64,000 bases of DNA from Eledone cirrhosa (taxonomy: Eukaryota), in assembly GCA_964016885.1 (NCBI GenBank), contig OZ024763.1:22940001-23004000 (forward strand), written 5' to 3'. The first letter of the stretch is position 1. The number at the start of each line of letters is the position of its first letter. Positions 1 to 64,000 of the stretch are shown here, piece by piece. Below the pieces are notes generated by a model. That model was given only the letters and a program-made list of their open reading frames with translations. It made no database searches and was not told the origin of the DNA. Made by a program: the position numbers and the translations under genes.

Positions 1-21
1 CTCGACTGTCACCACATATTA

Positions 22-60
22 TGAACCTGAAGATTGCGAAAGCATGAAAGTACTTGTTCA
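22..60 (+). ncRNA. Minimal type I hammerhead ribozyme motif
   Basis: tgaac-CTGAAGA-t-tgc-gaaa-gca-t-GAAA-gtac-TT-gttca: 5-bp stem I, GAAA-capped stem II, palindromic stem III (AGTACT). Confidence 0.82.
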
Positions 61-267
61 ACTAACACTTAGAATTTAATATTCTATCATACTATTTCAT
101 TATAATACCATTATATATTTTAAAGGATTGTAAATAAAACGAGTAAATCAGACAAAGTTGGAATTCCTCTTATTAATACACACATATATATACAGATGGA
201 TAGATATACAGATGGATAGATATATACAGATGGATGGATAGACAGATAAAATGTGGTGTTTACTTAC

Positions 268-410
268 CCTATAGGGTCGTTCCACATGAGTTCCCATGCA
301 AGGGGGCTCTCCTCTTCAGGATTAGGTAAGGGCACCGGGATACTGTTGATAACTTCCATTTTCCCATTGCCATGTATAGGGCTAGGGATACCACCATGAG
401 TACAGAAGAT
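268..410 (-). CDS. Phosphatase exon 17 (IFCTHGG...ELMWNDP)
   Basis: PPP HGG and WxDP motifs; ccag acceptor, gtaagt donor. Confidence 0.97.
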
Positions 411-3400
411 CTGGTGGAAAGATGAGGTAAGATTTTAGAAAAAAAAAATGGAATAAATATATCGTAGAACCAGAGGCAGGTTAAGCTAGTATTTGGAAAG
501 TAACTTAAAAATTTTTACTGTGAAAATACAATAGTATATATAGAGTAATGTAAATGGTATGGAGTTAAAACAAATAGTTTTGTATCATAGAACCAGGGGA
601 GGTTTCACGAGGTTTGGTATAAAAAGGGTTAAGTGTAGGATCTCACCTTTCCATCTATGACAGCAGATAAAGGCATACAGTCAAAGCATTCATTAACAGC
701 TGACCAGATCTTTTCTCCAACAGAATTACCAAATTTCGTGAGACACTCACTGCAATTGAGAGACAATTCTTGAAAATGAGAGGAAGAACAAACCCACTAA
801 AAACAAGATGATTATAACGAAGATCACAATCATTATTTTTACCCCTTCATTAGCACACTTTTAATGAAATACACTGCCTATGATTTTCAGATAATGTTAT
901 TTATCAAGAAAAAATAATATTTTTATTCTTTCAAAGGTTAATGTTTAACCCATCCATTACCATATTTCTAATTAAAACACACTGCCTAAGGTTTTCAAAT
1001 CTTTTTGAAAATAAACACAAATTTTATGGAATTTAGTAATATAACTTTCTTGTTATTAAGTCAGTGTTTGGAACATAACTCAACAAAGGTTCTTATATAA
1101 AATTATGATGGAAGATTTTAGATAAATATAAACAATTTAAACCGAATATTAATGGCATCTATTTCTCAATTCTCTGAGGCCCTATGAAAGCCATGGGTAC
1201 TGTCCCTCCCTCCAGATCTACCAAGTAACATTGATCTCTCTCTCTCTCTGGTCTCAGCGAGGCTGTGAAGGCCATGGGCATTGTCTCTCCCTCCAGACTT
1301 TCAAGGTTCCAATTGTCAAGGTTTGCTCTCTTCTGAACCCTCTTTGGGGGGGTCTTGGGATATTACAATCTTTGTGCATCCATTCTACGCCTCCTAGGAC
1401 AGGTCGCAGGCCCATTGTCAGTTTTTGTAGCATGAAATGGAGACTGCAAATACACTTTTAGAAACCAGCCCCTCTACCAAGTAAAAAAAAAACAAGAAAC
1501 CCCCCTCAAACAACAACTAAAGGAGCCATCGGTAAGAATCACTCACAGTTTGAAGTTGAAAACCTCCTGTATATTCCGAGTTTCATGGTTACCACGAAGA
1601 AGGTAGAATTTGTTCGGGGACAGGAGTTTTTGAGCAAATAAATAGGATACAACCTGAGAAAAATAAAATAGAAACATCTTAAGAGGGACATTCTTTGCAA
1701 ATTGGAGGATTTAAACATTTTTTTAAAATAGGGGTCCTCCTCCAAAATGATGGTTATCAACCCCACTTCTACCACCACCATGATCACTACTGCCTCCATC
1801 ATCACAACTATGACTACCACCACCAACATCATCACTACCAACTTCATCAGCATCACCACACTTCTACTACCATCAACACCACCCCGCTACTGCCATTATC
1901 ACCTAGACCCCACTAACACCACCATCGTTACCCTACTAACACCAACATCATCACTACCACTACAACAAACAGACAATAACATACTACCACCACCACCACC
2001 ACCATGTCATCACCACAAACTAGTACTACCACTACTAGAAAACCAGATAACATACCACCATCACCAACATCACTCCACTTCTACTGACACTACCCCCAAC
2101 ATTACCCCACCACACCACTCCCGCCACAGCACCACCACCATTACTACCATCCCCGCCCTACTACCCTCAACGATACCCCCCCCCCCCCACCACCACTATC
2201 AGGCAATAGTAATGTAACAACACACTTACTTCAATGCTATGCTCCCCTCTGTCTACATAGTCTCCCAGGAACAGAAATGATGCTGGGGTCAAGAGGGGAC
2301 CCATACGCCACAAAGACTTCTCAAATGAAACTAAGTCCCTGTAGTTGCCATGGATATCTCCTGCAAATTAGAAAATAAAAGGGGTCTTACTTCATTGAAA
2401 AATTAACCCATTTAACACTTTAAGGGCAAAAAGCCCCTTTGGTCACGAATGACCATGTTATTTGCACCTAGAAAGTTCTCCTCCGGGGAAAAAAGTCCAG
2501 GCAAGGTTTGTTTTGTGGAAGACCATCAGTCACCCATGCTTACCAGTCTCTCCTCTCTATGCCACTGATGATGTCCAAGGGAAAGGTAATGGCTGATACA
2601 GCTTGGCACCAGTGACTTCGGAACTCATTTCTACAGCTGAGTCAACTGGCGCAACTTGAAGTAAAGTGTCTTGCTCAAGAACACAACGCATCATCTGGTC
2701 TGAGAATCGAACTCACAACCTTCCAATTGCAAGCCCGACGGACTAACCACTAAGCCATGCACCTTCATTTAACCCTTTAGCATTTACATTACTCTATATA
2801 TACTATTGTATTTTCATGGTAAAGGCTTTATCTCACATAACATCAAAATCTGAGATTTTGATGTTATCTCACATAACATCAAAATCTGAGATTTTGATGT
2901 TATTTATTTTGAGAACAATACCTTAACATCAGTATGAGTGGCCAGTTTGAACAGAAAGCGGAGAGAGAATTCTGGCTGGTCATAGCTGGTTTGAACAGAG
3001 ACCATTATATATATAGACATCAACCGCTAGCATGGGTTAGACAAGTTGTCCCGTTGAGGGACAAGTCAGATCAGATGACCATGTCTTGCTCATACAGAGC
3101 TGTTTCTGGCTTGGTTTCTACGGCTGGATGTCCTTCCTAACATCAACCACACTTACAGTAGATATACACAGAGATACAGTGTACCTATTGTATACCAGAT
3201 ATACACAGGGAAACAGTGTACCTATTGTAAACCAGATATACACAGGGATATAGTGTACCTATTGTATACCAGATATACACAGGGATACAGTGTACCTATT
3301 GTATACCAGATATACACAGAGATACAGTGTACCTATTGTATACCAGATATACACAGAGATACAGTGTACCTATTGTATACCAGATATACACAGGGATACA

Positions 3401-6400
3401 GTGTACCTATTGTATACCAGATATACACAGGGATACAGTGTACCTATTGTATACCAGATATACACAGAGATACAGTGTACCTATTGTATACCAGATATAC
3501 ACAGTACCTATTGTATACCAGATATACACAGAGATACAGTGTACCTATTGTATACCAGATATACACAGAGATACAGTGTACCTATTGTATACCAGATATA
3601 CACAGGGAAACAGTGTACCTATTGTATACCAGATATACACAGGGAAACAGTGTACCTATTGTATACCAGATATACACAGGGATACAGTGTACCTATTGTA
3701 TACCAGATATACACAGAGATACAGTGTACCTATTGTATACCAGATATACACAGGGATACAGTGTGCCTATTGTAGACTTGATATACACAGAGATACAGTG
3801 TACCTATTGTATACCAGATATACACAGAGATACAGTGTGCCTATTGTAGACTTGATATACACAGGGATACAGTGTACCTATTGTAGACTTGATATACACA
3901 GGGATACAGTGTACCTATTGTAGACTTGATATACACAGGGATACAGTGTACCTATTGTAGATTTGATATACACAGGGATACAGTGTACCTATTGTAGACT
4001 TGATATACACAGGGATACAGTGTACCTATTGTAAACCAGATATACACAGGGAAACAGTGTACCTATTGTATACCAGGTACACACAGGGATACAGTGTACC
4101 TATTGTAGACTTGATATACACAGGGATACAGTGTACCTATTGTAAACCAGATATACACAGGGATACAGTGTACCTATTGTATACCAGGTACACACAGGGA
4201 TACAGTGTACCTATTGTATACCAGATATACACAGGGATACAGTGTACCTATTGTATACCATATATACACAGAGATACAGTGTACCTATTGTATACCAGAT
4301 ATACACAGAGATACAGTGTACCTATTGTATACCAGATATATACAGAGATACAGTGTACCTATTGTATACCAGATATACACAGAGATACAGTGTACCTATT
4401 GTATACCAGATATACACAGAGATAGTGTACCTATTGTATACCAGATATACACAGGGAAACAGTGTACCTATTGTATACCAGATATACACAGGGAAACAGT
4501 GTACCTATTGTATACCAGATATACACAGGGAAACAGTGTACCTATTGTATACCAGATATACACAGGGATACAGTGTACCTATTGTATACCAGATATACAC
4601 AGAGATACAGTGTACCTATTGTATACCAGATATACACAGAGATACAGTGTACCTATTGTATACCAGATATACACAGAGATAGTGTACCTATTGTATACCA
4701 GATATACACAGGGAAACAGTGTACCTATTGTATACCAGATATACACAGGGAAACAGTGTACCTATTGTATACCAGATATACACAGGGATACAGTGTACCT
4801 ATTGTATACCAGATATACACAGAGATACAGTGTACCTATTGTATACCAGATATACACAGGGATACAGTGTGCCTATTGTAGACTTGATATACACAGATAC
4901 AGTGTACCTATTGTATACCAGATATACACAGAGATACAGTGTGCCTATTGTAGACTTGATATACACAGGGATACAGTGTACCTATTGTAGACTTGATATA
5001 CACAGGGATACAGTGTACCTATTGTAGACTTGATATACACAGGGATACAGTGTACCTATTGTAAACCAGATATACACAGGGATACAGTGTACCTATTGTA
5101 AACCAGATATACACAGGGAAACAGTGTACCTATTGTATACCAGGTACACACAGGGATACAGTGTACCTATTGTAGACTTGATATACACAGTGATACAGTG
5201 TACCTATTGTAAACCAGATATACACAGGGATACAGTGTACCTATTGTAAACCAGATATACACAGGGAAACAGTGTACCTATTGTATACCAGGTACACACA
5301 GGGATACAGTGTACCTATTGTAGACTTGATATACACAGGGATACAGTGTACCTATTGTAAACCAGATATACACAGGGATACAGTGTACCTATTGTAAACC
5401 AGATATACACAGGGAAACAGTGTACCTATTGTATACCAGGTACACACAGGGATACAGTGTACCTATTGTAAACCAGATACACACAGGGATACAGTGTACC
5501 CATTGTATACCAGATATACAGTGTACCTATTGTAAACCAGGTACACACAGGGATACAGTCTACCTATTGTATACCAGATATACACATGGAAACAGTGTAC
5601 CCATTGTAAACAGTTCTTACGACATACAGGAATACAGTGTACTTACTCTAAACTGGATACACAAGAAAAGATTGTTAAAGATTGTACAAACCGAGTATGT
5701 AGGTAGGTGACTTTAATGACAGCAACCGCGATTCATATCTCAGAACATCTTTAATCTGAGAGCAAAGAATGAGCAAACACTTAGCGAAGGCATTGTAGTC
5801 GACAGCTCCCCATGAGAAGGCTTCCTGTAAGAGACAAAACTATGGACTAGAAAAAGGGTTGTGAGATTTGGCCCCCTAACTGACTATATTACATAACCTA
5901 TTGGACGAGACAGCTCCCTATGAAAAGGCTTCCTGTAAGAGAGAGACAAAACGCGCAGGGGAGATATTACTGGCCAGGGCTGGAGTGTCCCTGATGTTGG
6001 CAGGGGGGTCATGATGTTTGAGGTAAGGCGCTGACAAGACATCTGGTGTTGGTCAGAGCACAGCGTTGCTTGAGGCTAACATATGACAGGTCTGGGATTT
6101 ACAACAAAAAGCACCCAGTCCACACTGTAAAGTGGTAGTGTAGGTGTCACTACAAAGAGCGCCCAGTCCACACTGTAAAGTGGTAGTGTAGGTGTCACAA
6201 CAAAGAGCACCCAGTCCACACTGTAAAGTGGTAGTGTAGGTGTCACAACAAAGAGCACCCCGTTCACACTGTAAAGTGGTAGTGTAGGTGTCACAACAAA
6301 GAGCACCCAGTTCACACTGTAAAGTGGTAGTGTGGGTGTCACTACAAAGAGCGCCCAGTCCACACTGTAAAGTGGTAGTGTAGGTGTCACAACAAAGAGC

Positions 6401-7451
6401 ACCCAGTTCACACTGTAAAGTGGTAGTGTAGGTGTCACTACAAAGAGCGCCCAGTTCACACTGTAAAGTGGTAGTGTAGGTGTCACAACAAAGAGCACCC
6501 AGTCCACACTGTAAAGTGGTAGTGTAGGTGTCACAACAAAGAGCACCCCGTTCACACTGTAAAGTGGTAGTGTAGGTGTCACAACAAAGAGCACCCAGTT
6601 CACACTGTAAAGTGGTAGTGTGGGTGTCACTACAAAGAGCGCCCAGTTCACACTGTAAAGTGGTAGTGTAGGTGTCACTACAAAGAGCACCCAGTCCACA
6701 CTGTAAAGTGGTAGTGTAGGTGTCACTACAAAGAGCGCCCAGTTCACACTGTAAAGTGGTAGTGTAGGTGTCACAACAAAGAGCACCCAGTTCACACTGT
6801 AAAGTGGTAGTGTAGGTGTCACAACAAAGAGCACCCCGTCCACACTGTAAAGTGGTAGTGTAGGTGTCACAACAAAGAGCACCCAGTTCACACTGTAAAT
6901 ATGGTTGTCGTTAGGAAGGACATCCAGTAGTAAACTAGCCAGAAACAGTTCTATATGAGCAAGACATGGTCACCTGACCCAACTTTCCTCTAATGGGATA
7001 ATCCGTCTAACCCATGCTAGCGTGGAAAATGCATGTTAAACAATGATGAGAAAGGTGTGACGGACATAGCCGGAACACTTTTGACCAGAAGTCTGCTAGA
7101 CCTACACAACAAGCCCCTACCTCAGGTTTCTAGTAACTTACCTTACTTTCTTTGTTGTTGGTAGCATGTTTCTCCCTTTCAAAGTATCTCAGTCCAGTGA
7201 GCATTTCATTAGGGTGAGAACGCTGAAATAGAAACAATGGAGAGGATAGAAGACATTTATCTAACTACTATATATCATCAGTGTAAATGTGGTTGGTGTT
7301 AGGAAGGGCATCCAGCCATAGAAAACCTGCCAGATAGTCGTATACAAGCGAGACACAGTCACCCGATCAATCTTGCCTCAAGTGGGACAATTCCTGTCTA
7401 ACCCATGTTAGCGTGGAAGATGGACGTTAAACGACGATTATGATGATGATT

Positions 7452-7489
<38 letters not shown>

Positions 7490-10400
7490 TATACATACTG
7501 CTCTCTTGTTTAACGTTGGACAACAGAGATTTGATCCCTGTTGCGCAGTCAATAATTCCAGACTTGTCTAGGCATAGTCCCCCCCTTCACACGAGAAACT
7601 ATGTTGTGATATTATATCGCTAATTATTTGATAGGGGGATGATGATCCAAATAACGTTAGGTACCTTGTTGTTGTTAATCTTTCACTCCATCTCTATATC
7701 CCTCTCCTCATTGTTCTGATCCATTTTTCTCCTCACATCTCTCTCTATATATATATAAGCCTCTCATCTCTCTCTGCCTCTCACACTCTCCGTTTCATTT
7801 TGAGAACAATACCTTAACATCAGTATGAGTGGCCAGTTACGACTGGTGTGACCAGAAAGAGGTTAGAGAATTCTGGCAGAATATGGCCAGTTTAAATGCT
7901 AAAGGGTTAACAAAGGTTCTTAGATAAAATTATGATGAAAGGTTTTTAGATAAATATAAACACTTTAAAAGAGGGGCAGTTTAGTGTTGTTAAAAGAGGG
8001 GCAGTTTAGTGTTATTAAAAGAGGGGCAGTTTAGTGTTATTAAAAGAGGGGCAGTTTAGTGTTATTAAAAGAGGGGCAGTTTAGTGTTGTTAAAAGAGGG
8101 GCAGTTTAGTGTTGTTAAAAGAGGGGCAGTTTAGTGTTGTTAAAAGAGGGGCAGTTTAGTGTTGTTAAAAGAGGGGCAGTTTAGGGTTGTTAAAAGAGGG
8201 GCAGTTTAGTGTTGTTAAAAAAGGGCCAGTTTAGTGTTTTTAAAAGAGGGGCAGTTTAGGGTTGTTAAAAGAGGGGCAGTTTTCAGGTGGTTTAGTATGA
8301 AAAGGGGTCAAGTGAAGCTTTGTTGGGGGAGGGTTGGGGAGCTCCTCCTACCTGATTAAAAGAATCAACTGATGACATTCTCTGGACTCGTGTCATGTCC
8401 CCTTCTAAATGAAGTGTAGACGAGGCACTCACAGCTTCCGTACCTGTTTAGGAAGAAATTCAATAAATAGAGATAAAACAAAGAGATTTCTAATTCTCTA
8501 ATTTAGGCACAAGTTCAGCAAACTTTTGGGGGGAAGAGTAAAGTTGAATAAATCAACCCCAGAACTCAGAATGTAAAGGACCTGGACAAATACAGCAAAT
8601 GGATTTTAGCTGATGTTCTACTCCAGACATGTGAAGAGAGGTCCTCAGTCCTCTCAACCTTGTTTAACATAAAACTGCTTTTGAATAATAAAAGCCATAG
8701 TGAAAGAAGGGCATCCTGCTGTAGAAACCATGCTCCCAGTACAAGCTGTGACGTGGTTGGTGTTAGGAAGGACATCCAGCCATAGAAACCAAGCGAAAAC
8801 AAAGCGTTCAAGTGAAAGCTAGTCACCTGACTGATCTGGCCTCAGTACATGAGAGCTGTCTAACCCAGTCATTCTCAACGGTCTAAGTCTGTCTTAAGCC
8901 AGAAGTCTCGTTAGGCTGGTGCTTATCCCAATTTCATATCTTGAAGCAACTGAGAGTACAAAACTTTCCCTGGACAAGTAACCCATTGTAGGGTTAAAGT
9001 CTGTCTCAAACCAGGAGTCTCATCAGGCCATTGCTTATCCCGGTTACATGGTGTGAAGTGAGTGAAAGTACAAGACTTCCCCCTGGACAGGATGCCAGTC
9101 CATCGCAGGGTTAAACCTCCAGCTATTGCTGGTACTCATTTTCAGCTGAGTATACTAGAGCAACATGAAATGAAGTGTCTTGCTCAAGAACACAACATGC
9201 AACCCAACCCAGGAATCAAACCCAAGACATTATGATCGTAAGTCCAACAACCTTACCACTAGGCCACGTGCCTCCACTCTGATTCTCAATGTGGGCCTGG
9301 AGTTGTCAGGACTTATATTTTCTGCTACATTTGTTTTGTAAATAAAATATATTCGCTGTAACATCGAATTTCTATTTGTGCTTATGTGGGTGGGCCTGAA
9401 AGTGTCTTGACACCCAAAATGGGCCACAAAGAAGAAAAAGTTGAGAAGCACTGGTCTAACCCATGCAAGCTCGGAAAACGGAGTGTCTTACCTTCTAAAT
9501 CCCATATTGCCATGACATCAGCTAGAGTACCTGTACGTCGCACTTTCACAGTGTGTGTTGCAAGTTCATAGTTTTTCGGAGGTGGAGGCTGAGGTTTGTT
9601 GTTGCATAGTGTGTCGTCTGTGCTGTCACTATCACTAGCACCTGTTAAGACATGTCACAGCTATGAGTCTTAAGATGAACATGTTAAATTACAGTTTTAA
9701 AATATATATTAGACTTACGACATATTGAACCGAAGATTTTTATGATGCATGTATCAAAATAAGTTTTAAGATATATATTAGATTTACGACATTGGGCCCA
9801 AGACTTTTATGATGCATGTATCAAAATAAGAGTCTTAAGATATATATTAGACTTATGACATATTGGACCCAAAGGTCTTAAAATATATATTAGACTTATG
9901 ACATATCAGACCATATATTTTTATGATGCCTGTATCAAAAAAGGTCTTAATTAGGTCTTAATATTAGAGTTATTAAAAGGTCTTAATATTAGAGTTATGA
10001 CATATTAAACCTAAGATTTTTATGATGCATGTATCAAAGTAAAGGTCTTAAGATATATCCCAGTGTTATGATATACCAAAGATAAATGTAAGTCATATCA
10101 GAGTTATGACATATTATATTTCTAAATCCTTACAAATTCTTGATTATTTTCAAAATTATTTGAAAATCATAGAAATATGGTAATGGAAGGTTTAAAGTGC
10201 TTATATCTATCTAAAAACCTTCCATTATAATTTTATGTAAGGGTGGTGGATTGGCAGTATCGGTAGAGGGTCAGATGCCATGCATTGCAGCATAGAGTTA
10301 CGGCCCTTTATTGTCTGAGTTCAAATCCCGCCGAGGTTAACTTTGCCTTTCATCCTTACAGGGTCGATAAAATAAAGTACCAGTAATACACTGGAATAAT

Positions 10401-13400
10401 TGCTGGCCTTGTGCCAAAAGTAGAAACAATTATAATTTTATGTAAGAACCTTTAAGTTATGTTCCAAACACCAGCTTAATAACGAGAAAGTTAGTTATAT
10501 TACTAAATCTTTCAGAATTCTGGATTATTTTCAAAATCATAGGTAGTGTCTTTCATTAGAAATATGGTAACGAAAGAGTTAAAGTGCTTATATTTATCTA
10601 AAATCTTCCATCATAATATTATGTAAAAACTGTTGTTAAGTTATGTTCCAAACACCAACTTAATAACGAAAAAGTTATATTACTAAATCTCTTCAAATTC
10701 TTGGTTATTTTCCAAATGGATAGATAGACAGACAGAGTATGTAGACGTTGACAGCGGATGATTTAAAGCCTGCCTGATAGCCAATGTATGGTGTAAAGTC
10801 TTGACAAACTCACCGTCATGAGATACCTTTTGTTTCTTTGACGAACCGTCATCTTGGCCTGTCATCTCTGTGCTGGACCTATTACAATGTAGGGGAGATA
10901 AAAAGTATCAAAGATTGGGGCATTAATTTCCTGGTGTATAAAGTAGGTGTTATGAAGGGCATCCAACTGTAGAAACTATGTCACACAATATGTTGAGAGG
11001 ACCCTTCAGTTATGTCAAGGACATGACAACCTCTCTAGTGTTGGTGGCATGATATAATGTAACCGGTACACTCTGAAAGTGGTTGATATTAGAAAGGGTA
11101 TCCAGTTGTAGAAATCACGACAAACAAAGGATTGAAAGGTAAAAGGACTCCACAGGTGAGTCAAGGATACAACAACCTACCTAGAGCTAGTGTCACAATA
11201 AAATGCACCCAGTACACTCTGTAATGCGGTTGGCATTAGAAAGGGTATCCAGCCATAGAAGTTGGCACTGGGAAGGGTATCCAGCCATAGAAATCATGCC
11301 CGCCAAAAAGGAGAGCTCAGAGAAGTAAATATACAGGTAGCAACTGTGAGAACAAGAAGCAATGTAGTCTTACCTTTTGCTGTGTGTGTATATGGAGCGG
11401 GGTAGACGGAACAGGATTGAAGTCCCACGGAACCTTAGGTTGCCAACGGCTACCAGGAAGTTGTTGAGGGGAATACTGGAGTTCTCTGGATCAGACTTGT
11501 CATCATGAAATAATCTGGAGTTGGAAAACATATATATATGTGTGTGTGTGTGTATTTCTAGGGTGGGTAAAATTCCCGAGATCCATGGACGAGTTCTCTC
11601 CAGCGGTCTCTGTCCCTCATTATCGCTGCCATGTCCTGCGTCTCCAACAGACCAGTGTCTGTCCTTAGGGCATCAAGATATGTTAACCTTGGTCTTCCTC
11701 TTCCAGTGTGTCCATGCAGGGGATCCTGCAGGAGCTCCGGTTGCAGTGTCAACTCTGGATGTCGGTGAGCATGTCCAGCTAACCTCTGTGTCACTTTTGA
11801 GCTGACTTTTGGGAGACTCCCATACAGGTATGAGTTTTTCTTCCTCAGTGTATACTGATTAATGTTCAGAGCCACCCTCAGCATTCTCGTGTTGCACCCA
11901 TCCACCATCTGAGTGTGTATATATATATATATATATTAAAATTACAGATTAAAATTTAAGCAAAGAATTGCTGCACCCTTAAGGGTGAAAGCAGCGATTC
12001 TTTGCTTAAACGTTAATCTGTTATTTTAATAAATATTTGCTCTATGGTTTTATATATTTGGATATATATATTATCCCTATTGAGCCGTCTTCGGATTTTG
12101 TCTTCACATTTATTATTATTACTATATATACTATATATATATATGTGGTCGTGGAGGTGCCACGGCAAAAAAGCACCCAGCCCACACTGTAAAGTGGTCG
12201 TGTAGGCGCCACGAAAAAGCACCCAGCACACACTGTAAATGAGGTTGGTGTTAGGAAGGGCATCCAGCTGTAGAAATCAAGCCAAATCAGTTCCTGTATG
12301 AGCAAGGCATGGTCAGCCGACCAGACACTGCACACAACAGGACAACCCGTCTAACCCATGCTAGCATGGAAGAACGGACGTAAAACGGTGATGATGATGA
12401 TGATGATATATACATACATCCATACACAGGTTATATCATCACCATCATCATTACCGTTTAACGTCCATGTTTCCACACTGACACGGGGGTTATCCTGTTG
12501 TGAGCAATGCCAGGTCAGGTGACTATGTCTTGCTCATACAGAACCAAACTGATATATATATATATATATGATGGCTGCTCCCTCGTTATCGAGTATGGCC
12601 ATTGCACGATATACCATTATTAATAATTGTTTCTACTTTAGGCACAAGGCCAGCAATTAACCAGTGCATTACTGGTACTTTATTTCATCGACCCCGTAAG
12701 GATGAAAGGCAAAGTTAACCTCGGCGGGATTTGAACTCAGAATGGAAAGGGCCGTAACTCTATGCGTCAAAGCATGGCGTCCGACCCTCTACCGATACTG
12801 CCAATCCACCATTATTAATAATGGTGGTGGATTGGCAGTATCGGTAGAGGGGCGGACGTCATGCTTTGACGCATAGAGTTACGGCCCTTTCCATTCTGAG
12901 TTCAAATCCCGCCGAGGTTAACTTTGCCTTGTGCCAAAAGTAGAAACAATTATTAATAATTATCAATTAATGCTATCGTGCAATGCCTGTGCATGAAGAT
13001 TTTTTTTAAAGTGAGGAAAGACTGTGCACTGAGCCAATCCCACTCTCTGAGCAACAGTAGCTATAACCCGAAAAGAAGAAAAGATCAACATCATTGGTAA
13101 CTACTGAGCTGCAGTTTTTTGTCGGAGTCATCCCAGTTTCCTGAGTTGCCCTATCAAAATCTCGTAGATTCCATATTATGTGAGGTAAAGCCATGAAAAT
13201 ACAATAGTAAACATAGAGTAATGTAAATGCTAAAGAGTTAAAGGAGAAAAAAAAGAAAGAAGAATTGACTCTAGGATTAGACAGGTACCTTTTTTTCCTT
13301 TATCAAAACTCAAAAGGATGAAAGGCAAAATTGAATTCAGAGCGTAGTGAGCAAATACCACAAGACATTTTATCTGATGCTCTAACGACTCAGCCAATTC

Positions 13401-14957
13401 ATTACACAAACTTGGGACAAATAGAAATTTAATTAAAATAATATTTTTTTTACTTGATATTTTCAGCCACGGCTTTGTCTATAGCATCTGGTTGAGAGGG
13501 GAGGCCCTTTATTTTCATGATGTCTACCACCATTTTCCTGGATAGGAAGAGAGAGGAAGAGAGTGAGAGGGGAAGAGAGAGAGAGAGAGGTGGAGAGGGA
13601 GAGAGAGAGAGAGAGAGAGAGATGAATGAACAATCCACATGAAACCACATTAACAAGACATTCTTGAATAAGAAAAAGCAGCACTATGAATGCATGGCAT
13701 GAGTGATTAAAGTCTTTACTGTAATACTGTAAATTTTCACAACAATCTGTCCACTAGTAAAGATACTATAAACATTTGAATTAACAAACCACATGAAACT
13801 ACGTTAGCAAGATATTGTTGAAAAGTACAAAATAACACTATGACTGCATCACATTAAAAATCTCGTGCCAACCCTTACCTATGGGTTTGCAAGAGCTGCT
13901 GCAGTAATGTGCTAGCTTCAGAATTTGGTAATCAGAAGAAGGGAGGTAGGTGTAAAAGCCAAACTCACACTCTTCAATTTGGTATTTGTATCAACCTTTA
14001 CCTATGGTCATGAATCTTGGGTAATGACTGAAAGAATACAATTTCAATTACAAGGGGACAAAATGGAATTCCTCCGAAGGGTCTTTGGAGTAACATTACT
14101 CAATAAAGTGTGTAGTTCGGAGATCAGAGAATCACTCCAGGTAGTGCCACTTCTTCTTTGAATTGAGAGATCACAGCTCCGATACTATGGACATGTGGTT
14201 AGAATGTCTCAGGAAAGGACCACTGGACAGAGTTTACGGGGCAAAAACCAACTGACAGGAGACCCAGGGGTAGACCCACCCCGAGCAAGATGATTGGATA
14301 ACATCCATGAGTTTGGCTTGGGGACCCAACCGGATCAGTTGGAGAAGGTTGCTTTTGACAGGACCCACTGGAAGAAATGTTTGAAGACTCTGTCCGCACA
14401 ACCTTCCCAGGAATAAGTGGGCCAAGAAGAAGTTTAATATAATTTTTCACACCAATCTGTTTTCCCAGAGCTATTTTACTCAATTATCTCAACTATTCTT
14501 TATAGAGATCCACTATTATTATGGTCATTTGCATTGGGGTGCACACATTAAGAATTTAAAATAAAATAATTTTTATTTTTACCGGAATTCCGATGGTTCC
14601 ATCTGTCCCTCTTTGTGGAAACTGTAATAACGAAAAATATATTTGCACCGGATTTCAGCGGAGCCACCACCATGGTTTGTGTGAGGATCGAGGGCAGCCA
14701 AACCAACGTAGAATTCTTTGAAGGTGAGAAACTTCTTACCATTAACATCAAACGCTCTGAGGAAGAACCATTAAATAATTAAATATACACCTATGTATGT
14801 ATATGTACGCATGTATAAATATGTAAAGGTATATATATATCTATGTAAGTATGTATGATGAAATTATTGTTCACAGTGCTCAGGTGCACTACAACTCGTC
14901 AAAGGTGCAGTTGTAGGCACCTGAACACTGTATGTACATATATATATGTGTGTGTGG

Positions 14958-15023
<66 letters not shown>

Positions 15024-18000
15024 GCCAGACAGTCCTATACGAGGAAGACAACCAATCTTGCCTCAAGTGGGAAATCTCCCGTCCAAACCCATGCAAGCGT
15101 GGAAGATGGACGTTAAACGATGATGATGATGATGGTGATGATGATGATGATGATGATATGTGTGTGTGTAACAATAAAAGCATGGGGGCTGGACTAGCTA
15201 TTACATGACAATGTAATCGGCTGCTCATCATCATCATCATCATCATCCTCGTTTAACGTCCACTTTCCACGCTAGTATGGGTTAGACGGGCTCATACTTA
15301 TGCTAAGGTATTGTTCTCAAAATAAATAATATCAAAATCTCATAGCTTTGATATTATGTGAGGTAAAGCCTTTACTGTGAAAATACAATAGTATATATAG
15401 AGTAATGTAAATGTTATGTGAGGTAAAGCCTTTACTGTGAAAATACAATAGTATATATAGAGTAATGTAAATGTTATGTGAGATATTATGTGAAGTAAAG
15501 CCTTTACTGTGAAAATACAATAGTATATATAGAGTAATGTAAATGTTATGTGAGATATTATGTGAGGTAAAGCCTTTACTGTGAAAATACAATAGTATAT
15601 ATAGAGTAATGTAAATGTTATGTGAGATATTATGTGAGGTAAAGTCTTTACTGTGAAAATACAATAGTATCATCATCATCATCATCATCAACGTTTAACG
15701 TCCGTGTTCCACGCTTGCATGGGTTTGGACGGGGGTAGTCCCACTTGAGGCAAGAGTGATTGTCTTGCTCGCATAGGACTGTCTGGCAGGTTTTCTACAG
15801 TTGGATGCCCTTCCTAACACCAACCACATTTACAGTGTGGGTCTGGGAGGTTTTTACCGTGTTGCCTACACGGCCACATTACAGCGTGGACTGTGTGTTT
15901 TTTTGTCGTGACACCTACACGATCTCATTTGTTTCGGCCTGGATGGCGCGGCACCAACATAACTTTACATAGAACGGGGTGGTGTGGATGGGGTGGGGGT
16001 GGCGGCGGGAGGGGTGTATTTTGTTAGAGATGCCTACTGGCAAGGCGGGTCTTCTCTGTTACTGAGTACCGCCAAAGGTCACGGTCCAGTGACATTGTCT
16101 TGGAGAGGTGTAAGTGTGTGAGGTCGGAGTTTATCAGCTCATCCCATGTTTTTCTAGGTCTGCCTATTCCGTGGCTACCGTCTATCTTTATTGCCCTGCA
16201 CTTTGTAATACAGCTATCGACTTTCATGCGCATCACGTGTCCATACCAACGCAGCCTTCTCTCGAGTAAACAACATCTGATCCCTCTTATCTCTAATTTT
16301 TTCCTTAGTTCGTTTATGCTTTGCCGTTCACGTATATTACTGTTACACATCCAGCGGAGCATGCAAGCTTCGTTCCTCTCTAGTCTGCGTATATCCTCTG
16401 CACACAATGCCCAGGTCTCACTACCATGCAACATTGCTGTTCGTATGCAGGCATCGTACAACCTGCCTTTCATTTTTAGGGAGAACCCTTTAGCAGCTAA
16501 TAGTGGTATAAGCTCTCTGAACTTTTTCCAACCAGTTCTGACTCTAGCTACAGTACTTTCAGAGCACCCTCCCCCACTGCTGATTTTATCGCCCAGGTAA
16601 CGGAAGCTGTCCACTATTTCTATAAAACCCTCTGCGCAATTGAAAGAGCTAGTATTTTGTGGGCACTTGCTGCTACTTATTGCACCAGAACACCGGCCAC
16701 ATGTAAAGTCTATGTTCTTAGTTAGCTTACCTGTGATCCCACTACATCTTTTATGCACCCATACTTTGCATTTAGGACATAAGATGGAGTTTCTACCTAC
16801 GCCTTTCCTACATACCGAGCACGACCATTTCCCAGAAGGGACCGCCGCCTTGTTTTCTTTCCTACAAACTAGAACTTTGGTCTTAGCCAGGTTAATTTTA
16901 AGTCCTTTTGACTCTAGGCCGTGCTTCCATGTTTGGAATTTCTTCTCTAGCTCGGCCATTGATTCCGCTATGAGTGTCAGGTCGTCTGCGTATAGGAGTT
17001 CCCATGGGCAGCCTGTCTTGAACTCCTCTGTTATAGCCTGAAGGGCAATAATAAATAGTAGGGGGCTGAGAACAGAGCCCTGATGGACGCCAACTTTTAC
17101 GCTAAACTCTTCACTATATTCGTTGTTAATTCTAACCTTGCTGACTGTTTCTTTATACATGGCTTGTATAGCCCTCACAAGCCATTCGTCAACGCCTAGT
17201 TTTCTAAGAGCCCACCAGATAATGGAGCGGGGGACTCTGTCGAAGGCTTTCTCCAGGTCGACAAAAGCTAAGTAGAGGGGTTTACCTTTAGCTAGGTACT
17301 TCTCCTGTAGTTGTCGTACTATGAAAAGAGCGTCTGTGGTGCTTTTGCCTGACACAAACCCGAACTGCATTTCATCTAGATCAATTCTCTCTCTGATTAG
17401 TTGCGCTATTACTTTTTCCGTGACCTTCATGACCTGGTCGATTAATTTAATGCCTCTATAGTTACTCCTATCTAGGGCGTCTCCTTTACCCTTATAACAG
17501 TTAACGATGATGCTGCTATGCCAGTCCTTCGGAACAACCCCATTCTGTACGACTTGGTTAACTATGCGGGTGACCATGGTGTGTCCCACCGTGCCAGATG
17601 CCTTCAGCATCTCAGCAACTATTTCCGAAGGCCCAGCCGCCTTACCAGTCTTCATATCCTTGATTGCCTTACTTATTATACTCCCCTCGACTAACACTGC
17701 TGGTCCCTCTATCGGGTCGATATGGGGGAGACTGTCTTTCTCCCATTTATTCTCCTCATTTAGTAGCCTTTCATAGTGACACTTCCAAGCTACCTTCTTA
17801 TCAGTGTCGGTGATGGCAAGTATGCCATCATCGTTAAGTACACACTTCTCCCCGACAATATCAGTATATATAGAGTAATGTAAATGTTATGTGAGATATT
17901 ATGTGAGGTAAAGCCTTTACTGTGAAAATACAATAGTATATATAGAGTAATGTAAATGTTATGTGAGATATTGTGAGGTAAAGTCTTTACTGTGAAAATA

Positions 18001-19896
18001 CAATAGTATATATAGAGTAATGTAAATGTTATGTGAGATATTATGTGAGGTAAAGCCTTTACTGTGAAAATACAATAGTATATATAGAGTAATGTAAATG
18101 TTATGTGAGATATTGTGAGGTAAAGTCTTTACTGTGAAAATACAATAGTATATATAGAGTAATGTAAATGTTATGGGAGATATTATGTGAGGTAAAGTCT
18201 TTACTGTGAAAATACAATAGTATATATAGAGTAATGTAAATGTTATGTGAGATATTATGTGAGGTAAAGCCTTTACTGTGAAAATACAATAGTATATATA
18301 GAGTAATGTAAATGTTATGTGAGATATTGTGAGGTAAAGTCTTTACTGTGAAAATACAATAGTATATATAGAGTAATGTAAATGTTATGTGAGGTAAAGC
18401 CTTTACTGTGAAAATACAATAGTAGATATAGAGTAATGTAAATGTTATGTGAGATATTATGTGAGGTAAAGTCTTTACTGTGAAAATACAATAGTATATA
18501 TAGAGTAATGTAAATGTTATGTGAGATATTATGTGAGGTAAAGTCTTTACTGTGAAAATACAATAGTATATATAGAGTAATGTAAATGTTATGTGAGATA
18601 TTATGTGAGGTAAAGCCTTTACTGTGAAAATACAATAGTATATATAGAGTAATGTAAATGTTATGTGAGATATTGTGAGGTAAAGTCTTTACTGTGAAAA
18701 TACAATAGTATATATAGAGTAATGTAAATGTTATGTGAGGTAAAGCCTTTACTGTGAAAATACAATAGTAGATATAGAGTAATGTAAATGTTATGTGAGA
18801 TATTATGTGAGGTAAAGCCTTTACTGTGAAAATACAATAGTATATATAGAGTAATGTAAATGTTATGTGAGATATTATGTGAGGTAAAGCCTTTACTGTG
18901 AAAATACAATAGTATATATAGAGTAATGTAAATGTTATGTGAGATATTATGTGAGGTAAAGTCTTTACTGTGAAAATACAATAGTATATATAGAGTAATG
19001 TAAATGTTATGTGAGGTAAAGCCTTTACTGTGAAAATACAATAGTAGATATAGAGTAATGTAAATGTTATGTGAGATATTATGTGAGGTAAAGCCTTTAC
19101 TGTGAAAATACAATAGTATATATAGAGTAATGTAAATGTTATGTGAGATATTATGTGAGGTAAAGTCTTTACTGTGAAAATACAATAGTATATATAGAGT
19201 AATGTAAATGTTATGTGAGATATTATGTGAGGTAAAGCCTTTACTGTGAAAATACAATAGTATATATAGAGTAATGTAAATGTTATGTGAGATATTATGT
19301 GAGGTAAAGCCTTTACTGTGAAAATACAATAGTAAATATAGAGTAATCATCATCATCATCATTATCAATTAACATCTATCTTCCACGCTAGCATGGGTTA
19401 GACAGGTTTGTCCCATTTAGAGGCAAGTTGGGTTGGGTGACCGTGTCTCACTCATATAGGAGAGTTTCTGGCTGGTTTTCTACGGCCGGATGCCCTTCCT
19501 AACGCCAACCACATTTACAGTGTGGACTGGGTGCTTTTTTTGTCGTGTCTTTTGCACGTCCACTTGTAATGTAAATGGTAATGGGTTAAAGAAGAGGTAT
19601 TACCTGAAGAGATCATCCATGTTGTCAATAGTTGCCCCTTTTGGGAGAATATAGCGAGCAAAGGCTGCCTTACACATTACCATTGACGGGTAACTGAAGT
19701 TGAGGTAATCACGAAGGATCTGTTGTTCTGAAATAGTGGCAAGAACGAGAAGAGGAATGAGTAAACAGCATCATTATAACAACCAATACAACCACCACAA
19801 CCACCACCACCACCATCACCATGGGAAGAAGTAGTAGTCGAAGAAAAAGGCAAATAAGAACTGAGTGGAGATTTTACCTTTTCTAACAGGGAGAGG

Positions 19897-19927
<31 letters not shown>

Positions 19928-22900
19928 GCGGTTGAGAAAATAGTCGTAATAGCAGTAGAAGAAGAAGTAGGTGAAATAAAGATAAATACAAACCAATATT
20001 TTCAAACTTTGCAGCATTCAAGAGATGTTGTATGGCAACTTTATCAACATCCTGGCTTAGATTAATGGGTTCCGTTTCTGTTGTTTGACTAAATCTCATG
20101 GAACTATCATTCTCTGGAATAAATGGTAATACTACAGTCATTTCACACTGAATATATTATATTATATAATATATATATATTATATATATTATATTATATA
20201 ATGTATATGGATTGATAATATCGGTAGAGGGGTGGACGCCATGCTTTCCAGCATAGAGTTACGCCCCTTTATGGTATGAGTTAAATCCCACCGAGGTTAA
20301 CTTTGCCTTTCATCCTTACGAGGTTGATAAAATAAAGTACCAGTAATACACTGGGATAATTGCTGGTCTTGTGCCAAAAGTAGAAACAATTATATAATAT
20401 ATATATATTATATATATTATATTATATTATATATATATTATATAATATATATTATATAATATATATATATTATACAAACCAACAGTCAGTCGGCCTCTCT
20501 TAAACCAATATACACCCCACTGCACACACCCTACCCCATCCTCCCATTTCCGTCCACCGTGTTGGTGACACAAGAAAAAGCACTCAGTCCACACTGTAAA
20601 GTGGTCATGTAAGTAACACGGTAAAAAGGCTCCCAGTCTACACTGTAAATGTGGTTGGTGTTAGGTTGATGTTCCATACGAGCGAGACATGGTCTCCCGA
20701 CCATTCCTGCATCAAATGGAGCAAAACCGTCTAACCCATGCTAGCGTGGAAGATGAACGATGATGATACATATATATGCATGGAGATAGGGTGTACCCCT
20801 GGTATTCACGGAATTTTCCTCTTCCTGTTCAAACTGGCAGTAACTGGCTGCTCATACTTATGTTAAGGTATTGTTCTCAAAATAAATAATATCAAAATCT
20901 CATAGATTTGATATTATGTGCGATAATTATGTGAGATAAAGATTTTACTGTGAAAATACAACAGTACATATAGAGTAATGTAAAAGTTATGTGAGGTAAA
21001 GACTTTACTGTGAAAATATAATAGTATTTATAGAGTAATGTAAATGTTATGTGAGATATTATGTGAGGTAAAGACTTTACTGTGAAAATATAATAGTATT
21101 TATAGAGTAATGTAAATGTTATGTGAGATATTATGTGAGGTAAAGCCTTTACTGTGAAAATATAATAGTATATATAGAATAATGTGAATGTTATGTGAGA
21201 TATTATGTGAGGTAAAGACTTTACCGTGAAAATACAATAGTATATATAGAGTAATATAAATGTTATGTGAGATATTATGTGACGTAAAGCCTTTACTGTG
21301 AAAATACAATAGTATATATAGAGTAATGTAGATATTATGTGAGATATTATGTCAGGTAAAACCTTTACGGTGAAAATATAATAGTATATATACAGTAATG
21401 TAGATATTATGTGAGGTAAAACCTTTACTGTGAAAATACAATAGTATATATAGAGTAATGTAAATGTTTTTATTTTAATAAAAATGGACAGTACGATGAA
21501 TGACAATAGGTGATTTATGAATAGATTTGAGCAGAGTAGAGATCGAGGTGATGGCCAGGAGGCCACGAGTAGATAAATATTTTAAAGTTGAAAATACCTT
21601 TTAAGTGTTTAATCAAATATAAAGGCTCAGGTCCCAGTAGCTGAGGTTCATCTGAAGAAAGGTTATTTTGAATCTCTTCTAAGCTGAACCATTCGCAAAC
21701 TTTATTGGCAGACTGGTGGTGGATAGAGAAAACATACATATGAACACTCAACATTACTATATATCTATATATTACGGGGTCGATAAAATAAAGTACCAGT
21801 AATGCACTGGGTATTTGCTGGCCTTGTGCCTAAAGTAGAAACAATTACTATATCTATATATATACGCAGTATTACAGAAGATCTGCCTTGCCTATGTACA
21901 AAGCGAAACCTAGTCAGTAGGCCTCTCTTAACCAAACACACCCCAACCCACTACCCCTACTCCAACCTCCCACTCCCACCAACACCACCCTTTCTCTGTA
22001 AAGTTATGTTGGTACCACAACATCCAGTCCAAACTAATGAGGTCGTGTAGGTGTCACAACAAAAAAACACACAGTCCACGCTGTAATGTGGCCATGTAGG
22101 TAACACGGTAAAAAGCTTCCAGTCCACACTGTAAACGTGGTTGGTGTTAGGAAGGTCATCCAGCCGTAGAAACCCTGCCAGATAGTCCTATACTAGCGAG
22201 ACACGGTCACCCGACCAATCTTGCCTCAAGTGGGACAACTCCCGTCTAACTCATGCTAGCGTGGAAGATGGATGTTAAACGATGATGATGATATATAAAA
22301 AATTCAAAGTTTGAAAGCCACGGCATGCGGGTTTAGACGGAAAATAATAATATTGTAAGAAACAGGGGATGTTTTTTTTACCTTAATTTATTCAAATGTC
22401 CTGATATTTCAAGATTAATATCTCTTCTTCCAAGGAAAATAAAGGAACACAATATAATTATTCTCCGTCCAAACCCTGCATTGTCGTGGCTTTTAAACTT
22501 CGAATTCTTTATATATATATATATATATATCCCAGATTCAATTGGGGCTAACTACAGTAAAGTACTCTATATGATGATTTTCTTCAAATGAAACAGTTCC
22601 AGTCCTGTAGAAGCCATTTTTATATTAAATATATATATATATATATTTCACGTTGCTCCAGTATACACAGCTGAAAATGTGATGGACTGGTGTCCTGTCC
22701 AGGGGGAAGTCTTGTACTCTCAGTCACATCATGATATGAAACAAGGATAGGCACCGGTCTTACGAGTTTTTTGGCTTAAGACTTTTTTTAATTTTAAGAA
22801 AGGGGTCAGAATCAAAGAAAGAGATATAAAAAATGGTAGGGAAAGAGGTAAAGGTTTAGTCAGGGTGGGTAGGTTACTTACTGTTAATGTGGGAATGTCA

Positions 22901-23034
22901 GGGTTGACAAGCTCATCAGCGGCTGCAGTGTGGAATACCAAGTGGGTAGATATTGGTTGGTCCTCTAGTCTTCGTAGGAAAGTATGTATTACACCGACTA
23001 CTTCTACCACTGACCCAAGATACTGCAACAGAAA

Positions 23035-23077
<43 letters not shown>

Positions 23078-24470
23078 AAAAAAGATGAAATCGAAAATGC
23101 AACTAGAGTCTTTTTAAGAATATTTATTTGTTTCCTTTACCGGTTTCACAGTTCTTATGCTTTTCAAAAGCAGAACTGAGATGGAGGGTTTGTGCGAGAA
23201 AAACCACAAACCCTCCATCTCAATTCTACTTACATATGAACCCAGTAACATCATCAGGTGTATATTGCATAATAATTAGGAAGAAACAGAGGAAGAAAAA
23301 ACAAAAACACATGTGTGTGTGTATATATATATATATATAAGAAATCGTTATCACCACCACCATCATCACCTAGACCACAATCCTTACCACCATCACTAGT
23401 ACTACCACTACTTCTAGACACAGATTATAACACACCACCACTACCACCACCATCACTACCACCACTAGCCCCAATCACCAACACCATTACCGCCACCACC
23501 ATCAACAACAACAATGTTATCAATTATATCCACATGCCCACATTCCAATCCTCTTTCAAGTAGGCTGTTTATACAAGTGGGTGTATGTGTGTGTGTATGT
23601 ATACACAAGTGGGTGTATGTGTATATATGTATACACACATGTATATCTGTGCGTGTGTCCATGTATGTGTACATGTACATCTCTGTGGAGGTCTACACAC
23701 AGGCTTTGATTTAGACCTGGGAAGAGGAGTCCTCACACAGAAAAAAATAGAATACACAGCAACCTCTCTTCCCAATTTTCCATATCAAAGTTAGCAGGGA
23801 GCCCTGGGGAGTTGCCTCCATTGTCCTCCATTAAATCCAGCCCTGGTTATAGGACGAATCAATCCACATAGCAAAGCTAGCTAGGGACCCCGGGACATTT
23901 GCCTCCATTTTCACCCCATTAAATCCAGCCCTGGTTGTCCCTCCATTAAACCTGGCCCTGGTCGACATCCCATTAAATCCGGCCCTGGATATAGGACGAA
24001 ACAATTTACATATCAAAGTTAACAGGGGGCCCTTGTCACCCAATTAAATCCAGCACTGGTCGGCACCCATTAAATCCAGCCCCGGTTGTCACCCCATTAA
24101 ATCTGGTCTTGGTTGACACCTATTAAATCCAACCCTGGTTGACACACCCATTAAATCCAGCCCTGGTTATAAGAGAGGTCAAAGTGGAAGCTGAGATGAA
24201 ATGGAATTTAAACTCTGTAAAGAAGTGAAAGGGGAGGTAACTCTTTTGAAAATATTTTGCCGCCCAACTTTTATATAATACCGCCATTGAAATGTAAACA
24301 AAACTTAGGCTAAAGTCCTTGGCATTGATTTAAATAAAGCTTTATATAAAGCAATGCCAAGGACTTTAGCATAAGTATACACAATATACATGGTTAATGT
24401 CCAGCCTCACATCTCTCTCTGTATGTATGTATATGTGTCTAAGTGTGTGTGTGTATATATATATATATAT

Positions 24471-24537
<67 letters not shown>

Positions 24538-25151
24538 CACACATATATATATATATACATACACACACACATATATATATATATATATATTTGTTTCTAC
24601 TATTGGCACAAGGCCAGAAAATTACCCAGTACATTACTGGTACTTTATTTTATCGACCCCGTAAGGATGAAAGGCAAAGTTAACCTCGGCGGGATTTGAA
24701 CTCAGAATGGCAAGGGCCGTAACTCTATGCGTCAAATATGACTGCCAGATACAGTCCTATACGAGCGAGGCACGGTCACCCGATCAATCTTGCTTCAAGT
24801 GGGACAAATCCCGTCTAACCCATGCTAGCGTGGATGATAGACGTTAAACGATGATTATATATAATCTATCTATATTGGGCCTTCTCTGTTTATAAGCCTG
24901 TAGGTTGAGGAAGAGAGCAAAAGGAAGAAAGGAGCACTTGCACAACACGCTCCTCGAGTTGAGGGTTGTTCTATCGACGGGGTATTAAACAACCCATTTG
25001 TGGCGCCTCCCCCCTATTGGGGATTTCGATTGTTGAAATTGTTTGTTTTTATATTTTTTACACGACTGTATGTAAAATCCCCGGCATGTCTTTGTATTGT
25101 CCCCTTTCTTGTTGCGCCCTTGTGGCTAATAAAGAAATCTATCTATCTATC

Positions 25152-25185
<34 letters not shown>

Positions 25186-25247
25186 TGTAACTAGTTAAGC
25201 CCGTTATTCAACTTATTGTTTGAAAGGTAAAAATGTATGTATATGTA

Positions 25248-25278
<31 letters not shown>

Positions 25279-26388
25279 TTATTAAAATAACAGATTAAAG
25301 TTTAAGCAAAGAATCGCTGCTTTCACCCTTAACTAGAGAGAGAGATGTTACTAGTTACAGTCAATTTTTGTTTGACATATTAAAAAGTAAACATTCACAT
25401 CTTCCTGAAAACACGCCCCCTACTTTCATAACTCACGCTACAACACACTATATATACCAGGGACGATGGAAGTATTTCTGAATTGGGGAGAAGAGGACCC
25501 GAATTTGGTCAACTTGTAGCGATTAGTTTAGCTGTTATTATCAAATATCAACCAAGATATTAAATACTTTGATATGTGATAAAACATAACATGTATATAA
25601 ATTGTAGCACATATTCAAATAGATATGTTTTGGTAGTTTGGGGAGAAAAATATACAATTATTGAAGGGGGGAGCTATGGCAGGACACGAGCCCCTTAACT
25701 TACCAGTTCTACTGCCCCCGGTGTGTATATATCGACATATATATGATATGTATATATATAAGTGTGTATATTTATAGTTTAGCTGCGATTATCAAATATC
25801 AACCAAGATATTAAATACTTTGATATGTGATAAAACATAACATGTACATAAATTGTAGCACATATTCAAATAGATGTGTTTTGGTAGTTTGGGGAGCCCA
25901 GTTCTACCACCCTTGTATAATGTAGTCCTATGTACACTTGGCACCAAAAGATAAACAAAGATAAAATAGGATGATGGCCAACGCCCTTGACATATTGTAC
26001 AATGTAGTCCAAAATACACTTTACCCCACCACCAAGTAAAACATAACATACGGATGACTACTAACGCCTGCGGCTGGCCTTGGGCTAAATAAAATATACT
26101 TAAAGTACGTGTGTGTGTGTAAACATATTTCGATGTATGTGTGTGAATAAATGTATGTGTAAGTGCATATAGTGCGTATGTGTGTGATCATATATCGATG
26201 TGTGAGTAAAAGAATAGTAAAATTCCTTACTATTCTTTCTGATGACTGAAGACAGATACAAATATCTGTCCTCAAGAAACCACTGGTAAATGAAATAATT
26301 ATCTTATTTTGTTTATTACATAACTAAAAAGCTCTGTAGCCTACATAGAGCACTCTCTTTTCCTGTACCTTTTCTACGGAAATACTTC

Positions 26389-26422
<34 letters not shown>

Positions 26423-26994
26423 TTTGAGAAACACGTGTGTGTACTCGTTTCATCTGAATTATTGATGTTCTGGGCCGACGTTCACCGAGCTTTACTACTG
26501 AGAAACATAATCATATATATGTATATATATATTTATGTGTGTGTTTGTATGTATATATATATATATGTATGTTTGTGTCTGTATGTATACTCTTTTATCT
26601 GTTTCAGGCATCCGGCTGAGGCCATATGTATATATTGCACGTATGTGTGTGTGTGTATATATATATGTGTGTAAGTATGCGTGAGATAGACATAAACAGT
26701 AAGGTAGATAGATATTCTATGTACTATACATGCACCTTTGATGAGATGTAGTGCACCTGAGCACTGTACACAATAATTTCATTATTATTATTATTATATA
26801 TCAGATAGAGTGTGGCAAGGAACCAGGTGGACCATAACACACCAGAGTACACAATACTTAGGGTAGTAGAGTGGGTAATAGGAAAAGAGTCAGGACAACG
26901 ACGGCTGAGCTCCAACCGTTTCGACAGCTAGATCCGTGAGTTCGGATCTAGCTGTCGAAGAAACGCCCGGAGCTCAGCCGTCGGGGTCCTGACT

Positions 26995-27036
<42 letters not shown>

Positions 27037-27204
27037 CAGATTAAAGTTTATATATTATTCTTATCGAGCCCTGTTTCGGATTTTAGTCTTCACATTTATT
27101 ATTATTACTATAGCGTCCGAAATGTTAAGACCCTTTTCCTGCTATATCAAGCGTTAACCTAATATATACTGTACCGATTGTGTTGTTATTTCTGTTTACC
27201 TTCT

Positions 27205-27265
<61 letters not shown>

Positions 27266-27480
27266 GATAGATAGAGAGAGTGAGAGAGAGAGTTAAATCT
27301 TTTCTGTTTTACCTTGACCATTAGTCTGTGGACAGTCTTATCCAAATGGCGATCAGAACTACTACGGCGACATGTAGGTAACCAAAATCCTTGTTGTTTA
27401 TGGTTCACAAGAAGGAACTTTCCATCGGTCAGCCGAGGGACCAGAATACTGATGATCTGTGAGGAGATTGTAGGGGGCAT
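268..27480 (-). CDS. Multi-exon PPP-family Ser/Thr protein phosphatase with N-terminal Nudix-like region and EF-hand pair; 17 coding exons in window, 3' end lies outside the window
   Basis: Manually spliced exons, all GT-AG and phase-compatible, total 2072 nt. Motifs GDIHG, GDYVDRG, RGNHE, IFCTHGG and WNDP occur in order. C-terminal PPP motifs not yet reached at position 268. Confidence 0.93.
647..749 (-). CDS. Phosphatase exon 16 (ECLTKFG...[13 protein letters not shown])
   Basis: PPP FD-x-(L/M)-PL-x-A motif; ttgcag acceptor, gtgag donor. Confidence 0.97.
1547..1653 (-). CDS. Phosphatase exon 15 (VVSYLF...LLRGNHE)
   Basis: PPP RGNHE motif; tctcag acceptor, gtgagt donor. Confidence 0.97.
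1760..2200. repeat. (CAC/CAT/TAC)n low-complexity tract; similar at 23350-23515
   Basis: Degenerate trinucleotide repeat in an intron. Confidence 0.85.
2230..2360 (-). CDS. Phosphatase exon 14 (GDIHG...GDYVDRG)
   Basis: PPP metal-binding motifs; ttgcag acceptor, gtaagt donor. Confidence 0.97.
2480..2766 (-). mobile_element. Second tRNA-derived SINE family; related copies at 9020-9277(-) and 22650-22780
   Basis: Box A TGGCTTAGTGG, box B GAGTTCGATTC; central TTGAGCAAGACACTT. Confidence 0.78.
3161..5660. repeat. 37-bp minisatellite (GATATACACAGGGATACAGTGTACCTATTGTATACCA), intronic
   Basis: Direct tandem periodicity. Confidence 0.97.
5692..5824 (-). CDS. Phosphatase exon 13 (EAFSWG...[15 protein letters not shown])
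   Basis: ttacag acceptor, gtttgt donor; typical PPP E-x-x-LL-x-L-x-x-P lead-in. Confidence 0.93.
6100..6900. repeat. 48-bp tandem repeat derived from the RTE-tail retroposon
   Basis: 16-codon period; runs directly into the RTE tail at 6900. Confidence 0.95.
7142..7222 (-). CDS. Phosphatase exon 12 ([16 protein letters not shown]...ESK)
   Basis: tttcag acceptor, gtaagt donor, 81 nt. Confidence 0.88.
7966..8282. repeat. 25-bp tandem repeat (TAAAAGAGGGGCAGTTTAGTGTTGT)
   Basis: About 12-13 units. Confidence 0.95.
8352..8443 (-). CDS. Phosphatase exon 11 (TEAVSASS...[10 protein letters not shown])
   Basis: aacag acceptor, gtagga donor, phase 1-0. Confidence 0.86.
9492..9641 (-). CDS. Phosphatase exon 10 (ASDSDS...[19 protein letters not shown]...DLE)
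   Basis: aacag acceptor, gtaag donor, phase 1-1. Confidence 0.88.
9665..10115. repeat. Degenerate ~60-70-bp tandem repeat
   Basis: Recurring gtcttaagatatatattagacttatgacatatt..tttatgatgcatgtatcaaaa. Confidence 0.75.
10241..10436 (+). mobile_element. tRNA-derived SINE with MetaSINE-like core; other copies at 12620-12812(-), 12823-12960, 20205-20395, 21775-21848, 24590-24735(-), 34990-35185, 36925-37118, 45100-45255(-), 57345-57425
   Basis: Box B GAGTTCAAATCC; core GCCTTTCATCC..GGGTCGATAAAATAAAGTACCAG. Confidence 0.85.
10814..10878 (-). CDS. Phosphatase exon 9 ([21 protein letters not shown])
   Basis: aatag acceptor, gtgagt donor, phase 2-1; KKQK may be a nuclear localisation signal (inference). 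Confidence 0.8.
11374..11514 (-). CDS. Phosphatase exon 8 (LFHDDK...[20 protein letters not shown]...SK)
   Basis: ctccag acceptor, gtaag donor, phase 2-2. Confidence 0.88.
11558..11910 (-). mobile_element. Degraded RTE/RTEX-like LINE 3' fragment
   Basis: [31 protein letters not shown]. Confidence 0.75.
13454..13537 (-). CDS. Phosphatase exon 7 ([13 protein letters not shown]...AENIK)
   Basis: atccag acceptor after a (CT)n tract; gtaaaa donor; phase 2-2. Confidence 0.88.
13880..14432 (+). mobile_element. Degraded RTE LINE 3' fragment; related fragments at 39415-39560 and 39625-39830
   Basis: [22 protein letters not shown]; GAA tail. Confidence 0.8.
14583..14756 (-). CDS. Phosphatase exon 6, EF-hand pair ([15 protein letters not shown]...[19 protein letters not shown])
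   Basis: cctcag acceptor, gtaaaa donor; two helix-loop-helix motifs with E at loop position 12. Confidence 0.9.
15350..15670. repeat. 72-bp satellite (with 60-bp variants), left part of an array split by the RTE
   Basis: Unit tattatgtgaggtaaagcctttactgtgaaaatacaatagtatatatagagtaatgtaaatgttatgtgaga. Confidence 0.95.
15671..17862 (-). mobile_element. 5'-truncated RTE-clade LINE with uninterrupted RT frame and (GAT)n tail
   Basis: [48 protein letters not shown]; frame open 16024-17862; agtat duplicated at the junctions. Confidence 0.95.
17863..19347. repeat. 72-bp satellite, right part of the array
   Basis: Same unit, resumes in register after the RTE. Confidence 0.97.
19348..19565 (-). mobile_element. 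Short RTE-tail retroposon with (GAT)n tail; copies at 3040-3160, 6900-7050, 7280-7450, 8740-8870, 12165-12410, 15025-15158, 20575-20765, 22040-22292, 24745-24856, 45400-45520
   Basis: Match to the RTE 3' UTR at 15671-15910; gtaat target-site duplication here. Confidence 0.85.
19604..19727 (-). CDS. Phosphatase exon 5 ([18 protein letters not shown]...DDLFR)
   Basis: tttcag acceptor, gtaata donor, phase 1-2. Confidence 0.88.
19994..20113 (-). CDS. Phosphatase exon 4 (ENDSSMRF...[10 protein letters not shown])
   Basis: atttattccag acceptor gives the phase 1 required by exon 3; gtttgt donor. Confidence 0.78.
20905..21468. repeat. 72-bp satellite array, more diverged
   Basis: Same unit, preceded by MITE body. 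Confidence 0.93.
21598..21712 (-). CDS. Phosphatase exon 3 ([15 protein letters not shown]...[14 protein letters not shown])
   Basis: ccag acceptor, gtattt donor; WFSLEE resembles the C-terminal Nudix W-x-x-x-E-E element. Confidence 0.85.
22882..23022 (-). CDS. Phosphatase exon 2 ([11 protein letters not shown]...DIPTLT)
   Basis: ttgcag acceptor, gtaagt donor, 141 nt, phase 0-0. Confidence 0.85.
23825..24172. repeat. Degenerate 27-bp tandem repeat (cccattaaatccagccctggttgtcac)
   Basis: 27-nt spacing of ccattaaa. Confidence 0.8.
24874..25137 (+). mobile_element. 3' fragment of L1/Tx1-like LINE, nearly identical to 32830-33092
   Basis: Direct sequence match; AATCTATCTAT duplicated on both flanks. 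Confidence 0.88.
26231..26297 (+). ncRNA. Type I hammerhead ribozyme motif
   Basis: CTGATGA 26239; stem II tga.gacagata/tatctgtc.tca; GAAA-cc-act-gg-TA; imperfect stem I tattcttt/aatgaaata. Confidence 0.72.
27313..27480 (-). CDS. Phosphatase coding exon 1 (MPPTISSQ...[17 protein letters not shown]...LMVK), Nudix-like start
   Basis: acaATG start with an in-frame upstream stop; donor AAG|GTAAAA; phase 0. Confidence 0.8.
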
Positions 27481-27670
27481 TGTGTTGTGATGGGCTCAAG
27501 ATTATATGTATTGCATCTTCGAAATACGTATAATGAAATAAACTGGGATGGACTAAAGTAACTGTCTTTCGTTTTATATATATATATATATATATATGAT
27601 AAAGAGTCAGGACGCCGATGGCTGAGCTCCGGCCGTTTCGACAACTAGAATCGAACTGTATATGTGTGTG

Positions 27671-27703
<33 letters not shown>

Positions 27704-27825
27704 CGGCTGATGGCAACCTCTTTTTCCCTCTTTTAAGGGCCTCCGCCTTATTTTTTTAATAAGCTATCTTTATAGCATTTATACGCTTGAGCACATACAT
27801 GATCCTATATATATATGTGTGTATG

Positions 27826-27868
<43 letters not shown>

Positions 27869-27917
27869 AGAGTCGGGACCCGACAGTTGAGCTCTTGCCG
27901 TTTCAGCAGCTAGTTCC

Positions 27918-27982
<65 letters not shown>

Positions 27983-28729
27983 ATAAAAGGTAAACAGAAA
28001 TAACAACACAGTTGGTTATATATATATATATATTCCGTGAGATAGATGGGTTGGGTTGCTTTCCTCCGATGTTTGCTTTCTTCTCAGATACAAAATAAAC
28101 ACTAAATTCCTTCAACAGCTATAACAACACCAAGAAGAAAAGCCCTCTCCCAAACAAAAAACTAAAATCTGTTGATAGTTTCTGGTGATGATATTATGGC
28201 GGCGGAAAATATTGTTATTACTCCTGTGTTTGTGTTCTTTAAGGTGTTGGCCTCTACATAATATAACCTCCATGTTGTCAAACAACAATGACAAGAGAGA
28301 GAGAGATGAGGAGGAGGGCCTGCGACGATTTTATAGCGGTGGAGAGGACATTGGTTCTGTGTTATATATATTGTTATAATTATGTCCTGGAGTCTTTGTA
28401 CCAACAGTTTCTTTCTTTCTCTCTCTGAGTGCTCGTTTGTTTTTATCCAATGCTAATTATGTCCGAAGCATATTTTTCTCTCTTCGTATCCAGCTAGCTT
28501 TTACATTTATTGCAAGGTTTTTATTAATTATTATTCATAGTTATATATATATATTTTTTCTTTCTTTTTCTCTCTCTCTTTCTTTCTCTCTAACCCAACG
28601 ACTTATTTTAAAATATCCAATACTAATAATAATATAAGTAAACAACTCCACCATCCGGGAGCTTCCAACAGTAATAGTTGCATTTTTTAAGGGTATGTCA
28701 ATATTTATTTATAAAACTGATTTATATTG

Positions 28730-28794
28730 TATTTTGTCTGATGAAAGCACACCATAATTTAACTTTGTGTCCTTGAAATATGTATAATAAAATA
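28730..28794 (+). ncRNA. Minimal type I hammerhead ribozyme motif
   Basis: Stem I tattttgt/ataaaata, CTGATGA, stem II aag..caca/tgtg..ctt, GAAA-tatgta-TA. Confidence 0.65.
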
Positions 28795-28921
28795 AATATG
28801 GTTTTATAAATATAGTTTCCATTTGTTAATATCGTATATTTACTCCAAATACTTGTTGAGTGCTTTATATCAGTTATAAAAATATTTGCTTGTTGTATCC
28901 CAACAATTTAAATAGAACTTT

Positions 28922-28976
<55 letters not shown>

Positions 28977-29094
28977 AGCAAGTAATTCAACAAATATAAA
29001 TGTTTATAACTGATTCAGAACACTCAACAAGTTTTCTGGAGTATAATATACAATGATATTAAATAAATGGAAACTAGATTTATAAAACCATATT

Positions 29095-29156
29095 TATTCT
29101 ATTATATATATTTCAGGAGTACCAAAAGTTTTGGTACGTTATCATCAGATAAAATA
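29095..29156 (-). ncRNA. Minimal type I hammerhead ribozyme motif, inverted paralog of 28730
   Basis: Stem I tattttat/atagaata, CTGATGA, hairpin gtaccaaaa/ttttggtac, GAAA-tatata-TA. Confidence 0.65.
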
Positions 29157-29598
29157 CGAAGTGTGTTTTATAAATTTTGAGGATAATATATCTTAACGGT
29201 TCAAGTTATCCCTGGATAGGGAAGAGAAGAAAAGTCATATATATATGTATGTATGTATGTATATATATATGGAAACACCACAACAAGTGAACAAGAATAA
29301 CAGATTCTACAACTCCCAACAAAATATTACAACATTATGACCCTCCCCAAGTATAATATATATGTATATGTTAGGTAATTCCGAAGAAAACGTAAAGGAA
29401 AGAGTGCTCTATGTATAAAACAGAGCTATTTAATTAGAAAGTGTTGTTTACTTTCTAATTAAATAAATATATATATGTATTTAATATAGAAAGGCTTCTA
29501 CAGGACTAGAACTGTTTCAGTCGGGAGAAATCATCATTTATACTCTGGTTTATATTGAATACCTTACTGTGGTTACCCCCGATTGAACCCGGGATAAA

Positions 29599-30463
<865 letters not shown>

Positions 30464-30635
30464 TGTTATACTTTGGGAGGGTCATGTTGCCAATAAGAAA
30501 CACACGCACCAGTTGCTTTCACTTCAATTTATTATATATTTATAAATTTATAAATTTACAAATCTACAAACTTATAAGTTTCTGGTTGGTTGGTTGGAAA
30601 AAAGGAGAGGCACAGAGACAGGGAAAGGAGTCCCC

Positions 30636-30680
30636 AGTCACTGATGAGGTCACAGAGTGTGTGACGAAAGGACTATGACT
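30636..30680 (+). ncRNA. Minimal type I hammerhead ribozyme motif
   Basis: agtca-CTGATGA-g-gtcaca-gagtg-tgtgac-GAAA-ggac-TA-tgact: perfect 5-bp stem I and 6-bp stem II. Confidence 0.78.
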
Positions 30681-31010
30681 ATATATAAACAACTATCTGG
30701 TTGTGGAACCAACCAATATAAGTTTGTAGATTTGTAAATTTGTAAATTTATAAATTTATAAATATATAATAAATTGAAGTGAAAGCGTCTGGTGCGTGTG
30801 TTTCTTATTGGCAACATGCCCCTCCCAAAGTATAACAATGTCGGTTTCAACACACGATTTCAGATAAAGAATCTTGCTAAACAAATTCAGAAACGAAATA
30901 TATATATACATTTATATATTTATATATTCGGTATACAAGGATGCAATTCACTTCTAGCACTCAGTGTCATATTACATCGGACCCTAACATCTTCAACTAC
31001 GCATTTTCCT

Positions 31011-31060
<50 letters not shown>

Positions 31061-31338
31061 ACACACGCACAGCGATAATGGTACCCAATGACACGAAACT
31101 CTGATATATATATAAACATATATGGTGTGTGTATGTAGGATTGTGCGTAGTTTTGTTACTGTTAGTGCGTAGTTGTGTGACAGGACACAATTTCACTTGG
31201 TACCTTGCGGTGAAACAAACATGTGTGTATGTGTATATATATATGGGTGTGCATGTGTGTTATATTTATTTATTTATGGGTGATCCTTCGTAAGCGGTAG
31301 ACGATATATATATATATAAATAATTATTGAAAGATATA

Positions 31339-32820
31339 TTTCTTTATTAGCCACAGGGGCACAAAAGAAGGGGACAAATACAAAGGGGGAAGTTTACATA
31401 CAATAAAAACGTGTAAAATGTTATCACAAATGCAATTTAAAAAATTAGTCGATTTTCCCCAATAGGGGGAGACAGTTTATATGGGTAACACATACCCCCG
31501 AAAAAATGTGCAACCCTCATCTCCAGGAGTACGAAGAGTTTGTACCCCTTTCCTCTCCTCCTCCTTTTCCTCAACCTACAGGCTGATATAGAGAGAAGGC
31601 CCATTCACTCGGGCCATTCTCGCCACTTTCACCCACCTTTCATAAAACTTGCTGGGGTACAGCACCTCTCTCTCCATCCTGATTCTTCTTCCAAAGTGGT
31701 ATTTGAAAAAAAGAATCAGTTGTTGGCCGGAGAGAAAGGTGTCTGACCTCAGCCCTTTCAACCTTGTCCACCATACAACCTCTTTCGCCATAGCTAAAAC
31801 ACAAAGGAAAACCGCCTTTCCTTCGTTTTTGAAGGAGGGTGGCGGTTTGATCATGACAATGGACTCGGTGGTCAACCGGATTGGTCCCACCCGCGACAAT
31901 AGTCGTTCTACATAGCCCCACAGGTCAGTGACGCCCGGGCAGTGTACGCGTCGTCGCACTTGCTGCGGATCAACCCTCTATAGAATGACGAAGTGGAGTC
32001 TCCACTGATCGCCGGGTCCGCCTGCCAGAGGGCTGTGAGCGCCTGAGCATATTCGATGTGCCAGTCGCCCATTTTCCTCGGTTTTGCTTGCCCCAGGACT
32101 GCAGCTCGGTCAGCGAGACGAGTCGTGGGAAGGCTCGCCTCACGAACGGGGCCCACACCGGTTGTCCGGTGAGGAATACGAAGAGATGCCGCAGCCTGAG
32201 CGCGTGTTTGCGCATCGTCAGCCACGGCAACCCCAACCCTCCGTTAGAAGGGTGTTGGCAGCAGATGGATCTTCTCACCAAAGGAGCCCGCCTCTTCCAA
32301 AGGAATTGGAAGAGCGCGCGCTCCATTTTGGTGAGCGTTTTGGCTGGACAAGGCACGACGGTCAAGCGGTAGTAGATGGCGGACGCTATAAAAGTGTTCG
32401 CCACCTCCGCTCGACCTTTCAAGGATAGTTTGCACTCGGCCCACTTCTGAGTGCAAACACCTTGGTCGTCACTTCGTTCCAGTTCTTCTCCACCTGGAGG
32501 TCCGGACCAAACCAGACCCCGAGCAGCTTTACTGGTCCTTCCGTCCAGCGTCCGACGACGCCATCGGAAGGCATCGGTTTGCCTCTCCACGATCCGAGTT
32601 GCAAACCGATGGACTTGTCCCGGTTCAGCTTCGCTCCTGTGAAACTTTCGTATTCCTTCAGTAAGGTGCCGACTTCCTCGATTTGCGAGGCGCTCGACAC
32701 CATTACTGTCACGTCGTCGGCTTAGGCCGACGCCGCTTTCCGCAGTCCCGGTTCGAGAGGGATGCCCTGCAATAGCTCCAACTTCTGCAGTAGTGGCTCG
32801 AGAGTCAGTACGTACAGAAA
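31339..32820 (-). mobile_element. 5'-truncated, degraded L1/Tx1-like LINE related to 50354-55980
   Basis: Colinear with ORF2 C-terminal half; YADD tyrosine mutated to TAA at ~32722; deletion near 31950; frameshifts. Confidence 0.9.
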
Positions 32821-32826
32821 TAGATA

Positions 32827-33192
32827 TATTTCTTTATTAGCCACAAGGGCGCAACAAGAAAGGGGACAATACAAAGACATGCCGGGGATTTTACATACAG
32901 TCGTGTAAAAAATATAAAAACAAACAATTTCAACAATCGAAATCCCCTATAGGGGGGAGGCGCCACAAATGGGTTGTTTAATACCCCGTCGATAGAACAA
33001 CCCTCAACTCCAGGAGCGTGTTGTGCAAGTGCTCCTTTCTTCCTTTTGCTCTCTTCCTCAACCTACAGGCTTATAAACAGAGAAGGCCCAATCACTCGGG
33101 CCATTTTCGCTTCATTCACCCACCTTTCAGTAAATTTACCGGGGTGCAGTGCCTCTCTCTCCACTCTGATTCTCCTTCTAAAGTGATACTTA
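32827..33192 (-). mobile_element. 3' fragment of L1/Tx1-like LINE with 20-bp target-site duplication
   Basis: AGTACGTACAGAAATAGATA at 32807-32826 and 33193-33212. Confidence 0.85.
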
Positions 33193-33564
33193 AGTACGTA
33201 CAGAAATAGATAGAAAGATAGATATGTTTAGATAGATAGACAGACAGACTGAGTTACGGAGAATGGCGGAATACATCGGTTCGTTTGTTTACATTTTGTC
33301 TACCGCTAACGAAGGATTGACTCTTCTCAATAAATTAAAACATATCAAACATTAATGGAAATAAGACAAAGAAAGCCGACAATCTGCCGTTGACAAGAGA
33401 CGGGCATTAGTTGTATATTTTAATTATGTTATTTTTTAGTCCGGCGAGGGACTTTTTGTCCTGGAACCGGGAAGACTTTTCCGGTGAAGAAATATTTGAT
33501 GTACCCGTGTGTTTTTTCCCCGTATCCTGCGATGGTCTCGGTTACCGACTCAATATATAATATG

Positions 33565-33687
33565 CAGTATAATTCCGTTATAACGAGATCGACCTAACAT
33601 GTTCAGCGTGTAGCCGGGGATTGAAAAAAACTTTGTTATACTGAAAAATTCGTTATAATGGTATTTGTTATAACGGAATTTTACCTG
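33565..33687. mobile_element. Pogo/Tigger-like MITE
   Basis: Terminal inverted repeats CAG.TA.AATTCCGTTATAAC. Confidence 0.6.
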
Positions 33688-33805
33688 TGTATATATTTAT
33701 ATATATATATATATATTATTATTATTATGTAATAATAATAATAATTAAGCTCTGTTGCATACATAGAGCACTCTTTTTTCCTGGACTTTTCCGATGGAAT
33801 TACTT

Positions 33806-33864
<59 letters not shown>

Positions 33865-33949
33865 TTATTTATTTATCCCAGGTTCAATCGGGGGTAACCA
33901 CAGTAAGGTACTCAATACATAGCAGAGTATAAATATTTAATATATAACT

Positions 33950-34044
33950 GGCTTCTACAGGACTAGAACTGTTTCATTCGGAGGAAATCATCAGGAAAGC
34001 TTTCCTGATGATTTCCTCTAAATGAAACAGTTCTAGTAGAAGCC
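33950..34044. ncRNA. Palindrome of two back-to-back hammerhead motifs (minus copy intact, plus copy with a stem III deletion)
   Basis: Centre aagctt at 33997-34002; minus strand reads CTGATGA-tttcctccgaat-GAAA-cag-ttctagtc-ctg-TA-gaagc. Confidence 0.7.
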
Positions 34045-34051
34045 ATTTCTA

Positions 34052-34625
34052 TCTCCTTATAATATATAACCAGCAATTTCTCTGTCTGTCTGTCCGACAG
34101 TGGAAACACGTGCGCGCGTGCGAATGTTTTTTGCGCACGCGTAGAGAGAGAGTGAGAATGAAAGAAAGAGACAGACTACGAGAGGGGGATAGCGGGAGGG
34201 AGAGAAGGAGAGAGAGAGAGAGTGAATAGACGCTAAAACACGTGCGCGCGTGCGAATGTTTTTTGCGCACGCGTAGAGAGAGGGAGAGTGAAAAAAAGAG
34301 ACAGACTACAAGAGGGGGATAGCGGGAGGGAGAGAGGGGGGAATTGAGGAGTGCTACAGAAACATATATACATTTCTGTGTGTGTGTAATATATATATAT
34401 ATATATACACACACACAGAAATATATATACATTTCTGTGTGTAATATATATATATACACACAGAAATATATATACATTTCTGTGTGTAATATATATATAT
34501 ACACACAGAAATATATATACATTTCTGTGTGTAATATATATATATACACACAGAAATATATATACATTTCTGTGTGTAATATATATATATACACACAGAA
34601 ATATATATACATTTCTGTGTGTTAA

Positions 34626-34656
<31 letters not shown>

Positions 34657-35329
34657 GAAATATATATATATTTCCGTGTGTGTATATATATATATATATT
34701 ACACACACAGAAATGTATATATATATACACACAGAAATATATATACATCCCTTAGCTACTGTACTATATCTGTTGCTATCTCTCTCTCTCTCTCTCCAGC
34801 TATCCCTCTCTTTTAGTCTGTCTGTTTCTCTCACTCTCACTCTTTCTCTTTGTAACACACTAACATTCCTCCCCTCTATCGCTGTGACGAATGGGGAGAT
34901 GGAGGAGGAGGAGGAGGAGAGAGTCACTTCGTCACTTCACCTCTGCCTTTCTTTCTCTCCCCTCTCACTCCCTCATTATGTACAGACATTAGGGCGGTGG
35001 ATTGGCAGAATCTGTAGAAAGTCGGACACCATGCTTCATAGCATGGAGTTACGTCCATTTACGGTCTGAGTTCAAATACCGCCGAGGTTAACTTTGCTTT
35101 TCATTTTCACGGGGTCGATAAAATAAAGTACCAGTAATGTACTAGGTAATAGCTGGCCTTGTGCCAAAAGTAGAAATAATTATTAGAAACATTGCTTCAT
35201 TTTTACATATCTAAGCATTAGTAAAATAACTAATAATTTCAAAAGTAATTTTTCAATTCCAATTGTTATGAACAGCAAAAGATTAATAATAATTTTGTTC
35301 TAAGAAATATATATACATTTCTGTGTGTG

Positions 35330-35371
<42 letters not shown>

Positions 35372-36016
35372 CACACACATACGTCTCATTTATATTTATA
35401 CTCGGATTCTTTTCCTAGAGTGCTTAAACTATCTGTGACTAATCCCGGTTTTTTTCATAAAAACTGTGATAATTATTGCTATTTTGCTGAACTCCTTGTA
35501 GAGTTTTTTTCAGAATGTATTTGACTGCTATTTCTTGTAAATAAACATTCACTTCCATCCTGACGTCACTAGCCCCGTTTTTTCCTCATGTGCTTTTTCA
35601 TAAATACACATGAAGGCGAACTAGCCAGTTTTAGAATTCCCTTTTTCGGACTATATTACTGTGAGAGCCCTGGTTTTCTGTTGAGCTCTGCTGATGAATG
35701 ATATTCCAACCGTGACCATCTCCACTGAAAGTTTTCATGAAATAGTCTTTTAAGACTATACAGAGCATTTGATGTTATTCCAAATTGAAGGATAAGTGTT
35801 TCAAACTTTGTTTTATCATGAGTTAAAGGTCTATAGATTTTTCCATGGATTTTACTAAATTCTGTGGATGAATTTGTATCCTGATTCTCTTTTGAGATGA
35901 GTTTGAGTTATTTTTCCTAAATCTTTCGTTAACTACTTTTCCCATCTTGACGTTATAGTCGCATATATGTTATAGAATGCCGTTAGCTTCTTGCTAAAAC
36001 AATCTCTATACGTCTC

Positions 36017-36071
<55 letters not shown>

Positions 36072-36638
36072 CACACACAAATATATATACATTTCTATGT
36101 GTGTAATATATATATATATACACACACACACAGAAATATATGGGCATTTCTCTGTTTGTCTGTCTGTCTGTCCCTAAAACTCAAATGTAGGTGCTACAGA
36201 AATATTACCTTCCCCTTCCTTTCTCCACTTTGGTACTACCAAGAGAAACACTGTCGCTATAGAAACATTACCTTCCCCTCTCCACTGACTTTGGTCACTG
36301 AGGCCGAGGGAATCGCTGGTTGCTATAGAGACACCTTGCACAAGCCAGAAGTAACCAGTTCGAGGCGGTTCTGATTTGACACCATGCCAAGGACCATTTG
36401 AAGAAGGTTGCCATTGAATTTGTGGTTGTTGCTGCTGATAATAAGGACCATTTGAAGAAGGTTGCTGCTGATGAGGTAATTTATTAATCAGATTGTGCAG
36501 TTCCATAACCTCAGTCTGGAGCTGCGGGATTTGATTAATACGTTTGATTTGTTCAATTTCTCATCCAAATGTCAACAATATCAGTATATACACTAGATTT
36601 GCTAGCAGAAAACCGCCCACCGGGTGGTTTTCTGCTAG
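34052..36638 (+). mobile_element. Non-autonomous Helitron, copy 1
   Basis: A|TC 5' end; 3' hairpin ending CTAG; carries a SINE and a palindromic minisatellite. Confidence 0.75.
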
Positions 36639-37487
36639 TCTGCTTATAATATATAACCAGCAATTTCTCTGTCTGTCTGACAGTGGAAACACGTGCGCGC
36701 GTGGTTGCTATCTCTCTCTCTCTCCAGCTATCCCTCTCTTTTAGTCTGTCTGTTTCTCTCACTCTCACTCTTTCTCTTTGTCTTTGTAACACACTAACAT
36801 TCCTCCCCTCTATCGCTGTGACGAATGGGGAGATGGAGGAGGAGGAGGAGGAGAGAGTCACTTCGTCACTTCACCTCTGCCTTTCTTTCTCTCCCCTCTC
36901 ACTCCCTCATTACATACAGACATTAGGGCGGTGGATTGGCAGAATCTGTAGAGAGTCGGACACCATGCTTCATAGCATGGAGTTACGTCCCTTTACGGTC
37001 TGAGTTCAAATACCGCCGAGGTTAACTTTGCCTTTCATCCTCACAAGGTCGATAAAATAAAGTACCAGTAATGTACTGGGTAATTGCTGGCCTTGTGCCA
37101 AAAGTAGAAACAATTATTAGAAACATTGCTTCATTTTTACATATCTAAGCATTAGTAAAATAACTAATAATTTCAAAAGTAATTTTTCAATTCCAATTGT
37201 TATGAACAGCAAAACATTAATAATAATTTTGTTCTAAGAAATATATATACATTTCTGTGTGTGTAATATATATATATACACACAGAAATATATATACATT
37301 CCTGTGTGTGTAATATATATATATACACACAGAAATATATATACATTTCTGTGTATGTAATATATATATATATATATACACACAGAAATATATATACATT
37401 CCTGTGTGTAATATATATATATATATATACACACACAGAAATATATATATATACACACAGAAATATATATACATTTCTGTGTGTGTA

Positions 37488-37524
<37 letters not shown>

Positions 37525-38102
37525 GAAATATATATACATTTCTGAGTGTGTAATATATATATATATATATATACACACACAGAAATATATGGGCATTTCT
37601 CTGTTTGTCTGTCCTTCCCTAACACTCAAATGTAGGTGCTACAGAAATATTACCTTCCCCTTCCTTTCTCCACTTTGGTACTACCAAGAGAAACACTGTC
37701 GCTATAGAAACATTACCTTCCCCTCTCCACTGACTTTGGTCAGTGAAGCCGAGGGAATCGCTGGTTGCTATAGAGACACCTTGCACAAGCCAGAAGTAAC
37801 CAGTTCGAGGTGGTTCTGATTTGACAACATGCCAAGGACCATTTGAAGATATATTTCCATCGTTATATCATAACGTTTATATTTCCGTCACTAATCTCTT
37901 TTTCTCCTTTTTCGTTTTAACATATATTTATTTCAAAGATTTCACCGTATAGATAACATATATATTTATACATGCATAAAAGACACACCGAGAGACGGTG
38001 AACATGTGGTGCCGAAAACGTTTCTCATCCAAATCTCAACAATATCAGTATATACACTAGATTTGCTAGCAGAAAACCGCCCACCGGATGGTATTCTGCT
38101 AG
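36639..38102 (+). mobile_element. Non-autonomous Helitron, copy 2 (tandem paralog of copy 1)
   Basis: TC start directly after CTAG; shares SINE and internal blocks with copy 1; same 3' hairpin. Confidence 0.78.
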
Positions 38103-39005
38103 TCTATATATATAAAACTGAGGATGTCTGTCTGTGTGTGAGTTTGAATCCCTAAAACTCGAGAACCACCCACCGACTGTTTTCAAACTTTACACATGTA
38201 ATACTTATGTTTCAGGGAGTGTTCTGGGCAAAAGAAATTTCAAATTTTTAATGCCCTAGGGACCACATTAGGCGATATCTCTCTATAATTCTTAGTCTTT
38301 CTCTTTTTAGATAGATACATACATATAACGTCGCGCCCTTATAATATCTCTGTCTGCATTACGTCACTTCCCTGAGGATGTCTGTCTGTGTGTGTGTGTG
38401 TGTCTCTGTGAGTTTGAATCCCTAAAACTCGAGAAGTACCCAACCGATTTTTATCAAACTTTACATGTGTATTACTTATGTTTCAGGGAGTGTTATGCAC
38501 ATAAAACTCAACTTTTTTATCTCCTAGGGCCCGCATTAGGTGAAAAACTGCGTTTTTAAAGTTTTTTAGGGGTCTTATGAGGCGTTACGCCAGATCGATT
38601 TCCTTGAAATTGTAACTATGTATTAGTCAGTCTCTTCTTCATACCGTGAGCAAAGAAATTCCAACTTTTTTTATAGCCTAGGGCCCGCATTAGGTGAAAA
38701 ACTTCATTTTTTCAGCTTTTTGGGGCTTTTTGGAGGCGTTACGTCTAGCCGATTTTCCCGAAATTTCAAGGCATTGTGCACATAAAAAAAAATTCATTTT
38801 CTTAATCCCCTAGAGCCCGCATTAGGTGAAAACCTTCATTTTCCCTGCTTCATCAAGAAAAATCTTAAAGATTATCCAGCCATCAGAGAATTCAGTTTAT
38901 TTTCTTTACATATTGTCCAGGCATGCAGTTTTTCCACGATTAGGTCTATTGGCGGCCCGCCTTCCAAAATACCTTATCCCGTGCAACGCCGGGTACCACT
39001 GCTAG
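38103..39005 (+). mobile_element. Non-autonomous Helitron of a second family
   Basis: TCTATATATATAAAA 5' end; hairpin cccgtgcaacgccggg at 38978-38993; CTAG|T 3' end. Confidence 0.85.
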
Positions 39006-39212
39006 TATTAAATAAATATATATATTGTTATATTTGGCGAGGGTCATATCGTTATAATATTGCCAGAAATAATAACAGAACACACTCACTGTTTGGGTCG
39101 GTTTTTGCTTCTGTATCTTTTATATCTCTATAGTTAATTTATCTGCAATCAATATTTATCATTGATTGACTAATTGACTAACGGTTAAAAATACAGATAT
39201 AAATATATATAT

Positions 39213-39266
39213 ATAGTCTATCAAAGTTCTTTCATCACACACCTGTGACATCATCAGCGGTACTAT
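39213..39266 (-). ncRNA. Hammerhead motif with degenerate stem I, same family as 30636
   Basis: CTGATGA-t-gtcaca-ggtg-tgtgat-GAAA-gaac-TT. Confidence 0.55.
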
Positions 39267-39309
39267 TATGTTTCCTCCCAATGTATTGTAATGTCTACTC
39301 CATTTCTAT

Positions 39310-39352
<43 letters not shown>

Positions 39353-40023
39353 TGTTGTGCCTCTTTTCAATAAATTACATATATCCAACAGCTTTTTTTT
39401 AAACAGATGATTGACAACGCTGGACAGATTTTAGAGGCAAAACCAACCGGCAGGGGACCCATGAGCTTGGCTGGTCATGCTTGGAGGATCCAGCCAGATC
39501 AGTCGGAGATGGTTGCTTCTGACAGGACCTACTGGGAGGAATAAGTGGGCAAAGAAGAAGTGTATATAGTGATGACACTAGTGCCAAGTTGTCTCTGTCT
39601 TTCCCTTGGATAACAACATATATTGCTGGACAGATTTTACAGGAGACTCAGAGGTAGACCCTGAGCAAGATGGTTGGATAACATCCATGAGCTTGGCTGG
39701 TCTCTCTTGGGGATCCAGCCGGATCAGTTGGAGACGGTTACTTCCGACAGGACCCACTGTAGGGAGTGTTTGAGGACTCTGACCCCACGACCCTCTCAGG
39801 AATAACTGGGTGTAGAAGAGGAAGAAGCAGAAAAATGAAGAATAACAAAGGTTACTGGCAACTTTTGTTACCTAGGTGACCTTATAAGCTGGAGGGGGGG
39901 GGGGGGTGAAAATGCAGCCAAAATAAGAATGAGCTGGGTGTTCTTTAACCCTTTAGCCATATCTGGCCAGAATTCTCTCCCCACTTTCTGTTCAAACCGG
40001 CCACACATACTGATGTTAAGGTA

Positions 40024-40075
<52 letters not shown>

Positions 40076-40110
40076 CATATAAAATCTGCATATACATATC
40101 TATATACATA

Positions 40111-40265
<155 letters not shown>

Positions 40266-40441
40266 CGTAAAATAAGAAAATTATAAAATTAACTTACTTA
40301 CTAAAATATCACTTTCAACTAATTAGTTTCTGGAATGGAATAAATATATTTTCCGAAGAAGATACAGAGAAGCATTCCGTCGTCAGGGAGGTCTATTCTC
40401 ATCTAAGTATCCAGGCAAAGCATGGACACTGGATATTAATT

Positions 40442-40492
<51 letters not shown>

Positions 40493-40546
40493 CATATATA
40501 CATATATATATATATATACATATATATATACACACACACATATATA

Positions 40547-41054
40547 CTAGCCAAATTACCCGCGCCTTGCTGCGTTTCACACATTTTTTTTTTTTGTAAG
40601 AAAATTATTGATTTTAAATCAGTGATATAATTTATGGAGAAAAACTCTGCATTTCAATATTACTCAATGTAAAATGTAATGCATGAAAAATTGGAAAACA
40701 TTATTTTTTGTAATAAACAAAATTACATTATTAAAACAATTATTAAATCTTATTCTTATTTTGTTTCTTGTAAATAATTTTTTTTTAAATAGGAATTCAA
40801 AACTTTTGTGAATAGGCATCATATCTTGTCATTTACGTATGGTTTAAATTTCATATAAATCAAAGGGAAAAGATTTTCAGTGGGGGTTTGTGCCCCCGGA
40901 GAACTCTTTGATTAAAATGAAATATACTTATCCAAGTACCTTGGGCAATGTAGTTTCAGAATATATATGGTTATGGAGGTCTATCTCCAAAACCATAGGA
41001 GTAGTTCGTGAACAAACAAACAAACAGACAGGAATACAACTTTATATATATAGA
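40547..41054 (-). mobile_element. Non-autonomous Helitron
   Basis: TC 5' end at 41054; GC-rich subterminal segment and CTAG at 40547-40550. Confidence 0.72.
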
Positions 41055-41058
41055 TACA

Positions 41059-41145
<87 letters not shown>

Positions 41146-41998
41146 TATAATCTATTTAATGTCAATACATTTACTGTTTGTTATTTGATAAATTCTCTTT
41201 AAAATATAATAACAGATTCCACACCTCATATAATTGCTTCAATTAGACCTAAACTTGCTAATTACTAGGCATAAAATTGAATTTAGCTACTATTTCGCTG
41301 TGGTGTTATATATATATTTAAAGTTGTAGTTCCTGTCTGTTTGTTCAGGAACAGATGCATGGGGAACTGCAGAATGAGTATATATATATACACTATAAAG
41401 CTGACGGCCGTATGTAGGTAACAAACTTTCCTCCAAATGGCTGGACCAAACAGCACCATAGATGTAACCTCTTCCAAGTAAAAAAGTGAGGGTATTTTTG
41501 TCTACTGAATTTTGTTAAAAGATTAAAGACATTATTTAAATATTCACTTCTTTAAAATTTCAAATTTCAACACTTCCGGTTATACGTCATTCCTCGCTTT
41601 TTCTTATGACGTTGCACAACAGTCCCCTCTTTTTCTTAGTCTGTCTTTTTAGATAGATACATAGCTATAACGTAGCACCTTATAATATGTCTCTGTATGT
41701 CTGACTGTCTGCATTTGATAAGGTTTTTCGAAATATTTACTTCTGCGTTCACAGACAGATTTTTTTAGTTTCAGAAGATCCCGTTAAGGGTGATAGCAGC
41801 GATTCTTTGCTTAAACTTTAATCTGTTATTTTAATATATACAACCAGAATGGCACGGCGTTGCTTGGGATTTGCTCTAGGGTTCTTATATATTTGATATA
41901 TATTTATCCTTATCGAGCCTCGTGAAATAAATACGTTTGTTTATATTTTGTTATTGTGTATGCAAAAATATCTGTACACGAATATATAATTATGTATA

Positions 41999-43273
41999 CA
42001 GGGTGCGGACGATATTTGTTCGCAAGATTACTGTCTAGGAAAAAATAACACAGTAGTTTTATTTTTTAAGATATATTTATCAAACTTGGATCAGTTTGTC
42101 TTCATGACTTGTTCTTTCGATCTCACTTGATAAACCCGCCATTGGCTTTGATGACGGCCTCAAGGCCTTCGTCACTGTCCCCTGACTTAGGCCCTTGTGA
42201 TCCTGGCCTTCAGATCGTCTTTCGTATTGCAGCTAGATCTGCTGGTGTCTCGTTCCACTGCGCCCCACACAAAGAAGTCAAGAGGGTTGCAGTCAGGCGA
42301 GCTGGGAGGCCAGATGTCAGGTGAAGTGTGGTCGACGAAGTTCTCTGACAGCCAGGCTTGGGTCTTTCGGCTGGTATGGCAGAGTGCTGAGTCTTGTTGC
42401 CACACGTATGGCCTACCTGCAGCTACCTGGTCGATCCAGGGCTTTACTACTTCGCTCAGAACGCGGATGTAGCCATTGGTGTTCAGCTTGAGGCCCTCAG
42501 GGAAGAAGGGAGGTGGCATGATGTCACCTTGACTGCTGACAACACCTAAGACCAATGTTGTCGCTGGAAACTTTGTCTGCATGACTCTGGGCACGTCTTA
42601 GGATGAGACAGCGAGCCACCTGTTGTTCTGGGAGTTGATCTTCTAGTCTTGGCAAAGTTTTTCTCGTCGGAGAAAAACCACAGCATGTCTGGCTCCAGTG
42701 GGTGTTTCAACTTGTTGATCAGCTTCTTTGCGTGCTTCAGTCGCTTTTCTTGCATCGCCTTTGACAGAAATTGTCCTTTCCTCATCTTGTATGAAACGTA
42801 GCGAATGTCTTCATGTACCACCAGCCTAATGAGCTTTTCATCCACGCCTTTCTCCTTTGCAATGGCACGCATCGACTTGCTAGATTCATTGTTGATGATA
42901 TCCTGAACTTCAGCGACGAACTCGGGCGTTCTGAAGGCATCAGATCGTCGATCATGTGTTTTCCTCTCTGATGTTGCTTTGTTTATCGAATCCTGAATTT
43001 TCCAATTCCTTTCTGACCTTTTCCACCATTCTCCTGCTGACGCTGAGAAAGTCTGAAATTTCCTTATTTGTCCTCCCGGCGCGGATTCCAAGAAGAACTC
43101 CGTGTCTCTTCCACAAATTTGGAGGTTCAAAATTATTCATAATCAATTACTCTGAAAATAAATAATGGAAATATAGTCACTGTTTTTATGAAGACAAGAG
43201 TGACAACGGAAGTAAAAAAAATTTGCATAATATTAGCAGTTGAAAATTGCGAACAAATATCGTCCACACACTG
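41999..43273 (-). mobile_element. Tc1/mariner transposon, DD37D (maT) family, frameshifted transposase
   Basis: 27-bp TIRs CAG(G/T)GTG(C/T)GGACGATATTTGTTCGCAA, TA on both sides; FSDEK, QQDSA, SPDCNPLD with 37 residues between D2 and D3. Confidence 0.93.
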
Positions 43274-43459
43274 TATATATATATATATTAAAATAACAGA
43301 TTAAAGTTTAAGCAAAGAATCGCTGCTTTCCTCCTTAATGGAATATTCTGAAACTAAAAAAATTAATCTGTGAACACAGAAGTAAATATTTCAAAAAACG
43401 TTACACACTATATATACATATATATACACACACACACACACACAGCTATGTCATAATGT

Positions 43460-43727
43460 CATAATGCAGACAGCCAAACATGCAGACAGATATTATAAGG
43501 GCGCAACGTTATATCTATGTATCTATCTAATAAGAAAGACTAAGAATTATGGAGAGAGATCGCTAAATCGCCTAATGCGGTCCCTAGGGCATTGAAAATG
43601 TTTTCTCAAAGCACTCACAGGACCATAAGTATTACATGTGTAAAGTTTGAAAACAATCGGTTGGGTGGTTCTCGAGTTTTAGTGATTGGACAGACAGACA
43701 GACATTCTCTGTTTTAGATATATAGAT
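43460..43727 (-). mobile_element. Helitron 5' fragment, family of 38103-39005
   Basis: Reverse-complement match to 38103-38360. Confidence 0.7.
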
Positions 43728-43779
43728 ATTTTTGCATACACAAAAACAAAAACCTATTTATTTCACGAAAGCACAGACG

Positions 43780-44122
43780 GCTTTGTTCATCGTTGTTACT
43801 GTTCGAGGTTAGAGGACCACAGTCTTTCCAAGATCTGAGAACCATCAATGGCCATCAATGTTTTACTTACTGTTTGGCTTGCCAGATGCGTGGTATGTTA
43901 CACAATGTCAGCAATTGGCACCTCACCCTGCAAGAAGCAGCAACTGCTAAAGTCCCTTCTCAGCTGCGAAAACTTTTTGCAATTATGCTGCACAACTGCG
44001 ATCTCGCTGACCCTCTCGCACTGTGGAACAACCACCGCGAAAGTCTAGCTGAGGACATCCTCCACCGCACACGCAAACACAATAAAAAAAATATTGTATA
44101 CTCTGAGGCTCTAACAATGTAA
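43780..44122 (+). pseudogene. Helitron Rep/helicase coding fragment
   Basis: LLLxxVRGPQSFQDLRTING..AC..RGML..W..TLQEA..P.QLRKLFA..C...DP.ALW..L.ED. Confidence 0.85.
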
Positions 44123-44460
44123 TTTAAATATTTTCTGTAACTTGGAATTTCCATTATGGTTGTACAAATTATAGTTTGTTAAAAAATGTGTTCTCTGTTC
44201 AGCCTTTATTGTTGTAACTATCAATTTTCTTTAACGTACTGGCTGCTCTACTGGGGAATCCTAAAAACTATTCAAACCCAACATCAGAGCACGTTAACCC
44301 CCCCCCCCCCCCCTCGCTGACTTGAGAGAGCGTGCGCTATCTTTGCACTGAAAAGATAAAAATGCTGGTATACCTAGCCAGACGGGCCATTTATATATAT
44401 ATATATTATAAAAAAAGTATATACACAACTATATATATATATATAAGTTTTAATATAGAT

Positions 44461-44513
44461 GAGATTCTACAGGACTAGAACTGTTTCATTCTTTAGAAAT
44501 CATCAGGAATCTC
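44461..44513 (-). ncRNA. Type I hammerhead ribozyme motif
   Basis: gagattc-CTGATGA-t-ttct-aa-agaa-t-GAAA-cag-ttctagtc-ctg-TA-gaatctc: 7-bp stem I extended by 11 bp (aagttttaata/tattaaaactt) past a bulge; GUA triplet. Confidence 0.85.
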
Positions 44514-44589
44514 TATTAAAACTTTTATACTCTGCAATGAATTGAGTACCTTACTTACTGTGGTTACCTCCGATTCAACCCGGAATAAC

Positions 44590-44637
<48 letters not shown>

Positions 44638-44879
44638 TTAACACCAAATTTTTCAATTGTCAAGGGGAGGTAACTTCAAGATTTCCTCGTTTCATATAGT
44701 GGAACAAAAACCAAACAGTTTCTATAAGAAATACATAAGGTGAGTGTAGGAAGGTAGATATAATTTAGATGAGGCAGGTATTGTGTGTAGTAAGAGTGGG
44801 TATATGTTTTATTGGTCCTGAATATTCTAGGGTACCTATAAGTGAGACAACATTGAGAGAGGAGATTGTAAATAGTTTT

Positions 44880-45096
44880 ATTGTTAAACCAACTGAATCC
44901 AGCCACAATTCTCTCACCTCTTTCTGTCTAAACCGGCCGTAACTGGTCACTCATACTGATGTTAAGGTATTGTTCTCAAAATAAATAATATCAAAATTTC
45001 ATAGATTCGATATTATGCGAGATATTATGTAAAGTAAAGCCTTTACTGTGAAAATATAATAGTATATATAGAGTAATGTGAATGCTAAAGGGTTAA
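44880..45096 (+). mobile_element. TTAA/CCCT-terminated (piggyBac-like) MITE containing one 72-bp satellite unit; pieces at 2769-3000, 7795-7910, 13170-13241, 20810-20905, 39945-40021
   Basis: Termini TTAACCCTTTAGCATTTA / TAAATGCTAAAGGGTTAA seen at opposite ends in different copies. Confidence 0.68.
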
Positions 45097-45549
45097 ATCG
45101 ACCCCAGTGCATTACTGGTACTTTATTTATCGACCCCATAAGATGAAAGGCAAAGTTAACCTCAGTGGGATTTGAACTCAGAGTGTAAAGGACAACAACT
45201 CTATGCTGTAAAGCATGTTGTCCAATCCTCTACTGATACTGCCAATCCACTGCTCTAAACAACAACTTAATAATGAGGAAGTTATATTTATCTAAAAAGC
45301 TTCCATCATAATTTTATGTAAGATAAGAACCTTTGTTAAGTTATGTCCCAAACACCAGCTTAATGAGAAAGTTAAGTTATGTGTATGTGTGTATATATAT
45401 CAGCCGTAGAAAACCTGCCAGCTAGACACGGTCATCCGATCAATCTTGCCTCAAATGGGACAATTCCCGTCTAACCCATGCTAGCGTGGAAGATTAGACG
45501 TTAAACGATGATGATGATGAGGATTATATATATATATATTTATATATAT

Positions 45550-48500
45550 ATTCCCACCCCCTCTAAGAATACTTACGAAAAACTATTGATAGCTAGTGTT
45601 AACTCCTTTGTAAAAAGGATTAGATGGCGTGCTTTCCACTATGATAATAATAAGAATAGGAAGGACCCCAGGAATAGAACTAATTTTAATAACTACGGCT
45701 TCAAAACTTATAAGAGCCCACCACACAATATTTTGTTAGATAGTTTTGAAAGTGACTTACTCTCTCTTGTCAAAAATATTAGGTATAGGCCAAATAATAG
45801 ACATAGAAATTATAATAATTTTGATAAGTTCCAGTCTAGACTTAAAAATATTGTTAAGGGTTTCGGTGAGAATAAGTCCATTCTTGTCCCGGCAGATAAG
45901 ACTAAGAATCTATACTCCATGGATTATAGTGCTTACCGCGACTTTATTTATAAGGAGCTGCATAGAAACTATAAAAAAAACTACGCTTGAAAATTTGAAC
46001 CACATCAATAGTGAGGGCCTTAGAGTTGTCTCTGACCTCGGCCTCGATAAGTATACCCAGCCATATTACCCTCGAGAACCGAGATTCACTCTTAAGGATC
46101 ATAAGGTTGATTTTATTAGTAACCCCTCTGTTAGACTCATCTGTCCTTCTAAGTCTGATATAGCCATTATCAGTAAAAAAATCCTTGACCTTATTATACC
46201 AGATGTTAGGGATAAGGTTAATTTTAACCTATGGGGGAACACTAAGGAAGTTATAGATTGGTTCTCCGGGATTAATAGACTTGAATCTAATAAATTTATC
46301 CAATTCGATATTGATGCCTACTACACATCAATTTCACCCATCCTCCTCAATAAAGCTTTAATGTTGGCCATGAGAGTGTCCAGCCTTACACGATCACAGG
46401 TAGATATTATACTAGCAGCCCGTAAAACTATTATTAAATTTGAGGACACATTTTGGACCCGTAAAAACACGCCCAATAATTTTGACGTTACAATGGGTTC
46501 GAGTGATTCGGCCCAGGTTACTGATCTTGTTGGGTTGTTCCTCCTTAATTACCACCAGAACAGTCTTTATCTAATAGCAATCCTACGTGTAATGCATCAC
46601 TACTTGAGCCAACCAATAACACCCGGAAGTGCAATTGTAGAGTGAGTGCTAACTGCCCTTTAAACGGTAACTGCCTTTCTAAGAACATTGTCTATGCTTG
46701 CGTAGTTATAACTAATTCCTCTAATAGAACTTATATAGGCTCTACATCTAACACTTTTAAGACTAGGTTTAACTCTCATATCTCTAATTTCAAACATGTT
46801 AAGTTTAAGAATTCTACTTCTTTAGCACATTATATCTGGGATCTTAAGGGAGCTAATATACCATATAGCCTTAACTGGCGTTTAGTAGCACGCTCTAACC
46901 ACCTTTCTACACATACTAAGTTTTGTAATCTCTGTATCCTCGAGACACACTCTATAATTTTCTCTAGCGCATCCTTACTTAATAGAAAGTCTGAGATATT
47001 CTCTTCTTGCCCCCACGCTATTTCTAATTCATACTTTTATTATAAACCTAAACGTTCTAGTAGTACAAATTGTACCCATTAGCTGATATATTCCATTATT
47101 TATTTTTTAGTTTAGGTTCTTTTGTTTGCCAACATTATTATTATCATCATTATTATCATTGGTTTTTGATGACTCTTTATTCTAACTCTCATAATCTTTT
47201 GGCTACTGTACCATATCTATCTTCTTACGCATTAAATTTTCACTATTACACCTTATGAATGTATATAAGATTATATATTTTACGGTATTTATTTTATTTT
47301 ATTCTTATTTTTATTCGGATTCTTCTTTGGATACCCCCCCCCCCATGCGCACATAAACTTATTGTCAACCCCTCCAAATTGACTATGATTATAGTTAACC
47401 CCCCTCTTTTACGCTCCTTTCTATTATGTAATATAGTATATCGACTATATTTTATGCCTCTTTGCATCCTCCATATATTTCTCCATTTCTGTCCCTATTA
47501 GCCTACCTTAATTCTGCCTAAGTCAGTTCTTTAGATATCGTTATGTATATGATAGTAAAAAATTTTCATTCCTTTTTGTAAACATTTGTAACGAAATATT
47601 AACGTTTATAAACTTTAATTACTTAAACTATAGCTAATATTATACTGCCTTATTGGATAGTTTAGATATTTTTAATATTAATTTATCAAATAGGGTTTTC
47701 GAGTCATTTACAGGGGTTGTTTCCTTAGTTTTTACTTAACTACTTAACTGCATGTGAGACCTAAATGTATACGTTTGTTTTTGTTTTTTAATTTCCGGTT
47801 GATTCTATTTATTTATTTTATTCTATATTTTATATTTTATATTTTATTTGTAATACTACTGTGCATTATATTTACTGTCTGGCACTTACTCACTCATCCA
47901 TATACATGTCTGTCTACCAACCTTGTAATTATAAGTAATTATATATTATATTATGTTAATTTATTTTATATAATATATTATATTATATTGTATTTTTTAT
48001 TGTAATATTGATCCTTATTACTTACCGTTAATTATATGTAACATTATGATATGTTAAACTTTATATATCATGTAAGATGTTTGTATTTTTGTACCATCAA
48101 AATTTTTTTGGGGGTATTGTACAATTTATTTTTCCTCACCTACTCTGTAACCCAGTATGAATTGATTTGTTAACTTGAGTACCATTATATATTGTTTATT
48201 ATAAATGTTAGTATATTGTATATTATAAATGTTAGTATATTATTATTATATTATTATTGTGACATCTATATTGTTTGTGTAAATTAACCGGAGATTATCT
48301 ATTCTATTATATTGTATTATATAGTATATAATTGTATTGTTTATTATTTATTATATGTGCTACTTATAATTATATCATATTATTACCTCATGTATATTGG
48401 GTAGATGTATTAGTATTATTATTATTATTATTTTCATTCCTATCATGCTTATTTTTATATTCAAACTCTTAATAAGGTTTAATTTGTGCAGTGGAAGATG

Positions 48501-48945
48501 GATGTGCGTATTGTTGTATGTGTATGTGTGTGTACGTGTGCGCACATATATACATATGCATATTGTACCTTTTGATTTTTATTGTAATTTTAATGTTGGT
48601 AAAGGTATATTATAGTATATTATATTGTAATATATATAATTCCTGCTCTATATAACCACCTTTGTTTAGCTCTAGGTTTTTTTGCTTTGGACTATATTTG
48701 TAATATGGTTCTTAATGTTATATACATCCTTAGTAATTTTTATTATATATTTTTATTATATATTTTTGCAATACTTTAGTGTACGTACACTCCATATTCT
48801 TCGGAGCTTCCGGCTTGTATCTGCCGATATTACTTCTTGTTGTTTTAATTGCCCTGATGAGTCCTTAATAGGATGAAACATTGTCGGCTAATAAAGACTT
48901 TTGATGTATTGAAGGCTTCTTTGTTTTACTCTCTTAATATATTTA
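45550..48945 (+). mobile_element. Penelope-like retroelement (Naiad-like), frameshifted and internally deleted
   Basis: RT N-terminal half (KRIRWRA, ADKTKNLY, TLKDHK, FDIDAYY, TMGSSD). Deletion near 46550 removes the YRDD region. C-terminal CNC..CPLNGNCL zinc motif and GIY-YIG (IVY..YIG..FKTRFNSH). 3' hammerhead; (TA)n flanks. Confidence 0.88.
48851..48888 (+). ncRNA. Minimal hammerhead ribozyme in the 3' end (pseudo-LTR) of the Penelope-like element
   Basis: gcc-CTGATGA-gtcct-taat-aggat-GAAA-c-att-g-TC-ggc followed by AATAAA at 48890. Confidence 0.85.
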
Positions 48946-49289
48946 TATATATATATATATAAAATCTCTTCAAGGCCATGTTCCAGCATCGCCACAGTCA
49001 AATAACTGAAACCAGTAAAAGAATTTTTTAAAAATGAAATAATTAAAGAAGAAGAAGAAGGTATGAATAACAGAATTAATTAACAATAGAATAACTAATT
49101 AGTTAAAATTGTCCATAATATTAACAAACCCAAATAATTTCCCACAGTTTTATAACAATGACACCTGGATATTTCTCATACTTTAGTTATTTATTCTTTT
49201 ATTCCTCTACGTGTTTTCACTTATTGGACTGTGACCATGCTGGGGCACGACCTTGAAACTCTTTCACTGGTTTCACTCATTAGAATATA

Positions 49290-49650
49290 AGATAATTTTT
49301 TAAATAATCAACAATTTGGAAAGGTTTAAGTAATATAACTAACTTTCTCATTATTTATCTGATGTTTGGAACATAACTTAACAAAGGTTCTGACATAAAA
49401 TTATGATGGAAGGTTTTTAGATAAATATAAACATTTTAACCCTTTCATTACCATATTTCTAATGGAAGACACTGTCTGGTTTTTAAATAAGTTTGAAAAT
49501 AATAAAGAATTTAGAGAGATTTAGTAATATAACTAACTTATTAAGCTGGTGTTTGGAACATAACTTAACAAAGTTTCTTACATTAAAATTTTGATAAATA
49601 AAAACACTAACCATTTTGTTACTATACTCCCAATGAAAACCACTGCCTGG
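49290..49650 (+). mobile_element. Second AT-rich TTAACCC-type repeat, tandemly iterated; copies at 840-1150, 7905-7965, 10120-10240, 10436-10715, 45260-45380
   Basis: Shared aacataacttaacaaaggttct..aaattatgatggaaggtttttagataaatataaac block. Confidence 0.6.
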
Positions 49651-49853
49651 TGGTAAGAAACTCAGGGGAACTGGACAGTAGAAGGGCTTCAGACAAGAGA
49701 ACCCACCTCAAGCAAGTGTTTCAGCCCTTAACTTCTTATATTCTAAGGGGACCTAGCTACGGCCAGGTCATAAAAACCCCTGGGTGCCCTTCTACAGATA
49801 TTTTTTAGTCACTCGGATATTGGAGATTGTTGTGTATTCTACTAGAATATTTT

Positions 49854-50353
49854 TATAGAGTAATGTAAATGTTATGTGAGGTAAAGCCTTTACTGTGAAA
49901 ATACAATAGTATATATAGAGTAATGTAAATGTTATGTGAGATATTATGTGAGGTAAAGCCTTTACTGTGAAAATACAATAGTATATATAGAGTAATGTAA
50001 ATGTTATGGGAGATATTATGTGAGGTAAAGCCTTTACTGTGAAAATATAATAGTATATATAGAGTAATGTAAATGTTATGTGAGATATTATGTGAGGTAA
50101 AGCCTTTACTGTGAAAATATAATAGTATATATAGAGTAATGTGAATGTTATGTGAGATATTATGTGAGGTAAAGCCTTTACTGTGAAAATATAATAGTAT
50201 ATATAGAGTAATGTAAATGTTATGTGAGATATTATGTGAGGTAAAGCCTTTACTATGAAAATATAATAGAATATATAGAGTAATGTAAATGTTATGTGAG
50301 ATATTATGTGAAGTAAAGCCTTTACTGTGAAAATACAATAGTATATATAGAGT
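49854..50353. repeat. 72-bp satellite, left of the Tx1-like LINE
   Basis: Same unit. Confidence 0.95.
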
Positions 50354-50590
50354 GGTTTCTTTATTTGCCACTAGGGCACAAAAGGTAGGGACAGATACAA
50401 GGGGGGAAGTTTACATATAATTAACGAGTACAAAAATATAACAATGAAATAACAACAACAAACGAAGTCCTCAATAGGGAGGGGGCATTAACATGGGTCG
50501 CACACACCCCGGAAAAAATGTGCAACCCTTCTCCTCAGGAGCACAAAGAGTAGGTGCTTCCCTCGTCTCCTCTTTTTCCTCTTCTTTCAC

Positions 50591-53500
50591 CTACAGGCTG
50601 ATATAGAGAGAAGACCCATTCACTCTGGCCATTCTCCCTACTTTCACCCACCTTTCGTAAAACTTGCTGGGGTAGAGCACCTCTCTCTCCATTCTGATCC
50701 TTCTTTTAAAATGGTATTTGAAAAAGGGGACCAGTTGTTGGCCGGAGAGAAAGGTGTCTGACCTCAGCCCTTTCAGCCTCGTCCACCATACAACTTCTTT
50801 AGCCATGGCTATCACACAGAGAAAAACCGCCTCTCCTTCGTTTTTGAAAGGGGGAGGCGGTTTGATCGTGACAATGGACTCGGTGGTCAACCGGATTGGT
50901 CCCACCCTCGACAGTAGTCGTTCCACATAGCCCCACAGGTCAGCAATGCCTGGGCAGTGTACGAATGCGTGCGCAACGGTTTCGTCATCATGCACGCATC
51001 TCGGACAGATCTTATTCAAAGGATCTCTACCCAGGCTCCCATGCCTGTGGAGCTTGTCTCGAACGGGTAGAGCCCCTCGGTAGCACTGCCAAGCCAGGGA
51101 CTTTTGGAAGTTGTCCATCGGTCCAGGGCCAAACGTCCTACCGAACAGACTGGCCAGTTCATCTTCCTCCATGCCTAGAGCTTCTCCGAGAGCATCGTCG
51201 CACTTGCTGCGTACCAACCCTCTATAGAATGTCGAGGTGGAGTCTCCACTGATTGCCGGGTCCGCTTTCTAGAGGGCCGTGAGCGCCTGGGCACATTCAA
51301 TGTGCCAGTCGCCCACTTTTCTCGGTCTTTGCTTGACCCAGGATTGCAGCTCGGTGAGCGAGACGAGTCTGGGAAAGGCTCGCCTCACAAACGGGGCCCA
51401 CACCAGTTGACCGGTGAGGAATACCTGGAGGTGCCGTAGCCTTAATGCGTGTTTACGCATCTGTAGCCACGGCATCCCCAGCCCTCCTTTCGAAGGGTGT
51501 TGACAGCAGATGGATCTCCTCACCAAAGGGGTCCGCTTGTTCCAAAGAAATTGGAACAGCGCGCACTCCATTTTGGCGAGTCTTTTCACTGGGCAAGGCA
51601 CGACGGTCAAGCGGTAGTAGATGACGGATGCTATATAAGTATTCGCCACTTCCGCTCGACCTTTCAGGGATAGTTTGCACTGGGCCCACTTCTGGGTGAG
51701 TGCAAACACCCTGGCCGTTACCTCGTTCCAGTTTTTCTCCACCTGGAGGTCTGGTCCGAACCAGACCCCAAGCAGCTTCACCGGGCCCTCCGTCCAGCGT
51801 CCGACGACGTCGTTGGAGGGCATCGGTTTGCCTCTCCATGCTCCGAGTTGCAAACCGACGGACTTGTCCCGATTCAGCTTGGCTCCTGTAAACCTTTCAT
51901 ATTCCTCCAGTAAGGTGCCGATCTCACCGATTTGCGAGGTTTTCGACACCATTACTGTCACGTCATCGGCGTAGGCCGACGCCGCTTTCTGCAATCCCGG
52001 TTCCAAAGGGATGCCCTGCAACCGCTCCAACTTCCGCAGTAGTGGGTCAAGAGCCAGCACATACAGTAGGGAGGAGAGAGGGCATCCCTGTCGGATGGAT
52101 CGCATGATTTGGAACGGCTCCGAGAGGTGGCCGTTCACCTTGACCCTTGAGCAGACGTTGCTGCTGTGCATCGCAGCAATCCAACCCCTGAAAACGGGTC
52201 TGAAGCCTGCCGCCGCGAGCACCGCATCCAGGTAACGATGGTCAACCCTATCGAAAGCTTTAGATTGATCCAAGTTGATCAGGGCCCCACCAAAGCCGGG
52301 TTCATTCCCTACCCTCTCTATGATGTATCGCATAAGGTGGAGATTGTCGTGAATGGACCTGGACGGGATTGCGCATGTCTGCGCTTCTCCCACCAGGTTT
52401 CCAACGACAAGCGCCAACCTCTTCGCTAACACCTTGGCCAAAATCTTTAACTCTGTATTTAGCAGAGTTATGGGCCTGAAGTTACTTATGTCATCCCCCT
52501 TGTTCTCATCCTTCCTCACCAGCGTAACTACGCCCTTGGTCACAGAACTGGGAATTCTCCCGTTCTGCTGCCAGTTGCAGTAGACCGCTTCGAGGATATC
52601 GGAGAACAAGTCCGGCATCGCTACATATAGCTCGTATGGTAGACCATCGAGACCCGGGGATTTGCGTTTGCCGCATTGGCTCAGCGCCGCCCCTATCTCA
52701 GCAGCTGAAATCGTCCTTTCGCAGGACTTCGCCTCCGCGTCCGAGAGGCGCGGCAGACCGTCGAGGTATGGATTGAAATCCATAGTCTCACCCGGCGCGC
52801 CGCCCCTCTCGAACAGTCGTGCAAAGTGCCGCTGAAAGGCCGCACACATCTGCCCAGGTTCAAGGATCACACGCCCATCCTGGTCCTTCAAAGACCGAAT
52901 CGTGGACTTGTTCCCACTTTTTGCCTCTGTCACTCGGGCCCAGCTCACAGCTTTGGCTCCCTCATTACCCAGAGCACGTATTTTACTCCTGACAACGCAG
53001 CCTTCATGCTTCACCTCAAAGAACTGGTCTAAGGCCATTCTTGATGCCAGCACGCCGGCTACATTGCCACTCCTAATCGCCTCTTCTACTCTATCTACTA
53101 ATTCCCTTTCCGTCTTGTTCCTATCCCTTGCTAATTCCTGACTAAAACCTATCGATTCTATTCTAATTGCTCTCTTAAGAGAGCTCCACCACCTGTTGTT
53201 GACAATTGCCCCTGTCAAACTCTGCTTAACTAACGTGCTAATCCGTTTACTGTAAGCTTTGCTTCTCGGTAAGGACAAGTTCAGCTTCCAGTAACCGGGT
53301 CCCTGTCTATGGGTTCTATCAAGGTTGGCTATGCAGGTCACTAACTTGTGATCCGAATAGTCAACCATGAACATTTTTGGACAGCTAAATGTGTCCCTAT
53401 CGTTCTCTCTAACTAGGACCCTATCTAGGTACGACCTAGATGTTCCACTGCGATTGGTCCACGTCCATAGTGGTACAGTCGGAAAATCTAGTCGATATCT

Positions 53501-54004
53501 ATCGGCCAGGTCAAATCGGCCGATTAACCTTTTGAGGCTTTTACACCCCCCTCTATTGGCACATGCCCCTACATAGTCCCAACGTGCATCCAGGATACCA
53601 TTCCAGTCCCCCACTAAAAGCAAGGAGCGGGACGTTCCCAGAAAAGTTTCCAGACGTTGGAAGTATTCCGGCCGCGCTGCCCAAAAAGGGGCGTACACAG
53701 CAATTAGTCTAAGGGCTCCACTTTCACTACTGCCGACGTCTAAAACCACCAGTCGACCCTCCGGGTCCAGGTGCACCTTCTGTATGGCGAGGCCCAGGTG
53801 TTTTCGCAGCAGAACGACAACTCCACCCCCACCCCCCGGTTGACAGAGAGATGCGAAGATCTCAAAGTCGTCGAAGAGGGGCGCCAGTTGGTGCTCGCTG
53901 CTGATCCTGGACTCGCAAGATCTGAGATCGTTTAAAAGTTTGCCTTGTTTCCAAGACAGTCCCAGGCCACGTACATTCAGACACCCAACTCTTATATCAG
54001 CCAT
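50591..54004 (-). pseudogene. LINE ORF2p (APE endonuclease, RT, C-terminal Cys/His finger) with one in-frame TAG at 51269-51271
   Basis: LNVRG, GDWN, YLDR, SDH; FRPITLLN, QGCPLS, YADD; CPRC..H...C. The same frame continues after the TAG, where the paralog near 32025 has TGG. Confidence 0.9.
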
Positions 54005-54025
54005 GTTGGTTAAAAGAGGAAGGAC

Positions 54026-55768
54026 CTACCTGTTCGGCTCCTGAGGAGCAGGTTGCACAATATCCATGGGCGTATTGGAGGGGTTGTTTGGTGGGGTGTT
54101 GTTCTGTGGTGGAGTGGGGGTGTTTGGTGAGGTGTGGGTGGGGAAACGTTTCAAGAGGACGCGGTTATAGGGTCGAGTACATGTTTTCCCCACGTCCTCA
54201 GGAAAGTTCTCTCTTAGTTTTGCATAGGTGTCCATTGGGAGTCTTATCATTTTTAAATGCGGTTTGTTGGCCGCGCTTGCAAAGAATTGCCCTTCAGTTT
54301 CCACCAAAGGGTCTTTGTGTATTGTTTTTACTAGTTCTTTGTTATTTGTGTTAATGTATGTATACTGTTTTATTTGTGTTGTGTTTGTTTGTTGTTCTTG
54401 TGTGTGCTTACGTTTTGTTGTATGTGTTATGTTTTGGGGTGGGGCGGATTTTGTTTGTTCTGTTTGTTTTGTTTTTGTTGGTGGTTGTGTGTTTGTTTCG
54501 TTTATGTTCGAGTGGTGCTTTCTTTTTTTCCTTTTTACAGGTTGGAAGGGTTCCCCCTCTTCGTCACTAGGTGCCGTTTCCGCTGGGTCCTCGTCCGTGC
54601 TGTCGGGTAGTGGTGTATTTTGGGGTTTTGTTGTATTTGTGTGTGTTTTGGGAGTTGTTTTGGGTGGGGCCGTGTCTTGTGTTATTTTTCCCTGTTGTTT
54701 TTGTTGTTGTTGTGGTGGTGGTGGTGGAGGTGGTGGTGGTGGTGGTGGTGGCGGTGGTGGTGTGTGGGGTGTAGGCAAAAGAGCCTTTTTTTTTGTCAAT
54801 TGAGGACAAGCAGCCCTTAGATGACCCCTGCTTGAACAGTAGTAACATATGGGCCTCCTACCCTCGGCTGAAATATATATAAATGTTTCTCCATCGAGGG
54901 ACACCCTCTGTGGTATTCTAGCTATTCGTTCTGGTCTCATTTGGACCAGAACCTCCACGCTCAAACCGCCGAAAACGTCTGTGGTGACTTCTCCTACTGA
55001 GAGGATTCCGTCCTCGTCTTCTAAAAATCCTGTTAGTACCCAGGAAATGCATGCATTTGGCCGGATTCCGGAGACCCTTATCTTCTGCGTTCTTTTCCCT
55101 AAATATGTGGGGAAAAATGTATGTAGCTTGGAAACAATTGGTGCCACAGAGTATTTCCTGGCCGTCAATTGATCCTTCATTAGGACCGTTATATTCCCAT
55201 AGAGTGGCCCTTTTTGTACGAACGATATATCACTCCACACATTTTTTAGGACCAGCTCAATCTCTTTTTGGGATAATTGAGTTGGTTTCCTTGTTATGTT
55301 GGAAATTGTTCTGAAAGATATCGTTCTTAGCGTCGTGTCTCTTTTGATTTCTTGTGGGGAGGTGATTGTGAAGTCTCCTCCTTCTTTGAAAGTTACATAC
55401 TGTTTCGCTTCCTTCATCTTTTCTCTCAGAGTTGTAATGTCCAGTTGCTTGCAGGTTTGTGTTTTCCGGACCGCCTGTGCAAAGGAGGCACCAGTAGTGG
55501 GTTCGCTTTGTTTGGTGTTATCGTTATTTTTTCCTTGGTTGGTGTTGTGACTATTGCTGTTATTGTCGTTGTTGTTTTTGTCTGCGTTTATGTGACTTTC
55601 TGGGTTTTCACCCATTTTTACAAATTTTTCTTTTAATTCCGTGTTCCATGTTTCTTTTGCAGAAGTCAGGAGGGAAGACTTAGAGCCTTGTGCTTCTAGC
55701 TTCTCTGTATCACCTTTCTTAGGGGGCGTGGCTTTCACGTTAGGATGAGATGTGAAAATTCCGTCCAT
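54026..55768 (-). CDS. LINE ORF1p (zinc knuckle CYYCSSRGHLRAAC, Pro/Gln/Thr-rich tail)
   Basis: Open frame 54026-55861; first ATG at 55768; CX2CX4HX4C motif. Confidence 0.88.
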   Translation of the reverse strand: MDGIFTSHPNVKATPPKKGDTEKLEAQGSKSSLLTSAKETWNTELKEKFVKMGENPESHINADKNNNDNNSNSHNTNQGKNNDNTKQSEPTTGASFAQAVRKTQTCKQLDITTLREKMKEAKQYVTFKEGGDFTITSPQEIKRDTTLRTISFRTISNITRKPTQLSQKEIELVLKNVWSDISFVQKGPLYGNITVLMKDQLTARKYSVAPIVSKLHTFFPTYLGKRTQKIRVSGIRPNACISWVLTGFLEDEDGILSVGEVTTDVFGGLSVEVLVQMRPERIARIPQRVSLDGETFIYISAEGRRPICYYCSSRGHLRAACPQLTKKKALLPTPHTPPPPPPPPPPPPPPPPQQQQKQQGKITQDTAPPKTTPKTHTNTTKPQNTPLPDSTDEDPAETAPSDEEGEPFQPVKRKKRKHHSNINETNTQPPTKTKQTEQTKSAPPQNITHTTKRKHTQEQQTNTTQIKQYTYINTNNKELVKTIHKDPLVETEGQFFASAANKPHLKMIRLPMDTYAKLRENFPEDVGKTCTRPYNRVLLKRFPTHTSPNTPTPPQNNTPPNNPSNTPMDIVQPAPQEPNR

Positions 55769-55980
55769 TTCTATTAGTTTGCCGTAATAAATTTTTAACT
55801 GGAAAATTCGCCCCAAAAAGGGGCGAAAATAAATAAACTCAAAGTTTGACGACCAAGGCAAGGGGTTAACGTATATTACAGTATAAAAAAATTAATCAAA
55901 ACTCACTTTTTGAGTAAGTAAATCCGACTCGGTAGCCGAGCTTGTTCACACACGTCAACACACGTCTCTCGTATACGAGA

Positions 55981-56965
55981 TGTTATATGAGATATTATGT
56001 GAGGTAAAGTCTTTACTGTGAAAATATAATAGTATATATAGAGTAATGTAAATGTTATGTGAGATATTATGTGAGGTAAAGACTTTACTGTGAAAATATA
56101 ATAGTAGATATAGAGTAATGTAAATGTTATGCGAGATATTATGTGAGGTAAAGCCTTTACTGTGAAAATATAATAGTAGATATAGAGTAATGTAAATGTT
56201 ATGTGAGATATTATGTGAGGTAAAGCCTTTACTGTGAAAATATAATAGTATATATAGAGTAATGTAAATGTTATGTGAGATATTATGTGAGGTAAAGCCT
56301 TTACTGTGAAAATATAATAGTATATATAGAGTAATGTAAATGTTATGTGAGATATTATGTGAGGTAAAGCCTTTACTGTGAAAATATAATAGTATATATA
56401 GAGTAATGTAAATGTTATGTGAGATATTATGTGAGGTAAAGCCTTTACTGTGAAAATATAATAGTATATATAGAGTAATGTAAATGTTATGTGAGATATT
56501 ATGTGAGGTAAAGCCTTTACTGTGAAAATATAATAGTATATATAGAGTAATGTGAATGTTATGTGAGATATTATGTGAGGTAAAGCCTTTACTGTGAAAA
56601 TATAATAGTATATATAGAGTAATGTGAATGTTATGTGAGATATTATGTGAGGTAAAGCCTTTACTGTGAAAATATAATAGTATATATAGAGTAATGTAAA
56701 TGTTATGTGAGATATTATGTGAGGTAAAGCCTTTACTATGAAAATATAATAGAATATATAGAGTAATGTAAATGTTATGTGAGATATTATGTGAGGTAAA
56801 GCCTTTACTATGAAAATATAATAGAATATATAGAGTAATATAAATGGTATGAGAGATATTATGTGAGGTAAAGCCTTTACTGTGAAAATACAATAGTATA
56901 TATAGAGTAATATAAATGGTATGAGAGATATTATGTGAGGTAAAGCCTTTACTGTGAAAATACAT
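55981..56965. repeat. 72-bp satellite, right of the Tx1-like LINE
   Basis: Same unit. Confidence 0.97.
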
Positions 56966-56974
56966 ATTTTGTCA

Positions 56975-57288
56975 CTCTATCTCCCCAATGCCATACTGTG
57001 ACATCCTAGTTCCATTTTTCCGTACTGAAGCTCCCCAGTTCCATAGTGCGGCACCCTAACTTAAACATGCCGTATTTTGCTGCCCTATCTCCCCATTACC
57101 ATACAGGGTCATCCTAGCTCCCAAATTCCATAGTGTCTAACCGTAGCTCCGTAATGCAATAGTGCGCAACCCTAACCCTAGCTCCACTGTGCCACAGTGC
57201 GGCACCCTACCTTCGAAGAGTTGTTTTTTCCCACTTTATCTCCCCATTGCCACATTTAACCATCCTATCTACCCAGTGCCATACTATA
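56975..57288. repeat. Degenerate 29-bp tandem repeat
   Basis: ccctatctccccattgccata-like units at 57083, 57112, 57141. Confidence 0.65.
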
Positions 57289-57585
57289 TTTAATTAGATA
57301 TAGTCAAGGAGTTTAATTAATTTCAGTAAATCCCACAACATTTTTTAATTCAAATCCCACCGAGGCTAGCTTTGCCTTTCATTCTTACAAAGTAAATAAA
57401 ATAACGTACCAGTAATACACTGGGCTCGGTTTGATAATAATAATAACGAAACTATTGTGTACAGAGCTCAGGTGCACTACAATTCATCAAAGGTGCATGT
57501 ATAATACATAGAATAATGTATGTCAGGAAAGTGAATAGAGTCATGATATACATGCAGGCACACACTTGACTGTCACCACTGAATA

Positions 57586-57624
57586 TGAACCTGAAGATTG
57601 CGAAAGCATGAAAGTACTTGTTCA
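57586..57624 (+). ncRNA. Minimal type I hammerhead ribozyme motif, identical to 22-60
   Basis: Same 39 nt; lies in a ~140-bp repeat shared with positions 4-150. Confidence 0.82.
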
Positions 57625-57974
57625 ATTAACATTTAATATTCTACCATACTATTTCATTATAATATCATTATAATTTTAAAGGATTGTAAATAAAACGAGT
57701 AAATCAAAATTGGATATATATATATATATATAAATATATATATATAGGAACGAGTAGGACCCCGAGGGCTGAGCTCAAGCCGTTTAGATGGCAAATTCTG
57801 GACTAAATCATTTTAGTCCAGAATTAGCCGTCGAAACGGCTTGAGCTCAGCCGTAGGGGTCCTACTCGTTCCTATTACCCACTCTACTACCCTATGTATT
57901 GAGTACTTTGGTGCGTTATGGTCCACCTGGTTCCTTACCACATTTCCTTCGTTATATATATATATATATATATG

Positions 57975-58210
57975 AATTATTGTGTACAGTGCTCAGGTGC
58001 TCTACAACCCATCAAAGGTGTATGTATAGTACATAGGGTAATATACAAATGTCAGGAAAGTGAACAGTGTATGAGTCATGATATACATGTGTGTGTGTGT
58101 GTATGGAGGAGGAATATCAGGTGTAGTGTTGGCAAATCTTTGGAAGCATGGAGGTTTTAATGGATGCAGTGTCTCAACAGCTAACAACTGATGCAGGTAG
58201 TTTGTTCCAT
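57975..58210 (-). mobile_element. 3' end of a CR1/L2-type LINE (ORF2 terminus plus 3' UTR); UTR fragments also at 14860-14910, 26715-26797, 57432-57560
   Basis: Minus-strand WNKLPASVVSC.DTAS.KTSMLPKICQHYT-stop, then UTR; (TTA)n tail in other copies. Confidence 0.72.
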
Positions 58211-61200
58211 GGAGGTTTTAAAGGATGCAGTGTCTTGACAGCTAACAACTGATGCAGGTAGTTTGTTCCATGGAGGTTTTAAAGGTTGCAGTGTCTCAAC
58301 AGCTAACAACTGAGGTAGATTGTTTGTTCCATGGAAGTTTTAAAGGATGCAGTGTCCTGACAGCTAACAACTGATGCAGGTAGTTTATTCCATGGAGGTT
58401 TTAAAGGATGCAGTGTCTCGACAACTAACAACTGATGCAGGTAGTTTGTTCCATGGAGGTTTTAAAGGATGCAGTGTCCTGACAGCTAACAACTGATGCA
58501 GGTAGTTTATGGAGGTTTTAAAGGATGCAGTGTCTCAACAGCTAACAACTGATGCAGGTAGTTTGATCCATGGAAGTTTTAAAGGATGCAGTGTCTCGAC
58601 AGCTAACAACTGATGCAGGTAGTTTGTTCCATGGAGGTTTTAAAGGATGTAGTGTCTCGACAGCTAACAACTGATGTATGTAGTTTGTTCCATGGAGGTT
58701 TTAAAGGATGCAGTGTCTCAACAGCTAATAACTGATGCAGGTAGTTTGTTCCATGGAGGTTTGAAAGGATGCAGTGTCTCGACAGCTCACAACTGATGCA
58801 GGGAGTTTGATCCATGGAGGTTTTAAAGGATGCAGTGTGCTGAGAGCTAACAACTGATGCAGGTAGTTTATGGAGGTTTTAATGGATGCAGTGTCTCGAC
58901 AGCTAACAACTGATGCAGGGAGTTTGATCCATGGAAGTTTTAAAGGATGCAGTGTCTCGACAGCTAACAACTGATGCAGGTAGTTTGATCCATGGAAGTT
59001 TTAAAGGATGCAGTGTCTCGACAGCTAACAACTGATGCAGGTAGTTTGTTCCATGGAGGTTTTAAAGGATGCAGTGTCTCGACAGCTAACAACTGATGTA
59101 TGTAGTTTGTTCCATGGAGGTTTTAAAGGATGCAGTGTCTCAACAGCTAACAACTGATGCAGGTAGTTTGTTCCATGGAGGTTTGAAAGGATGCAGTGTC
59201 TCGACAGCTCACAACTGATGCAGGGAGTTTGATCCATGGAGGTTTTAAAGGATGCAGTGTCCTGACAGCTAACAACTGATGTAGGTAGTTTATGGAGGTT
59301 TTAAAGGATGCAGTGTCTCGACAGCTAACAACTGATGCAGGGAGTTTGATCCATGGAAGTTTTAAAGGATGCAGTGTCTCGACAGCTAACAACTGATGCA
59401 GGTAGTTTGTTCCATGGAGGTTTTAAAGGATGCAGTGTCCTGACAGCTAACAACTGATGCAGGTAGTTTGATCCATGGAGGTTTTAAAGGATGCAGTGTC
59501 TCAACAGCTAATAACTGATGTAGGTCGTTTGTTCCATGGAGGTTTTAAAGGATGCAGTGTCTCGACAGCTAACAACTGATGCAGGTAGTTTGTTCCATGG
59601 AGGTTTTAAAGGATGCAGTGTCCTGACAGCTAACAACTGATGCAGGTAGTTTGATCCATGGAGGTTTTAAAGGATGCAGTGTCTCAACAGCTAATAACTG
59701 ATGCAGGTAGTTTGATCCATGGAGGTTTTAAAGGATGCAGTGTCTCGACAGCTAACAACTGATGCAGGTAGTTTGTTCCATGGAGGTTTTAAAGGATGCA
59801 GTGTCCTGACAGCTAACAACTGATGCAGGTAGTTTGTTCCATGGAGGTTTTAAAGGATGCAGTGTCTCGACAGCTAACAACTGATGCAGGTAGTTTATGG
59901 AGGTTTTAAAGGATGCAGTGTCTCGACAGCTAACAACTGATGCAGGTAGTTTGTTCCATGGAGGTTTTAAAGGATGCAGTGTCGCAACAGCTAATAACTG
60001 ATGTAGGTAGTTTGTTCCATGGAAGTTTTAAAGGATGCAGTGTCCTGACAGCTAACAACTGATGCAGGTAGTTTGTTCCATGGAGGTTTTAAAGGATGCA
60101 GTGTCTCGACAGCTAACAACTGATGCAGGTAGTTTGTTCCAGGTAGGTTTTAAAGGATGCAGTGTCTCGACAGCTAATAACTGATGCAGGTAGTTTGATC
60201 CATGGAGGTTTTAAAGGATGCAGTGTCTCGACAGCTAATAACTGATGCAAGTAGTTTATGGAGGTTTTAAAGGATGCAGTGTCTCAACAGCTAACAACTG
60301 ATGCAGGTAGTTTGTTCCATGGAGGTTTTGAAGGATACAGTGTCTCGACAGCTAACAACTGATGCAGGTAGTTTGTTCCATGGAGGTTTTAAAGGATACA
60401 GTGTCTCGACAGCTAACAACTGATGCAGGTAGTTTGTTCCATGGAGGTTTTAAAGGATACAGTGTCTCAGCAGCTAATAACTGATGCAGGTAGTTTGTTC
60501 CATGGAAGTTTTAAAGGATGTAGTTTCCTGACAGCTAACAACTGATGCAGGTAGTTTATGGAGGTTTTAAAGGATGCAGTGTCTCAACAGCTAACAACTG
60601 ATGCAGGTAGTTTGTTCCATGTAAGTTTTAAAGGATGCCGTGTCTCGACAACTAACAACTGATGCAGGTAGTTTGTTCCATGGAGGTTTTAAAGGATGCA
60701 GTGTCTCGACAGCTAACAACTGATGTAGGTAGTTTGTTCCATGGAGGTTTTAAAGGATGCAGTGTCTCAGCAGCTAATAACTGATGTAGGTAGTTTGTTC
60801 CATGGAAGTTTTAAAGGATGCAGTGCCCTGACAGCTAACAACTGATGCAGGTAGTTTGTTCCATGGATGTTTTAAAGGATGCAGTGTCTCGACAGCTAAC
60901 AACTGATGCAGGTAGTTTGTTCCATGGAGGTTTTAAAGGATGCAGTGTCTCGACAGCTAACAACTGATGCAGGTAGTTTGTTCCATGGAGGTTTTAAAGG
61001 ATGCAGTGTCTCAACAGCTAACAACTGATGCAGGTAGTTTGATCCATGGAGGTTTTAAAGGATGCAGTGTCCTGACAGCTAACAACTGATGCATGTAGTT
61101 TATGGAGGTTTTAAAGGATGCAGTGTCTCAACAGCTAACAACTGATGCAGGTAGTTTGATCCATGGAAGTTTTAAAGGATGCAGTGTCTCGACAGCTAAC

Positions 61201-64000
61201 AACTGATGCAGGTAGTTTGTTCCATGGAGGTTTTAAAGGATGTAGTGTCTCGACAGCTAACAACTGATGTATGTAGTTTGTTCCATGGAGGTTTTAAAGG
61301 ATGCAGTGTCTCAACAGCTAATAACTGATGCAGGTAGTTTGTTCCATGGAGGTTTGAAAGGATGCAGTGTCTCGACAGCTCACAACTGATGCAGGGAGTT
61401 TGATCCATGGAGGTTTTAAAGGATGCAGTGTCTCGACAGCTCACAACTGATGCAGGTAGTTTGTTCCATGGAGGTTTTAAAGGATGCAGTGTCTCGACAG
61501 CTCACAACTGATGCAGGTAGTTTGTTCCATGGAGGTTTTAAAGGATGCAGTGTCCTGACAGCTAACAACTGATGCAGGTAGTTTGTTCCATGGAGGTTTT
61601 AAAGGATGCAGTGTCTCAACAGCTAATAACTGATGTAGGTCGTTTGTTCCATGGAAGTTTTAAAGGATGCAGTGTCCTGACAGCTAACAACTGATGCAGG
61701 TAGTTTGTTCCATGGAGGTTTTAAAGGATGCAGTGTCCTGACAGCTAACAACTGATGCAGGTAGTTTGTTCCATGGAGGTTTTAAAGGATGCAGTGTCTC
61801 AACAGCTAATAACTGATGTAGGTCGTTTGTTCCATGGAAGTTTTAAAGGATGCAGTGTTTCGACAGCTAACAACTGATGCAGGTAGTTTGATCCATGGAG
61901 GTTTTAAAGGATGCAGTGTCCTGACAGCTAACAACTGATGCAGGTAGTTTGTTCCATGGAGGTTTTAAAGGATGCAGTGTCTCAACAGCTAACAACTGAT
62001 GGCGGTAGTTTGTTCCATGGAAGTTTTAAAGGATGCAGTGTCCTGACAGCTAACAACTGATGCAGATAGTTTATGGAGGTTTTAAAGGATGCAGTGTCTC
62101 GACAGCTAACAACTGATGCAGGTAGTTTGTTCCATGGAGGTTTTAAAGGATGCAGTGTCGCAACAGCTAATAACTGATGTAGGTAGTTTGTTCCATGGAA
62201 GTTTTAAAGGATGCAGTGTCCTGACAGCTAACAACTGATGCAGGTAGTTTGTTCCATGGAGGTTTTAAAGGATGCAGTGTCTCGACAGCTAACAACTGAT
62301 GCAGGTAGTTTGTTCCATGTAGGTTTTAAAGGATGCAGTGTCTCGACAGCTAATAACTGATGCAGGTAGTTTGATCCATGGAGGTTTTAAAGGATGCAGT
62401 GTCTCGACAGCTAATAACTGATGCAAGTAGTTTATGGAGGTTTTAAAGGATGCAGTGTCTCAACAGCTAACAACTGATGCAGGTAGTTTGTTCCATGGAG
62501 GTTTTAAAGGATACAGTGTCTCGACAGCTAACAACTGATGCAGGTAGTTTGTTCCATGGAGGTTTTAAAGGATACAGTGTCTCGACAGCTAACAACTGAT
62601 GCAGGTAGTTTGTTCCATGGAGGTTTTAAAGGATACAGTGTCTCAGCAGCTAATAACTGATGCAGGTAGTTTGTTCCATGGAAGTTTTAAAGGATGTAGT
62701 TTCCTGACAGCTAACAACTGATGCAGGTAGTTTATGGAGGTTTTAAAGGATGCAGTGTCTCAACAGCTAATAACTGATGCAGGTAGTTTGTTCCATGTAA
62801 GTTTTAAAGGATGCCGTGTCTCGACAACTAACAACTGATGCAGGTAGTTTGTTCCATGGAGGTTTTAAAGGATGCAGTGTCTCGACAGCTAACAACTGAT
62901 GTAGGTAGTTTGTTCCATGGAGGTTTTAAAGGATGCAGTGTCTCAGCAGCTAATAACTGATGTAGGTAGTTTGTTCCATGGAAGTTTTAAAGGATGCAGT
63001 GCCCTGACAGCTAACAACTGATGCAGGTAGTTTGTTCCATGGATGTTTTAAAGGATGCAGTGTCTCGACAGCTAACAACTGATGCAGGTAGTTTGTTCCA
63101 TGGAGGTTTTAAAGGATGCAGTGTCTCGACAGCTAACAACTGATGTAGGTAGTTTGTTCCATGGAGGTTTTAAAGGATGCAGTGTCTCAGCAGCTAATAA
63201 CTGATGTAGGTAGTTTGTTCCATGGAAGTTTTAAAGGATGCAGTGTCCTGATAGCTAACAACTGATGCAGGTAGTTTGTTCCATGGAGGTTTTAAAGGAT
63301 GCAGTGTCTCGACAGCTAACAACTGATGCAGGTAGTTTGTTCCATGGAGGCTTTAAAGGATGCAGTGTCTCGACAGCTAATAACTGATGCAAGTAGTTTG
63401 TTCCATGGAGGTTTTAAAGGATGCAGTGTCTCAACAGCTAACAACTGATGCAGGGAGTTTGATCCATGTAAGTTTTAAAGGATGCAGTGTCTCGACAGCT
63501 AACAACTGATGCAGGTAGTTTGTTCCATGGAGGTTTTAAAGGATGCAGTGTCTCGACTGCTAATAACTGATGCAGGGAGTTTGTTCCATGGAGGTTTTAC
63601 AGGATGCAGTGTCTCGACAGCTAACAACTGATGCAGGTAGTTTGTTCCATGGAGGTTTTAAAGGATGCAGTGTCTCAGCAGCTAATAACAGATGTAGGTA
63701 GTTTGTTCCATGGAAGTTTTAAAGGATGCAGTTTCCTGACAGCTTACAACTGATGCAGGTAGTTTATGGAGGTTTTAAAGGATGCAGTGTCTCAACAGCT
63801 AACAACTGATGCAGGTAGTTTGTTCCATGGAGGTTTTAAAGGATGCAGTGTCTCAGCAGCTAATAACAGATGTAGGTAGTTTGTTCCATGGAAGTTTTAA
63901 AGGATGCAGTTTCCTGACAGCTAACAACTGATGCAGGTAGTTTATGGAGGTTTTAAAGGATGCAGTGTCTCGACAGCTAACAACTGATGCAGGTAGTTTG
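58147..64000. repeat. 61-bp satellite (with 56-bp variants), extends beyond the window
   Basis: Unit CCATGGAGGTTTTAAAGGATGCAGTGTCTCGACAGCTAACAACTGATGCAGGTAGTTTGTT. Confidence 0.98.

Follow-up and report, generated by a model that had tools for sequence, protein, structure and literature searches.

Two-armed hammerhead repeats in Eledone cirrhosa, traced by sequence to the terminal repeat of a Hydra-clade Penelope-like element

What are the short hammerhead-bearing repeats that lie beside (TA)n tracts in Eledone cirrhosa, and how could they have been made? In the 64-kb window, by which we mean the whole stretch of DNA analysed, taken from a 3.0-Gb genome rich in (TA)n, a preliminary description had recognized four copies of a presumed element of ~150 nt, consisting of a hairpin and a hammerhead. 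Four related copies do lie at about the places it gave (E 1e-8 to 1e-25 between copies), all four adjoin (TA)n, and the GAAA-CAG-ttctagtc-CTG-TA sequence, part of a type I hammerhead motif, is found; a search of the window for a fifth copy found none. The 44-mer proposed as common to all copies is no more than ~75-92% alike between them. What does not hold is the unit itself, as its hairpin half is the inverted tail of a retrotransposon, that is, the reverse complement of a 67-nt tail that lies after the hammerhead in the parent element; in copy 4 it is the minus strand of the tail arm (Table 1).

The window copies and their parent element

Judged by sequence, each of the four copies is a pair of opposed arms that come from a Penelope-like retrotransposon (PLE) of the Hydra clade, namely from its terminal repeat (pLTR), and each aligns to the parent in two opposed pieces at 82-96% identity. 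The hammerhead arms of copies 1 and 2 lack C3 and the 5' strand of stem I, and that of copy 1 terminates at the tail-less end, followed by (TA)n. The long arm of copy 3 runs from parent +2 through the full hammerhead core and the whole tail in native order, with C3 at 33994 and a predicted cut between 33956 and 33955, while its short arm has C3 at 34005 and a 5-nt deletion in stem III. The core of copy 4 is intact and the predicted cut falls between 44468 and 44467, so that the earlier placement of the cut after the GUA at 44468 on the minus strand was right. In all, two of the five window hammerhead arms retain a full type I core (44506 minus, 33994 minus) and the other three are broken. The window copies are probably inert; copy 4 would be the only one whose core might still cut, provided that transcription reaches it from outside.

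Table 1. Arms of the four window copies, aligned to the parent element
Arm	Position in window	Strand	Relation to parent
Copy 1 tail arm (subfamily B), diverged	22528..22571	-	82% to parent tail, strand opposite to hammerhead arm
Copy 1 hammerhead arm, begins at U4	22572..22637	+	92% to parent B; no full core
Copy 2 hammerhead arm, begins at U4	29472..29536	-	86-91% to parent B; no full core
Copy 2 tail arm, terminates at (TA)n	29536..29599	+	91% to parent B tail
Copy 3 long arm	33872..34000	-	94% identical to parent B across 127 nt
Copy 3 short arm, parent +2 onward	33999..34051	+	head-to-head with long arm; from sequence and parent alignment
Copy 4 hammerhead arm (subfamily A), parent +1 to +67	44446..44512	-	96% to L129
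Copy 4 tail arm, parent about +58 to +134, terminates at (TA)n	44514..44590	+	95% to L129

Longer copies elsewhere (L031-L050) show the native order, in which the reverse complement of the 'hairpin' comes after the hammerhead, both being on one strand, and widely spaced pairs of cores led to an ORF starting just past the tail. Locus L129 holds a whole insertion, running from (TA)n through an inverted tail and pLTR, a direct pLTR with hammerhead, the tail, the ORF, the 3' UTR and a tail-less pLTR into (TA)n. Its outer ends are identical in place to those of the 44445 copy (copy 4), and mini- and full-length insertions have two outer ends in common. Counted from the first base of stem I as +1, the upstream part of the parent comprises a TATA box, 30 nt, the hammerhead (+1 to +51) and a first end site (about +67), the downstream part the tail, a second end site (about +134), the AUG (+182), the ORF, the 3' UTR and the pLTR. 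Three contig runs of unrecorded kind, aligned to L129, contain all parts, with junctions like those in the assembly; being uninformative on start sites and copy number, they do not enter into the evidence.

The parent ORF is intact, with 713 aa comprising a telomerase-like RT and, at the C terminus, a GIY-YIG; an uninterrupted frame of 758 codons occurs in 4 of the 13 regions fetched and one of 811 codons in a fifth. A search at E<=0.001 returned 1,196 relatives of the protein; the 120 highest-ranking are mostly ~40% identical to it and nearly all unnamed. Its structure model (pLDDT 93) finds the best fold match in the telomerase TERT 3du5 (E 1.5e-8); a Pfam search of the ORF did not find any RT family, and a profile search of PDB sequences gave no match, so that it was the fold match that settled the assignment. 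In Pfam, the GIY-YIG of L129 falls below the cut-off (E 0.13) and that of the homolog P0076 above it. The protein carries RWR, SDKT, YRDD, CNCLNKEAC (CxCX5C), CDLC (CxxC) and CMH (CxH), and these blocks agree, in a comparison by eye, with published Hydra proteins. The motif set of the clade includes DKT, a CxCX5C linker, CxxC and CxH around conserved E and N, and RWK (PMC8557442, cited here and below, like the other papers, from its accessible parts), whose place RWR occupies here. By these motifs, the pLTR hammerhead, the tail, the inverted 5' copy and the (TA)n target, we assign the parent on sequence grounds to the Hydra-clade PLEs. At about 4.8 kb from +1 to the 3' end, L129 is longer than Hydra elements, which are generally <3 kb (PMC8557442), owing to a 3' UTR filled with microsatellite. 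Positions 4600-6400 of the locus contain this UTR, with about 2 kb of TA/TG microsatellite of the element's own target type, which may favour tandem self-insertion of the element.

Several neighbouring features of the window may be recorded in their own right. A second Hydra-like PLE has left an ORF relic at 45553-47079 (+), 36-42% identical to P0003 and with an internal gap, together with a 1.8-kb AT-rich 3' UTR and a hammerhead at 48854-48930 (+) that ends at (TA)n and has a G.U at 10.1/11.1, a palindromic stem III and a GUC cut. Two copies of another hammerhead-like motif, at 27 (+) and 57591 (+), have CUGAAGA, a U.U closing a 3-bp stem II with GAAA loop, a palindromic stem III and a CUU cut. 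Hammerhead-like motifs with a long stem II face each other across (TA)n at 28738 (+) and 29148 (-), as do similar pairs at L049 and L041, and CUGAUGA...GAAA motifs at 30641 (+), 39257 (-) and 2565 (+), which have no ordinary stem I/III layout, are possibly of a permuted type. The long open frames at 50594-55891 (-), of 621, 918 and 225 aa, and at 16027-17886 (-), of 620 aa, are candidates for LINE ORF1/ORF2 and an RT.

Structure and abundance of the ribozyme

An Rfam search of 44430-44600 returned no hammerhead at E<=10, and one of the whole window at E<=1 gave, among 150 of 230 rows, just TA/TG-repeat miRNA noise. Among 189 distinct arms, the core and stems II and III are nearly invariant, with 23 variants of loop II. 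Position 10.1/11.1 is U.U in 184 of the 189, the usual, if not universal, G10.1-C11.1 pair being missing; the pattern recurs in several published Hydra hammerheads, which likewise read ctgatgat/ctgaagat...tgaa, with a U before and after stem II (PMC8557442). Stem I varies from AGAUUC/GAAUCU to AGCUUC or GGCUUC/GAAGCU and to GGCUUUC/GAAGCC. Only copies that retain their native upstream sequence were scored for this, since complementarity is built into any inverted arm. The covariation between subfamilies that had been anticipated is real and amounts to about two evolutionary events. The copy at 44461 had been credited with a stem I of its own, gagattc/gaatctc; its native stem is the 6-bp AGAUUC/GAAUCU, whereas the seventh pair, like the outer 10-11 bp, derives from the junction with the inverted arm. 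The counterpart gcttc, put forward as a 5' strand, occurs in none of the window copies (33950 has gctttc, with one bulge).

An inverted pair of cores does exist at 33950-34046, as described, but it is not the ribozyme dimer it was called, because a hammerhead dimer needs two same-sense copies, while a sense and an antisense copy pair together. Folding turns an RNA across both arms into one long hairpin (-66 kcal/mol) with a hammerhead-compatible fraction of 2e-41, and such a fold-back would block cleavage. The monomer hammerhead fold makes up ~1e-3 of the ensemble, tertiary contacts excluded, both in the 44445 copy and in the native motif, and the stem III region gives -12.8 kcal/mol as a dimer vs -1.4. 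These figures fit the weak, dimer-type ribozymes described for PLEs (PMC4209133; also the review PMC6765202). Most likely the ribozyme cuts the parent RNA weakly, with help from dimerization or from protein.

As to copy number, which the preliminary description had raised, exact core matches in the genome run to thousands. Exact matches to a 40-mer taken from the 44445 core (subfamily A, GUA then GAAUCU) number 7,956, far more than chance would give (reversed control, 0), and a 26-mer of the other three copies (subfamily B, GUA then GAAGCC) has 7,605, with 8 of the first 30 loci inside one duplicated unit. This unit, seen at L130-L134, L138, L143 and L144, is larger than the single truncated B-type copy within it and is duplicated at least 8 times in the first 7 Mb of contig C1. 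Subfamily B is linked to an ORF 70-80% identical solely via adjacent fragments (L146, L255, L247), and no full-length B element came to light in which pLTR, tail and ORF form a continuous stretch. Exact tail-to-ORF junctions number 101 genome-wide, whereas the 20-mer that follows the cut is matched exactly 14,498 times and one subfamily alone has ~8,000 exact hammerhead cores. Among the genomic matches to the 44445 copy, the 30 best have fixed outer ends and a variable inner junction. A master element with one junction common to the mini-copies was sought and none was found, internal junctions varying from copy to copy, and a MITE origin was ruled out, as the arms are unequal and follow an RT-encoding parent; target-site duplications are not readable in (TA)n.

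Arm ends and the probable start of the RNA

Where the arms end was read in two samples. The first sample was drawn with the 20-mer that immediately follows the cut and comprises its first 30 matches, which all lie on C1 and include some twin arms of one insertion. By eye, their 3' ends fall at about +67 in 10 cases, at the tail end (about +134) in 17, into the ORF in 2 and elsewhere in 1; the two main sites correspond to the pair of internal RT start sites that flank the tail of the Poseidon element PAc (PMC11167929). On the 5' side, 15 arms reach at least 133 nt above the cut and none ends between there and the start of stem I; 9 end at +1/+2 or -1, i.e., within one base of that start, and 6 stop inside the ribozyme, 2 of these within 4 nt of the cut. 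The cut site itself is the start of 0 of the 30. The second sample, 90 of 1,406 matches to subfamily B with three pairs of duplicates or twin arms, was sorted by script into 71 arms without native sequence above +1, 2 of which look native by eye, and 19 with it. Of 17 long B arms, 16 have a TATA box, TATAAATA, that begins 30 nt above +1, and in three A-type references it lies 30-32 nt above it. We take both this spacing and the initiator-like CCAGATT to conform to consensus. Because the short arms stop at the start of stem I, 30-32 nt below the TATA box, and none of the 30 begins at the cut, the RNA would appear to start at the ribozyme; the same stops suggest that an uncut template was reverse-transcribed, with priming at both ends of a broken (TA)n tract. 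Speaking against this reading are the 2 arms that begin within 4 nt of the cut, the other Hydra-like family of the window, in which the 60 nt above the hammerhead at 48854 contain no TATA, and Penelope of D. virilis, which has a TATA-less internal promoter (PMC2377424). TATA and initiator have been noted in the pLTR of a rotifer element (PMC3846280). A literature search, which covered papers outside subscription, did not find a start-site wall at a PLE hammerhead, and the accessible part of an octopus repeat annotation (PMC13282606) does not contain the word hammerhead.

The wall at stem I has another conceivable source. With the same PLE origin, it could arise by fold-back or template switching of the cDNA instead of a transcription start, given that stem I is a 6-bp inverted repeat, that the fold-back letters CAT or CATC follow the arm end in L301, L071 and L073, and that L161 has a junction with full stem I microhomology. 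However, fold-back predicts a T before +1 in subfamily B, where 7 of the 71 short arms have T and 43 have G; half of the A arms run past stem I, and subfamilies with different spacers retain the same distance to the TATA box. We regard this explanation of the wall as unlikely, though worth keeping in mind.

Does the base before +1 also record a cap? In five A insertions and one B insertion, selected for close spacing of the arms, an extra G precedes +1 on both arms, with 1-4 letters between them. This is suggestive of a cap trace, a reading of the sequence that is confounded by fold-back and microhomology: in A by the stem I fold-back, whose letters are seen in L301 and L070-L074, and in B by microhomology with the other arm. 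An initial count in B gave G before +1 in 17 of 25 short vs 2 of 19 long copies; once junctions templatable by the other arm were dropped, 11 of 27 remained (p 4e-4 against local background, 0.05 against 25%). For A, a hand count in the first 100 of 2,453 matches gave 76 G, 12 A and 12 T, which was set aside as proof of a cap, since fold-back and microhomology also yield G. The control one base further up in A, with 1,325 matches, is uninformative, 9 of the 10 loci viewed being short copies with a junction-derived TC.

Could the short copies instead be an independent, non-autonomous ribozyme element of ~150 nt, SINE-like or a non-LTR retrozyme, that spreads via a self-cleaved monomer or circle? 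Short copies with conserved core in their thousands, the three small tandem arrays of 191-221-bp units found elsewhere (L290-L292) and a 2,745-copy forward-strand excess hinting at an array would suit such an origin. It is contradicted by internal junctions that vary from copy to copy, by two halves that sit on opposite parent strands, by same-strand pairs at just 1 of the 90 sampled loci, by the start of 0 of the 30 arms at the cut, by array junctions in L290-L292 that do not fall there either, and by the three broken hammerhead arms among the five of the window. Metazoan non-LTR retrozymes (PMC7229834; 10.64898/2026.07.22.740005) resemble the family in that they are short, do not code for protein, carry type I hammerheads and are related to PLE pLTRs, but they are defined by head-to-tail tandem units and circular RNA, while the window copies are single, head-to-head and not cut-to-cut units. 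Nothing found points to monomeric or circular RNA from the window copies, which are non-tandem, the sampled arms not starting at the cut. For these copies the retrozyme origin is largely refuted, and we rate it as highly improbable.

The arrays deserve mention as such. Their tandem units (221, 191 and 211 bp in L290, L291 and L292) span ribozyme, tail and ORF start, each with its own junction, L291 being two-armed, and they look as if a small circle had been copied over and over or the template had been jumped. The 7,063 family A motifs whose upstream bases are native divide into 4,904 forward and 2,159 reverse, the excess of 2,745 suggesting a large same-strand array somewhere in the genome.

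A third route to palindromes, self-priming on an antisense template made from a bidirectional pLTR promoter, has been proposed for rotifer Penelope elements (PMC3846280), and the tail hairpin indeed folds better as antisense than as sense RNA (-13.8 vs -10.5 kcal/mol). Yet the arms are usually unequal and end at two sense-defined sites, and both can end at +1 with 1-4 unrelated letters between, unlike in a fold-back; moreover, PAc, the Poseidon element of Anolis, can use sense RNA in vitro to extend either strand of its target (Frangieh et al. 2024, PMC11167929). We consider self-priming very unlikely here.

A possible mechanism and its known counterparts

The window copies are thus best read, with reasonable though not high confidence, as two-armed pLTR fragments beside (TA)n, made by a reverse transcriptase that copied the front of an uncut RNA from both sides of a break. 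Transcription would start at +1, the first base of stem I, and the GIY-YIG endonuclease would cut both strands of (TA)n. Each 3' end at the break would then prime at one or the other internal start site; if the mRNA starts at +1, both cDNAs would run off the 5' end after 67 or 134 nt, to be joined head-to-head by end joining with some trimming. Full-length copies would need read-through tandem RNA and would hence be rarer. The ribozyme would act on the parent RNA, removing a 45-nt leader or trimming read-through RNA, and would not be required to make the template; this role is the weakest step of the mechanism. Two-ended priming of this kind resembles L1 twin priming, and a literature search linking Penelope with twin priming found nothing related. 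A more far-reaching proposal, to which we give somewhat less than an even chance, is that the hammerhead forms the very 5' end of a capped mRNA, which is mostly copied into two-armed palindromes, and that the ribozyme may be a dimer-dependent, leader-removing brake.

Much of this scheme has counterparts in PAc (PMC11167929), which cuts an AT-rich target on both strands, uses uncut RNA as main template, has two internal RT start sites bounding the tail and carries a hammerhead near the ORF start. It belongs to another clade, however, its ORF starts inside the ribozyme rather than 136 nt past the cut, and a 5' wall at the ribozyme and mass mini-copies are not reported in the accessible parts of that study. 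With the Hydra-clade PLEs, the family shares a single ORF, C-terminal GIY-YIG, DKT, CxCX5C, (TA)n targets, a pLTR hammerhead and, according to a figure legend, an inverted 5'-truncated copy and tail at one end (PMC8557442). It differs from them in its tail, about 67 nt here and 30-40 nt there, and in its 4-bp stem III with an 8-nt, CUAG-centred loop; Hydra-1_Obim, the Octopus family in the supplement of the same paper, has another hammerhead sequence and is hence another family. The minimal metazoan PLE hammerheads (Cervera and de la Pena 2014, PMC4209133) likewise have a type I core in pLTRs and a palindromic stem III region and are mostly dispersed, single truncated copies, and in Schistosoma pairs on opposite strands were found 100-700 bp apart; in contrast to these, the family here lacks G10.1-C11.1, has a stem II of just 3 bp and possesses a stem III. 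What would be new, as far as the sequence goes, is the family, since both its clade and its type of ribozyme are known. Publications already cover PLE hammerheads, inverted pairs, tails and the Hydra clade itself, and as a repeat the element is ordinary; its interest lies in the mechanism.

What would the more far-reaching proposal imply, if true? Palindromes would mostly form because reverse transcription starts merely 67 and 134 nt below the cap, and the thousands of inserts would amount to a fossil primer extension that maps the start site to the base. They would also record a cap-derived G, two-ended priming in vivo and an uncut template, and the hammerhead would serve as a brake on the element mRNA, not as a tool for making the template. 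Both the role of the PLE hammerhead and the origin of the inverted ends are stated as open in PMC8557442 and PMC11167929. As the family has intact ORFs that are young, predicts the RNA start to the base and has left dated insertion products in their thousands, the two questions become testable with one element. The family is also a warning that, in genomes of this kind, hammerheads and short palindromes by the thousand are by-products and should not be taken for ribozyme genes or DNA transposons.
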